The notes below the pieces were generated by a model. The model saw nothing but the letters and a program-made list of their open reading frames with translations, ran no database searches and had not been told where the DNA came from. 32,000 nt of DNA, taken from the NCBI GenBank assembly GCA_016196885.1, contig JACPWU010000058.1, positions 1-32,000 of the forward strand. The letters are read 5' to 3'. The DNA comes from Chlamydiota bacterium (GTDB taxonomy: Bacteria > Auribacterota > JACPWU01). Of this stretch, positions 1-32,000 are shown piece after piece. Position 1 is the stretch's first letter. Each line of letters starts with the position of its first letter. Made by a program: the position numbers and the translations under genes.

Positions 1-213
1 GGCAATGGCCTCTTCTTGGGGTAACTCTGTACGCAATGCGTAAAGGCCATTTCTGATTTTAAGGAAAAGGTTATCACAATGGTCCTTGATGAACTCTTGC
101 GTTGCCCGAAGTGATACGTCAAAAATACGCTGGAAATCGAGAGGTGAAAAAAGGCGCATGCCTTTTATTTGAAGATATTGTTGAACAAATAAAGGTTTAA
201 GTTTTCGCTCCAT
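1..213 (-). CDS. AbiEi-like antitoxin / wHTH regulator, N-terminal part only (gene continues past the left window edge)
   Basis: The - strand is open from the ATG at 213 to the window edge (71 codons, no stop): MERKLKPLFVQQYLQIKGMRLFSPLDFQRIFDVSLRATQEFIKDHCDNLFLKIRNGLYALRTELPQEEAIA. The ...RNGLYAL... pattern resembles AbiEi-type N-domains; this is from memory, not a search. It is missing from the ORF track because it is truncated. No clear SD. Confidence 0.4.
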   Translation of the reverse strand, partial: MERKLKPLFVQQYLQIKGMRLFSPLDFQRIFDVSLRATQEFIKDHCDNLFLKIRNGLYALRTELPQEEAIA

Positions 214-247
214 ATAGCGCTAAATATTAAATGTATTATCGAAACCA

Positions 248-282
248 TTGTATCCCATCTTCCAAGGGATACAAGTTTTTTT
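248..282 (+). terminator. Intrinsic-terminator-like hairpin with T-run; client transcript unknown
   Basis: TTGTATCCC (248-256) pairs with GGGATACAA (266-274): 9-bp stem, 9-nt loop, followed by GTTTTTTT (275-282). It lies between the divergent AbiEi-like gene and thrB. Confidence 0.5.
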
Positions 283-417
283 GTTAAGTTCGCTCATGAA
301 GTCATTTTCTCCTTTTCCCGAGAACAAATGGGGTTGGACTCCTTCACAATTTTCCCTGGAAATAAGCCCTTCTTTCTGGTATGGTGACGCCTCTTTACTG
401 ATAGAAGGGGAGTCAAA

Positions 418-1335
418 ATGGCTCAAGGGTTTCGTGTCAAAGTGCCTGCTTCAACCAGCAATTTGGGATCAGGTTTTGATACCTTAGGGCTTGCGCTGGA
501 AATGGTTAACGAAGTTGAGATTCATGTATCTGGGAAGTCCCTGTCTTTAAATATTGAAGGGGAAGGTGCTGGGGAGTTACCTGAAAATTCTAAAAATCTC
601 TTCATTCAGGCCATGAATTTGGTTTTTAGAGAGGTGGGGAAGTCTCGTCCCAAGGGCTTACAGATCCGAATGATCAACCGGATTCCTCTGGCTCGAGGGC
701 TGGGAAGCAGTGCCGCGACGATTATTTCAGGGGTTGTGGTAGGCAAGGCGCTTTGTCGTAAGTCTCTGACAGACAATGACCTTCTTAATCTTGCCTTGAA
801 ACTTGAAGAGCATCCGGATAATTTGGTTCCTGCTCTAATAGGGGGGCTTTGTCTTTCTACTTTGGATGAAGAAAAAGCTGTTTTTTTGGGCCTTCCTCTT
901 CCGATGGGGATGCAAGTGGTCATGGTGATTCCGGATTTTAAGCTTTCCACGAAAAAGGCCCGAGCCATTCTTCCCAAAAAAGTTCCTTTCAAGGATGCTG
1001 TCTTTAATGTAGGACGTTCTTCTTTCTTGACCGCGTCCTTGATAGCGGGTCGTTACGATCTTTTGCCTCTGGCTCTACAGGATCGTTTGCATCAGCCCTA
1101 CCGTTTTGAAATGGCTCCCAAAATGAAAAAGATTTTTGAGATTGCATCCCATCTCTGTGGGGGAAGGGCGGCGATGAGTGGCGCTGGCCCCTCCATTCTC
1201 GCATTTACGAATCATCATGAAAATCCTTATGACGTCATACGGGCGCTGTCTGAAAATTTATCGCATCACAAAATTGGGGCTCAAGTGAAGCTTCTCAATG
1301 TGTCTCATCAAGGTGCGGTCGTGGAAGAGATGTAA
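418..1335 (+). CDS. thrB: Homoserine kinase (GHMP kinase family)
   Basis: 305 aa. N-terminal VPASTSNLGSGFDTLGLAL and the GHMP motif PLARGLGSSAATII. SD AAGGGGAGT at 405-413. Confidence 0.93.
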   Translation: MAQGFRVKVPASTSNLGSGFDTLGLALEMVNEVEIHVSGKSLSLNIEGEGAGELPENSKNLFIQAMNLVFREVGKSRPKGLQIRMINRIPLARGLGSSAATIISGVVVGKALCRKSLTDNDLLNLALKLEEHPDNLVPALIGGLCLSTLDEEKAVFLGLPLPMGMQVVMVIPDFKLSTKKARAILPKKVPFKDAVFNVGRSSFLTASLIAGRYDLLPLALQDRLHQPYRFEMAPKMKKIFEIASHLCGGRAAMSGAGPSILAFTNHHENPYDVIRALSENLSHHKIGAQVKLLNVSHQGAVVEEM

Positions 1336-1383
1336 GGACAGTTGTGGGTCGTGAGGGATGAGTCGTGAGTTAGAAATAAAAAG

Positions 1384-1412
1384 TTGACTTTCAGGGGGGC
1401 TTGGTCTAAATT
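1384..1412 (+). promoter_or_regulatory. Sigma70-type promoter for rpsU
   Basis: TTGACT (1384-1389), exact 17-nt spacer, TAAATT (1407-1412), about 28 nt upstream of the rpsU start. Confidence 0.5.
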
Positions 1413-1440
1413 CTGTGTCACGTTAAGAGGGGAGACAGCT

Positions 1441-1611
1441 TTGACAAAGGTAATTTTAAAAAAAAATGAGTCGGTGGACAAGGCCTTGCGGCGGCTGAAA
1501 AAGAAAATTGATAAAGAGGGCATCATGAAGTCTTTGAAGCAGCATCGCCATTATGAGAAGCCCAGTCAGAAAAAACGCCGCAAGATGAAGGAATCTCGGA
1601 GGAAGCGATAA
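1441..1611 (+). CDS. rpsU: 30S ribosomal protein S21
   Basis: [56 protein letters not shown], typical S21 length and composition. TTG start at 1441 behind GAGGGGAGA. The ORF-track start at 1384 coincides with the -35 box and is rejected. Confidence 0.9.
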
Positions 1612-1634
1612 AAAAGTTTCTCTGGAATCTTTTC

Positions 1635-1666
1635 AGGATCCTGCTGAGCGGTGGGATCCTTTTTTA
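1635..1666 (+). terminator. Intrinsic terminator of rpsU
   Basis: AGGATCC (1635-1641) pairs with GGATCCT (1654-1660), 12-nt loop, then TTTTTT. Confidence 0.65.
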
Positions 1667-1685
1667 TGTCTTTACGCGGCCAGAC

Positions 1686-2582
1686 ATGGATTTTCACGAG
1701 ATGGGTCGGGCCGTTCGGCAACTTCCGCTCTTCAATCTCGTCACGGCCTTTTCCCTTTACGGTTTGGTTCTTCTCTTGGGATGTCTCAGGTGGGTTCTTC
1801 TCCTTCATGCCTTTCAGATTCGTGTTCGTTTTAACCTTGCCTTTCAACTTCTTTTCATAGGTCTTTTTTTTAACAATATGATGCCGAGCCTTACCGGCGG
1901 GGATGTGGTGAAGGGTTATTATACGGCGAAGGGGACTTCTAAAAAAATGGAGGCGGTGGCTTCTATTTTATTGGACCGATTCTTTGGATTTTGTGGGATG
2001 TTTACCTTGGCAGCCGTGGGTTCTCTTTTTGCATGGTCTCATCCCGTGCTGGGTGGGGCGGCGAGAATTGTTTTGGTAGGCATCTTTATTTTTTTTCTGT
2101 CGGTCATCCTTTTTTTGAATCAAAAGATTTTTGGAAGGGTTCGTTTTTTGAAAAATGTTTTTGATAAAATCAAAGGCAGGGATGGAATTGTAAAGTTTTA
2201 TGAGGCGCTGACAGGGGTCAAACACCATCGGGGGACTGTTCTAAAAGTATGGCTTTTGTCCATCATCATTCAGGCCCTTTTGGTAATTGTTAATTTTCTT
2301 CTGGCTCGCGGCCTAGGGATTTCGGGTGTCAGCTTCGGACAATTTTTTGTCATCATTCCCATTGCGGCCTGTATCAGTGCGATGCCCATTTCTTTTGCGG
2401 GCTGGGGGATTGGGGAAGGGGCCTATCGTTCTCTTTTCATGATGTTTAACCCCGCCTACGGGGCTGTCGCCGTGATTCTTTCGATTGTCTATCGGCTGAT
2501 CTGTTTGATTTATAGCCTCGCAGGGCTGCCGCTTTATTTGATGTATCGGGAAGGGGCGATTGAAAAAGAAGTCGTCAGTTGA
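1686..2582 (+). CDS. Flippase-like / lysylphosphatidylglycerol-synthase TM-region family membrane protein (UPF0104-like)
   Basis: 298 aa, polytopic. It contains the ...LRWVLLLHAF... segment and the GGDVVKGYY motif typical of this family. The family-like first helix is encoded in frame upstream of the first ATG (see findings). Confidence 0.75.
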   Translation: MDFHEMGRAVRQLPLFNLVTAFSLYGLVLLLGCLRWVLLLHAFQIRVRFNLAFQLLFIGLFFNNMMPSLTGGDVVKGYYTAKGTSKKMEAVASILLDRFFGFCGMFTLAAVGSLFAWSHPVLGGAARIVLVGIFIFFLSVILFLNQKIFGRVRFLKNVFDKIKGRDGIVKFYEALTGVKHHRGTVLKVWLLSIIIQALLVIVNFLLARGLGISGVSFGQFFVIIPIAACISAMPISFAGWGIGEGAYRSLFMMFNPAYGAVAVILSIVYRLICLIYSLAGLPLYLMYREGAIEKEVVS

Positions 2583-2644
2583 TCGTCGTTCGTATTTCGT
2601 TAAAAATGAGAAACAGATAACGAGTAACAACTGAATTTAGAATT

Positions 2645-2653
2645 TGCTACAAT
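2645..2653 (+). promoter_or_regulatory. Extended -10 promoter element ahead of the rml operon
   Basis: TGcTACAAT (TGn + TACAAT), 29 nt upstream of the rmlA start. No good -35. Confidence 0.35.
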
Positions 2654-2681
2654 ATTGCAAAATTGCTAGGAGACTTTGATT

Positions 2682-3428
2682 ATGAAAGGCATCATTTTAG
2701 CAGGTGGACTGGGAACACGGCTTTATCCTCTTACGAAAATTACCAACAAACATCTTTTGCCCATTTATGACAAGCCCATGATTTATTATCCCCTTCAGAC
2801 GTTAGTGGAGGCAGGGATTGAAGACATCATGATTGTGACGGGCGGAAATCATGCGGGAGATTTCTTGAAGCTTCTGGGCAATGGTAAGGATTTTGGTTTG
2901 AAGGATTTAAATTATACTTATCAAGAGGGAGAAGGAGGAATCGCGGCTGCGCTTGCCCTGACGGAACATTTTTCAGATTCTGAAAAAGTGGTGGTTATTT
3001 TGGGAGATAACATTCTTGAGAAATCTATTAAGGAAGAAGTGAAGGCGTTTGCAAAACAAGCAAAAGGGGCCAGAATTTTATTAAAAAAGGTCTCGGATCC
3101 CGAACGTTTTGGGGTGCCTGCGCTAGAGGGGAAGAAAGTTGTTCGCATTGAAGAGAAACCTAAAGAGCCTCAGAGTCCCTATGCGGTGATTGGAGTTTAT
3201 ATGTATGATCCCAGTGTGTATGAAATTACGAGAACTTTAAAACCTTCTGGGCGTGGCGAGCTTGAAATCTCAGATGTGAACAATGCCTATATTCAGCAAG
3301 GAACGATGACGTGGAATTCGATTGAGGGTTGGTGGACGGATGCAGGAACTTTTGAATCGCTTTTCCGTGCATCACAATTGGTGGCAGAGAAGAAATTTCA
3401 AGTTTTGGGTTCCGGGTTACGAGTTTGA
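2682..3428 (+). CDS. rmlA: Glucose-1-phosphate thymidylyltransferase, short form (sugar nucleotidyltransferase)
   Basis: MKGIILAGGLGTRLYPLTKITNKHLLPIYDKPMIYYPL. AGGAGA lies 8 nt upstream of the ATG at 2682. The track start at 2676 is a TTG two codons earlier. Confidence 0.8.
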   Translation: MKGIILAGGLGTRLYPLTKITNKHLLPIYDKPMIYYPLQTLVEAGIEDIMIVTGGNHAGDFLKLLGNGKDFGLKDLNYTYQEGEGGIAAALALTEHFSDSEKVVVILGDNILEKSIKEEVKAFAKQAKGARILLKKVSDPERFGVPALEGKKVVRIEEKPKEPQSPYAVIGVYMYDPSVYEITRTLKPSGRGELEISDVNNAYIQQGTMTWNSIEGWWTDAGTFESLFRASQLVAEKKFQVLGSGLRV

Positions 3429-3448
3429 AAAATCAATAGGTAGAAATC

Positions 3449-4453
3449 GTGCAAAAATATTTGGTCACAGGCGGAGCAGGCTTCATTGGATCTAACTTTG
3501 TTCATTATCTCCTTTCCAAAAGGAAAGACTGCCAGGTGGTCAATTTGGATAAATTGACTTACGCTGGAAATTTAGAAAATTTGGCCGATTTAAAAATGGA
3601 GGCTCGGTATCAATTTGTGAAAGGGGACATTGCGGATGAAGCTTGTGTGGATCAGATTTTTAAATCTGGGATCGATGTCGTCGTGAATTTTGCGGCTGAG
3701 ACCCATGTGGACCGCTCGATTGAAAATCCAACGGATTTTATCAAGACGGATGTCTATGGGACTTATGTCCTTTTGGAGGCGGCCCGCCGATATGGCGTGA
3801 AAAAATTTATTCAGATTTCGACAGATGAAGTTTATGGAAGCATCGAAAAAGGCTCTTTCCGAGAGACCGATCCTCTGATGCCCAGAAATCCATATTCAGC
3901 GAGCAAGGCGGGGGCGGATCGCCTCGCCTATTCTTATTGGGCAACTTATCAATTACCTGTGGTTATCACTCGGGCCTCCAATAATTTTGGGCCTTATCAA
4001 TATCCTGAAAAATTTATTTCTCTTTCCGTGACGAATTTGCTAGAGGGAAAAACCATTCCGATTTATGGCGATGGCCGAAATGTGAGGGATTGGCTTTATG
4101 TGGGGGATCATTGTGCGGCCGTTGATTTCCTGGTAGATCAAGGAAAGGATGGCGAGGTCTATAATGTTGCCGGAGGAAATGAAAAAGAAAATATCGAGAT
4201 TGCAAAAGAAATGGTGTGCTATTTAAAGGGTTCTCAAGATTCCATTCAATTTGTGAAGGATCGTTTGGGGCATGACCGCCGTTATTCCTTAAATGCGGAC
4301 AAATTAAAAGTCCTCGGCTGGAAACCAAAATCTTCATTTTTGACGGCTCTTCATGAGACCCTAGATTGGTACCAGAAAAATGAAGTTTGGTGGAAGAAGA
4401 TCAAGTCGGGCAAGTTTAAACAGTACTATCAAAAACAGTATGAGCTTAGGTAG
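3449..4453 (+). CDS. rmlB: dTDP-glucose 4,6-dehydratase
   Basis: 334 aa. TGGAGFIGSNF Rossmann motif, YSASKAGAD catalytic YxxxK, GDGRNVRDWLYV. Confidence 0.95.
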   Translation: MQKYLVTGGAGFIGSNFVHYLLSKRKDCQVVNLDKLTYAGNLENLADLKMEARYQFVKGDIADEACVDQIFKSGIDVVVNFAAETHVDRSIENPTDFIKTDVYGTYVLLEAARRYGVKKFIQISTDEVYGSIEKGSFRETDPLMPRNPYSASKAGADRLAYSYWATYQLPVVITRASNNFGPYQYPEKFISLSVTNLLEGKTIPIYGDGRNVRDWLYVGDHCAAVDFLVDQGKDGEVYNVAGGNEKENIEIAKEMVCYLKGSQDSIQFVKDRLGHDRRYSLNADKLKVLGWKPKSSFLTALHETLDWYQKNEVWWKKIKSGKFKQYYQKQYELR

Positions 4454-5315
4454 ACAAAGGGTTTTGATATTGGGTGCCAACGGGATGTTGGGTTCTGATC
4501 TCGTTCAAGTTTTGAAAGGCGATTTTGAAGTTTTCCCTTTCAGTCATCACGAGTTAGATATCACTCAGGTCTCTGAAATCGAGAGAACTTTAAAAACGAT
4601 TCGGCCGGCCATTCTTATCAATGCGGCTAGTTATACGAAGGTAGATGATTGTGAGACGAAAGAACCTTTGGCCCAGGCTGTGAATGGAGAGGCTGTGGGC
4701 AGTATGGCTCGGCTTTGTCAGGAACAGAACGTTTTTCTCGTCCATTTCAGTACGGATTATGTTTTTGATGGATTGAAAAGGACTCCTTATGTGGAAGAGG
4801 ACAAGACCCATCCCATCAATGCTTATGGCCGATCTAAGCTCAAAGGCGAGGAGGCCATTTTCAAGAATTTAAAAAATTTTTTGTTGGTTCGAACCTCGTG
4901 GCTGTACGGTTTAAAGGGCTCTAATTTTGTAGATAAAATGATAGAATTGGCTCGGTCTAATCCTGAAAAAGGATTGAGGGTGGTGGGTGATCAAGAGGGG
5001 TCTCCGACTTATACGAGAGATTTGGCGAAGGCGATCGTTTTTTTGTTGGGGCATCAGGCCAAAGGTCTTATTCATGTGACGAATTCAGGGATGTGCAGTT
5101 GGTACGATTTTGCGGTTCAAATTTTAAAAGTTGCGGGTCTTGGAAATGTTCCAATTCAAGTAGTGACGTCTGATCAATTTCGCAGTCCCACGCGTCGCCC
5201 TTTCTATTCTGTACTTTCGAATGCCCGGCTCGAGAAAGAATATGGTTTTAAAATGAGGCCTTGGCCGGAGGCTTTGGAAGAATATTTAAAGGTTCAGAAA
5301 GGAGTTCATCCATGA
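4440..5315 (+). CDS. rmlD: dTDP-4-dehydrorhamnose reductase family (RmlD-like)
   Basis: Start taken at the ATG at 4440 (MSLGRQRVLILGANGMLGSDL), overlapping the end of rmlB by 14 nt. AYGRSKLKGE YxxxK motif and the RmlD-like C-terminus ...FRSPTRRPFYSVL. Confidence 0.85.
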   Translation: MSLGRQRVLILGANGMLGSDLVQVLKGDFEVFPFSHHELDITQVSEIERTLKTIRPAILINAASYTKVDDCETKEPLAQAVNGEAVGSMARLCQEQNVFLVHFSTDYVFDGLKRTPYVEEDKTHPINAYGRSKLKGEEAIFKNLKNFLLVRTSWLYGLKGSNFVDKMIELARSNPEKGLRVVGDQEGSPTYTRDLAKAIVFLLGHQAKGLIHVTNSGMCSWYDFAVQILKVAGLGNVPIQVVTSDQFRSPTRRPFYSVLSNARLEKEYGFKMRPWPEALEEYLKVQKGVHP

Positions 5316-5479
5316 TCGACAAAGAGTTGCTAGACATCTTGGCCTGTCCCGCTTGTCATGGAGATGTCCAGCTGAAAGACGAAAAAATCTGCTGTCAAAG
5401 TTGCGGACGGCGTTATCCTGTTCGGGATGGAATTCCCATCATGTTGGTAGATGAGGCTGAAAAAGGAAGTGGCTCTTAA
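5312..5479 (+). CDS. Trm112/UPF0434-family small zinc-ribbon protein
   Basis: MIDKELLDILACPACHGDVQLKDEKICCQSCGRRYPVRDGIPIMLVDEA. ATGA overlap with the rmlD stop. Confidence 0.8.
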   Translation: MIDKELLDILACPACHGDVQLKDEKICCQSCGRRYPVRDGIPIMLVDEAEKGSGS

Positions 5480-6719
5480 AAAACATCCCTTTCTAGACGC
5501 CTTAAGAATCCACGATGTACGGCTCTTCATCGGTTCTACCGCCTTTTTTACCCTGGCGAGTCGTGCTTTACTCGTCGTCATCGGTTTTCAAATTTATCGG
5601 CTGACGCACAATCCCCGGGCGCTGGGCTGGCTGGGACTGGTCGAGGCGATCCCCGCCATTTCTCTTGTTTTTTTCGGAGGCTATGTTGCGGATTATTTCA
5701 ACCGCCGAAAAATTCTTCTCATCACCCGGGCTGTCTCGTGTCTTTGCGCCATTTTTCTAGCGTTCCTCTCGTGGAAAGATCATCAAACCTGTTTGATCGG
5801 GTTGTACCTCGTCATTTTTATCGCTGGAGTCGCACGTGGATTTGCGGATCCGGCGAATACCGCTTTTGAATCCCAGGTGGTTCCAAAAAATCTCACTGTG
5901 AATGCAGCGTCGTGGATCAGCAGCACTTGGGTGAGTTGTTCTGTACTGGGTCCTGCCGCAATCGGTTTCATTTTTGATGCCTGGGGGGCCAAGGGATCCT
6001 ATCTCATCATTGCATTGGGTTTTGTTCTTTCTTGGATTTGCATGTTCATGATTCCTCTGAAAATTCAAGCCATTCCTCAACAAAGGGAATCTGTGTTAAA
6101 GGGCATTCGGGTAGGATGGCATTTTGTCTTGAAACATCCCTCTCTCTTGGCGGCAATGGCGCTCGATTTATTTGCAGTTCTCTTTGGGGGAGCGATTGCA
6201 CTTTTACCTATTTATGCGGATGATATTCTTCATGTTGGGGCCAAGGGTTTGGGACTTTTGAACGCCTCTCCCTCTTTGGGTGCATTGATGATAAGCCTGA
6301 TGGCCACCCGTTATCCCCCGATTCACAGGGCCGGTCGCAATCTTCTCTTGGCCGTTTGTGGATTCGGAATCAGCATTGTCGTTTTCGCGTTTTCAAAACA
6401 TTTTTGGCTTTCGATGACGGCTCTATTTTTAAGCGGAACCTTTGATGGTGTGAGCGTGGTGATTCGCCGTTCCATGATCCGGCTCTTGTCACCGGATCAT
6501 TTGCGCGGGCGCATCGCCTCGGTCGGCTGGGTCTTCATTTGCGCGTCGAACGAATTAGGCGCCTTTGAAAGCGGGATGTTGGCCTCTTGGATCGGAACCC
6601 TTCCCTGCGTGGCCGTGGGTGGTGTGATCACATTGGGAGTGGTGGCCCTTACGGCTACCTTTGCGAAGCAGCTCCGTGTTTTAAGCTTTGATTCTCGTAC
6701 GATGGAGCGTGTGATTTAA
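5451..6719 (+). CDS. MFS transporter
   Basis: 422 aa, about 12 hydrophobic segments. GGYVADYFNRRKILL loop motif between TM2 and TM3. Overlaps the trm112-like gene by 29 nt. Confidence 0.85.
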   Translation: MRLKKEVALKKHPFLDALRIHDVRLFIGSTAFFTLASRALLVVIGFQIYRLTHNPRALGWLGLVEAIPAISLVFFGGYVADYFNRRKILLITRAVSCLCAIFLAFLSWKDHQTCLIGLYLVIFIAGVARGFADPANTAFESQVVPKNLTVNAASWISSTWVSCSVLGPAAIGFIFDAWGAKGSYLIIALGFVLSWICMFMIPLKIQAIPQQRESVLKGIRVGWHFVLKHPSLLAAMALDLFAVLFGGAIALLPIYADDILHVGAKGLGLLNASPSLGALMISLMATRYPPIHRAGRNLLLAVCGFGISIVVFAFSKHFWLSMTALFLSGTFDGVSVVIRRSMIRLLSPDHLRGRIASVGWVFICASNELGAFESGMLASWIGTLPCVAVGGVITLGVVALTATFAKQLRVLSFDSRTMERVI

Positions 6720-7760
6720 AAGCTTCGCAAAGTTTCGGGAAGCGCGCTTTTTCCAGAGGCCTTTTTCATAGGCATAGGCGGCTAGAATAGGCAGTGAGAG
6801 GGTCGCCTCCGAAAAAACCATTTGCTCGTGAACTGTGCTGACTTTGCCCCAAGAGCTGGCTTCTTTAAGCGTCGAAGAGGAACAGGCGCCGTCGCGGACG
6901 TCGGCAACGGTTATTTGCACCGCATATTTATGAACTGGAACTTCTTTGCCTAGGACTTCTGCACAGACAACGGTGTCTTGAGAAAAGTTCTTTGGGACAC
7001 CGCCCCCAATCATGAGAAGTCCTGAATCATGGCTCTTCAATTTAATTTGAGTGAGTTCGGAAAAATCTGCAATGGAATCAATGCTCATGTGTTTCTTCGG
7101 ATTTCTGGTTTGGTGGAGTACCAATCCAAAGCCTGCAGAAGAATCGCTGAATGCAGGACAGAAAATGGGGACCTGGTACTCGTAAGCCGTCTGGACCAAT
7201 GAATTTTTCTTCTTGGAATTTTTCTTTAGCCATTTTCCCATTTCCCAAATGAAGGCCCTGGAAGAATAGGGGCGGGGCTCTAGTGAATCAGCCATTTCTG
7301 AAATGGTTTTATCGCAGGCCTGTAACTCTTCTTCATCAATAAAGGTATCGTAAATGCGGTCAATGTAGAGGCTTCTCAAGAGGCTGTCGTCAATAAAAGG
7401 GGTTCCCTTATAATGTTTGAAGCCGAGGGCCTCAAAAAAATCCATGTCCACAATGGAGGCTCCGGTGGCCACAATGACATCCACCATGTTGTTTTTGACC
7501 ATGTCCACATAGACATCCATGCAGCCAGCCGCGCTCGTACTGCCGGCCAGTGTCAGCCACACGGAACAGTTTTCATCTGCAAGCATCATGTTGTAAATGT
7601 CGGCTGCTCGCGCTAAATCCCGAGCAGAAAAAGACATTTTTCGATAGGAATCTACCAGGGATGAGACCTTGAGTTTCTTGATATCAATGTGCTCAATGGG
7701 GACTTTCAGCAATTCTCTTTTTGTCATTTTCATAGTTGGCTCATTTAAATAATGCGACAC
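6681..7760 (-). CDS. Deoxyhypusine synthase family protein (DHS-like / homospermidine-synthase-like)
   Basis: 359 aa. ...WLTLAGSTSAAGCMDVYVDMVKNNMVDVIVATGASIVDMDFFEALGFKHYKG... and ...LMIGGGVPKNF... are DHS hallmarks. The 7760 start is a GTG; ATG 7733 or 7727 (MKMTKRELL) are equally possible. Confidence 0.85.
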   Translation of the reverse strand: MSHYLNEPTMKMTKRELLKVPIEHIDIKKLKVSSLVDSYRKMSFSARDLARAADIYNMMLADENCSVWLTLAGSTSAAGCMDVYVDMVKNNMVDVIVATGASIVDMDFFEALGFKHYKGTPFIDDSLLRSLYIDRIYDTFIDEEELQACDKTISEMADSLEPRPYSSRAFIWEMGKWLKKNSKKKNSLVQTAYEYQVPIFCPAFSDSSAGFGLVLHQTRNPKKHMSIDSIADFSELTQIKLKSHDSGLLMIGGGVPKNFSQDTVVCAEVLGKEVPVHKYAVQITVADVRDGACSSSTLKEASSWGKVSTVHEQMVFSEATLSLPILAAYAYEKGLWKKRASRNFAKLLNHTLHRTRIKA

Positions 7761-7806
7761 AAATTAACAATTCTAATTCTAGATTTCAACTGATAAATAT
7801 GTAAAA

Positions 7807-8661
7807 ATGAAAGGAACTTCAGGAATGATCTTCATGGTAAAAAGAGACGTAAGGTCTGAAACGATCATTGATGAGCGCCGCACATGGTTTTTTTTAGATG
7901 GGAAGTCTCTTTTGGGTTATCGAGATCTTCTTTTTCTGATGGTGAGAAGAGAATGGGTGGCGAAGTATAAACAAACCCTTCTGGGCCCTTTTTGGTTTCT
8001 TCTGCAACCCCTTTTGTTGACCTCTGTGTTCAGTCTGGTTTTCGGAAAAATCATTCGAGTCCCGACCCAAGGTATTCCCATGCTTTCGTTTTATCTTTGC
8101 GGACTCTTGCCCTGGGCTTTTTTTTCGCAATGTCTGAACTCCATCTCTAATTGTTTGGTAGATCAGGCCCCTTTGTTTGCAAAGGTTTATTTTCCCCGGC
8201 TGATCATTCCTTTGTCACTGGTATTGTCTCATTTGATGACCTTTTTAATTCAGGTTATTTTTTTCTTAGGCGTGAGCTTCAGCTTCAGTCCGCGTTTTCT
8301 CATGCTTCCTTTTTGTGTTCTTCACACGGCTCTTTTGGGTTCGGGCGTTGGGCTTTTGTTTTCAGCGATGACGGCGAAGTACCGGGATCTGAAATTTCTT
8401 CTGGGGTTTTTAACGCAGGTCTGGATGTATGGAACGCCGATTGTTTATCCCCTCACTCTTGTTCCAGAAAAGTGGAGATGGATTTCCGAAATAAATCCCC
8501 TGACAGCTGTGATCGAGGAATATCGGCATTTTTATTTTGGCACGCCCTTTGTGATTCATCCTCAAATGATGGCTCTTTCGATTTTGTTCACCCTTTTCGT
8601 TTTTCTAACAGGACTTTTGATGTTTAACCGAGTGCAAGAAACCTTTGTGGATTTTGTCTAA
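7807..8661 (+). CDS. wzm: ABC-2 type polysaccharide export permease
   Basis: 284 aa, six hydrophobic segments, the REWVAKYKQTLLGPFW motif of Wzm/TagG permeases, directly followed by the ATPase gene. Confidence 0.85.
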   Translation: MKGTSGMIFMVKRDVRSETIIDERRTWFFLDGKSLLGYRDLLFLMVRREWVAKYKQTLLGPFWFLLQPLLLTSVFSLVFGKIIRVPTQGIPMLSFYLCGLLPWAFFSQCLNSISNCLVDQAPLFAKVYFPRLIIPLSLVLSHLMTFLIQVIFFLGVSFSFSPRFLMLPFCVLHTALLGSGVGLLFSAMTAKYRDLKFLLGFLTQVWMYGTPIVYPLTLVPEKWRWISEINPLTAVIEEYRHFYFGTPFVIHPQMMALSILFTLFVFLTGLLMFNRVQETFVDFV

Positions 8662-9900
8662 ATGGCCAAGGTCATAGAAGTTAAAAACATTTCAAAACTT
8701 TATGCCCTGGGGGTGGTTCAATTCAACACCCTTCGGGATTCCTTGTTAGAGAGGTGGCGCCTCTGGAGAGGTGAGCGAAAGAGCCCTCTCGAGAGGTCGC
8801 TTTCTTCCAATACTTTTTGGGCTTTAAAAGATGTGAGCTTTTCTGTCGAGAGAGGGGAAATTGTCGGGCTCATTGGAAAAAATGCTGCTGGAAAATCCAC
8901 GCTCTTAAGAATTTTATCCCACATTACGAAGCCTACCGAAGGACGGGCCATTCTTCGAGGGCGGGTGGGCTCGCTTTTAGAAATTGGAACAGGATTTCAT
9001 CCTGAATTGACCGGCAGGGAAAATATCTATCTCAATGGTGCCATTTTTGGGATGAGGAAGAGCGAGGTGAAAAGAAAGTTGGATGAAATAGTGGCCTTCG
9101 CTGAAATCGAGGCCTTTCTGGACACGCCTGTGAAGCGCTATTCCAGCGGGATGTATGTAAGATTGGCCTTCGCTGTCGCGGCCCATTTGGAGGCCGAGAT
9201 CTTATTGGTAGATGAGGTACTGGCCGTCGGAGATATTTCTTTTCAGAGAAAATGTTTGGGAAAAATGGGGGATGTGGTGAAAGAGGGCAGAACCATTTTG
9301 CTGGTGAGTCATCAAATGGCCGCTGTTGAAAATCTGTGTTCGAGGGCTCTTTTGCTGGAGAAGGGCCGTTTGACACTGGAGGGCTCCACAGAAGAGGTGA
9401 TTAAACAATATTTGAAAGGCAATGGGCGATTGTCCGAAAAATTTTTTAAAGGGGAGGCGCAAGGGCATGTTCAAATCAAGATGACCCTGCTTTCAGAAGA
9501 CGGCCATCCTGTAGATACCGTTCGTTGTGGCGAAGATGTCACTTTTGTCGTGGAAATCCACACTGAAATTCCTCTTCAGAAGGCAGGCCTTGGGATTGGT
9601 ATTTCAGACATGTGGGGTCAGAGGATTGCAACCTTTCACACCCATTATCAGTGCGATTCTAAATGGGAAATTCAAGAGAAGGCGATTTTTAAAGTTACCT
9701 GGCCTGAGAATTTTTTATGCCCAGGGCCGTATTTGATCACGGCCAGTGTTTTTGAAGGGGAGGTCGCGATCAGTTATTGGCCGAATGCGGCCACTTTAAA
9801 CATAGCTCCGAGCGATTACTTTAAAACGGGAAAATTGCCCAATCCCAGTCATCAGGGATATGTTTTGGTCAAGGGAAAATGGGAAGTTAGAGACCTCTGA
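8662..9900 (+). CDS. wzt: Polysaccharide ABC exporter ATP-binding protein with a C-terminal extension of about 150 aa
   Basis: Walker A GKNAAGKST, signature YSSGMYVRLAF, Walker B ILLVDE. Residues from about 260 to 412 form an extra beta-rich domain in the position of the Wzt carbohydrate-binding module. Confidence 0.9.
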   Translation: MAKVIEVKNISKLYALGVVQFNTLRDSLLERWRLWRGERKSPLERSLSSNTFWALKDVSFSVERGEIVGLIGKNAAGKSTLLRILSHITKPTEGRAILRGRVGSLLEIGTGFHPELTGRENIYLNGAIFGMRKSEVKRKLDEIVAFAEIEAFLDTPVKRYSSGMYVRLAFAVAAHLEAEILLVDEVLAVGDISFQRKCLGKMGDVVKEGRTILLVSHQMAAVENLCSRALLLEKGRLTLEGSTEEVIKQYLKGNGRLSEKFFKGEAQGHVQIKMTLLSEDGHPVDTVRCGEDVTFVVEIHTEIPLQKAGLGIGISDMWGQRIATFHTHYQCDSKWEIQEKAIFKVTWPENFLCPGPYLITASVFEGEVAISYWPNAATLNIAPSDYFKTGKLPNPSHQGYVLVKGKWEVRDL

Positions 9901-9950
9901 AAAAAGCCCATCTTATTGATATTCCTTTTTATCTAAAGGCACGAAGCCAT

Positions 9951-12047
9951 ATGATCAAACGTTTCATCAAAAAAATCTTTCCTCGACGGTATCGCTTGCT
10001 TAAAAGTCCTATTCATCGCCTCGCCTCTTTCGATGAGGGATATTATTTGAGGCGTTATCCGGATGTGAAGGAAGCGGTTCTTCGAGGCCAGTATGCCCTA
10101 GGTCTGGAGCATTTTTACACGGTCGGCCAGTTTGAGGGCCGCCGGCCGAACGCCCTTTGGAAAATTATTTTTCCTCAAGCAGGAATGACAAAGAGCAGTG
10201 AGAAAGGTAGATTTTTTCCTTCAACAAATCTCGATCTTCTCATCCCTTCCTCTCTCAATCCTGAGTTGAGCATTGTCATGGATGGCTCTGATGTCCATCA
10301 AAATATTTTTCTTCTTCTTTCATCTCTCTTGAGAGAAAAACTGGATTCTTTTGAAATCATAATCGTGAATGGTCAAGATAAAGAGGGGATGAAACGGGTT
10401 CAGGGCCTCAAAATGATCTCACTTGAGAAGGGTCAATCTTTTTTCGAAAAGACAGTAGAAATCGTAAAAGGAACATATATTTTATTCTTAGCGGGAGAAA
10501 TACGCCTCTTTGCAAAAAGTGTTTCCTCGGCTTTAGAAGTGATGAAATCCTCTGAAAGAATGGGTGCAGTGGGAGCGAAGATCATGGATGCAAGGGGAGT
10601 TTTATTAGAGGCGGGGGGAGTGATTTCACAACAAGGGTTGTGTGAGAGTCGTGGGTTTGGGGATTTACCTTTCCGTTCGCAGTATCTCTACAAAAAAGAA
10701 GTAGACTTTTTCTCCCCCTCTTTTTTTCTCACCCGAAAAGATTTTCTGATGAAGTATCAAGAGGCTTTGGCAAGAGATTGGGTCGGCTATTGCCTGAGGC
10801 TTCAAAAGGATGGATGGGAAATCGTTTATCATCCCTCTTCCATGGTGGTTTATTTTGGGGAGTCATTTTTGCAAAGTCAAAAAAAGTTTCAACCCCCTGT
10901 GAGAAAGATTCAAAATAAAAAAAGGATTTTGTATTTAGATGATCGCATCCCTCACATCTTTCTAGGATCTGGCTTCCCCCGAACCAATGTCATTTTAAAA
11001 CTCATGGTCCAGATGGGATATTTTGTCACCTTTTATCCTAAAACAGATTCCTACGAAAAACTTCCCAGGATTTATCAGGACATTCCTTTAGAAGCAGAGC
11101 TCGTGGTAGACCGAGAGCTTACCCATTTTGAAAAATTTTTGTCTGGAAGAAAAGGCTTCTACGACATTCTGTTCGTCAGCCGTCCTCACAACATGCAGAC
11201 GATTCAGGAGCTGCGTCAAAAAAATCCAGATCTCTTTCGAAATCTAAAAATCATTTATGATGCTGAAGCGGTTTTTGGATTAAGGAAGGTGAGGGAAATG
11301 GAATTGAAGGGTAAACACTTTTCTGAAGAAGAAGTGAAAAAAATGATCTCAAAAGAGATCGAGATCACAAAGAATTGTGATGCCGTGATCTCCGTTTCAG
11401 AGAAAGAGGCCTCACTTTTTCGAAATCAGGGATGTCGTGATGTTCATGTCTTGGGACATGCGGTAGAGGTTTTACCCACCCCCCCTTCCTTTCATGAAAG
11501 AAAAAATTTTTTATTCGTTGGACCTTTAAACTATTGTCATTCTCCCAATGCAGATGCCGTTCTTTGGTTTTCTCAAAAAATATTTCCTCTGGTTCTCAAG
11601 TCTCTGTCAGAAGAAGTAAACTTCACCCGGGTTGGGTATAATCAGTGCCGTATCATTGAAAGGTTGAAACATTCCAGAATCAGGCAATTGCCCAGAATAG
11701 AGGATTTGAAGGCAACCTATGATGCCTTTAAAATATTTGTGGTTCCCACCCGATTTTCGGCGGGCATCCCACTGAAGGTTTTGGAGGCTGCTGCCCATGG
11801 GATTCCTGTGGTGGCTACTCCCTTGGTAGCTGAGCAGTTGGGCTGGAAGAATGGGTACGAACTTTTGGTGGGACAGGATGAACAAAGATTCGCGGAACAA
11901 TGTGTCCGATTGTATCAGGATGAGAAATTATGGAATCACATTCGTCAAAATGCACTTCACAGGGTTCAGCAAGATTGTTCGATGGAAAATTTTTCTGGGC
12001 GTCTTAAGATGGTTTTGGAAGAAACATTGAATAGCGTAAGAGTTTAG
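9951..12047 (+). CDS. Two-domain glycosyltransferase (N-terminal GT2-like fold, C-terminal GT4/GT-B)
   Basis: 698 aa. N-terminal YYLRRYPDVKEAVLRGQYALGLEHFYTVGQFEGRRPN motif. GT2-like block ELSIVMDG...EIIIVNGQD...YILFLAGE...VGAKIMDARG. C-terminal GT-B block FVVPTRFSAGIPLKVLEAAAHGIPVVATP. Confidence 0.8.
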   Translation: MIKRFIKKIFPRRYRLLKSPIHRLASFDEGYYLRRYPDVKEAVLRGQYALGLEHFYTVGQFEGRRPNALWKIIFPQAGMTKSSEKGRFFPSTNLDLLIPSSLNPELSIVMDGSDVHQNIFLLLSSLLREKLDSFEIIIVNGQDKEGMKRVQGLKMISLEKGQSFFEKTVEIVKGTYILFLAGEIRLFAKSVSSALEVMKSSERMGAVGAKIMDARGVLLEAGGVISQQGLCESRGFGDLPFRSQYLYKKEVDFFSPSFFLTRKDFLMKYQEALARDWVGYCLRLQKDGWEIVYHPSSMVVYFGESFLQSQKKFQPPVRKIQNKKRILYLDDRIPHIFLGSGFPRTNVILKLMVQMGYFVTFYPKTDSYEKLPRIYQDIPLEAELVVDRELTHFEKFLSGRKGFYDILFVSRPHNMQTIQELRQKNPDLFRNLKIIYDAEAVFGLRKVREMELKGKHFSEEEVKKMISKEIEITKNCDAVISVSEKEASLFRNQGCRDVHVLGHAVEVLPTPPSFHERKNFLFVGPLNYCHSPNADAVLWFSQKIFPLVLKSLSEEVNFTRVGYNQCRIIERLKHSRIRQLPRIEDLKATYDAFKIFVVPTRFSAGIPLKVLEAAAHGIPVVATPLVAEQLGWKNGYELLVGQDEQRFAEQCVRLYQDEKLWNHIRQNALHRVQQDCSMENFSGRLKMVLEETLNSVRV

Positions 12048-12234
12048 CTTGTATTTTCCATTCCTGTCATTCCCGCAGGCTTCAACGAAATAGCCCCTGT
12101 GGGGTAAGCGGGAATCCAAAAATGGATCCGTCCCCGAGAGTTTTAGTCGGGGATCCATCTATTTCGGGGATGACAAGGGACGGACACTTAGGAATGGCAA
12201 AACCATAGGTCTTTTGAACTGAAGGGTGCAAGCT
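12046..12234. repeat. Nested palindromic intergenic element (three-way-junction-like)
   Basis: Outer arms: AGCTTG/CAAGCT (12046-51 / 12229-34), TTTTCCATTCC/GGAATGGCAAAA (12054-64 / 12191-202), TGTCAT/ATGACA (12065-70 / 12170-75). Inner hairpin 1: ATTCCCGC/GCGGGAAT (12069-76 / 12108-15), enclosing CCCC-TGT-GGGG. Inner hairpin 2: ATGGATCC..CCCCGA / TCGGGGATCCAT (12122-37 / 12147-58). Confidence 0.6.
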
Positions 12235-12265
12235 AAACCGTTATCCAATAACAAGGTGTAATACA

Positions 12266-13183
12266 ATGTCATACAGCATCGTTATTCCCAATTACAATGG
12301 CTCTGAGATCATCGGGCCTTTGCTAGAACAAATAAAGACTTGGCTTGCCCAGTGGCCCGGCGAAGTCATTGTGGTGGATGATGCAAGCACGGATGAGAGT
12401 GTTCGTTTCATGCAGGAGAAATTTCCCTTTGTGAAATTAATTTTACATCAGGTGAATGCGGGTTTCTCAAAGACCTCCAACGATGGGATTTCAGCAGCCC
12501 ATTTTGATGAAATCCTTTTACTGAACAATGACACCCGTTTACTGGAAGGGAAAATTTTGGATCTCTTTGAACCTTTGAGAAAAGATCCGAATACGTTTGT
12601 CGTTGTTCCCGTGATTGTAGGAGAAAAAGAGGGAAAGGAAATTTGCGAATCTTCGATGGAACTCATTTTGGGTGAAGGGGGATTTCACATTAGAAATCTG
12701 AGTGCCCCCGATGCCCATTTTCCCAAAAAGGATTTAAGCCCTATTCCTTATGGTACGGCTACGGCCTGCGCCTTTTCAAAGAGGAAATTCCTAGAGTTGG
12801 GAGGCTTTGAATCTTTTTTTGCCCCTGGCTATTACGAAGATGTGGACCTTTCTTTTAAGGCCTTGTCCAAAGAGTGGAAGGTCCTGATTCAGCCTTCCGT
12901 CAAATTTCGTCATTTTACCGCGACCACTTTTTCGAAATATTACTGTAATCGCATGGAAATTTTTGTGAGAAACTGGTGGCTGATGCAATGGCTTTGGCTG
13001 CCGACCTGGAGGCTCGCTTCTCATTTTTTATGGATTCCGTATCACATGATGAAATGTGTTTCGATGAGACAATTTTGGAGAATTCGGAGTTTTTTGAAGG
13101 CCTTGACCCGAATTCATCGTGTTTTTTCGCGGAGAAGAAAATTTATTCCAACAGAGACATTATTTAAAAGATTTTTAAAATGA
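12266..13183 (+). CDS. Glycosyltransferase family 2
   Basis: MSYSIVIPNYNGSEII...VIVVDDASTDES...LLLNNDT (DxD-type), 305 aa. Confidence 0.9.
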   Translation: MSYSIVIPNYNGSEIIGPLLEQIKTWLAQWPGEVIVVDDASTDESVRFMQEKFPFVKLILHQVNAGFSKTSNDGISAAHFDEILLLNNDTRLLEGKILDLFEPLRKDPNTFVVVPVIVGEKEGKEICESSMELILGEGGFHIRNLSAPDAHFPKKDLSPIPYGTATACAFSKRKFLELGGFESFFAPGYYEDVDLSFKALSKEWKVLIQPSVKFRHFTATTFSKYYCNRMEIFVRNWWLMQWLWLPTWRLASHFLWIPYHMMKCVSMRQFWRIRSFLKALTRIHRVFSRRRKFIPTETLFKRFLK

Positions 13184-13184
13184 A

Positions 13185-13362
13185 TTAACTCCCCTCAGCC
13201 CAGCAAGGGAGGCTTTTCTACCAGTGGCAGTGCAAAGCCGACTGCGGTAGTAGATGTTTTTTTACAGCTCTCACCTTAAATAAAAGGGGGGCTCTGCGCT
13301 CTTTGGGTGAGGGGAGTTTTTTTACTCTCCCCTTTAGTTAAAAGGGGAGTCGGAGGGGTTAA
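13185..13362. repeat. TAAC/GTTA-ended C-tract/G-tract intergenic repeat, copy A (MITE/REP-like)
   Basis: Shares its 5' end (TAACTCCCC...) and a 3' module of about 50 nt (GAGGGGAG..ACTCTCCCCTTTAG..AAAGGGGAGTCGGAGGGGTTAA) with copy B at 31239-31428. Internal hairpins at 13218-13250 and 13327-13349. Confidence 0.55.
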
Positions 13363-13373
13363 GTTTTCCTTAT

Positions 13374-14429
13374 ATGAAAAAAATTCTTTTCCTAACCCAC
13401 GGACCCATCGAGGCTGCCTCCAGCCGGGTGAGGGTGTATCAGTTTTTGCCCTATTTAGATGAGCGGGGGATCGCCTATGAGATTCTTCCGGCCTTGCCTT
13501 CCGATGTGTTCCAAAAATATTATCCTTGCTCAAGGTTATTCTCTAAGCTTGCTTTTTGGGGAATGCTTTTTGTGAGGCGATTGAAACATCTTTTGTTGCT
13601 CAAAAGATACGACGTCATTTTTTTGCAAAGGGAGGTAATGCCTTACCTGCCGCCTTTTTTTGAAAAAATCATTCGTCGAAAAGCCTCGCGCTTGATCTTT
13701 GATTTTGACGATGCCATTTATCTCTCCAGAAAAACAGGATTTTGGGCGCGTCTTCAGAGACAAAAAATTGAAAAGATCGTTTGTTGGAGCGATCAAATCA
13801 TTGTGGGAAATGAATATTTGGCCTCTTTTGCAAAATCACTCAACTCACATGTAAAAGTGATTCCTTCCTGTGTGGATACGGAGCGATATGTTCCGCTCGC
13901 TCAGAAAAATTCTCTTCCCATCGTTGTTTGGGTGGGGACTCCCAGTTCTCTTCCCTATTTGAAGATGATGCAGGGGATTTTAAGACGATTCAGTTCTCAA
14001 GAGAATTTTGTGATGCGGGTGGTGGGGGCAGATCCTCGAGACTCTCTGGGAATTCCGGTTCAATTTCTTCCTTGGGATCTCCAGAGAGAAGGGGGGGATT
14101 TGCGAACGGCAGACATTGGAATCATGCCGCTTGCAAACGGAGAAAGAGAGTGCGGTAAGTGTGGGTACAAATTGCTTCAATACATGGCCTGCGGGCTCCC
14201 TGTGATTGCATCCGATGTGGGCGTTAATAGCGAGATTGTTTTAGAAGGGGTCACTGGATTTCTCGTTTGCAGTGAAGCTGAATGGGAGGAGAAACTCAAA
14301 TTGCTTTTACGAGATGAAAAATTGAGAGAAAAAATGGGGGCTGAGGGAAGAAAGAGGGCAGAGTCTTTGTATTCTCTGAAGCGTTTTTCACAAGAATGGG
14401 TTTCGATGGTTGAAGAGGAGTCATCGTGA
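13374..14429 (+). CDS. Glycosyltransferase family 4 (GT-B fold)
   Basis: 351 aa. ...KLLQYMACGLPVIASDVGVNSEIVLEGVTGFLV... is the typical GT1/GT4 C-terminal motif. Confidence 0.85.
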   Translation: MKKILFLTHGPIEAASSRVRVYQFLPYLDERGIAYEILPALPSDVFQKYYPCSRLFSKLAFWGMLFVRRLKHLLLLKRYDVIFLQREVMPYLPPFFEKIIRRKASRLIFDFDDAIYLSRKTGFWARLQRQKIEKIVCWSDQIIVGNEYLASFAKSLNSHVKVIPSCVDTERYVPLAQKNSLPIVVWVGTPSSLPYLKMMQGILRRFSSQENFVMRVVGADPRDSLGIPVQFLPWDLQREGGDLRTADIGIMPLANGERECGKCGYKLLQYMACGLPVIASDVGVNSEIVLEGVTGFLVCSEAEWEEKLKLLLRDEKLREKMGAEGRKRAESLYSLKRFSQEWVSMVEEESS

Positions 14430-15520
14430 AATACAAATTGTGTATCTTAACCACGGATTCATCGTGGGGCGGAACAGAAAAAATGATTGAGACCCTTGTC
14501 AAAGGTCTTTTCACTTCTTATGAGATTTCTGTCGTAAGCTTGAGAGGGGATGGAACCCTGATCCATCGTGTTCGCCCCTTTTGCAAGGAAGCGGTCAATC
14601 TACAAATGCGTTCTAAATGGGATGTCGGGGCCCTTTACCGACTTTGGAAATTTTTAAAAAAGGGGCATTACGAAATTCTTCACACCTTTCTTTTTCACGC
14701 CAATATTTTGGGAAGAATCTTGGGCAAACTTTTGAGAGTCGCTGTCATCATTTCTTCTCAAAGAAATGTAGACCCTTGGCGAAAAATCCATCATGTGTGG
14801 CTGGACCGCTGGACCTCTTCTTTCAGTGATGTTGTGATTTCGAATTCTAAGGCGGGTCAGGACCGCTTGGTCTCGATAGAAAAAATTCCGTCTCAAAAGA
14901 TAGAAGTGGTTTACAACGGCTTGGATTTCTCTGAAATTCCTGTAAAAAATAAACATGTTTCATCAGATCATTATGGCGTGGGAATGGTTGGAAATTTTTG
15001 GGGAATGAAGGGAGAGGCCAAGGGGTATTTTTACTTTATCGAGGCGGCTCAAAGGCTTTTGAAAATTCGGGAGGATGTTTATTTTTTGCTTGTGGGTGCG
15101 GGTGACAGGCAAAAATATGAAAAAAGGGTGAGCGAGCTTGGCCTCCAAAATCATTTTCGTTTTCTGGGCGGGGTCACTTCTATTTATGAGGCCTTGGCGT
15201 TGATGGATGTTTTTGTGCTTCCTTCCGAGTGGGAGGGTTTTCCTGTAAGCATCTTAGAGGCGATGGCGTTTGGCGTTCCCGTGATTGCAACACAGGTAGG
15301 GGGCATTCCTGAACTGATTGAAAATGGTGAAACGGGCCTTTTGATTCCTCCTCGAGACCCTCTTGCGATCGAGGAGGCCATTTTAAGATTGTTGGACAAT
15401 CCTGTTTTGAGGGAGCGATTGGTTAAGAACGCAAAGAAAATAGTTTCAGAGCATTTTCGACAAGAGAGAATGATTGAGGAGACTCAGAAAATTTATTTGA
15501 GGCTGTTAAATAGCTTATGA
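14426..15520 (+). CDS. Glycosyltransferase family 4 (GT-B fold)
   Basis: 364 aa. EGFPVSILEAMAFGVPVIATQVGGIPELIENGETGLLIPP. GTGA overlap with the upstream gene. Confidence 0.9.
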   Translation: MKYKLCILTTDSSWGGTEKMIETLVKGLFTSYEISVVSLRGDGTLIHRVRPFCKEAVNLQMRSKWDVGALYRLWKFLKKGHYEILHTFLFHANILGRILGKLLRVAVIISSQRNVDPWRKIHHVWLDRWTSSFSDVVISNSKAGQDRLVSIEKIPSQKIEVVYNGLDFSEIPVKNKHVSSDHYGVGMVGNFWGMKGEAKGYFYFIEAAQRLLKIREDVYFLLVGAGDRQKYEKRVSELGLQNHFRFLGGVTSIYEALALMDVFVLPSEWEGFPVSILEAMAFGVPVIATQVGGIPELIENGETGLLIPPRDPLAIEEAILRLLDNPVLRERLVKNAKKIVSEHFRQERMIEETQKIYLRLLNSL

Positions 15521-16701
15521 CATCAAAAATTAAAGTCTGTCACGTGATTACCCGTTTGATCATCGGAGGGGCACAGGAGAATACCCTTTTCACGGTAGAG
15601 GGTTTATCTCAAAAAAATGATTTTGACGTGACCTTGGTTTATGGTCCAGAAAAGGGACCCGAGGGAGATTTAAGTTTGAAAATGAAGTCGCCCGCGCGTT
15701 TTAGGACAAGGGTCGAACCCTTCTTGAGAAGGAATATTCATCCCCTCTATGATGCGATGGCCTTTTTGAGACTTCTTATTTTTTTTCGCAAAGAGCATTT
15801 TCAAATTGTGCACACGCACAGTTCCAAGGCTGGTATTTTGGCCCGCCTCGCTGCCTTTTGTGCAGGTGTTCCTGTCATTGTTCATACCATTCATGGCCTC
15901 CCATTCCACGCCTTTCAAAATATTTGGGTGAATCGTTTGTACCGATGGCTTGAGCGTGTGTCGGCCCTTTGGACACAACGCATCATTGCTGTTGCGGATG
16001 CCATGACGCGGCAGGCAGTCCAGGCCAGGGTTGCCCCCCAAGAAAAATTTATGACCATTCACAGCGGGATGGACTTGGACGTTTTTATTCATCCCCCCAG
16101 AGATGTTCAAATGATCCGAGAAAAGTGGGGACTCTCTCCCACCGATTGGGTGGTGGGAAAAATTGCGCGGCTCTTTTATCTTAAAGGACATGAATATCTC
16201 ATTCAAGCGGCCTCAAAGGTGGTGAACGAATTTCCCAAGGTGAAATTTTTGCTGGTGGGAGATGGTATTTTAAAAGATGATTTAAAGAAAAAAATTGCAG
16301 AGTCAGGATTGGAAAAAAATTTTATTTTTGCAGGCCTCGTTTCTCCCGAGCAAATCCCCTCCATGATTGCTATCATGGATGTGGTGGTGCATGTTTCTTT
16401 GCGGGAAGGCTTGGCCAAGGTTTTGCCTCAGAGCTTGGCTTCGGGCAAGCCCGTGATTGCCTTTGATTTGGACGGTGCCAATGAAGTGGTGCGGGATGGG
16501 GTGAATGGATTTCTCATTCGTCCTTTTGATATTTCTTCTTTAAGCGAGGCCATTTTAAAATTAAAAAGAGATCCAGGGCTTTCCCGTCGTTTAGGTCAAC
16601 GGGGTCTTGAAACCGTGGATCCTTATTTTAGGAAAGAGTACATGGTGGGGAGGATTGAGGAAGTTTATAGGGGGTTGATAGGGATTGATGATAGAATATA
16701 A
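15517..16701 (+). CDS. Glycosyltransferase family 4 (GT-B fold)
   Basis: 394 aa. N-terminal VITRLIIGGAQENT and C-terminal EGLAKVLPQSLASGKPVIAFDLDGANEVVRDGVNGFLI. ATGA overlap. Confidence 0.9.
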   Translation: MTSKIKVCHVITRLIIGGAQENTLFTVEGLSQKNDFDVTLVYGPEKGPEGDLSLKMKSPARFRTRVEPFLRRNIHPLYDAMAFLRLLIFFRKEHFQIVHTHSSKAGILARLAAFCAGVPVIVHTIHGLPFHAFQNIWVNRLYRWLERVSALWTQRIIAVADAMTRQAVQARVAPQEKFMTIHSGMDLDVFIHPPRDVQMIREKWGLSPTDWVVGKIARLFYLKGHEYLIQAASKVVNEFPKVKFLLVGDGILKDDLKKKIAESGLEKNFIFAGLVSPEQIPSMIAIMDVVVHVSLREGLAKVLPQSLASGKPVIAFDLDGANEVVRDGVNGFLIRPFDISSLSEAILKLKRDPGLSRRLGQRGLETVDPYFRKEYMVGRIEEVYRGLIGIDDRI

Positions 16702-16710
16702 AATGAGTTT

Positions 16711-16838
16711 AATAACCAATAACCAATTTCAAATGACAAATGAATAATCCAATGTCCAATTCCCAACGATTTAAGCCTTGGGAAATTAGCGTTGGTCCTT
16801 GGAATTAATTTGTCATTGATAATTGAGAATTTGTCATT
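16711..16838. repeat. Heptamer-phased word array folding into a long imperfect hairpin
   Basis: Left arm is 8 x 7 nt: AATAACC AATAACC AATTTCA AATGACA AATGAAT AATCCAA TGTCCAA TTCCCAA (16711-16766). Right arm (16778-16838) is its imperfect reverse complement (TTGGGAA...ATTTGTCATT twice, 21 nt apart). Confidence 0.6.
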
Positions 16839-16842
16839 CGCT

Positions 16843-17946
16843 ATGTGGTCACTCGTTTATATTTATCTTTTGCTCTTTTCTTTCGCGGTGTCTTGGCTTT
16901 GCGTTCATTTTTGCGCAAGGCTGGCTTTGAAATTAAACCTAATGGATGAGCCAGGGCCTCGGAAGATTCAGAAGAAGTCCATTCCTCTCTTGGGAGGTTT
17001 AGGGATGATCTTGGCGTTTGTAATCACGGTTTGGATCAGTTTAGTTTTATTAAAAATATTTTCTCATCATGCTTTTTTTCTCTCCCATTTTCCAACTGAG
17101 CTTCTCAGGTATGTGCCAGGTGTCTTGAAGGTTTCTCATAAGTTATGGGCCATTGCCTGGGGGAGTTTTCTCGTTTTTTTGGTGGGTTTGGTAGATGATT
17201 TTAGGGAACTGGGCGCTTGGCCAAAACTCATTGTTCAAATCATCGCTGCCAGCCTTCTCTTTTTTGCGGGGGTGCGAATCACCATTTTCTCTTCGCATTT
17301 GATGGTGAGTTTACCCTTGACGGTTCTGTGGGTGGTGGCCATCACCAATGCCTTTAATCTCTTGGACAACATGGACGGTCTTTCAGCGGGCATTGCATGG
17401 ATCGGTTGTTTTTTTCTCCTGGTGATTACCGCTTCTCAAAATCAGTATTTTGTGAGCGTTTTGATTTGCGTTTTGATGGGGGCCCTCGGGGGATTCTTGA
17501 AGTTAAATTTTAATCCTGCGAAAATTTTCATGGGGGATGCCGGTAGCTATTGGATTGGGTATCTCATGGCCAGCGTGACCCTGTTGGCCACTTATTATGG
17601 GAAGGGAAATCCCAATTTCTTCTCTGTTCTGAAACCCGTTTTTATCTTGGGGGTTCCCCTTTATGATCTTTGCAGTGTGATTCTGATTCGGCTCTATCAA
17701 GGACGCTCCATTTTTGAGGCAGATCGTCAGCATTTCTCTCATCGTTTGATCGCCTTGGGCATGGGACAAGGGGGGGCCGTTCTTTTCCTTTACTTGCTCT
17801 CCTTTTCCTTTGGGACTTCCTCTCTCTTTCTCGAAAAAATTTCTAAATGGCAACTTTATTTTGTAGGACTGCAGGCGTTATCCTTTGTGTCAATCATAGC
17901 CCTTCTTGAATATTTTGGACGCAAAAGGGAGAATTCGTCCACTTGA
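16843..17946 (+). CDS. Polyprenyl-phosphate N-acetylhexosamine-1-phosphate transferase (WecA/MraY family, initiating enzyme)
   Basis: VDDFRELG, NAFNLLDNMDGLSAG and IFMGDAGSYWIGY motifs, about 10 TM segments. Start taken at the ATG at 16843; the track TTG at 16792 lies inside the hairpin repeat. Confidence 0.85.
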   Translation: MWSLVYIYLLLFSFAVSWLCVHFCARLALKLNLMDEPGPRKIQKKSIPLLGGLGMILAFVITVWISLVLLKIFSHHAFFLSHFPTELLRYVPGVLKVSHKLWAIAWGSFLVFLVGLVDDFRELGAWPKLIVQIIAASLLFFAGVRITIFSSHLMVSLPLTVLWVVAITNAFNLLDNMDGLSAGIAWIGCFFLLVITASQNQYFVSVLICVLMGALGGFLKLNFNPAKIFMGDAGSYWIGYLMASVTLLATYYGKGNPNFFSVLKPVFILGVPLYDLCSVILIRLYQGRSIFEADRQHFSHRLIALGMGQGGAVLFLYLLSFSFGTSSLFLEKISKWQLYFVGLQALSFVSIIALLEYFGRKRENSST

Positions 17947-19829
17947 TTTCAACTGCAAAGGCCCACTCGATTCTGGACCGTATTCTAAAAAAAACATTGT
18001 CATACGGTCTGATCCTGCTGATGACTCTTCGTCCCTTGGTTTCAGGAATGGCAGAGCCGTCTTCAAATGTTTTCTTTTTTGTTGGAGCCCTCTTTCTCTT
18101 TTTCGTTTGGTTTTTAAAGTCTGTTTTAAGAGGCGAGATTTTTTTTCGAAAGACTCCCCTTGATTTTTTACACCTCATTTTTTTGTGCGCCCTCGGCTTG
18201 TCATGGTCTCAATCCATCCATCGCTATGAAGGGATTCCATTTATTCTCAATATGCTCACGGTCATTCTTGTTTACTGTTTAATCATTCAAACGCATGAAA
18301 ATGAGGCAGATTCGGCCCGCCTGATTTTATTTTTATTGATGACGGCAAGTATCGTTAGCTTCTATGCCCTTTATCAAAGGCTTTTTGGGCTTCATGAAAC
18401 CTTTCAATATTTGGTAGAACACCATGTCCAGATTGAGAAATTAACCACGGCTTTTAAACATCGTTTAACGAGCCCTCGCGTCTTTGCAACATTGATTTAT
18501 CCCAACGCCTTGGCTGGGTATTTGCTAAGCATTATTCCTTTAGCGCTTTCAACGATCCTCATTAAAAAAGGAGGGTTTTATCGGAAAGTGGCCATTGTTT
18601 CTATCATGGGAGGTGTGTTGGTTTTTCTTTTGTGTGAGAAACCTCTTTGGATGATCGCGGGCGGGGTGCTGGGCATTTTTTATCCTTTTCTTTACCTTCT
18701 TGCTTTTTTTCTGACCCTTTCAAAAGGGGGATGGGCCGTTTTCTTTTTGATGAGAGTCATGGCCTATTTTCTTTTTTATCGAGAAATCTCCCCTCGTTTT
18801 AAAAAACTATTTCTCTTGGGGGTTGGATTGTTAGAAATGGGGGGATGTTTTTTTCTCATGAGACATGATCCCGATTTTCTTTTCAAGGCTTTTAAATCTT
18901 TTGAGGTGCGCTGTCAGTATTGGCAGGCGGCAGGCGGGATGGTGAGGGATTATCTGGGTTTGGGGGTGGGACCTGCGGCCTTCGGTTCTCTTTATGCGCA
19001 TTATCAATTGCCTAGCGCAGAGGAGACGCGCATGGCGCACAATAATTTTTTGCAAGTGGCCTCGGAATTGGGAATCATCGGGGGTGTTGCTTTTCTTCTG
19101 ATTTGGCTTGTTCCCCTCATCAAGGGTTTGAAGAAATTCCAATTTTCTTCTCCCATTGAGAGAGGAGCTCTTTTTGCAAGTTTAGCCTTCGTCCTGCATG
19201 GGCTCGTAGATTTTGATCTTTATGAGCCTGCCCTGGCGATGAATGCCTGGGCATTCTTGGCGCTTTTATCGTGCGGGCATTCGGAAAAAAGGCATGGGTT
19301 TTCCTTTCGATGTGAGAGTTCCAAAATGAAGGGGGCTCTGATGATCGCGGGTCAAGTTGTGGCCGTTTCTTTGATTTTGCTCGTGCGGTCTTATGATCAG
19401 GCTGAGAATTATTTTAGGCAGGCTGTCGAGGCCCGGGCTCAAAAAAAATGGGAAGAGGCCGGGTGGGCTGTGGAAAGATCTCTCCAATTTTGTCATTTGA
19501 ATCCCCAAGCCTATGTCTTGAAGGCAACTCTCAACGAGCGTGAAAAAAAATGGCATGAAGCCATCGCTTCGTATGAAGAGGCCATCCAAAGAGATTCACA
19601 TAATCCCCTTTTTCCCTATCGTCAGTCGCTTCTTTATGAACGTTTGGAAAAAGAAGAGGGTAAAAGTTATGCTTCCCAGATTGAGGCGTGTTTAAAGAAA
19701 GCGATTTTTGATTATCCATCCCATGCCTCTTTGCATCTTGCCCTAGCCCATTTTTATCAAAGGGTTGGACGGCGTGAAGAGGCCTTGGTAGAATATAAAG
19801 AAGCGACTCGCTTGGGTCGTAACCCCTAA
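17943..19829 (+). CDS. O-antigen ligase (Wzy_C/WaaL-like) family membrane protein with C-terminal TPR repeats
   Basis: 628 aa, polytopic N-terminal part of about 450 aa with AHNNFLQVASELGIIGGVAFLLIW. The C-terminal part of about 150 aa has TPR-like repeats (YEEAIQRDSHNP..., HFYQRVGRREEALVEYKEA). TTGA overlap with the upstream gene. Confidence 0.85.
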   Translation: MISTAKAHSILDRILKKTLSYGLILLMTLRPLVSGMAEPSSNVFFFVGALFLFFVWFLKSVLRGEIFFRKTPLDFLHLIFLCALGLSWSQSIHRYEGIPFILNMLTVILVYCLIIQTHENEADSARLILFLLMTASIVSFYALYQRLFGLHETFQYLVEHHVQIEKLTTAFKHRLTSPRVFATLIYPNALAGYLLSIIPLALSTILIKKGGFYRKVAIVSIMGGVLVFLLCEKPLWMIAGGVLGIFYPFLYLLAFFLTLSKGGWAVFFLMRVMAYFLFYREISPRFKKLFLLGVGLLEMGGCFFLMRHDPDFLFKAFKSFEVRCQYWQAAGGMVRDYLGLGVGPAAFGSLYAHYQLPSAEETRMAHNNFLQVASELGIIGGVAFLLIWLVPLIKGLKKFQFSSPIERGALFASLAFVLHGLVDFDLYEPALAMNAWAFLALLSCGHSEKRHGFSFRCESSKMKGALMIAGQVVAVSLILLVRSYDQAENYFRQAVEARAQKKWEEAGWAVERSLQFCHLNPQAYVLKATLNEREKKWHEAIASYEEAIQRDSHNPLFPYRQSLLYERLEKEEGKSYASQIEACLKKAIFDYPSHASLHLALAHFYQRVGRREEALVEYKEATRLGRNP

Positions 19830-19888
19830 CCCCTCCCATCACCCCGGAAGGGGCCGTTTCACGGAGGGAGGGGAAAACAAGAGTTTTC
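19821..19888. repeat. Short C-tract/G-tract hairpin cluster on the ligase stop codon (possible truncated relative of the TAAC repeat family)
   Basis: TAACCCCTAACCCCTCCCATCACCCC. CCCCTCCC (19830-37) pairs with GGGAGGGG (19866-73). Inner CCCC-GGAA-GGGG (19842-53), then GAAAAC-AAGA-GTTTTC (19873-88). Confidence 0.45.
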
Positions 19889-19927
19889 GGACGGTCTCAA
19901 TAAAACGGGAGGAAAAAAGGAATTCAC

Positions 19928-20368
19928 ATGTCTAAAATTTTTGTCATCCATGGCCCCAATCTGGCGCTTCTCGGAGAGCGAGAGCCGGAAATTTACGGCC
20001 ACGTTTCTTTGAAGGCCATTAATGAGGCCATGAAAAAAAAGGCGCAAGACTTGAACTTTCAGATTGATTTTTTTCAATCGGATCATGAAGGAGAAATTGT
20101 TTCTAAAATTGGGAGCCTTATAAAATTAGGGATTGATTATTTAATCATCAACCCTGCAGCCTACACCCATACCAGTGTCGCGATTCGGGATGCGATTGGC
20201 GCAGTGAAAATTCCTACGATTGAAGTTCATCTTTCCAATGTTTATGCCCGTGAAGAATTCCGCCATAAGTCTTTGATCGCCCCTGTAGCTGTGGGGCAGA
20301 TCTCCGGCTTTGGAGTTCAAAGTTATATTTTGGCCATGGAGGCGATTGCGACGCTCGGGTTGAAATAG
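19928..20368 (+). CDS. aroQ: Type II 3-dehydroquinate dehydratase
   Basis: MSKIFVIHGPNLALLGEREPEIYG...INPAAYTHTSVAIRDA...EVHLSNV, 146 aa. Confidence 0.95.
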   Translation: MSKIFVIHGPNLALLGEREPEIYGHVSLKAINEAMKKKAQDLNFQIDFFQSDHEGEIVSKIGSLIKLGIDYLIINPAAYTHTSVAIRDAIGAVKIPTIEVHLSNVYAREEFRHKSLIAPVAVGQISGFGVQSYILAMEAIATLGLK

Positions 20369-20562
20369 TGACAAAGCGAATACGGCGGTTTCTGAAATTA
20401 TTCTGTGGTTGGTCTCTTCTTGCTATTGGAATAGTCGGTTTATTCCTTCCCTTTCTTCAAGGGATTCTCATGATCGTGAGTGGTTTGGCACTCTTAGCGA
20501 CAGAATACCCTTGGGCAAAGGGCTGGCTTGAGGGAATCAAAAAGAAGATAAAGAAAAAATGA
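20368..20562 (+). CDS. Small two-TM membrane protein, PGPGW-family-like
   Basis: 64 aa. ...LLAIGIVGLFLPFLQGILMIVSGLALLATEYPWAKGWL... GTG start sharing one base with the aroQ stop. Its stop overlaps the next start (ATGA). Confidence 0.55.
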   Translation: MTKRIRRFLKLFCGWSLLAIGIVGLFLPFLQGILMIVSGLALLATEYPWAKGWLEGIKKKIKKK

Positions 20563-21602
20563 AGACGAAAGTCATCGCCGTTCTAGGGATGCATCGAAGC
20601 GGAACTTCTGTGATTACTCGTGCCCTGAATTTAGGGGGGGTCTATTTGGGTGAGCCAGGTGATCTCATGGAAGGTGCTTCAGATAATTCCGAAGGTTTTT
20701 GGGAACACAAGGGGATCGTAGATCTTAACGAGCGGATTTTACAGGCCCTCAAAAGGACATGGGACAGTGTTCTCCCGCTTCCTCACGAGTGGCATCTTTC
20801 GAAAGACTTTCAACCGTTCAAATCCGAGATGGTGAGACTGATCAAAAGTTGTTTTTTGAATCGTCCCCTTTGGGGATGGAAGGATCCACGAACCTCTTTA
20901 ACCTTTGATCTTTGGAAAGAGGCCCTTCGTGAATTGGGGATGGACTGTGTCTCTCTCGTTATGATTCGAAATCCTTTAGACGTCGCAAAATCTCTTTTGA
21001 AACGGAATGGTTTTTCTCAAGGTAAATCATTTGGGATGTGGCTTCATTACAACCTTTCTATTCTTCAAACGACCCAAGGGCTTCAGCGGACCTTTCTCTT
21101 CTATGATCTATTTCTGGAAAATTGGGAAAAGGAAATGAAAAATTGTTTTTCAAAAATGGGTCTAGATTGGCCCCGTGAAAACAATGTTTTGAATGAAGAA
21201 ATGAATGCGTTGATTCGCCTGGACCTTCGCCACAGCCAATCAAAATTTGAGGAGCTCAAAAAAAGAGAGGCCTCTCTTCCCCTTGTCACTGTATATGAAT
21301 TTCTTGAAATGCTGAGTCAGTCCTCTCAAGACTCCGTGTTTCAAATGAAAATAGAAACAGGGTGTAAAGACTTCTTGAACTATGCCCGTTATTTTCAAGA
21401 AGATATAGAATCTCTCTGGAAAGAAAAACAGCAATGTCAGATACTTGGCCAACATCTTTTGAAAGTAGAAAAGGCATTGTTGGAAGCGCAACAGGCACTC
21501 ATCCTTCAACAAAAGGAGCTCCAGGCATTTTTGAATTCCCGCAGTTGGAAACTCACAGCACCTCTGAGGATGTTCTCTCGCCTCTTAAGGTTTAGGAAAT
21601 GA
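20559..21602 (+). CDS. Sulfotransferase family protein with C-terminal coiled-coil tail
   Basis: 5'-PSB-like VLGMHRSGTS, 3'-PB-like RNPLDVAKSL, WKDPRTSL. The C-terminal part of about 70 aa is heptad-like (LLKVEKALLEAQQALILQQKELQAFL), followed by SRSWKLTAPLR. Confidence 0.8.
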   Translation: MKTKVIAVLGMHRSGTSVITRALNLGGVYLGEPGDLMEGASDNSEGFWEHKGIVDLNERILQALKRTWDSVLPLPHEWHLSKDFQPFKSEMVRLIKSCFLNRPLWGWKDPRTSLTFDLWKEALRELGMDCVSLVMIRNPLDVAKSLLKRNGFSQGKSFGMWLHYNLSILQTTQGLQRTFLFYDLFLENWEKEMKNCFSKMGLDWPRENNVLNEEMNALIRLDLRHSQSKFEELKKREASLPLVTVYEFLEMLSQSSQDSVFQMKIETGCKDFLNYARYFQEDIESLWKEKQQCQILGQHLLKVEKALLEAQQALILQQKELQAFLNSRSWKLTAPLRMFSRLLRFRK

Positions 21603-21666
21603 CGCGAAGTGTCATTTCTGAGACAAAAGTATCCCTTTTTTCTTTAGACTCCTGTTGAAACGAAAG

Positions 21667-21675
21667 TGCTATAAT
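21667..21675 (+). promoter_or_regulatory. Extended -10 promoter element
   Basis: TGcTATAAT (TG 21667-68, TATAAT 21670-75). No convincing -35. Confidence 0.35.
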
Positions 21676-21733
21676 TATCCTAACCTGATAAGAGAGATAA
21701 AATAAGAGAAGCAGAGATGAGACCTTTTTTCTT

Positions 21734-21810
21734 GAGTCCACAGAGGGTCGTCTAAAATCCACGGGACAGTGGTTTCGTGGACTATGGACTATCGACTGTG
21801 GACTTTTTTT
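21734..21810 (+). terminator. Long hairpin with T7 run, 22 nt upstream of the eRF1-like gene start
   Basis: AGTCCACAG (21735-43) pairs with CTGTGGACT (21796-804), followed by TTTTTTT to 21810. Inner TCCACG/CGTGGA (21758-63 / 21775-80). The 3' arm is built from heptamers TGGACTA TGGACTA TCGACTG TGGACTT (21778-21805). Confidence 0.5.
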
Positions 21811-21832
21811 AAAGTAAATAGGAGATGATGCC

Positions 21833-22969
21833 ATGATCAGCTTTCGACAAATAGAAGAATTGATCAACATGAAAACAGATTCTCTCCCCTTGGTCAGTTT
21901 TTATTTAGGCATGGAGGGGAGCCGTTATTCAAAAAAGAATTGCGAAAATGCCTTGAAGGATTTGATGAAAGAAAGAGAGAAGGATATTCAGAATTTTGAA
22001 AAGAATAAAAATCATAAACTCTCTTTAGAAAAAGATTTTGAAAAAATTCGTCAATATGTGAAAAATGAATTGGATTGGAAAGGGAAAAAAGGTGTGGCCA
22101 TTTTTTCTTCTTCCTCTATGAATTTCTGGCAAGTTTATTTTTTGCCCAGTTCTGTGAAAAATACTTTGGTCATTGATCATACACCTTACATTCGTCCGTT
22201 GATTGCCCTTTTTGATGAATATCGCCGATTTTGCATGGTCTTGGTGGATAAATCCAAGGCGAGAATTTTTGAGGTGTTCTTGGGCGAAATTGAAGAACAT
22301 ACAGAGTTTACAGATGCCTTGCCTCGAAAAGCCAAAGCAGGGGGCTGGAAGGGATATGAAGAAAATCGTATTCAGCGGCATTTAACAGAAGAGGTACGGA
22401 AGCATTTTAAAAAGGTTGCGGATTCACTTACGGATCTTTTTAAGTTGCATCATTTTGATTGGTTGATTTTAGGAGGGCATCGGGCAGAGTTTCCTGAGTT
22501 TGAGAAAGAGCTACGTCCTTTTTTAGAGGACAGAATTGTGGCTCGTTTGGAAATGGATTTACGCGCTTCTCAGGAAAATATTTTGGAGAAGGCGCTGAAG
22601 GTTGAGAAGGAGATTTCCAAAGAGCATGGCGAGACTTCTGTGAAAAATCTTTTAGAACTCACAGGAGAAAGGCAAGCCGTGACAGGCGTTCTCGGAACTT
22701 TAACAGCTTTTCGAAGAGGGCAGGTTCACAGCCTTGTGGTCAGCCGCGATTATCAGGTGCCTGGAATGCGGTGTTTGAAATGCGGTTATTTGGATCAAGA
22801 ACATAAGAATTGTCCTCAGTGTAAAGAGCCTTTACAGGCGATTCCTGATTTGGTGGACGATTTGGTAGAGGCAGCCGTCACTCAAGGGTGTAAGGTTGAG
22901 TATGTTTCTGGAAATGGTCGGGATCGTCAGTGGGGTGGGATCGGGGCGATTTTGAGGTTTAAAGGTTGA
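21833..22969 (+). CDS. Bacterial archaeo-eukaryotic release factor (eRF1/Pelota-like, baeRF) family protein with a Zn-ribbon insert
   Basis: 378 aa. M-domain-like LPRKAKAGGWKGYEENRIQRH..VRKHFKKVAD compares with eRF1 LPKKHGRGGQSALRFARLR..VRKVAE. C-terminal WGGIGAILRF compares with eRF1 GGIGGILRY. CLKCGYLDQEHKNCPQC. AGGAGA SD at 21820-25. Confidence 0.8.
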   Translation: MISFRQIEELINMKTDSLPLVSFYLGMEGSRYSKKNCENALKDLMKEREKDIQNFEKNKNHKLSLEKDFEKIRQYVKNELDWKGKKGVAIFSSSSMNFWQVYFLPSSVKNTLVIDHTPYIRPLIALFDEYRRFCMVLVDKSKARIFEVFLGEIEEHTEFTDALPRKAKAGGWKGYEENRIQRHLTEEVRKHFKKVADSLTDLFKLHHFDWLILGGHRAEFPEFEKELRPFLEDRIVARLEMDLRASQENILEKALKVEKEISKEHGETSVKNLLELTGERQAVTGVLGTLTAFRRGQVHSLVVSRDYQVPGMRCLKCGYLDQEHKNCPQCKEPLQAIPDLVDDLVEAAVTQGCKVEYVSGNGRDRQWGGIGAILRFKG

Positions 22970-22981
22970 AGGATTACAAGT

Positions 22982-23098
22982 ACAGGACGGTTTCATTTAG
23001 AGTTTTGAATTTGAGTTTTAGAATTTGTTTCGGATTTCGAATTTCGTGCTTCGGATTTGGTATTTTAATTTGATCATTGTGATATAATGCCGTCCTGT
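22982..23098. repeat. Inverted-repeat-bracketed simple-sequence tract (GAATTT/GGATTT words, 7-nt phase)
   Basis: ACAGGACGG (22982-90) pairs with CCGTCCTGT (23090-98). Interior includes TTTCGGA TTTCGAA TTTCGTG CTTCGGA TTTGGTA (23028-62), preceded by TTGAATT TGAGTTT TAGAATT. Confidence 0.5.
23080..23088 (+). promoter_or_regulatory. Extended -10 promoter for the CBS-korAB-CBS operon
   Basis: TGaTATAAT (TATAAT 23083-88). The ORF-track ATG at 23087 lies inside this box. Confidence 0.4.
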
Positions 23099-23122
23099 TT
23101 ATTAAGAGAGGTATGTCAAGAT

Positions 23123-23602
23123 ATGCCTACATCAAAGCCGGTGGAAGTATTGCTGAAAGAAAAGAAAATTTATGAGATTGTGAATCCAAGGCTTGTCCAG
23201 GCTGGGCCGGATATTTCTATCAAAGAGGCCATTCGTTTGATGCAGGAGCGTCATGCGGGTTATATCGTGATTGCGAAGGATCAAAAAGTGGTGGGTCTTT
23301 TTGCGGAAAATGAAGTGGTGTTAAAAATTTTAGAAAATAACGTGGATTGGGATCAACCGGTGAGTTTGTTCATGAATTCGAGTCCTGTGACTTTGAATAT
23401 CAAAGATCCTGTGGGGAAGGCGATTGATTTGATGGGACATGGGAATTTTTATCATATCCCGCTGGTAGATGAAAATAATCATTTGATGAATGTTTTATCT
23501 GTTCGTACCCTCATTCGTTTCTTGTCTGAATTCTACCCGACAGAGGTCTATAACTTACCGCCCAAGCACGATCAGATTATACTGACACAAGAAGGGGGGT
23601 AA
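23123..23602 (+). CDS. CBS-domain pair protein
   Basis: Start taken at the ATG at 23123 (MPTSKPVEV...), GAGAGG 11 nt upstream. Two CBS repeats (...HAGYIVIAKDQKVVGLFAENEVV..., ...NFYHIPLVDENNHLMNVLSVRTLI...). Confidence 0.85.
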   Translation: MPTSKPVEVLLKEKKIYEIVNPRLVQAGPDISIKEAIRLMQERHAGYIVIAKDQKVVGLFAENEVVLKILENNVDWDQPVSLFMNSSPVTLNIKDPVGKAIDLMGHGNFYHIPLVDENNHLMNVLSVRTLIRFLSEFYPTEVYNLPPKHDQIILTQEGG

Positions 23603-23610
23603 GTTTTTGT

Positions 23611-25449
23611 ATGGTTGCTGTTAAGTCCAAAACTTCTGCCAATACGATTACCATCCGTTTTGCCGGTGATTCAGGAGATGGGATGCAGCTCACCGGGGAT
23701 CAATTCACCGATACCACGGCTGTGATGGGAAATGATTTTGCTACTTTTCCAGATTATCCTGCTGAAATTCGTGCGCCTCAAGGAACCTTGCCGGGTGTCT
23801 CCAGCTTTCAAATCCAATTTTCTGATAACATCATTTTTACACCTGGAGACCAAGCCGATGTCTTGGTCGCGATGAATCCAGCCGCCTTGAAGGTGAATTT
23901 GAAGACGGTTAAAAAGGGCGGGCTGATTATTGTAAATGAAAATTCCTTTGGCGAAGATCATTTGAAAAAAGCAGCTTGGAAGACGAACCCCTTGGCAGAC
24001 AATACGCTGAAAGATTTTCAGGTGCTTAAAGTTGCTCTCACCGATTTGACACGCAATGCTTTAAAGGATCATCCCTTGAAGGGTCAAGAAGTGGATCGCT
24101 GTAAAAATTTCTTTGCCTTGGGGATGATGTTTTGGATGTATGACCGAAGGTTTGAACATACAGTCGCGTGGATTGAAAAACGCTTTGCAAAAAGACCTGA
24201 GATGGTTGCTGCTAACATTGCGACATTGAAGGCGGGATTCAATTTTGCGGATATTACAGAGACTTTGCAGACCCAAATTCATGTGCCCAAGGCCCAATTA
24301 GAACCGGGTGTCTATCGGAAGATTACTGGAAATGAGGCGACTGCGATTGGATTTGTGACGGCGGCCCAGCTTGCAGGAAAAACTTTGTTTTATGGTTCGT
24401 ATCCGATTACGCCCGCGAGTTCTATTTTGCATGAGTTGGCCAAGCACAAAGTTTATGGGGTGAAAACTTTTCAGGCGGAAGACGAGATTGCAGCCATAGG
24501 CGCGGCGATTGGAGCTTCTTTTGGAGGACAGTTAGGAATTACGGGAACGAGCGGCCCGGGTGTTTGCCTGAAATCAGAGGCCTTGAATTTAGCGGTGATG
24601 ACAGAGCTTCCCCTGGTGGTGATTGATGTTCAGCGGGCGGGTCCTAGCACGGGAATGCCGACCAAGACGGAACAGGGAGATTTACTCCAAGTAATGTACG
24701 GCCGTAACGGCGATTCTCCTGTTGCTGTCATTGCACCCAAGACTCCTTCTGACTGTTTTCAAATGGCTCTTGAAGCCGTTCGTTTGGCGGTGAAATACAT
24801 GACGCCAGTGATCTTTTTATCCGAAGGTTATTTGGCTGAGGCGGCCGAGCCTTGGAAACTTCCAGAAATAGAAAAGTTGCCCAAAATCGAAATTCGTCAT
24901 CCCAAAGAAGAAAAAGATCCGTTTTTACCTTACTCAAGAAATCCTGAAACACTGGCCCGTCCATGGGCTGTTCCGGGCACTCCGGGTCTGGGGCATCGGA
25001 TCGGAGGATTGTCCAAAGCTGATTTAACGGGCAATGTGAGCTATGACCCTGACAACAATCAGAAAATGATTCTTTTGCGCCGAGAAAAAGTCGCGAAAAT
25101 CGCCAATGATATTCCAGACCTGACAGTAGAAGGACCCGGATCAGGAAAATTATTGGTGTTGGGATGGGGTGGGACTTTCGGAGCCATTTATCAAGCAATT
25201 TCTGATTTGACTCAGGAGGGTGTCAAGGTTTCTCATGCCCATTTGAATTATTTAAATCCCTTTCCCAAAAATTTGAAGAATGTGTTATCTCGTTTTGAAA
25301 AAATTTTAGTTCCAGAATTAAACATGGGACAGTTGATTATGATTTTACGTGATCATTTTCCGGGTGTGAATTTTTTAGGTCTCAATAAAATGCAAGGGCA
25401 TCCGTTTTCGGTTTTTGAAATGAAAAATAAAATTAGGGAATTACTATGA
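23611..25449 (+). CDS. korA: 2-oxoacid:ferredoxin oxidoreductase, fused gamma-alpha subunit (2-oxoglutarate type likely)
   Basis: 612 aa. N-terminal gamma-like domain (IRFAGDSGDGMQLTG...), then alpha domain (GNEATAIGFVTAA...YPITPASSILHEL...). Confidence 0.88.
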   Translation: MVAVKSKTSANTITIRFAGDSGDGMQLTGDQFTDTTAVMGNDFATFPDYPAEIRAPQGTLPGVSSFQIQFSDNIIFTPGDQADVLVAMNPAALKVNLKTVKKGGLIIVNENSFGEDHLKKAAWKTNPLADNTLKDFQVLKVALTDLTRNALKDHPLKGQEVDRCKNFFALGMMFWMYDRRFEHTVAWIEKRFAKRPEMVAANIATLKAGFNFADITETLQTQIHVPKAQLEPGVYRKITGNEATAIGFVTAAQLAGKTLFYGSYPITPASSILHELAKHKVYGVKTFQAEDEIAAIGAAIGASFGGQLGITGTSGPGVCLKSEALNLAVMTELPLVVIDVQRAGPSTGMPTKTEQGDLLQVMYGRNGDSPVAVIAPKTPSDCFQMALEAVRLAVKYMTPVIFLSEGYLAEAAEPWKLPEIEKLPKIEIRHPKEEKDPFLPYSRNPETLARPWAVPGTPGLGHRIGGLSKADLTGNVSYDPDNNQKMILLRREKVAKIANDIPDLTVEGPGSGKLLVLGWGGTFGAIYQAISDLTQEGVKVSHAHLNYLNPFPKNLKNVLSRFEKILVPELNMGQLIMILRDHFPGVNFLGLNKMQGHPFSVFEMKNKIRELL

Positions 25450-26468
25450 GTGAAGCTGTTTTGAAATTACCATACACCAAAGAAGATTTTGTTTCAGGTC
25501 AAGAGGTGAGGTGGTGTCCAGGCTGTGGAGATTATTCTATTCTCGCCACCATGCAAAGAACCTTGTCCAAATTTGATTTGCCTATTGAAAAATATGTTTT
25601 TGTTTCAGGAATTGGTTGTTCGAGCCGGTTTCCTTATTACATGAATACGTATGGATTTCATACCATTCATGGACGGGCGCCTACGATTGCGACGGGCTTG
25701 AGATGCGTGAACCCTGAGCTTTCGATTTGGGTGATTACAGGAGATGGGGATGGCCTTAGCATTGGAGGGAATCATTTGATTCACTGCATGCGCCGAAATG
25801 TGGATATTAATATTTTGCTTGTGAACAATCGGATTTATGGATTGACGAAAGGGCAGTATTCTCCGACTTCTGAAAAAGGAAAAATCACCAAGTCTTCTCC
25901 CTATGGAACGATTGAGCAGCCGATCAATGCACTTTGTGTTGCCATTGCCTCAGAGGCCACTTTTATTGCGAGAACCCTGGATACTGATCCCACCCACATG
26001 AGTTATATTTTGGAGCGGGCGGCCAAGCATAAAGGTGTTTCCTTTGTCGAGATTTATCAAAATTGTTTGATCTTTAATGACAAGGCCTTTGTCCCAGTGA
26101 CCGGTCGAGAGACGCGTGAGGACCGCATGGTTTATTTAAAAGATGGACAGCCTCTCGTATTCGGTAAGAAAAAAGACAAGGCCATTCGATTGAAGGGGCT
26201 TTATCCTGAAGAGGTGAATTACACAGCGGGGGGAGACACGAAAGATCTCTTGATTCACAATGAGAAGGATGAGAATCCGCATTATGCCTATTTTTTGACT
26301 CAAATGGAACATCCTGAAATGCCGGTTCCTTTTGGTGTTTTTCGAGCCATCGAAAAACCGACCTATGATGAAATGTTGGATGAGCAGATTCGGCAAGCTC
26401 AAGTGAAAGGGAAAGGGGATTTGAAAAGCTTGATTTATGGGCCTAACACATGGAAGGTGGGATCATGA
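25446..26468 (+). CDS. korB: 2-oxoacid:ferredoxin oxidoreductase, beta (TPP-binding) subunit
   Basis: 340 aa. WCPGCGDYSIL, GIGCSSRFPYY, ITGDGDGLSIGGNHLIH, VNNRIYGLTKGQ. ATGA overlap with korA. Confidence 0.9.
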   Translation: MSEAVLKLPYTKEDFVSGQEVRWCPGCGDYSILATMQRTLSKFDLPIEKYVFVSGIGCSSRFPYYMNTYGFHTIHGRAPTIATGLRCVNPELSIWVITGDGDGLSIGGNHLIHCMRRNVDINILLVNNRIYGLTKGQYSPTSEKGKITKSSPYGTIEQPINALCVAIASEATFIARTLDTDPTHMSYILERAAKHKGVSFVEIYQNCLIFNDKAFVPVTGRETREDRMVYLKDGQPLVFGKKKDKAIRLKGLYPEEVNYTAGGDTKDLLIHNEKDENPHYAYFLTQMEHPEMPVPFGVFRAIEKPTYDEMLDEQIRQAQVKGKGDLKSLIYGPNTWKVGS

Positions 26469-26995
26469 ATACCATTCAATGTCCAGCCTGTGGTTCTCAA
26501 AATCTAGCAGGGGAAGACAGGTGTGAGCAGTGCTTTCATTCGCTTATGCAAAGAGATTTGCCTCGAGCGAAAAAGGATGATGCGATTCAATCTGTGATGA
26601 TGACAGCTCCCATTTTAGAGCTTCTCACGGGAAAAGATTTGCTGGTCGCAAGTACAACCGATACTGTTCAAAAAATTGTAAAGATTTTTCAGAAGGAAAA
26701 TAAAAATTGCATCTTGGTTTATAAGAAGAAAAAAATGGTTGGTATTATCAGCTTTCGGGACCTTTTGTTAAAAGTCACTGGGAAAATTGAAGATCTCTCC
26801 AAAGTGAAAGCCGAAGCTATCATGACCCCCAACCCCGAATATGTTCGGGCCGAAGACCCCATTGCCTATGCCGTAAATAAAATGGCCATGGGCGGCTTTA
26901 GACATCTTCCAGTTTTGGCTCGAGATGGGACCCCCTTGAGCATTATCATGATCAAGGATGTATTGAAATACCTCTCTAAGAGAAAAGAGAAGTAG
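26465..26995 (+). CDS. Zinc-ribbon plus CBS-domain pair protein
   Basis: Start at the ATG at 26465, ATGA overlap with the korB stop. MNTIQCPACGSQNLAGEDRCEQCFHSL (CxxC..CxxC), then two CBS repeats (...NCILVYKKKKMVGIISFRDLL..., ...FRHLPVLARDGTPLSIIMIKDVL...). Confidence 0.85.
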   Translation: MNTIQCPACGSQNLAGEDRCEQCFHSLMQRDLPRAKKDDAIQSVMMTAPILELLTGKDLLVASTTDTVQKIVKIFQKENKNCILVYKKKKMVGIISFRDLLLKVTGKIEDLSKVKAEAIMTPNPEYVRAEDPIAYAVNKMAMGGFRHLPVLARDGTPLSIIMIKDVLKYLSKRKEK

Positions 26996-27036
26996 AATTA
27001 ATCTTTCCCCAATAGACTACAAACTCAATAATCGTA

Positions 27037-27087
27037 TTGACTTTATGCGAGTAATTATGTATATATAAAGTATATATTTATATATAC
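27037..27087 (+). promoter_or_regulatory. Sigma70-type promoter overlapped by a TA-rich near-palindrome that runs up to the start codon
   Basis: TTGACT (27037-42), 17-nt spacer, TATATA (27060-65). GTATATATAAA-GTATATA-TTTATATATAC spans 27059-27087, and the ATG follows at 27088 with no SD. Confidence 0.45.
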
Positions 27088-28227
27088 ATGTATAAGAGAA
27101 TATTAACCTTAGATAAGTTTTCTCATGAGAGTTCTTTCTTGTGGGGACCCCGTCAAACTGGGAAGAGTACTCTGTTAGAGCAGCTTTTTCCTGATGCGCC
27201 TTATTATGATCTTTTACTTTCAGATGTGGTCACTCGTTTCCAAGTGAAACCCTCGCTTTTAAGGGAAGAGCTTTTATCCAGTCCCCCTCACGGGCCAGTC
27301 ATTCTCGATGAAATCCAGAAGGTTCCAGAACTTTTAGATGAAATCCAGTGGCTGATGACTAAGAAAAATATCCATTTTATTCTGTGTGGATCTAGTGCAA
27401 GAAAACTGAAAAGGACGGGAGCTAATCTTTTGGGAGGCAGGGCCATTCGGTATCAACTTTATCCTCTCGTGTTTCCTGAAATCTCTGATTTTGATCTCAT
27501 AAAGGCTTTGAATCATGGTTTGCTCCCACGTCATTATCTTTCTAAAGAGCCACAGGAACTCGTCGAGTCCTATATTGCCGATTACCTTCAACATGAAATC
27601 GCTGCGGAGTCTCTTGTACGTAATCTCCCTTCCTTTCACCGCTTTCTTGAAGTGGCGGCTTTCAGCAATGGTGAGATTCCTGTTTTTAGTAACATTGCGT
27701 CAGATTGTGGTGTGAGCTCTCCCACCGTGAGGGAGTATTTTGAAATTCTACAGGATACTCTGATAGGCTCTTTTTGTCCGGCCTATCTGAAACGGCTTAA
27801 GCGTCGTTTAATTCAGTCACCTAAATTTTATTATTTTGATGTGGGGATCGCAAATTTTCTTCTTAAAAGAGGTTTTATTCAATATGGATCGGAATCTTTT
27901 GGGAGAGCTTTTGAACATTTTATCTACCAAGAAGTAATAGCTCATTCGCAATACTCTCGCAAGAAGTACCCTGTCAGTTATTGGAGAACTTCTTCAGAAT
28001 ACGAAGTGGACTTTATTCTGGGGGACGCCATGATTGCACTAGAGGTGAAAGGAGTCCCGCTGGTCAATTCAAAACACCTTAAAGGTCTTCAGATGTTTTG
28101 CGAAGATTATGCAGTGAAAAAAGCTATAGTGGTTTCGCTGGATCCCCGGCCTAGAAAAATGGGTGACATTGAAATTCTTCCCTGGAAAAAATTTCTTGAA
28201 GCGCTTTGGTCTGGAGAACTTATTTAA
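27088..28227 (+). CDS. AAA-type ATPase with DUF4143-like C-terminal domain
   Basis: 379 aa. Walker A FLWGPRQTGKSTLL, Walker B PVILDEIQ. C-terminal ...YWRTSSEYEVDFIL... restriction-endonuclease-like tail typical of the AAA_14/DUF4143 family. Confidence 0.85.
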   Translation: MYKRILTLDKFSHESSFLWGPRQTGKSTLLEQLFPDAPYYDLLLSDVVTRFQVKPSLLREELLSSPPHGPVILDEIQKVPELLDEIQWLMTKKNIHFILCGSSARKLKRTGANLLGGRAIRYQLYPLVFPEISDFDLIKALNHGLLPRHYLSKEPQELVESYIADYLQHEIAAESLVRNLPSFHRFLEVAAFSNGEIPVFSNIASDCGVSSPTVREYFEILQDTLIGSFCPAYLKRLKRRLIQSPKFYYFDVGIANFLLKRGFIQYGSESFGRAFEHFIYQEVIAHSQYSRKKYPVSYWRTSSEYEVDFILGDAMIALEVKGVPLVNSKHLKGLQMFCEDYAVKKAIVVSLDPRPRKMGDIEILPWKKFLEALWSGELI

Positions 28228-28318
28228 ACATGATTTCTCACAAATTGAAACGATCGTCAGAAAAAGAGTAAGTGGGTCGAAGCGAGAGGGGGAACTCAGG
28301 ACAGGTGCAAATAAATTC

Positions 28319-28347
28319 TTGACAGTTTTTCAATTCTCATTTAGATT
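28319..28347 (+). promoter_or_regulatory. Sigma70-type promoter of the Fur-family gene
   Basis: TTGACA (28319-24), exact 17-nt spacer, TAGATT (28342-47). Confidence 0.5.
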
Positions 28348-28353
28348 CTATCC

Positions 28354-28374
28354 AATTTAGATTTAGTCTCAATT
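28354..28374. promoter_or_regulatory. Candidate operator, imperfect copy (autoregulation)
   Basis: AATTTAGAT-TTA-GTCTCAATT matches 19 of 21 positions of the perfect palindrome at 28844-64. It sits between the -10 box and the ATG at 28377. Confidence 0.45.
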
Positions 28375-28376
28375 AA

Positions 28377-28823
28377 ATGAAAACTCAAACGGATATGCCA
28401 AATCGGTTTACTTCATTTCTTGAGGATAGAGGTCTTAAGTTGACGTACGAGCGGAGATATCTTTTTGAAAAAGTCTCGCGTTTGAAAGGACACTTTAATG
28501 CAGATTCTCTTTATGAGTCTCTTCAGAGAGACAAGGCTCGCATTGCTCGGGGGACGGTTTACCGGACCATTCCGCTTCTTTTGGAGAGTGGGGTCATTCA
28601 GAAGTCGGTAGGTGAGGGAAAAAGAGAGTTTTTCGAGAGCCAGACGGGAAAAGAGCATCACGATCATCTGGTATGTTTGAAATGTCATAAAGTGATTGAG
28701 TTTCACTCGGATGAGATTGAGAAGTTTCAAGATCAGATTTGTGAAAAATATGACTTTGAAATGGTTTTTCATGATCACCGAATGTATGGACACTGCGGGA
28801 GTTGTAAGGAAAAAAAGAAGTAG
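28377..28823 (+). CDS. Fur-family metalloregulator (Fur, Zur and PerR cannot be told apart by eye)
   Basis: 148 aa. RGTVYRTIPLL recognition helix region, HHDHLVCLKCHKVIEF, and a C-terminal CGSC (two CxxC pairs). Confidence 0.9.
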   Translation: MKTQTDMPNRFTSFLEDRGLKLTYERRYLFEKVSRLKGHFNADSLYESLQRDKARIARGTVYRTIPLLLESGVIQKSVGEGKREFFESQTGKEHHDHLVCLKCHKVIEFHSDEIEKFQDQICEKYDFEMVFHDHRMYGHCGSCKEKKK

Positions 28824-28843
28824 GGAAATTTTTTTTAATTTTC

Positions 28844-28864
28844 AATTGAGACTCTGTCTCAATT
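28844..28864. promoter_or_regulatory. Candidate operator: perfect 9-3-9 palindrome
   Basis: AATTGAGAC-TCT-GTCTCAATT, 21 nt downstream of the Fur-family stop and 22 nt upstream of the barrel-protein ATG. Confidence 0.55.
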
Positions 28865-28885
28865 AGAACAAGAAAGGAGGATGTT

Positions 28886-29839
28886 ATGAGGTTTGAAAAT
28901 AAGGTGAAGAAGGTTTATCGTGGGTTAGGATTAAAAATCTCTTTGTTTGCAATAGGGGTCTTGGGCTTTGCGGCATCTGCTTTTGCACATGAAAGTGTTT
29001 TCGCTTGGACATATACGACAGATTTGTTACCCAAAGGGAGATGGGAGATTGAGCATTGGACGACGGCTCGATTGGAAAAAGAGCATGGAACTTACAACGT
29101 CGTTGATTTTCGTGAGGAGTTTGAGTACGGGGTCACAGATAATTTTGGTGTGTCCCTCTATTTGAACCATCATGATGTGAATGCTAAAGAGAGTGTTCCT
29201 CAAGAGGATCCCAATAACTCAGGGCATCGCTTGCCCGGAAGCTTTGAAACGGGAGGCGAAGACATACACGCGGATCATGATCCCTCTCTTCCTTTTGATT
29301 CTTATCATTTTGAATCTGTTTCGGTGGAACTTATTTATCGGATTTTAAGCCCCTATAAGGATCCAATCGGTTTGGCTTTGTATTTAGAGCCCGAGTTTGG
29401 GGATGAAGAGACAGAGATAGAATCAAAAATTCTTTTGCAAAAAAATTGGTTGGAGGATCAGTTGGTCTGGGCGCTCAACTTGAATTATGCACTTGAATTT
29501 GAAAAGGAGGAGGAAGGGGAATACGAAAGGGACGCCAAATTTGAATGGTTTACGGGGCTTTCGTATCGTTTTATTTCAAACTGGTCCTTTGGTTTAGAAT
29601 TCTGGAATCATCATGAATTTGCGGATGCAACAGAGCATGAGCATTCTGCTTATTTTCTTGGGCCGACGCTGCATTATGGAGCCAAAAATTGGTGGGCATC
29701 CTTAGGATTTTTACATCAGCTTCCAATTGGACAGGCAATTTCCGAAGACAATAAAGAATTTGCTGAGCACGATGGCTATATTTTTGGCGATGAACATGAA
29801 AAGTATTATATTCGCCTGAAGATCGGGATTAATTTCTAA
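28886..29839 (+). CDS. His-rich putative outer-membrane beta-barrel protein
   Basis: 317 aa. Signal peptide ...GVLGFAASAFA/HES, alternating-hydrophobic strands, C-terminal ...YYIRLKIGINF (terminal Phe). About 18 His in acidic loops (NHHDV, IHADHD, NHHEFADATEHEHS, EHDGYIFGDEHE). AGGAGG SD. Confidence 0.7.
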   Translation: MRFENKVKKVYRGLGLKISLFAIGVLGFAASAFAHESVFAWTYTTDLLPKGRWEIEHWTTARLEKEHGTYNVVDFREEFEYGVTDNFGVSLYLNHHDVNAKESVPQEDPNNSGHRLPGSFETGGEDIHADHDPSLPFDSYHFESVSVELIYRILSPYKDPIGLALYLEPEFGDEETEIESKILLQKNWLEDQLVWALNLNYALEFEKEEEGEYERDAKFEWFTGLSYRFISNWSFGLEFWNHHEFADATEHEHSAYFLGPTLHYGAKNWWASLGFLHQLPIGQAISEDNKEFAEHDGYIFGDEHEKYYIRLKIGINF

Positions 29840-29849
29840 GAGGCACAAT

Positions 29850-30389
29850 ATGAAAAGGTTTGGGAAAACTTTAAGATGGTTGACAGTGCCTGGGATTGTC
29901 ATTGTGATGGATGCTCCTTCTTATGCTGAAGTGTATTTAAGTGTGGAGCAAGCGCAGCAAGTCATTTTTCCTGGAGAAGGCTTCTCAGAAATACCTTTAC
30001 AATTGAGCAGCTATCAAAAAGCTGAGATTAAGAAGCGCTCTGGGATTGCAGTTCGAGATCGCGGGATGCGCGTCTGGAAAACAGGCAAAGGAGATTTTTT
30101 GATTGTAGATACGGTGCTTGGAAAACATGAGTTTATTACCTATGCAGTGGGGATTCTTTCTGATGGAACGGTCCGTCAAATTGAAATCATGGATTATCGA
30201 GAAACTTATGGTTATCAAATACGGGATGAGGTTTGGCGTAAACAATTTGTTGGGAAGAATGCACAATCTGAGTTAATGCTGGATAAAGATATTAAGAATA
30301 TCAGTGGGGCGACTCTTTCGTGTCGTCACATCACAGATGGGGTGAAGCGACTGCTGGCAACTTATGAGACCGTCTTTCGAAAAAAATAA
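29850..30389 (+). CDS. Exported FMN_bind-domain protein (flavinylation substrate)
   Basis: 179 aa. N-terminal hydrophobic segment MKRFGKTLRWLTVPGIVIVMDAPSYA, and the C-terminal DIKNISGATLSCRHITDGV motif (SGAT flavinylation motif). Confidence 0.85.
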   Translation: MKRFGKTLRWLTVPGIVIVMDAPSYAEVYLSVEQAQQVIFPGEGFSEIPLQLSSYQKAEIKKRSGIAVRDRGMRVWKTGKGDFLIVDTVLGKHEFITYAVGILSDGTVRQIEIMDYRETYGYQIRDEVWRKQFVGKNAQSELMLDKDIKNISGATLSCRHITDGVKRLLATYETVFRKK

Positions 30390-31221
30390 TCGGATTAGAA
30401 GAGCGAGACCTTTGTTGGGGACTTTTGTTGAAGTGTCCCTCTTGGAATCTGAGTCTCAAAAGACGCAAGAAGCCATTGATCAGGCTTTTGAAGTGATTTA
30501 TCAAGTTCATTGCTTGATGAGTTTTCACAATTCGATGAGTGATGTGTCGAGGCTTAACCGTGGGGCCTTTCAGGAACCGGTGAAAGTGCATCCCTGGACT
30601 TATGAAGTTTTGAAAAAGTCAGCGGAACTTTCTCTTTTAACAAAAGGTCTTTTTGATTGCACGGTTGCTCCTCAATTGGTTAAGTGGGAATATTTGCCAG
30701 GACAGGTTGAAAAGAAGAGCAAGAGTTGGGGTTCTTACGAGGATATTAAATTTTTAAGTGCCCATAAAATCAGTTTTAGAAATCCCTTGATGATTGATCT
30801 AGGAGGGATTGCCAAAGGGTTTGCAGTGGACCAGGCGGTGACCGTTCTAAAGTCAGCGGGAATGAAGAACGGTTCTGTGAATGCTGGAGGGGATCTTAAA
30901 ATTTTTGGTCGAAAAAATCAGCCTGTGTATGTGAAGTCTCCAAGTCGCCCGAGCGATCTTGTGTTAATAGGGGAAGTCAAAGAGATGTCTGTGGCAACTT
31001 CCTCCCATTATTATTCGAGAAAATATTTAAAGGGTCGTCAGGTGAGTTCCATTATGAATCCTCTCCAAAATAAACCTTGTCTCAAAAAATGGAGCGTTTC
31101 TGTTATGGCTTCCTCTTGCATGACAGCGGATGCCTTGACAAAGGTGGTGATGCTAGCTGGAGATGCTGCAAAATCATTTTTGGAAAAATATGAGGCACGG
31201 GCGGTGATTATTAGAAAATAG
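30364..31221 (+). CDS. apbE: ApbE-family FAD:protein FMN transferase
   Basis: 285 aa. ...RPLLGTFVEVSL..., MSFHNSMSDVSRLN, DLGGIAKGFAVDQAV, SVNAGGDL, SVATSS. Overlaps the previous gene by 26 nt. Confidence 0.9.
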   Translation: MRPSFEKNNRIRRARPLLGTFVEVSLLESESQKTQEAIDQAFEVIYQVHCLMSFHNSMSDVSRLNRGAFQEPVKVHPWTYEVLKKSAELSLLTKGLFDCTVAPQLVKWEYLPGQVEKKSKSWGSYEDIKFLSAHKISFRNPLMIDLGGIAKGFAVDQAVTVLKSAGMKNGSVNAGGDLKIFGRKNQPVYVKSPSRPSDLVLIGEVKEMSVATSSHYYSRKYLKGRQVSSIMNPLQNKPCLKKWSVSVMASSCMTADALTKVVMLAGDAAKSFLEKYEARAVIIRK

Positions 31222-31238
31222 GACTATGGAAAATGAAG

Positions 31239-31428
31239 TAACTCCCCCATCCCCTCTTGTTATGCGTTTTGTAGTCGCCCCATTTATGGGGCTGCCCGAT
31301 GAATCGGGCGACTACAAAAAAACATAATGGGGAGGACTTTCATCCTCTACGATGATCTCGAAAGATCATTGGAATTAAACTAAGAGGGGAGAGACTCTCC
31401 CCTTAGATAAGGGGAGTTGGAGGGGTTA
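31239..31428. repeat. TAAC/GTTA-ended C-tract/G-tract intergenic repeat, copy B (MITE/REP-like)
   Basis: Same 5' end and 3' module as copy A. Internal 13-bp stem TTTTGTAGTCGCC/GGCGACTACAAAA (31267-79 / 31307-19) encloses two mini-hairpins. Further hairpins: GAGGA/TCCTC, ATGATCT-CGAA-AGATCAT (31352-69), CTCCCCTT-AGAT-AAGGGGAG (31397-416). Its last base is the A of the next ATG. Confidence 0.55.
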
Positions 31429-31922
31429 TGGGTTGTTCCAGCACCATGAAAATTCCTAAAAAGCAAAGATCCATTCTATATATCAGCTTAATCATTCTTT
31501 TTTTGTCCGGAGCGATTTGGTGGGGTGCCAACTTTTTGATAAAACCTGAAACAGAAATAGATAGCTTTATTTATACCTCTCGTTCCCTCAGTCTGGAAAT
31601 TCATGGGGGAGTGGCGATGGTGGTTTTAATGGTTTTAGGATCTCTTATCCCAAATCATATTCTAAAATCATGGAGGGCCAAGTTAAATAGGAGAAGCGGG
31701 GTTCTTCTCATCACTGTTTTTGTCCTTCTCATTCTAACGGGATATTTTCTCTACTATGCAGATGAAAATTTAAGAAATTTTTCAAGCACCCTTCATCTTG
31801 TTCTGGGATTTCTTTTGCCTTTTTTTGTGATAGGTCATATTTTGAGAAGTCGCGCTTTTCGGCGTAAGGAGAATAAGAGGAGGGTCGGTCGTGTTAAAAT
31901 ACAAGAACGAGCTGTCTTATGA
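31428..31922 (+). CDS. Four-TM membrane protein with paired His on helices 2 and 4 (cytochrome-b-like, DUF4405/MsrQ-like by layout)
   Basis: 164 aa. TM1 ILYISLIILFLSGAIWWGANFL, TM2 EIHGGVAMVVLMVLGSLIPNHI, TM3 GVLLITVFVLLILTGYFLYY, TM4 LHLVLGFLLPFFVIGHIL. GGAGG lies 4 nt before the ATG. An alternative ATG is at 31446. Confidence 0.7.
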   Translation: MGCSSTMKIPKKQRSILYISLIILFLSGAIWWGANFLIKPETEIDSFIYTSRSLSLEIHGGVAMVVLMVLGSLIPNHILKSWRAKLNRRSGVLLITVFVLLILTGYFLYYADENLRNFSSTLHLVLGFLLPFFVIGHILRSRAFRRKENKRRVGRVKIQERAVL

Positions 31923-32000
31923 AAATGGAACGGGTCTGGATCGTATATTTAGAAGTGTGTCCTTTTAAGAGGAGGCGGGTCCTGTCCCTCCTCACCCAGC
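31919..32000 (+). CDS. 5' end of an unknown ORF, truncated by the window edge
   Basis: ATGA overlap with the previous stop. MKMERVWIVYLEVCPFKRRRVLSLLTQ..., open to the edge. Function cannot be assigned. Confidence 0.3.
   Translation, partial: MKMERVWIVYLEVCPFKRRRVLSLLTQ

Follow-up and report, generated by a model that had tools for sequence, protein, structure and literature searches.

Short tandemly repeated repetitive (STRR) sequences of heterocystous cyanobacteria were reportedly described as heptanucleotide repeats by Mazel et al. in 1990. STRRs of Calothrix and Nostoc/Anabaena are tandem arrays of 7-nt units, present in a few to about ten copies and located between genes (PMC4692102). 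Heptamers are also the most abundant unit of long simple sequence repeats (SSRs) in many bacteria, and polymerase slippage has been proposed to account for this (Mrazek, 2007, as cited in PMC4679880 and PMC4692102). Reportedly, 7 nt is the favoured non-triplet unit of long SSRs, which are kept out of coding DNA and are patchily distributed across phyla (Mrazek, Guo and Shah, 2007). Two further heptamer families are documented. The GGGAATC and GGGGAYT repeats of Xanthomonas and Nostoc are intergenic, lie near the end of the upstream gene and mostly separate co-directional genes; those of Xanthomonas with the unit GGGAATC are often paired inverted arrays that vary in length and sequence at a single junction among close relatives (Rehm et al., 2015, PMC4692102). 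The TAACTGA repeats of marine Beggiatoaceae are placed at gene junctions, can supply stops in three frames and overlap upstream stop codons (MacGregor, 2015, PMC4679880). Larger intergenic repeats include REPs, conserved palindromes of 20-40 nt that carry a GTAG or CGTC tag and have an associated RAYT (PMC3733652).

The heptamer arrays of a 32,000-nt stretch of DNA (hereafter the window) and of its relatives are a further member of this kind known from cyanobacteria and Xanthomonas, one that is lineage-specific and fast-changing. They share with STRRs the tandem 7-nt arrangement, the copy number, the intergenic position, the recurrence of a unit at many loci of one genome and word sets that are specific to a genome, the last two as seen in the relatives designated H7 and S. 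Unlike STRRs, they come from a different phylum, here from an uncultured metagenome-assembled genome (MAG; NCBI label 'Chlamydiae bacterium') rather than a heterocystous cyanobacterium, and the canonical words CCCCAGT (STRR1), TTGGTCA (STRR2) and CAACAGT (STRR3) are absent, the words here being AATAACC, AATGACA, TGGACTA, TTTCGRA and GTCGTGA. The arrays are also short, very degenerate and usually folded back into hairpins. The long-SSR traits given above apply to them as well, although most are too imperfect to count as perfect repeats, their signal residing in imperfect units and inverted pairs. Their placement, inverted pairing and variability at one junction resemble those of the GGGAATC repeats, yet that family has one G-rich, G-quadruplex-capable word whereas many AT-rich words without G4 potential are found here. 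Likewise, the junctional position, the possible three-frame stops and the overlap with upstream stop codons are shared with TAACTGA repeats, but those consist of a single word in fixed orientation towards start codons, while the words here are diverse, follow no orientation rule and are not enriched in stops. A foldback family in H7 recalls REP/REPIN and MITE elements, being made of hairpin repeats that are intergenic, dispersed in the genome and lengthen operon spacers; in contrast to REPs, the heptamer hairpins have no shared sequence, tag, target-site duplication or known transposase. A separate and genuine GTAG-tagged REPIN-like element is present in the window at 31267-31320.

The source genome was sampled as the window, which covers nearly all of a 32,384-nt contig (locus tags HYS08_); over 9.7 kb this contig has 100% identity with one in the Logan assembly of SRR12113387. 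Almost all genes of the window are on the + strand, with deoxyhypusine synthase on the - strand. They comprise thrB, a flippase-like gene (LPG_synthase_TM), rmlA, rmlB, rmlD, an MFS transporter, deoxyhypusine synthase, Wzm/Wzt, six glycosyltransferases, a WecA-like GT4 initiating transferase (16843-17946), a Wzy_C/TPR protein, aroQ, a baeRF10 release-factor-like gene, a CBS and 2-oxoacid:ferredoxin oxidoreductase (OFOR) operon, Fur, and others. Loci of relatives were picked via homologues of three window proteins, that is, by protein homology and not by repeat content. These were derived from H7 (MAG GCA_016178055.1; loci L002, L057, L062), S (Logan SRR22387960; loci L003, L061, L063), J (a JGI metagenome; locus L064) and a sister genome (GCA_964640155.1; loci L004, L059, L065), and their gene maps are existing gene calls with a few small genes added by eye. 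A contig search with the single baeRF10 protein yielded no matches, and a contig profile search with a baeRF10 alignment recovered only the sister genome and 50 distant, unrelated loci; the latter, totalling 896 kb, served as a control panel. In place of a whole genome, the periodicity test drew on three clade genomes (about 140 kb in all) and on controls.

A preliminary description of this DNA had proposed that its spacers are built from 7-nt words in strict phase. All of the heptamer strings that it quoted are present where it placed them, and the TGAs at 1352, 1359 and 1366 do occupy three different frames. When all window spacers were taken unselected from the gene map (2.3-2.5 kb of intergenic DNA), lag-7 self-identity was 0.299-0.304 versus 0.264 in dinucleotide-preserving shuffles (z 4.0-4.3), and 7 local lag-7 runs were found where 1.04 were expected, a count reached by 0 of 300 shuffles; the period-7 signal is real. 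Lag 14 was also raised (z 2.2-2.6; 6 runs versus 1.0 expected, again reached by 0 of 300 shuffles), lags 5 and 6 were mildly raised (z 2.1-3.0), and lags 8-13 showed no elevation (|z| below 2). By the run statistic, periods 7 and 14 were the only ones between 3 and 15 to be enriched in these spacers, and lag-7 runs per kb were about five times fewer in coding DNA. Tandem Repeats Finder (TRF) independently picked out three arrays of period 7 (at 16711, 21778 and 23028) and one of period 14 (at 22995). Once the five sites flagged in the preliminary description were taken out, the lag-7 excess disappeared from the remaining spacers (z 0.8), indicating that its reader had found all of the arrays and that these are discrete islands, amounting to about 15% of intergenic DNA, rather than a general property of spacers. 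The placement of arrays at "most operon junctions" was too strong, as clear arrays occupy 5 of about 16 spacers of at least 40 nt; three further two-unit arrays are located on gene 3' ends.

Heptamer arrays and their parts in the window (positions are those of the 32,000-nt stretch).
Feature	Position	Strand	Units or structure	Setting
Array A	1341-1375	+	GTTGTGG GTCGTGA GGGATGA GTCGTGA GTTAGAA	3' of thrB stop
Array B	2583-2645	+	TCGTCGT TCGTATT TCGT..., then GAATTTA GAATTT	begins at stop of flippase-like gene
RmlA tail array	3407-3425	+	GGGTTCC GGGTTAC GAGTT	encodes non-conserved RmlA C-terminal tail; stop 3428
Site C, whole spacer	16702-16842 (141 nt)		a single long foldback hairpin, imperfectly paired, its arms in heptamer phase	GT1 glycosyltransferase stop (16701) to WecA-like GT4 ATG 16843
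Site C, left arm	16711-16766	+	AATAACC AATAACC AATTTCA AATGACA AATGAAT AATCCAA TGTCCAA TTCCCAA	
Site C, right arm	16778-16838	+	inverted partner of left arm; AATTTGTCATT twice, 21 nt (three heptamers) apart	
Two-unit array	19820-19834	+	TAACCCC TAACCCC T	straddles Wzy_C/TPR gene stop (19829)
Hairpin D	21735-21811	+	5' arm 21735-21763; 3' arm is array TGGACTA TGGACTA TCGACTG TGGACT (21776-21804); then T7 run	
Array E and period-14 neighbour	22990-23062	+	TTTAGAG TTTTGAA TTTGAGT TTTAGAA TTTG / TTTCGGA TTTCGAA TTTCGTG CTTCGGA TTTGGTA	
Minor two-unit array	28832-28847	+	TTTTTAA TTTTCAA	after Fur gene

The individual sites differ in strength when the best stretch of each is compared with shuffles of the same spacer. 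Lag-7 identity is 81% for the array of site D (P about 0.002) and 54% over 63 nt for array B (P about 0.001); array E is moderate (P 0.005-0.04; TRF period 14 at 22995-23027 and period 7 at 23028-23046), array A is weak or marginal alone (57%, P 0.02-0.09), and the minor array after Fur (score 6.5) is individually at chance level. Array A immediately precedes a promoter-like site for an uncalled rpsU gene, and array E is upstream of, and adjoins, the extended -10 (TGATATAAT) of the CBS/OFOR operon. Such consensus promoter and terminator scans provide local hints only, the 24-25 promoter-like sites of the window being at background level overall (20-24 expected). A terminator-like hairpin at 1635-1660 was rejected, being conserved coding sequence of the flippase-like gene. 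The T7 run of site D is 22 nt before the start codon of baeRF10, in its 5' leader, and the sense RNA, with 5 G-U pairs, exceeds the antisense in stability by 9 kcal/mol; this site looks like a terminator or attenuator. The RmlA tail array is placed where RmlA orthologues diverge completely, past the conserved SQLVxEK.

The left arm of site C is the top-scoring lag-7 run of the window (score 14), with 35 of 49 lag-7 matches (71% identity, P<0.001) and a TRF period of 7 at 16711-16727, and the right arm, at 48% lag-7 identity, is marginal alone (P 0.02-0.1). The outer arms (16711-16745/16804-16838) are 74% complementary and the inner arms (16755-16768/16790-16803) 79% complementary, and the element contains a perfect 10-nt pair, AATGACAAAT/ATTTGTCATT. 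Its minimum free energy lies between -31.7 and -32.9 kcal/mol (z between -2.1 and -3.0), and there is no T-run after it. The 3' arm stops 4 nt short of the GT4 start codon, a start without a Shine-Dalgarno sequence; the length of GT4 homologues (362-369 aa) supports this start at ATG 16843 and not at TTG 16792. A 14-codon mini-ORF (16704-16748) was considered as a leader peptide and rejected, since no relative conserves this junction. Rfam 15 returned no match, either at gathering score across the whole window or at E<=1 for positions 16600-16950. Within the 32-kb window there is no paralogue of site C; the site has no significant similarity to the element of any sampled relative, and its core (AATGACAAATGAATAATCCAATG) had 0 exact matches in JGI metagenomes.

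An excess of period 7 was again present at independent loci in H7 and S. In H7, locus L002 has a lag-7 z of 7.3 and 8 runs versus 0.8 expected; in S, locus L003 has 7 lag-7 runs versus 1.06 expected. Across whole loci of the window, H7 and S (107 kb), a total of 36 lag-7 runs were counted, or 3.35 per 10 kb, versus 0.47-0.84 runs per 10 kb for periods 5, 8, 10, 11 and 13 in the same DNA. The excess at this level is restricted to the clade: the sister genome has 0.71 lag-7 runs per 10 kb and the unrelated panel 0.66 versus 0.38-0.50 for other periods, which mirrors the mild general heptamer excess of the long-SSR literature. Strong lag-7 outliers in the panel are found in Deinococcota. Per kb of junction DNA, lag-7 runs number 3.64 in H7, 1.78 in S, 1.43 in the window, 0.67 in the sister and 0.42 in J. 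Coding DNA carries 0.03-0.09 runs per kb versus 1.4-3.6 at the junctions of H7, S and the window, and 19 of the 23 top-scoring runs (score at least 9.5) are intergenic. The arrays are restricted, by these measures, to non-coding DNA and gene ends.

At orthologous junctions each genome has a different, non-homologous array or none, which indicates rapid turnover. Between GT1 and GT4, where the window has its 141-nt AATAACC/AATGACA foldback, H7 has 39 nt with AACTTTG AACCTTA AACTTTA AACTTTT running over the stop codon, S has 106 nt with a GTTTACAGTGTACGG/CCGTAAACTGTAAAC hairpin (GTxTACx), and the sister has 40 nt and no array. Between the flippase-like gene and rmlA, TCGTxxT units in the window correspond to ATGGTKA units over the stop codon in H7 (ATGGTTA ATGGTGA GTGGTGA) and to no array in S or the sister. 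The spacer between rmlA and rmlB is 20 nt in the window, 166 nt in H7, where nearly all of it is one foldback element, and -4 to 13 nt in S, J and the sister. Between FGGY and GDPD, a junction outside the DNA sampled from the source genome, H7 has a foldback and S an ATAAGYT array, and in the sister the genes overlap with no array. Upstream of uvrD, about 170 nt of S (L003) form a hairpin (z of -3.2 when folded as DNA) at the place where the sister (L004) has AAAATTTTTTTTT. Several arrays overlap gene ends and provide the stop codon or a novel C-terminal tail, as in the RmlA tail of the window and at three gene ends in H7, where GTTTAAAGTTTAAAGAC is present at the ends of both alr and baeRF10. 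The earlier warning that gene callers turn arrays into spurious peptides is partly borne out: for the most part the arrays alter tails and stop codons of real genes, and no whole spurious genes are created.

Words are shared within genomes. With rotation and either strand allowed, 12 within-genome array pairs of H7 and S had exact heptamer words in common versus 2.3 expected (P<0.005), and between genomes 3 array pairs did so versus 3.5 expected; the window's own arrays, in 32 kb of that genome, share no exact words. In H7, the foldbacks at L057:17045-17195 and L062:5895-6040 share 85.8% identity across 141 nt (E 1e-39), and their likeness extends through a centre of about 60 nt that is not repetitive. 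Copying between junctions therefore occurs. A third, diverged copy and a fourth, weak one were also found, all copies being within 48 kb. The core of this element (AATGCCATTGCAAGGGAGA) had 10 matches in metagenomes, all of which were dismissed as chance matches without flanking similarity. In S, TAAGYTT arrays at three loci match one another by BLAST. Heptamer hairpins otherwise have no sequence in common between sites.

The description of the arrays as often hairpin-forming is supported by a significant inverted partner within 150 nt in 12 of 22 clade arrays, with site C a foldback and site D a hairpin. Units are quasi-palindromic in 8 of 26 cases versus 4.1 expected (P 0.02; e.g., GGTNACC, AAGCTT+1, GTNTAC+1), and when such units are repeated head to tail the array necessarily becomes self-complementary, which explains part of the hairpin tendency. 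The description of the arrays as stop-codon-rich did not hold: stop density is 0.067 per nt in 27 arrays and 0.067 in their own shuffles. Stops are present in all three frames on the sense strand of 10 and on the antisense strand of 5 of these 27 arrays. On average an array has stops in 1.67 frames on its sense strand and in 1.44 on its antisense strand, and the figure for shuffles is 1.53. The all-frame stop effect is thus a matter of arithmetic and not of enrichment. The folding of sense and antisense strands of 10 hairpins revealed no general signature of selection at the RNA level, site D being the exception; the sense RNA was the more stable in 4 of the 10, with a mean difference of -0.3 kcal/mol. 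Together, the absence of stop enrichment and of a sense-strand RNA bias argues against selection acting at the level of RNA or translation. T-runs are missing after most hairpins, and a stem-loop followed by a U-tract, as in a terminator, is found at site D.

The view that one common process generated these arrays, and that they are not just random AT-rich spacer, is supported by the recurrence of the period-7 excess in H7 and S, by the weak signal in the sister and the 896-kb panel, by the non-homology of orthologous arrays and by the genome-specific words. Of the three options offered at the outset (slippage, protein binding, and stop-plus-hairpin insulation), slippage fits best, with the amendment that copying and dispersal are needed too, as the 86%-identical H7 foldbacks illustrate. 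The best explanation, with a probability of roughly 0.55, is that these are STRR-like heptanucleotide repeats that arise by slippage in a 7-nt register with some copying from junction to junction. Arrays would be born and reshaped when a replicating strand misaligns by one 7-nt register, and their units would later drift by point mutation, producing a gradual change of words along the array. Many arrays are paired with an inverted copy in long imperfect foldback hairpins, partly via quasi-palindromic units, and whole foldback units are also copied to other junctions, at least in H7. The arrays would be tolerated, and persist, only in spacers and the last codons of genes because elsewhere a 7-nt unit shifts the reading frame. 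Their effects would be mostly incidental, namely longer spacers, RNA or DNA hairpins within operons, and rewritten stop codons and C-terminal tails, with an occasional usable terminator or attenuator as at site D. Slippage as the generating step, the near-neutrality of the arrays and the reason for a length of 7 nt are what we infer from these patterns. Slippage alone leaves the preference for 7 nt unexplained, as it does the five- to ninefold differences in density between close relatives, and it cannot account for the inverted partners of non-palindromic arrays. The only duplicate assemblies (Logan contigs versus MAG contigs) are 100% identical, with no unit-number polymorphism visible between them. 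Transposition-like copying is evidently real, to judge from the H7 copies, and could be the primary rather than the secondary process.

If copying were primary, the hairpins might be non-autonomous mobile foldback elements of a MITE- or REPIN-like kind that insert at gene junctions. The periodicity of the arms would then be structural, for example as reiterated sites of a putative transposase or other protein, and arrays with direct units only would be decayed half-elements. The architecture recalls the Foldback elements of eukaryotes, which have long inverted ends made of short tandem repeats. The existence of both filled and empty orthologous sites, the two near copies of the roughly 140-nt H7 element, alike in their centre too, with its diverged third and weak fourth copies, and the mutual matches of the TAAGYTT arrays of S at three loci would be expected of such elements. 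Site C, however, lacks a second copy in the window, significant similarity in relatives and an exact match in the JGI metagenome scan; a target-site duplication was looked for at the H7 copies and none was visible; and the Pfam tables of about 200 kb of clade loci contain no transposase, RAYT or Y1 transposase. Moreover, many arrays are direct-only, short or situated over stop codons, where local growth fits better than insertion. Insertion of mobile elements is the main rival explanation, possible but unlikely. We consider it distinctly less plausible still that the hairpins are selected operon-internal RNA elements, such as partial terminators, attenuators or mRNA stabilizers like the REP/BIME of Escherichia coli, for which heptamers happen to be the easiest build. 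The strong hairpin with its T7 run in the baeRF10 leader, stabilized in the sense strand, is what such a role would predict, most hairpins begin a few nt from a stop codon in strings of co-directional genes, and hairpin C closes just ahead of a start codon lacking a Shine-Dalgarno sequence. Yet beyond site D neither the folding comparison nor the T-runs bear this out, the orthologous junctions of the sister work without any hairpin, and neither sequence nor position is conserved among relatives.

The proposal of combined all-frame stop and hairpin insulators fares worse, with stops at the level set by composition, no sense bias and a T-run at site D only. TGA or TAA does fall in all three frames at site A and in two copies of GTTTAAA at two H7 gene ends; sites D and E and several arrays of the relatives, on the other hand, have no stop on the sense strand at all. 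A related proposal has the arrays bound by a putative heptamer-reading protein, for example of the cold-shock/OB-fold type with one unit per 7 nt. Within-genome word families would fit sequence-specific binding, and CspB is cited as binding heptamer units (PMC4679880), but words differ among the window sites and no single motif emerges there. Whether as insulators or as binding arrays, such roles seem very improbable. Chance, with the eye picking out five sites from AT-rich spacers, is excluded: the marginal P values of site A and of the right arm of site C and the lack of a lag-7 excess outside the five sites would accord with it, but the test of all spacers was made without selection and its run count was matched by none of the shuffles, and the signal reappeared in loci for which protein homology was the sole criterion of choice.

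A more speculative extension, which we hold to be improbable, is that the foldbacks are previously undescribed self-propagating micro-elements. A clade-specific factor, be it a variant of a polymerase or of repair or else a protein reading nucleic acid in units of 7 nt, would create the 7-nt register and copy hairpins to gene 3' ends, rewriting stops and modulating operon polarity. If this were true, the density gradient (H7 > S > window > sister > J) would open the question of heptamer preference to comparative genomics.

For annotation, the arrays matter in that they make spacers longer, move stop codons and change C-terminal tails, and they tempt gene callers to extend a downstream start, as with TTG 16792 in place of ATG 16843. 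Records of heptamer repeats in bacteria go back to 1990, and the demonstration that they are the favoured long-SSR unit to 2007. This lineage supplies close relatives with high, medium and low array density, with orthologous junctions caught filled, differently filled and empty, and so provides material for separating slippage, copying and selection.

In the panel of unrelated control loci (50 loci, 896 kb), L053 and L019 also have long, drifting heptamer arrays, with units that include GCGTTTT (12 copies), GGCTATC/AGCTATC/GACTATC, and GACCCTC (12 copies). The word GGCTATC/AGCTATC is common to both genera. Given the arrays in these two loci, some Deinococcota also have conspicuous heptamer arrays.

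Two other repeat types in the window are not built from heptamers. The strongest structure among the window spacers (MFE -93 kcal/mol, z -7.9) belongs to spacer 31222-31427, which carries a REPIN-like unit composed of two GTAG-tagged, mutually inverted palindromes, GTAGTCGCCCCATTTATGGGGC and GCCCGATGAATCGGGCGACTAC; this unit has no relation to the heptamer arrays. About 120 nt of this spacer are 83-90% identical to a spacer of the relative H7 (MAG GCA_016178055.1; locus L062, about 10455-10580) that has other gene neighbors, whereas the proteins of H7 are only ~60-66% identical. A second, non-heptamer repeat family is represented by the GC-rich motif GGGGAGTYGGAGGGGTT, shared by two window spacers (13342-13360 and 31409-31427; 19 nt, 95% identical) and preceded by a CTCTCCCCTT...AAGGGGAG hairpin. 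A similar hairpin, CCCCTCCC...GGGAGGGG, lies 3' of the Wzy gene (19830-19873).

Features located in the window and in the control loci
Feature	Location	Remarks
Heptamer arrays, L053 (Deinococcota MAG)	2350-2403, 3813-4028	
Heptamer arrays, L019 (Calidithermus chliarophilus)	9563-9623, 13747-13843, 18333-18371	
rpsU (ribosomal protein S21), uncalled	window 1441-1614	TTG start, 57 aa
Trm112/YcaR-like zinc-ribbon protein gene	window 5316-5450	contains …ILACPACHGDVQL…
Small PGPGW-type membrane protein gene	window 20371-20558	contains …GLFLPFLQGILMIVSGLALLATEYPWAKGW…
Extended -10 element TGCTATAAT	window 21664-21672	~160 nt upstream of baeRF10
baeRF10 (bacterial eRF1-like) gene	window 21833-22969	
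REPIN-like unit	window 31267-31320	inside spacer 31222-31427

Gene context also differs between the window and H7. The GT4 (WecA-like initiating transferase) and Wzy genes overlap by 4 nt in the window, but in H7 a HicA/HicB-like toxin-antitoxin pair, encoded on the other strand, separates them (L057, 11104-11507). A palindromic, (TA)n-rich AT tract, TATATATAAAGTATATATTTATATATAC (27056-27094), lies immediately 5' of a DUF4143/AAA_14 ATPase gene in the window; the homologous ATPase of H7 is located elsewhere and adjoins the REPIN-like element.

Several apparent spacers contain small genes. Part of the seeming 350-nt spacer downstream of thrB is occupied by rpsU, which is annotated at the equivalent position in relatives, and the zinc-ribbon and PGPGW-type genes, likewise in seeming spacers, are both conserved in relatives. 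The coding sequence of the flippase-like gene probably begins well before ATG 1686: a 27-residue translation at 1611-1686 is conserved in one relative, and this region holds no canonical in-frame start codon for the extended gene. It follows from an upstream start that the candidate terminator-like hairpin at 1635-1660 is coding sequence of this gene, and it was rejected.

With transcription from the extended -10 element, hairpin D (21735-21811, its 3' arm formed by the TGGACTA array) and its T7 run would fall in the 5' leader of baeRF10, which suggests that this release-factor-like gene is under attenuation control.

What the first reader, a model, noticed from the sequence alone, without database searches (positions are those of the whole stretch)
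21833..22969. Full-length eRF1/Pelota homologue in a bacterium with GGQ replaced by GGW and a Zn-ribbon insert
Seen:
- The 378-aa ORF parallels archaeo-eukaryotic class-I release factor along its M and C domains. LPRKAKAGGWKGYEENRIQRH...VRKHFKKVAD compares with eRF1 LPKKHGRGGQSALRFARLR...VRKVAE, quoted from memory of human eRF1.
- C-terminal WGGIGAILRF compares with GGIGGILRY.
- The catalytic Gln position is Trp.
- No NIKS-like stop-codon motif is visible in the N domain.
- The C domain carries CLKCGYLDQEHKNCPQC.

Established:
- Bacterial termination uses RF1/RF2, which have an unrelated fold.
- aeRF1-like proteins in bacteria (baeRF families) have been catalogued computationally but are essentially uncharacterised.
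- Pelota/Dom34 is the GGQ-less paralogue that acts in ribosome rescue.

Inference: this is a non-hydrolytic ribosomal A-site binder, for rescue, quality control or a conflict-related role. It is expressed from its own regulated leader.
Basis: partly seen in the sequence, partly recalled or inferred. Interest (0 to 1): 0.62.

Follow-up and report, generated by a model that had tools for sequence, protein, structure and literature searches.

The report
Balon-type ribosome hibernation factor homologue
This gene from an uncultured Chlamydiae bacterium encodes a relative of the archaeal/eukaryotic release factor that most likely belongs to the recently characterised "Balon" family, which parks in the ribosome's A site during stress; it is an unusually ancestral-looking variant, not a new kind of factor.

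Summary
A 378-aa ORF at 21833-22969 (+) carries GGW aligned on the GGQ of aRF1/eRF1, lacks NIKS and YxCxxxF, has a CxxC...CxxC knuckle pair in its C domain and ends in GGIGAILRF. It is a solid member of Pfam baeRF_family10 (123 bits). Msmeg1130, a "Balon" ribosome hibernation factor solved on the ribosome in 2024, scores 124.6 bits on the same Pfam family. It is also the best structural match to the predicted model (TM 0.85 over the full length, against about 0.55 for eRF1 and at most 0.43 for Pelota). GGW is not a decayed singleton: of 240 relatives, 125 have Trp and 34 Phe at that position, and only 6 have Gln. The Zn ribbon is not a novel insert: 219/240 keep all four Cys, archaeal aRF1 has it at the same site, and Balon's EF-Tu-contacting insertion occupies that site. 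The most likely function is a stress-induced, mRNA-independent A-site hibernation factor (confidence about 0.6). No partner GTPase, HPF or defence context was found. The "regulated leader" is a structured 5' region that is unique to this locus and unproven. Side observation: some canonical archaeal aRF1s carry GG[W/F]SQ instead of GGQ.

The parts
21833..22969 (+). 378-aa ORF including its stop codon: aeRF1-fold protein, Pfam baeRF_family10, Balon-type
21833..22222 (+). N domain (aa 1-130). No NIKS and no YxCxxxF. Conserved S22-x-Y24-L25 and P118-Y-I-R-P-L123. The beta1-alpha1 loop (aa 25-36, nt 21905-21940) occupies the position of the 'HP' decoding-centre loop of P. urativorans Balon and has the same length, but no His-Pro.
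22223..22618 (+). M domain (aa 131-262), RNase-H-like core. The Pfam baeRF_family10 match covers aa 118-258.
22313..22354 (+). Tip loop of the M domain (aa 161-174), containing G170-G171-W172 (nt 22340-22348) at the position of GGQ. It is followed by the conserved basic helix R179-I-Q-R182-H183. The loop has lower model confidence (pLDDT about 62).
22619..22966 (+). C domain (aa 263-378), Pelota/L7Ae-like, ending in GGIGAILRF (nt 22934-22960)
22757..22843 (+). Four-Cys zinc-ribbon module (aa 309-337; Cys314, 317, 327, 330) inserted in the C domain. It sits at the site of the aRF1 ZnR and of the EF-Tu-binding insertion of Balon/Msmeg1130.
   Evidence: PMC6514570; PMC10901736 supplementary Fig. 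5 legend
21603..21832 (+). 230-nt upstream intergenic region. Features: extended -10-like TGCTATAAT (21667-21675); long hairpin (21734-21805) followed by U7 (21804-21810); SD AGGAGA (21820-21825), predicted to pair with UCCUA (21678-21682). Function unproven and not conserved in homologous loci.

Best explanation
The gene encodes a Balon-type ribosome hibernation factor of the Msmeg1130-like branch (Pfam baeRF_family10).

Proposed mechanism, inferred from the solved homologues:
1. Under stress or starvation the protein enters the ribosomal A site without reading mRNA.
2. Its N domain, which lacks NIKS and YxCxxxF, contacts the decoding centre through the extended beta1-alpha1 loop region.
3. 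Its M-domain tip reaches the peptidyl-transferase-centre region. There the conserved Gly-Gly-Trp loop and the basic R-x-x-R-H helix contact 23S rRNA (for example by stacking on A2602) without hydrolysing peptidyl-tRNA.
4. Its C domain faces the GTPase-associated centre, where Balon recruits EF-Tu(GDP). Here that surface is an intact four-Cys zinc ribbon instead of Balon's degenerate beta-hairpin.
5. The net effect is reversible silencing and protection of ribosomes.

Shown: the fold, the family membership, the motif conservation and the positional equivalence of the elements. Inferred: ribosome binding, lack of hydrolysis, any EF-Tu involvement, and stress induction.
For: - Pfam baeRF_family10: 123.2 bits against a cutoff of 27.1. 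Msmeg1130 Balon scores 124.6 bits on the same model.
- PDB sequence and profile searches rank Msmeg1130 first: phmmer 8e-8, family profile 1.2e-35. That is ahead of aRF1 (2e-27), eRF1 (1e-18), Rv2629 (7e-18), Pelota (2e-10) and P. urativorans Balon (1.9e-10).
- The AF2 model is confident (pLDDT 89.4). Foldseek's top hit is ribosome-bound Msmeg1130 (8v9l_z) at TM 0.85 and rmsd 3.3 A over the full length. P. urativorans Balon gives 0.72, Rv2629 0.73, eRF1 about 0.56 and Pelota at most 0.43.
- The three structural hallmarks listed for Balons (PMC10901736, supplementary Fig. 5 legend) are matched in position. There is no NIKS, and the N-domain loop has the same length as in P. urativorans Balon and is 3 residues longer than in aRF1. 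There is no GGQ. There is an insertion at the C-domain site.
- R182 (209/240) and H183 are conserved in the helix after the loop. This fits the LSU-rRNA contact proposed in PMC6514570.
- The 52%-identical homologue P0010 has HSP20 immediately upstream, a neighbour listed as typical for Balon genes.
- No partner GTPase or ABCE1-like gene is present in the window or in the 9 distinct homologue neighbourhoods examined. This is consistent with use of housekeeping EF-Tu, or of no partner at all.
- A divergent Synechocystis Balon also binds hibernating ribosomes, using different contact residues (10.64898/2026.07.03.736309).
Against: - Sequence identity to any solved Balon is only about 16-18%.
- Scores are far below the cutoffs of NCBI's three Balon equivalog models: 79 vs 480, 78.5 vs 330 and 52.7 vs 320. 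They are about equal to the score on aRF1 (67.5), so at the sequence level the protein is roughly equidistant from Balons and from aRF1.
- The Gly-Gly pair of GGQ is retained and the following aromatic residue is conserved. Characterised Balons have poorly conserved or lasso-like loops instead. This suggests a specific PTC interaction that could differ from Balon's.
- Canonical NIKS-bearing archaeal aRF1s exist with GG[W/F]SQ, so an aromatic residue at the Gln position need not abolish release activity.
- No HPF/RaiA neighbour, the commonest Balon neighbour, was seen in any examined locus.
- Nothing here tests ribosome binding.
Confidence: 0.6

Rival explanations
1. It is a catalytically competent, stop-codon-independent peptidyl-tRNA hydrolase (a rescue-type release factor). 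The retained Gly-Gly backbone positions the loop in the PTC, and the residue after GG contributes mainly its main-chain amide, so Trp is tolerated.
For: - GG is retained and GG+aromatic is conserved: GGW 96, GGF 29 and AGW 12 of 240.
- Burroughs & Aravind singled out baeRF family 10 as potentially active.
- Canonical aRF1s with NIKS carry KGGWSQ (8 clusters) or KGGFSQ (7 clusters).
- In vitro, GGQ mutations reduce efficiency or alter nucleophile selectivity and do not always abolish release (PMC9589212; also my own recollection of Shaw & Green 2007).
Against: - The window protein and its close clade have GGW-KGY-EE with a 3-residue insertion and no Gln anywhere in the loop. They lack the 'SQ' of the GG[W/F]SQ forms.
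- The stop-codon elements are missing.
- The closest solved relative, Msmeg1130 in the same Pfam family, is a hibernation factor that lacks release motifs.
- The predicted global conformation matches ribosome-bound Balon much better than accommodated eRF1.
Confidence: 0.12
2. It is a Pelota/Dom34-like non-catalytic rescue factor that recognises stalled ribosomes and promotes subunit splitting together with a GTPase or ATPase partner.
For: It shares the aeRF1 fold, lacks the catalytic Gln, and matches Pelota structures significantly (Foldseek E about 1e-9 to 1e-11; profile E 1.8e-10).
Against: - Pelota is a much poorer match than Balon or aRF1 (TM at most 0.43 against 0.85).
- NCBIfam's pelota model gives no hit.
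- No Hbs1-, aEF1alpha- or ABCE1-like partner gene is adjacent in the window or in the 9 distinct homologue neighbourhoods.
- To my knowledge bacteria lack ABCE1.
Confidence: 0.1
3. It is a conflict-related element (phage defence, or a toxin/antitoxin component) that shuts down translation on infection.
For: - Burroughs & Aravind propose a conflict-driven origin for the baeRF-1 clade.
- One distant homologue (L088) lies about 1.2 kb from a PemK-toxin gene.
- A PADLOC candidate-system ATPase (PDC-S01) lies about 4 kb downstream in the window.
Against: - No PADLOC hit for the protein or its immediate neighbours.
- The neighbourhoods are housekeeping or metabolic and vary between lineages.
- Among the closest relatives the gene sits in a conserved syntenic block (PGPGW protein upstream, CBS-korA downstream), not on a mobile island.
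Confidence: 0.05
4. It is a decaying, non-functional remnant of a horizontally acquired aRF1.
For: None beyond the loss of GGQ and NIKS.
Against: - The ORF is intact.
- 101 homologues were found at E<1e-5, and 2,419 cluster representatives at E<=1e-30.
- Conservation is strong for GGW, the four Cys, PYIRPL and GGIGAILRF.
- The predicted fold is confident.
Confidence: 0.01

Closest known systems
Msmeg1130 (MSMEG_1130) Balon, Mycobacterium smegmatis ribosome hibernation factor (PDB 8v9j/8v9l)
   Same: - Same Pfam family (baeRF_family10) with nearly equal scores.
- Best sequence, profile and fold match (TM 0.85 over the full length).
- Three-domain aeRF1 architecture, with no NIKS and no GGQ.
- An insertion of similar length at the same C-domain site.
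- Shared SLY, W99-type and P-x-I-x-P-L N-domain motifs and an ...A-x-LR[WFY] C-terminus.
   Different: - About 17% identity, far below NCBI's equivalog cutoff (79 vs 480 bits).
- Msmeg1130's loop reads ...ERAGQMREQ..., against ...KAGGWKGYEEN... here.
- Its C-domain insertion has no cysteines (a degenerate ZnR), whereas the window protein has an intact CxxC...CxxC.
- The residue before the invariant Pro is His (IHPL) in Msmeg1130 and Arg (IRPL) here.
Balon of Psychrobacter urativorans (PDB 8rd8/8rdv/8rdw) and Rv2629 of M. tuberculosis (8v9k; Pfam baeRF_family2)
   Same: aeRF1 fold (TM 0.72-0.73), absence of NIKS and GGQ, an N-domain beta1-alpha1 loop of the same length, and a C-domain insertion. 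Rv2629 also has G-W in its loop (TAGWNGY).
   Different: - Different Pfam baeRF family for Rv2629 (family 2). P. urativorans Balon was not scanned against Pfam here.
- P. urativorans Balon has the HP dipeptide, a lasso loop, a bL27 trap and a short beta-hairpin. None of these is recognisable at the sequence level here.
- No zinc ribbon.
Archaeal aRF1 (e.g. Halobacterium salinarum 4af1) / eukaryotic eRF1
   Same: Same three-domain fold. GG of the GGQ loop retained at the identical position, the following basic helix, a Zn-ribbon at the same C-domain site (aRF1), and the GGIGxILR[YF] C-terminus.
   Different: - Gln replaced by Trp.
- NIKS and YxCxxxF absent.
- NCBIfam aRF1 score of 67.5 against a cutoff of 234.7.
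- Bacterial host that presumably uses RF1/RF2.
- Predicted domain arrangement resembles ribosome-bound Balon, not eRF1.
Pelota/Dom34
   Same: aeRF1-superfamily member without a catalytic Gln; non-hydrolytic A-site ligand.
   Different: Much weaker sequence and structure similarity. Pelota has a different N domain (with loop A), no ZnR and no GG loop, and it works with Hbs1/aEF1alpha and ABCE1.
VLRF-1 families (Vms1/ANKZF1, acVLRF1) with the GGxSQ motif
   Same: Weak Pfam acVLRF1 match (28.9 bits). Many members of the window's wider family read GG-W-S-Q, which fits GGxSQ.
   Different: The window protein itself lacks the S-Q (it reads GGWKGY). It keeps both flanking domains, which VLRF-1 families lack or replace.

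Membership tests
aeRF1 superfamily (eRF1/aRF1/Pelota/baeRF fold) | Three-domain architecture: N domain, RNase-H-like M domain with a tip loop, and a Pelota/L7Ae-like C domain | tested here: met
   AF2 model pLDDT 89.4; full-length Foldseek matches to Balon, aRF1 and eRF1 with E from 5e-24 to 1e-15; TIGR03676 E=9e-19 over residues 5-377
Canonical class-I release factor aRF1/eRF1 | GGQ motif at the M-domain tip | tested here: not met
   GGW; W172 aligns with the Gln
Canonical class-I release factor aRF1/eRF1 | Stop-codon recognition motifs NIKS and YxCxxxF in the N domain | tested here: not met
   The aligned segments read ...FEKNKNHKLS... and ...VIDHTPYIRPL...
Canonical class-I release factor aRF1/eRF1 | NCBIfam TIGR03676 score at or above the curated cutoff (234.7 bits) | tested here: not met
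   67.5 bits
Pelota/Dom34 | Match to the pelota model (TIGR00111), and closest fold being Pelota | tested here: not met
   No TIGR00111 hit at E<=10; Foldseek TM at most 0.43 against 0.85 for Balon
Pfam PF18854 baeRF_family10 | Score above the gathering threshold (27.1 bits) | tested here: met
   123.2 bits, E=1.3e-35, profile positions 1-142 of 143. All 101 homologues carry PF18854.
Balon ribosome hibernation factors (structural definition, Helena-Bueno et al. 2024, supplementary Fig. 5) | [quoted passage not shown] | tested here: inconclusive
   NIKS is absent. The beta1-alpha1 loop (aa 25-36) aligns without gaps to the P. urativorans loop ...KTHREHPANDQD... and is 3 residues longer than in aRF1. 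The His-Pro dipeptide is absent, as it is in Msmeg1130.
Balon ribosome hibernation factors (structural definition) | (ii) No GGQ motif in the M domain | tested here: met
   GGW. There is no Gln in loop residues 161-178. The Gly-Gly pair is retained, unlike in characterised Balons.
Balon ribosome hibernation factors (structural definition) | (iii) Characteristic insertion in the EF-Tu-binding C domain | tested here: met
   aa 309-337 align with the Msmeg1130 insertion YVGTVGADGSLYADGEIAPHSHAATKDS. Here it is an intact 4-Cys Zn ribbon.
Balon ribosome hibernation factors (functional definition) | Binds the ribosomal A site independently of mRNA, inhibits translation, and associates with EF-Tu(GDP) on the ribosome | not testable with these tools
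   Requires pelleting, in vitro translation or cryo-EM
NCBIfam Balon equivalogs (NF052288 MSMEG_1130, NF052287 AOC03_06830, NF052289 Rv2629 families) | Score at or above the curated cutoffs (480, 330, 320 bits) | tested here: not met
   79.2, 78.5 and 52.7 bits. The protein is related to these three narrowly defined families but is not a member of any of them.
Balon ribosome hibernation factors (genomic context) | Location in stress-response operons (RaiA/HPF, Hsp20, OsmC/Y, HdeD, RtcB and others) | tested here: inconclusive
   HSP20 lies directly upstream of homologue P0010. No stress gene is adjacent in the window or in the other neighbourhoods, and HPF was seen nowhere.
Known anti-phage defence systems (PADLOC) | Match of the protein or its immediate neighbours to a defence-system model | tested here: not met
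   No hits

The most novel reading that the evidence does not exclude
The GG-aromatic loop is not a dead GGQ but an alternative functional PTC-engaging motif shared by a large Zn-ribbon-bearing bacterial/archaeal clade and by some canonical DPANN aRF1s (GG[W/F]SQ). On this reading the window protein would be an aeRF1-type factor that actively engages the bacterial peptidyl-transferase centre. It would do so either as a stop-codon-independent peptidyl-tRNA hydrolase or as a Trp-plug inhibitor with a Zn-dependent (metal- or redox-sensing) interface at the GTPase centre. Either mechanism would be distinct from the Balons characterised so far.
Probability: 0.12. Interest if true: 0.8.

Novelty: new variant of a known kind. 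Interest (0 to 1): 0.38.

Why it matters
- It extends the Balon hibernation-factor family to an uncultured Chlamydiae lineage.
- It identifies a large, uncharacterised subclade that keeps two ancestral aRF1 features lost in the studied Balons: an intact Zn ribbon at the EF-Tu-facing site, and the Gly-Gly loop, here followed by a conserved Trp or Phe. At least 219 of the 240 closest cluster representatives keep all four Cys.
- This subclade looks like an evolutionary intermediate between release factors and hibernation factors. It is a good target for asking how a release factor was converted into a ribosome-silencing factor, and what the residue after GG actually does in the PTC.
- The side observation that some canonical archaeal aRF1s carry GG[W/F]SQ challenges the assumed universality of GGQ and deserves separate study.

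Tried and rejected
- Locus search with the 60-sequence alignment failed because no stretch was conserved enough. It was redone with 16 close sequences. The species-representative collection then returned only distant bacterial relatives and many archaeal aRF1s, picked up through the shared C-terminal motif.
- Rfam: no family in the window at gathering thresholds, and none in the leader at E<=1.
- Leader conservation: the upstream regions of the three closest available loci (L081-L083) share only a TATAAT-like box. The hairpin+U7 and the predicted anti-SD pairing are unique to the window. The hairpin arm sequence is not a repeated element in the window. The consensus scan found no sigma-70 promoter or terminator in the leader. 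The extended -10 was read by eye.
- CBS-domain protein as an energy-sensing partner (by analogy with archaeal HPF-CBS factors): rejected. The CBS gene is 9 bp from korA. A second CBS gene follows korB. CBS-korA also travels together in L090. The 52-59% identical homologues in L082 and L083 lack it.
- Partner GTPase, ABCE1 or HPF: none in the 32-kb window or in the homologue neighbourhoods.
- Defence role: PADLOC negative.
- Retrieving P. urativorans Balon by phmmer with Msmeg1130 found nothing because the two are too divergent. An N-domain-only profile solved this.
- Test of whether the bacterial family is specifically derived from GG[W/F]SQ-type aRF1s: profile scores are higher for W-type (mean 160 bits) than for Q-type (143 bits), but the ranges overlap and the sample is biased, so the result is inconclusive.
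- Literature: nothing on GGWSQ or GGFSQ in aRF1, and nothing on Zn-ribbon Balons, in the held library.
Full report
**Observation.** All the quoted peptide motifs are present: G170-G171-W172 within LPRKAKAGGWKGYEENRIQRH, CLKCGYLDQEHKNCPQC (Cys314/317/327/330) and the C-terminal WGGIGAILRF. An identical protein is deposited as a hypothetical protein of a 'Chlamydiae bacterium' MAG, GCA_016178005.1, on a 32,384-bp contig.

**Homology to the archaeo-eukaryotic release factor.**
- NCBIfam aRF1_eRF1 gives E=9e-19 over residues 5-377.
- A profile of 60 family members matches H. salinarum aRF1 (4af1) at 2e-27 and human eRF1 at about 1e-18.
- In those alignments the Trp lies exactly on the catalytic Gln. 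VRKHFKKVAD aligns with eRF1 VRKVAE, and GGIGAILRF with GGIGGILRY.
- NIKS and the YxCxxxF segment have no counterpart.

**What it is.**
- The strongest curated match is Pfam baeRF_family10, at 123 bits against a cutoff of 27.
- The best matches among solved structures are not release factors. They are 'ribosome hibernation factor Balon' chains from mycobacterial ribosome complexes.
- Balon was described in 2024 (PMC10901736). It is a distant aeRF1 homologue found in about 20% of bacteria. It occupies the A site of vacant or translating ribosomes independently of mRNA during cold shock and stationary phase. On the ribosome it associates with EF-Tu(GDP).
- I reconstructed Msmeg1130 and Rv2629 from the printed alignments and scanned them against Pfam. 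Msmeg1130 is itself a baeRF_family10 protein at 124.6 bits, and Rv2629 is family 2.
- An AlphaFold2 model built on the family alignment is confident, with mean pLDDT 89.4. Its best Foldseek hit in the PDB is ribosome-bound Msmeg1130, with TM 0.85 and rmsd 3.3 A over the full length. P. urativorans Balon and Rv2629 score 0.72-0.73, eRF1 and aRF1 about 0.5-0.56, and Pelota at most 0.43.
The closest characterised relative is a hibernation factor.

**Is GGW a decayed singleton?** No.
- The database search found 101 homologues, all carrying PF18854. They come from Chlamydiae, Omnitrophica, Nitrospirota, Anaerolineae and other MAGs.
- An exhaustive profile search found 2,419 cluster representatives at E<=1e-30.
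- In 240 full-length sequences aligned to the family model, the column of the catalytic Gln holds Trp in 125, Phe in 34, Tyr in 4 and Gln in only 6. GGW (96) and GGF (29) are the commonest triplets.
- GGW extends to Acidobacteriota and Chloroflexota relatives that have lost the Zn ribbon.
- Thermus, Meiothermus and deltaproteobacterial relatives instead have long inserted loops, similar to the 'lasso' described for Balon.
- Within the family there are several loop types: GG[W]SQ/AQ, GGFAA, and the window clade's GGW-KGY-EE. The last has a 3-residue insertion and no Gln at all.
- Burroughs & Aravind (PMC6514570) remarked that family 10 has a well-conserved Gln and might be catalytically active. 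That probably refers to the GGWSQ or AGQ forms and does not apply to the window protein.

**Is the Zn ribbon a novel insert?** No.
- All four Cys are kept in 219 of 240 relatives.
- H. salinarum aRF1 has Cys knuckles at the same insertion site.
- Burroughs & Aravind describe this ZnR as the ancestral state. In many bacterial families it has degenerated into a two-strand insert.
- That insert is the beta-loop through which Balon contacts EF-Tu domain III, with 'similar but larger insertions' in the mycobacterial homologues. The Msmeg1130 insertion aligns residue-for-residue with the window protein's ZnR but contains no Cys.
- The window protein therefore keeps two ancestral aRF1 features that the characterised Balons have lost: the ZnR and the Gly-Gly loop. 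It looks like an intermediate form.
- At the sequence level it is about equidistant from NCBI's three Balon equivalog models (79, 78.5 and 53 bits, all far below their cutoffs) and from aRF1 (67.5 bits).

**Balon hallmarks.** The paper lists three.
1. No NIKS, plus an extended decoding-centre loop (the 'HP motif'). An N-domain-only profile search brought out the P. urativorans sequence. Its His-Pro lies in the loop after beta1 (...VKTHREHPANDQD...). The window protein has a loop of identical length there (LGMEGSRYSKKN), 3 residues longer than in aRF1, but without His-Pro. Msmeg1130 lacks His-Pro too. This hallmark is inconclusive.
2. No GGQ. This is met, with the caveat that GG is retained.
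3. An insertion in the C domain. This is met in position, although here the insertion is an intact ZnR.

Ribosome binding itself cannot be tested with these tools.

**Context.**
- The window is otherwise made up of polysaccharide-biosynthesis genes, aroQ, a small PGPGW membrane protein, an unannotated 347-aa ORF, a CBS-korA-korB-CBS block, an AAA_14/DUF4143 ATPase and Fur.
- No EF-Tu, HPF, GTPase or ABCE1-like gene is present.
- Among the 9 distinct homologue neighbourhoods examined, the neighbours vary widely.
- Within the closest clade there is lineage synteny: the PGPGW gene lies upstream in all five neighbourhoods of that clade (L081, L082, L083/L084, L089 and L090), and CBS-korA lies downstream in L090. 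This is not a functional operon.
- The one suggestive neighbour is HSP20, directly upstream of the 52%-identical P0010. The Balon paper lists HSP20 as a typical Balon neighbour.
- PADLOC finds nothing for the protein or its neighbours.

**Leader.**
- The 230-nt upstream region contains an extended -10-like TGCTATAAT (21667-21675), read by eye. The consensus scan found no promoter there.
- A very stable long hairpin (21734-21805) is followed by U7. Folding the 161-nt stretch 21690-21850 that contains it gives an energy z-score of -3.65 against shuffled sequences.
- If transcription starts just after the -10 box, the SD is predicted to pair with UCCUA at 21678-21682, with P(unpaired) of about 0.03-0.14 for the SD core (G21821 to A21823) between 10 and 37 C, rising to 0.22 at 45 C.
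- No Rfam family matches.
- The closest homologous loci share only a TATAAT-like box, not the structure.
- The gene probably has its own promoter. 'Regulated leader' remains a hypothesis. The hairpin could equally be a terminator or attenuator left over from the upstream gene.

**Mechanism.**
- The best-supported reading is that this is a Balon-type hibernation factor (confidence about 0.6). It would enter the A site independently of mRNA. The N-domain loop would sit at the decoding centre. The GGW loop and the conserved R-x-x-R-H helix would contact 23S rRNA near the PTC. The ZnR would face the GTPase centre, where Balon recruits EF-Tu(GDP).
- Divergent Balons use different contact residues (Synechocystis), so a lineage-specific Trp contact is plausible.
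- The main rival (about 0.12) is that the retained GG loop makes it a stop-codon-independent peptidyl-tRNA hydrolase.
- That rival gains some weight from an observation made in passing. Canonical NIKS- and YxCxxxF-bearing aRF1s exist that read KGGWSQ or KGGFSQ instead of GGQ. The first found scores 449 bits on TIGR03676 in a Micrarchaeota MAG. There are 8 clusters of the first type and 7 of the second, against 105 GGQ-bearing sequences in the same hit list (97 caught by the first pattern and 8 by a looser one). So an aromatic residue at the Gln position is tolerated in proteins that are presumably real release factors.
- Those aRF1s keep a Gln two residues later, matching the GGxSQ pattern of VLRF-1 families. 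The window protein lacks that Gln.
- Pelota-like rescue (about 0.1), a conflict role (about 0.05) and a decayed remnant (about 0.01) are less well supported.

**Verdict.**
- The two 'unusual' features are family-wide. One of them, the ZnR, is ancestral.
- The protein is a new variant of a known kind: an aRF1-like, Zn-ribbon-bearing, GG-Trp form of the Balon family in an environmental Chlamydiae lineage.
- Interest is moderate. Its main value is as a probable evolutionary intermediate and as a handle on what the residue after GG does.

Noticed in passing
L017:5926-7158 (CAZOFO010000007.1, Candidatus Micrarchaeota MAG); proteins P0245-P0252, and P0265, P0267, P0269, P0270, P0273, P0277, P0281: Canonical archaeal aRF1s carry KGGWSQ (8 clusters, 63-100% identical) or KGGFSQ (7 clusters, one labelled Aenigmatarchaeota aRF-1) in place of the supposedly universal GGQ. 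They score 449 bits on TIGR03676 and have NIKS and YxCxxxF. The DNA reads GGA TGG AGC CAG. The motif fits the GGxSQ pattern known from VLRF-1. Nothing about it was found in the held literature. Whether these genomes also encode a GGQ aRF1 was not checked.
   Followed up: partly
L005 (JANQNJ010000159.1, Thermoplasmatota MAG) 6001-6879 and L010 (JAGLME010000008.1, Thermoplasmata MAG) 5764-6939: Members of the window's 'bacterial' family occur on contigs binned as archaeal. They have PYIRP[IL], GGW or GGM followed by SQ, a 4-Cys Zn ribbon and no NIKS, and score below the aRF1 cutoff. This could be the donor lineage of the bacterial clade, a back-transfer, or a binning error. The archaeal nature of the contigs was not verified.
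   Followed up: partly
window 23087-23602, 23611-25449, 25446-26468, 26450-26995: A 2-oxoacid:ferredoxin oxidoreductase alpha/beta pair is flanked on both sides by stand-alone CBS-pair proteins. The upstream CBS gene ends 9 bp before korA, and the downstream one overlaps the end of korB by 19 bp. CBS-korA is also conserved in L090. This suggests nucleotide-sensing regulatory subunits of the oxidoreductase.
   Followed up: partly
window 6681-7760 (-): A deoxyhypusine-synthase-fold protein scores 579 bits (cutoff 500) on NCBIfam '1,9-bis(guanidino)-5-aza-nonane synthase'. This is a polyamine-type enzyme, in a Chlamydiae MAG.
   Followed up: no
window 27088-28227: An AAA_14/DUF4143 ATPase matches the PADLOC candidate defence system PDC-S01 (E=1.4e-54). 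It lies about 4 kb downstream of the baeRF gene, followed by a Fur-family regulator (28377-28823).
   Followed up: no
window 20368-20562; L081:4727-4906; L082:4521-4712; L083:3866-4054; L089:2857-3108; L090:2743-2928: A 64-aa PGPGW-family membrane protein lies upstream of the baeRF gene in the window and in all five neighbourhoods of the closest clade. Different genes have been inserted between them: a 347-aa unannotated ORF here, Rhomboid in L089 and L090, and HSP20 in L083. This is lineage synteny of unknown meaning.
   Followed up: partly
window 20559-21602: A 347-aa ORF immediately upstream of the leader has no Pfam, NCBIfam or PADLOC match. It is absent from the corresponding position in the homologous loci.
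   Followed up: partly
P0018 (L087:4001-5146, on a 925-kb contig): A 37%-identical family member with the Zn ribbon reads DGGQGG, i.e. GGQ at the aligned position. It is one of only about 6 of 240 with Gln there. This is either a reversion or a retained ancestral state.
   Followed up: no

Follow-up and report, generated by a model that had tools for sequence, protein, structure and literature searches.

The window analysed here is a stretch of 32 kb, and its last part (Table 1) holds a conserved set of four genes, encoding an outer-membrane barrel, a predicted flavin-carrying periplasmic protein, a flavin-attaching enzyme and a small haem-type membrane protein. A preliminary description of this DNA had placed these genes behind a Fur-family gene and a perfect 9-3-9 palindrome, all on the plus strand, and had assigned the Fur, FMN_bind and ApbE domains. 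All of these features were found where they had been described, and the matches to Pfam and NCBIfam profiles agree with the gene positions and domain assignments. The NCBI annotation starts fur at 28395 (28377 here) and the gene of the four-helix protein at 31446 (31428 here).

Table 1. Features of the locus, with positions counted from the first nucleotide of the window.
Feature	Position	Strand	Evidence
Sigma-70-like promoter 5′ of fur, TTGACA-17-TAGATT	28319..28347	+	consensus only, 10/12 positions agree
Operator array 1, two overlapping ICE-like boxes, CATTTAGATTCTATCCAATTT and AATTTAGATTTAGTCTCAATT	28338..28374	.	
Fur-family repressor gene, 148 aa	28377..28823	+	Pfam FUR, E 3e-29
Operator 2, perfect 9-3-9 palindrome, AATTGAGAC-TCT-GTCTCAATT	28844..28864	.	
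DUF6662 outer-membrane beta-barrel, 317 aa, group A subtype	28886..29839	+	PF20367, E 4e-16
Sec-exported FMN_bind protein, 179 aa	29850..30389	+	PF04205, E 8.5e-13
ApbE-family FAD:protein FMN transferase, 285 aa, without signal peptide	30364..31221	+	PF02424, E 2e-50
Highly structured spacer, 206 nt, nested inverted repeats	31222..31427	+	
Four-helix inner-membrane protein, 164 aa, candidate di-haem cytochrome b	31428..31922	+	PF01292, 32.4 bits
ORF of 41 codons, ATGA overlap with the stop codon of the four-helix gene	31919..32000	+	probably no gene

When related genomes were searched, the order DUF6662, FMN_bind, ApbE and four-helix protein was complete in 61 of the 72 assessable loci, which come from many phyla, and look-ups that started from the four-helix protein recovered the same four genes. 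The barrel gene stands alone in seven of the 72 loci and is accompanied by the cytochrome gene only in two (L053 and L060), indicating that the barrel can function without the flavoprotein. The hosts are mainly metagenome-assembled genomes labelled as small-genome soil Verrucomicrobia, and the module is common among uncultured soil bacteria. The gene order is thus kept in relatives. Our literature searches found no paper mentioning the DUF6662 barrel or the four-gene module, in line with the earlier view that the arrangement is no named system.

The DUF6662 protein, the best conserved one in the operon, has a signal peptide ending in SAFA (followed by HE) and a C-terminus ending in GINF. It is strongly acidic, with 56 Asp and Glu against 26 Lys and Arg, and contains 17 His rather than the about 18 counted before. 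The AF2 model (pLDDT 92.8, pTM 0.85) found its Foldseek matches among the FapF, NanC and COG4313 barrels (TM about 0.55, E about 1e-8), which agrees with the beta-barrel that had been proposed; we confidently predict an outer-membrane barrel of the 12-strand type. These channels (COG4313/Pput2725, FapF and NanC) are the best structural matches, but identity to them is 7-12%, the genomic partners of DUF6662 (flavoprotein, ApbE and cytochrome) are unlike theirs, and DUF6662 has a Glu ladder and a His cluster of its own. Glu54, 56, 78, 80, 148, 168, 179, 204 and 238 are located in strands and are invariant or at least 95% conserved, and eleven His positions are each kept in 45 or more of the 55 sequences of group A. 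In the model, the invariant Glu would line the lumen of the barrel, and the conserved His of group A would cluster at its predicted outer rim. One DUF6662 member also matches PF13557.

The 179-aa protein with a hydrophobic N-terminus and an ISGATLS motif had been taken for an FMN_bind protein, an assignment borne out by PF04205 and by the best PDB match, RnfG, with which the acceptor sites align. The predicted flavinylation site is Thr155 (30312-30314) in ISGATLS (DIKNISGATLSCR), and SGAT was found in 58 of 61 homologues. N-terminal hydrophobic leaders are also present in the homologues at other loci; the NCBI call (160 aa from 29907) loses the leader. The ApbE domain begins at residue 18 of its protein according to Pfam, residue 11 aligns with residue 8 of the ApbE chain in 6NXJ, itself a chain of just 328 aa, and upstream of the PLLGT strand there is a median of 19 codons of room (59 loci). 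No export signal of ApbE was found at any locus examined. Since its presumed substrate, the FMN_bind protein, is predicted to be Sec-exported, this leaves a gap in a simple picture of periplasmic flavinylation. In DUF6662 the [S/T]GA[S/T] motif is absent, and its conserved TGGED lacks an acceptor residue.

For the four-helix protein, a di-haem b geometry had been suggested from two His pairs. The four-helix bundle and its His residues hold up: the AF2 model (pLDDT 91.4) has four helices, of which helix 2 carries His59 (31602-31604) and His77 (31656-31658) and helix 4 carries His123 (31794-31796) and His137 (31836-31838). None of these four His varies among 58 homologues from the loci or among 116 from the database. 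The best fold matches are indeed di-haem b cytochromes (HyaC cytochrome b, complex III cytochrome b and CybB, including 6G94_B and 5OC0), although these matches are weak (E 0.04 or worse; TM 0.56 for the CybB superoxide oxidase), and no solved structure matches the protein by sequence. The PF01292 profile reaches 32.4 bits in the window (cut-off 30.1), covering helices 3 and 4 alone, and in the family it matches 21 of 116 members (E 0.01 or better), compared to 18 of 116 for DUF4405. The protein has four transmembrane helices like the prokaryotic cytochromes b561 of PF01292 (E. coli CybB, HyaC and FdnI), and its size of 150-165 aa is near the about 170 aa of these proteins. However, its His set is distributed 2+2 across helices 2 and 4, whereas PF01292 members probably use His on helices 1, 2 and 4. 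Membership of DUF4405, as in the NCBI label ‘DUF4405 domain-containing’, was rejected because the score is 18 bits against a cut-off of 26.7 and the protein has four helices, not six. In our reading it is a candidate for a small, new branch within the di-haem cytochrome b superfamily, in which the conserved His would bind the haems.

The Fur-family protein contains HHDH and two CxxC pairs. Ferric uptake regulators make up all of its top PDB sequence matches (V. cholerae Fur 8e-23), with PerR and Zur at about 1e-13. The NCBIfam models rank Fur before PerR before Zur, all with scores under the equivalog cut-offs, which leaves a Fur-type metal specificity putative. Operator array 1 overlaps the -10 hexamer and the beginning of fur. 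The palindrome of operator 2, separated by 21 nt from the start codon of DUF6662 downstream of it, is the sole 9-3-9 palindrome of the window. By itself it is not beyond chance expectation, as Markov-1 simulations gave a mean of 0.3 perfect 9-3-9 palindromes per 32 kb and at least one in 26% of sequences. It gains meaning because a near-copy lies upstream of fur (28354-28374), because the half-site GTCTCAATT occurs in the 32 kb only twice, in the palindrome and in this near-copy, and because corresponding boxes are found in the closest relative, L006. This relative has retained fur and has equivalent boxes at both operator positions: AATTGAGATTGTGTCTCAATA stands at the identical relative position to operator 2 (5665), and tandem boxes equivalent to array 1 lie upstream of fur (5162, 5178), as they do in L067 (4437, 4453). 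L061 likewise has boxes at 5218-5286. Rather than a canonical Fur box, the operator resembles the ICE motif of the regulator Irr. Adjacency of fur to the module was seen in the window, L006 and L067 only and is lineage-specific, so that regulation in other lineages would have to be deduced from Fur-box-like sites.

A regulator of this kind could also respond to something other than iron, as a Mur-, PerR- or Nur-type sensor over a system that reduces Cu(II) or Mn or detoxifies superoxide or peroxide. All NCBIfam scores of the regulator are under the equivalog cut-offs and a clostridial PerR gives 1.5e-20; in addition, the four-helix fold resembles CybB, Cu, Ni and Zn bind to His-rich sites too, and the gene after the module in L067 is one for outer-membrane efflux (OEP). 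Yet we consider this reading quite unlikely: the best matches are all ferric uptake regulators, the VIEF position is read as Glu, whereas PerR has Asp there, and canonical Fur-box-like sites and iron-related genes in other lineages indicate iron.

Of the 24 loci scanned, 15 have such a site no more than 250 nt in front of the first module gene, in each case as the best, and usually the sole, match in about 13 kb. In seven Burkholderiales loci and in L004, L054, L066, L072, L077 and L081 the sites have 4-5 mismatches, while those of L079 and L082 have 6-7. The seven Burkholderiales loci carry, in front of the module genes, a Fur-box-like site, hemP and a gene for an FTR1 iron permease, the latter directly upstream of the barrel gene. 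hemP (PF10636, E 1e-13 to 1e-17) is also directly upstream in L006, L061 and L067, and heads the operon in two unrelated lineages. Lone barrel genes adjoin a ferritin-like gene (L085) or genes of TonB-dependent receptors (L077). No inner-membrane iron transporter is linked to the module in the window or in most loci. Independent genomic context thus points to iron, and together with the conserved operators and the Fur-like matches of the regulator it agrees with the link to iron proposed earlier. As a precedent, systems that pair flavinylated proteins with membrane cytochromes have been implicated in reducing iron and can be Fur-repressed (PMC8238504, PMC11334425).

Taken together, we favour, with a probability of about 0.55, the interpretation that the module is a redox system for iron acquisition, induced by iron starvation and, in the lineage of the window, placed behind its own Fur-type repressor. 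The cytochrome would take electrons from the quinol pool of the membrane and pass them through the inner membrane to the covalently flavinylated periplasmic FMN_bind protein, which would reduce a ferric species captured or admitted by the acidic, His-rich barrel. Fe(II) could then enter via an inner-membrane transporter, FTR1 from the same operon in the Burkholderiales loci and an unlinked one in the window.

The position of FTR1 in the seven Burkholderiales loci would also suit a flow in the opposite direction, in which the flavoprotein oxidises periplasmic Fe(II) admitted by the barrel, the cytochrome relays the electron to the quinone pool or to the cytoplasmic side, and Fe(III) enters FTR1, in parallel to FtrB/FtrD of FtrABCD or to Fet3/Ftr1. 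The acidic lumen fits a free cation such as Fe2+, and an FMN_bind protein whose role is undefined also occurs in some P19/FTR1 clusters (PMC8238504). Such a flow is nevertheless unlikely, as by far most loci, including the window, lack FTR1 and the loci show no cupredoxin or P19-like partner. Moreover, flavins oxidise Fe(II) poorly compared to copper sites.

hemP, which heads the operon in two lineages, speaks for haem no less than for iron and leaves haem as an alternative substrate. The barrel would then admit haem or another tetrapyrrole, the flavoprotein-cytochrome pair would supply electrons for its release or processing, and HemP and Fur would regulate the system in the manner of other hemin-uptake operons. 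This would fit the resemblance of the operators to ICE, as Irr acts with HmuP at haem-uptake genes in Bradyrhizobium, and the place of COG4313, a channel proposed for hydrophobic substrates, among the nearest fold relatives of the barrel. We nonetheless think it quite improbable. None of the linked genes is for haem binding, transport or degradation, the window lacks hemP, the invariant Glu in the lumen suit cations and not a hydrophobic anionic macrocycle, and known outer-membrane haem uptake relies on TonB-dependent receptors.

Each envelope layer holds one component and the barrel is the best conserved of them, which could speak for a dissimilatory conduit for extracellular electron transfer, with barrel and flavoprotein as a haem-poor counterpart of porin-cytochrome complexes serving respiration with external acceptors rather than nutrition; the flavin-based system of Listeria offers a precedent (PMC8238504). 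The Fur, hemP and FTR1 context speaks for assimilation, however, and the hosts are mainly the small-genome soil bacteria mentioned above. A 12-strand barrel is also too narrow for an FMN_bind domain of about 120 aa (MtrB, in comparison, has 26 strands), and we regard a conduit as very improbable.

The module would belong to a general kind of system that is already published, in which ApbE-flavinylated proteins and membrane cytochromes transfer electrons outside the cytosol and have been implicated in the reduction of iron. Closest are the flavinylation-associated clusters with PepSY-like and MsrQ-like proteins, described as putative assimilatory ferric reductases (Meheust et al. 2021, PMC8238504) and implicated in iron reduction and uptake, of which some are Fur-repressed and some include an outer-membrane receptor or an iron transporter. 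They share with the module ApbE, an FMN_bind substrate and a membrane cytochrome with conserved His pairs. The module differs in that its cytochrome has four helices in about 160 aa and no PepSY or ferric-reductase (PF01794) domain, its outer-membrane partner is the small DUF6662 barrel instead of a TonB-dependent receptor, and its ApbE has no export signal. DUF4405 cytochromes are likewise small, co-located with apbE and equipped with four central His, and a role in iron redox chemistry was proposed for them, with haem b binding experimentally shown for one member (Huang et al. 2024, PMC11334425). The published proteins have six helices and come mostly from Proteobacteria and Firmicutes, where Flavodoxin_4 and ECF flavin transporters accompany them (PMC11334425). 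The protein of the module, in contrast, has four helices, scores under the DUF4405 cut-off and is tied to DUF6662.

FtrABCD, P19-FTR1 and EfeUOB are iron-regulated systems in which an FTR1 permease is joined by a redox protein of the periplasm and an electron carrier in the membrane, and the P19-FTR1 type includes an FMN_bind variant (PMC8238504). FTR1 shares the operon with the module in the Burkholderiales loci, but our loci lack P19, cupredoxin, EfeO and EfeB, most lack FTR1, and these systems, unlike the module, have no dedicated outer-membrane barrel. DUF3570 is, like DUF6662, an apbE-linked protein of unknown function; this flavinylated protein of outer-membrane type occurs in DsbD/ApbE clusters, some of them with an iron transporter (PMC8238504). 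DUF3570 is itself the ApbE substrate, whereas in the module the presumed substrate is the separate FMN_bind protein.

At the 3′ end of the locus, the additional ORF that had been described as joined by an ATGA overlap does have this overlap, but it ends in a double stop and is absent from the gene calls of assembly GCA_016178005.1. The tight packing reported for the plus-strand genes holds except between the ApbE and four-helix genes, which abut or overlap in other loci and are separated in the window by the spacer. This spacer matches no Rfam family. It has a folding energy of -93.1 kcal/mol (z -7.7), contains the inverted repeat I1 (31267-31319) and is probably an inserted element outside the conserved module.

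The genes of the region were established by ORF listing together with Pfam and NCBIfam scans, and the genes and domains that had been named in the preliminary description are all present. A Fur-family gene is followed by genes for a DUF6662 protein, an FMN_bind protein, ApbE and a small protein with four transmembrane helices (4-TM protein); the last four, in this order, are referred to as the module.

Genes of the module and its regulator in the window, and hemP genes of related loci
Feature	Position	Strand	Match and details
Fur-family gene	28377-28823	+	PF01475 FUR, 102 bits (cut-off 23.1), E 3e-29
DUF6662 gene	28886-29839	+	PF20367, 59.8 bits (cut-off 27), E 4e-16
FMN_bind gene with DIKNISGATLSCR	29850-30389	+	PF04205, 49.2 bits (cut-off 22), E 8.5e-13
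ApbE gene	30364-31221	+	PF02424, 172 bits (cut-off 25.6), E 2e-50
4-TM protein gene	31428-31922	+	164 aa, hydrophobic; His59, His77, His123, His137; PF01292, 32.4 bits (cut-off 30.1)
hemP, locus L006	5704-5877		PF10636
hemP, locus L061	5677-5896		PF10636
hemP, locus L067	5707-5901		PF10636
hemP, locus L070	4999-5157		PF10636

The genes had been described as tightly packed throughout, but a structured spacer of 206 nt parts ApbE from the 4-TM gene. A further ORF, thought to be joined to the 4-TM gene by an ATGA overlap, has only 41 codons and is absent from the annotation of the source assembly, and was therefore dropped. The spacer (31222-31427) can fold into nested hairpins with terminal inverted repeats (-93.1 kcal/mol, z -7.7), and an Rfam search with it matched no family. 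Since no counterpart is found at the ApbE/4-TM junction of any other locus, it has the look of an insertion, of MITE or REP type. The neighbours upstream of the Fur-family gene (27088-28227 and 25446-26995) encode an AAA_14/DUF4143 ATPase, a CBS-domain protein with a zinc ribbon and a protein that resembles, as judged by eye, a 2-oxoacid:ferredoxin oxidoreductase beta-type subunit. None of the three recurs beside the module in other loci.

In a scan of one genome per species, 293 DUF6662 relatives were found, of which the best 80, all from MAGs, were fetched with their surrounding loci. The five proteins of the window were then searched against all ORFs of these loci, 72 of which are uncut by a contig end. 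The order DUF6662-FMN_bind-ApbE-4TM is kept in 61 of the 72, with a partial module in four and the DUF6662 gene alone in seven; in two loci (L060 and L053) the DUF6662 gene is paired directly with the 4-TM gene. A search starting from the 4-TM protein gave 242 homologues, and all three long contigs examined among them again showed the complete order. From the intact loci and these look-ups we therefore conclude that the gene order is conserved in relatives. Most of the best 80 matches are labelled Verrucomicrobiota ('Candidatus Udaeobacter', Chthoniobacterales), and the other labels include Omnitrophota, Auribacterota, Burkholderiales, Rickettsiales, Bdellovibrionales, Methylomirabilota and more. 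The module is coherent and widely conserved and, in the genomes sampled, concentrated in MAGs labelled uncultured soil Verrucomicrobia. DUF6662 itself has 366 word-indexed homologues, and 1,899 cluster representatives at E <=1e-3 in a library of 1.84 billion proteins. In the Verrucomicrobial loci L009, L012, L013, L017 and L024 (about 6945-7980), the group A barrel gene is followed in tandem by a second, divergent DUF6662 paralogue, after which comes FMN_bind.

The preliminary description had taken the 317-aa DUF6662 protein for an outer-membrane beta-barrel, and this is supported by a signal peptide (the leader ends ...AFA|HE), an aromatic last residue (...INF) and the predicted structure. 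An AlphaFold2 model based on a 96-sequence alignment (pLDDT 92.8, pTM 0.85) is all-beta, with 12 long strands and a subtype-specific hairpin. When this model was searched with Foldseek, it matched the 12-strand outer-membrane barrels FapF, NanC and the COG4313 channel (E about 1e-8, TM about 0.55). The charged residues within strands that are invariant or at least 95% conserved include Glu54, 56, 78, 80, 148, 168, 179, 204 and 238, and also Arg76, Arg152, Lys181 and Lys186; being charged and inside strands, they would have to face the lumen. The topology was read from the strand pattern, with the C-terminal Phe taken as periplasmic, and most of the His residues, which number 17 and not about 18 as first counted, would then lie at extracellular strand ends or in two long loops. 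The acidic lumen and His-rich mouth of this presumed geometry fit a channel or a binding site for metal cations. We also considered DUF6662 as a flavinylation substrate like DUF3570, but its conserved TGGED is without an acceptor Ser/Thr. As the barrel gene alone is retained, with its genomic position unchanged, in some Udaeobacter-type loci (L002, L045), the barrel arguably serves some independent function, for instance as a channel.

DUF6662 splits into two subtypes, groups A and B, and the window protein belongs to group A, which is marked by an insertion of 13 residues and by a median His count of 16. Of the 17 His positions of the window protein, eleven are kept in 45 or more of the 55 sequences of group A, and at four of these eleven (242, 253, 263 and 304) His is still the commonest residue in group B. 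When the window was compared with L006, L010, L061 and L067, the group A barrel was found to be 64-77% identical across MAGs labelled Chlamydiae, Auribacterota, Omnitrophota and Verrucomicrobiota, against 33-62% for the FMN_bind, ApbE and 4-TM proteins. The barrel is the best-conserved protein of its operon, which is unusual for an outer-membrane protein. The other three genes of the window are closest to those of L061 and L067, where the barrel is of group B and 39% identical. Together, these identities suggest that the barrel gene has been exchanged or is under unusually strong constraint.

The FMN_bind domain carries the [S/T]GA[S/T] acceptor motif, as had been noted before, and is predicted to be flavinylated there. 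SGAT is found in 58 of 61 homologues, always inside D-[IV]-[KR]-N-x-SGATLSCR, and the acceptor site aligns with that of RnfG, the nearest solved relative. The NCBI start of this gene is an internal Met (160 aa), by which the signal peptide (window 29850-29906) is lost. Homologues conserve hydrophobic leaders, those from L006, L056, L058, L061, L072 and L082 being Sec-type and ending A-x-A before (V/I)Y, and this supports the start at 29850 and a length of 179 aa.

ApbE matched V. cholerae ApbE and TM1553 in the PDB (4e-21 to 6e-21). The window protein opens with the first catalytic-domain strand, the domain running from residue 18, and the ApbE genes of 59 loci have a median of 19 codons between the upstream in-frame stop and the first strand. 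No typical signal peptide, whether lipoprotein, Sec or Tat, was found on ApbE in these 59 loci. According to a review, export as a lipoprotein is the rule for most ApbEs, and the known members without a signal act on targets in the cytoplasm (PMC12052999). A signal-less ApbE next to a presumed substrate that invariably carries a Sec leader is for this reason a consistent puzzle of the module. Two ways for ApbE to be exported were rejected. A stretch resembling a Tat signal (RRxRPLLGT) forms strand 1 of the ApbE fold, and its alignment with the V. cholerae ApbE chain 6NXJ starts at residue 8 of that chain. A frameshift fusion with FMN_bind could lend ApbE a signal peptide, and there is an A7 run at the FMN_bind/ApbE overlap of the window, but the frame relation varies between loci: it is +1 in the window and most Verrucomicrobia, ApbE lies in-frame just past the FMN_bind stop codon in L029, L030, L039 and L042, and L032 and L033 have gaps.

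For the 4-TM protein, conservation of its four His had been anticipated, and they are indeed invariant in 58 locus homologues, a few truncated or frameshifted copies aside. In a 116-sequence database alignment of the family all four are again invariant, together with Gly28, Gly71, Gly91, Leu108-Tyr109-Tyr110 and Gly127. The AF2 model (pLDDT 91.4) has four long helices, and its best PDB folds are the hydrogenase-1 cytochrome b HyaC, cytochrome b of complex III and the superoxide oxidase CybB, with TM 0.51-0.56 and weak E-values (0.04 or worse); a search of the family profile against PDB sequences gave nothing below E about 1. The model predicts a four-helix bundle whose conserved His would be able to ligate two haems b. 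Applying the positive-inside rule, both termini and the helix 2-3 loop would be cytoplasmic and one His pair would therefore lie near each membrane face, the arrangement needed for electron transfer across the membrane. The window protein exceeds the PF01292 cut-off slightly, over helices 3-4 only, and just 21 of the 116 family members match this family at E <=0.01, all weakly. DUF4405 (PF14358) is matched weakly by 18 of the 116. An assignment of the window protein to DUF4405 was rejected, as it scores 18 bits against a cut-off of 26.7 and has four helices, whereas the flavinylation-associated DUF4405 cytochromes have six (PMC11334425). In our reading, the 4-TM protein represents a small branch, so far undescribed, within the di-haem cytochrome b superfamily.

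In the PDB, the best relatives of the regulator are without exception ferric uptake regulators (8e-23 for V. cholerae Fur), with PerR and Zur at about 1e-13, and its sequence carries HHDH, two CxxC pairs and VIEF. Among the NCBIfam models Fur scored best (89.9 bits, cut-off 146), followed by PerR (73.6), although the protein stays below every equivalog cut-off. A rival reading is that the module handles another metal or an oxidant. A metagenome scan for Fur-linked loci with the Fur protein returned only two relatives, with 32-34% identity.

The 9-3-9 palindrome reported between fur and DUF6662 (AATTGAGAC-TCT-GTCTCAATT, 28844-28864) is perfect. By itself it is not significant, as the expected number of such palindromes in 32 kb is 0.3. 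It gains meaning because a near-copy, overlapping a promoter-like site, is located upstream of fur (28354-28374), because the window has the half-site GTCTCAATT at no other place and because the closest relative, L006, has boxes at both equivalent positions. The boxes of these candidate operators (28338-28374 and 28844-28864) are conserved in L006, L061 and L067. The boxes read TTTAGAT-N3-GTCTCAA in the window and TTTAGAT-N3-ATCTAAA in L006, and are thereby closer to the ICE motif of the regulator Irr (TTTAGAA-N3-TTCTAAA; PMC1698941) than to the canonical 19-bp Fur box.

In L006, an Auribacterota locus with Fur 80% and barrel 77% identical to those of the window, the order is boxes-fur-box-hemP-DUF6662-FMN_bind-ApbE, and in L067 it is boxes-fur-orf156-hemP-DUF6662-FMN_bind-ApbE-4TM. 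The 156-aa ORF between fur and hemP in L067 (4948-5418) has no Pfam match. L061 has lost fur and kept boxes and hemP; only the 3' end of the 156-aa ORF is left there (about 5330-5440), which indicates a deletion that removed fur. The small hemP genes were found via a C-terminal motif pattern and would have been missed by the phmmer searches used. The hemP gene heads the operon in two unrelated lineages, and the window has none. These genes and the ICE-like boxes suggest haem acquisition as a rival to iron acquisition.

Lineages independent of these also support the link to iron. In seven Burkholderiales loci a promoter-proximal Fur-box-like site, for example TATAGTGAGAACTATTATC, with 4-5 mismatches to the 19-bp consensus, is followed by a gene for the iron permease FTR1 (E 1.6e-27) and the four module genes, and in six of the seven hemP lies between this site and FTR1. 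No match of this kind in about 13 kb is better than the site, and usually there is no other. Sites just as isolated precede the barrel gene in L004, L054, L066, L072, L077 and L081, although matches of this type are inflated where intergenic DNA is AT-rich in a GC-rich genome. A further rival follows the linkage with FTR1, namely that electrons flow in reverse and the module serves this permease. Lone barrel genes are flanked by a ferritin-like gene (L085) or by TonB-dependent receptors (L077).

Our best reading is that the module is an iron-starvation-induced redox system for iron acquisition; beyond folds, motifs, conservation and genomic context, we infer its mechanism throughout. Quinol or another donor would feed the inner-membrane cytochrome, which would reduce the flavinylated periplasmic protein, and this in turn would reduce a ferric species captured or admitted by the barrel. 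Dissimilatory electron transfer is a rival use of such a chain. A combination of ApbE, a flavinylated extracytosolic protein and a His-pair membrane cytochrome, linked to iron and Fur, is of a kind already published (PMC8238504, PMC11334425). The arrangement found here, which had been said not to be a named system, appears in no paper that we found in the searchable literature, nor did we find one on DUF6662/PF20367 or on the small 4-TM family.

In a bolder form of the iron-acquisition reading, which taken as a whole we think improbable, DUF6662 is not a passive pore but binds metal as the terminal component of an iron reductase that spans the envelope, works with flavin and has no multihaem protein. 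Fe(III) would be bound by the conserved crown of His and Glu on the extracellular side, and the flavinylated protein, docked at the periplasmic opening of the barrel, would reduce it through the lumen. The signal-less ApbE would flavinylate this protein in the cytoplasm before its Sec export, a sequence of steps not known for any ApbE substrate. Were this so, it would give the soil Verrucomicrobia that dominate worldwide ('Ca. Udaeobacter') their main route to iron independent of siderophores.

Electron transfer by ApbE-flavinylated systems outside the cytoplasm has only recently been recognised in bacterial physiology and is for the most part uncharacterised. To such systems the module would add a dedicated outer-membrane partner (DUF6662), a new, minimal four-helix, four-His cytochrome-like family, most members of which have no Pfam match, and the topological puzzle of a signal-less ApbE with a Sec-exported substrate. 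As an iron-acquisition system it would offer a testable explanation for the iron supply of Udaeobacter, Chthoniobacterales and other carriers, and its four genes are small enough for reconstitution in E. coli.

In the Verrucomicrobial loci the module is flanked by rpoC or a PduO-type adenosyltransferase gene and by rpsB-tsf. About 60-110 nt upstream of DUF6662, loci L008-L047 share a near-invariant GATTGC-N3-GCAATC followed by CAAAAATTGGCAAC...TCCGGCAGC, a candidate operator and promoter.
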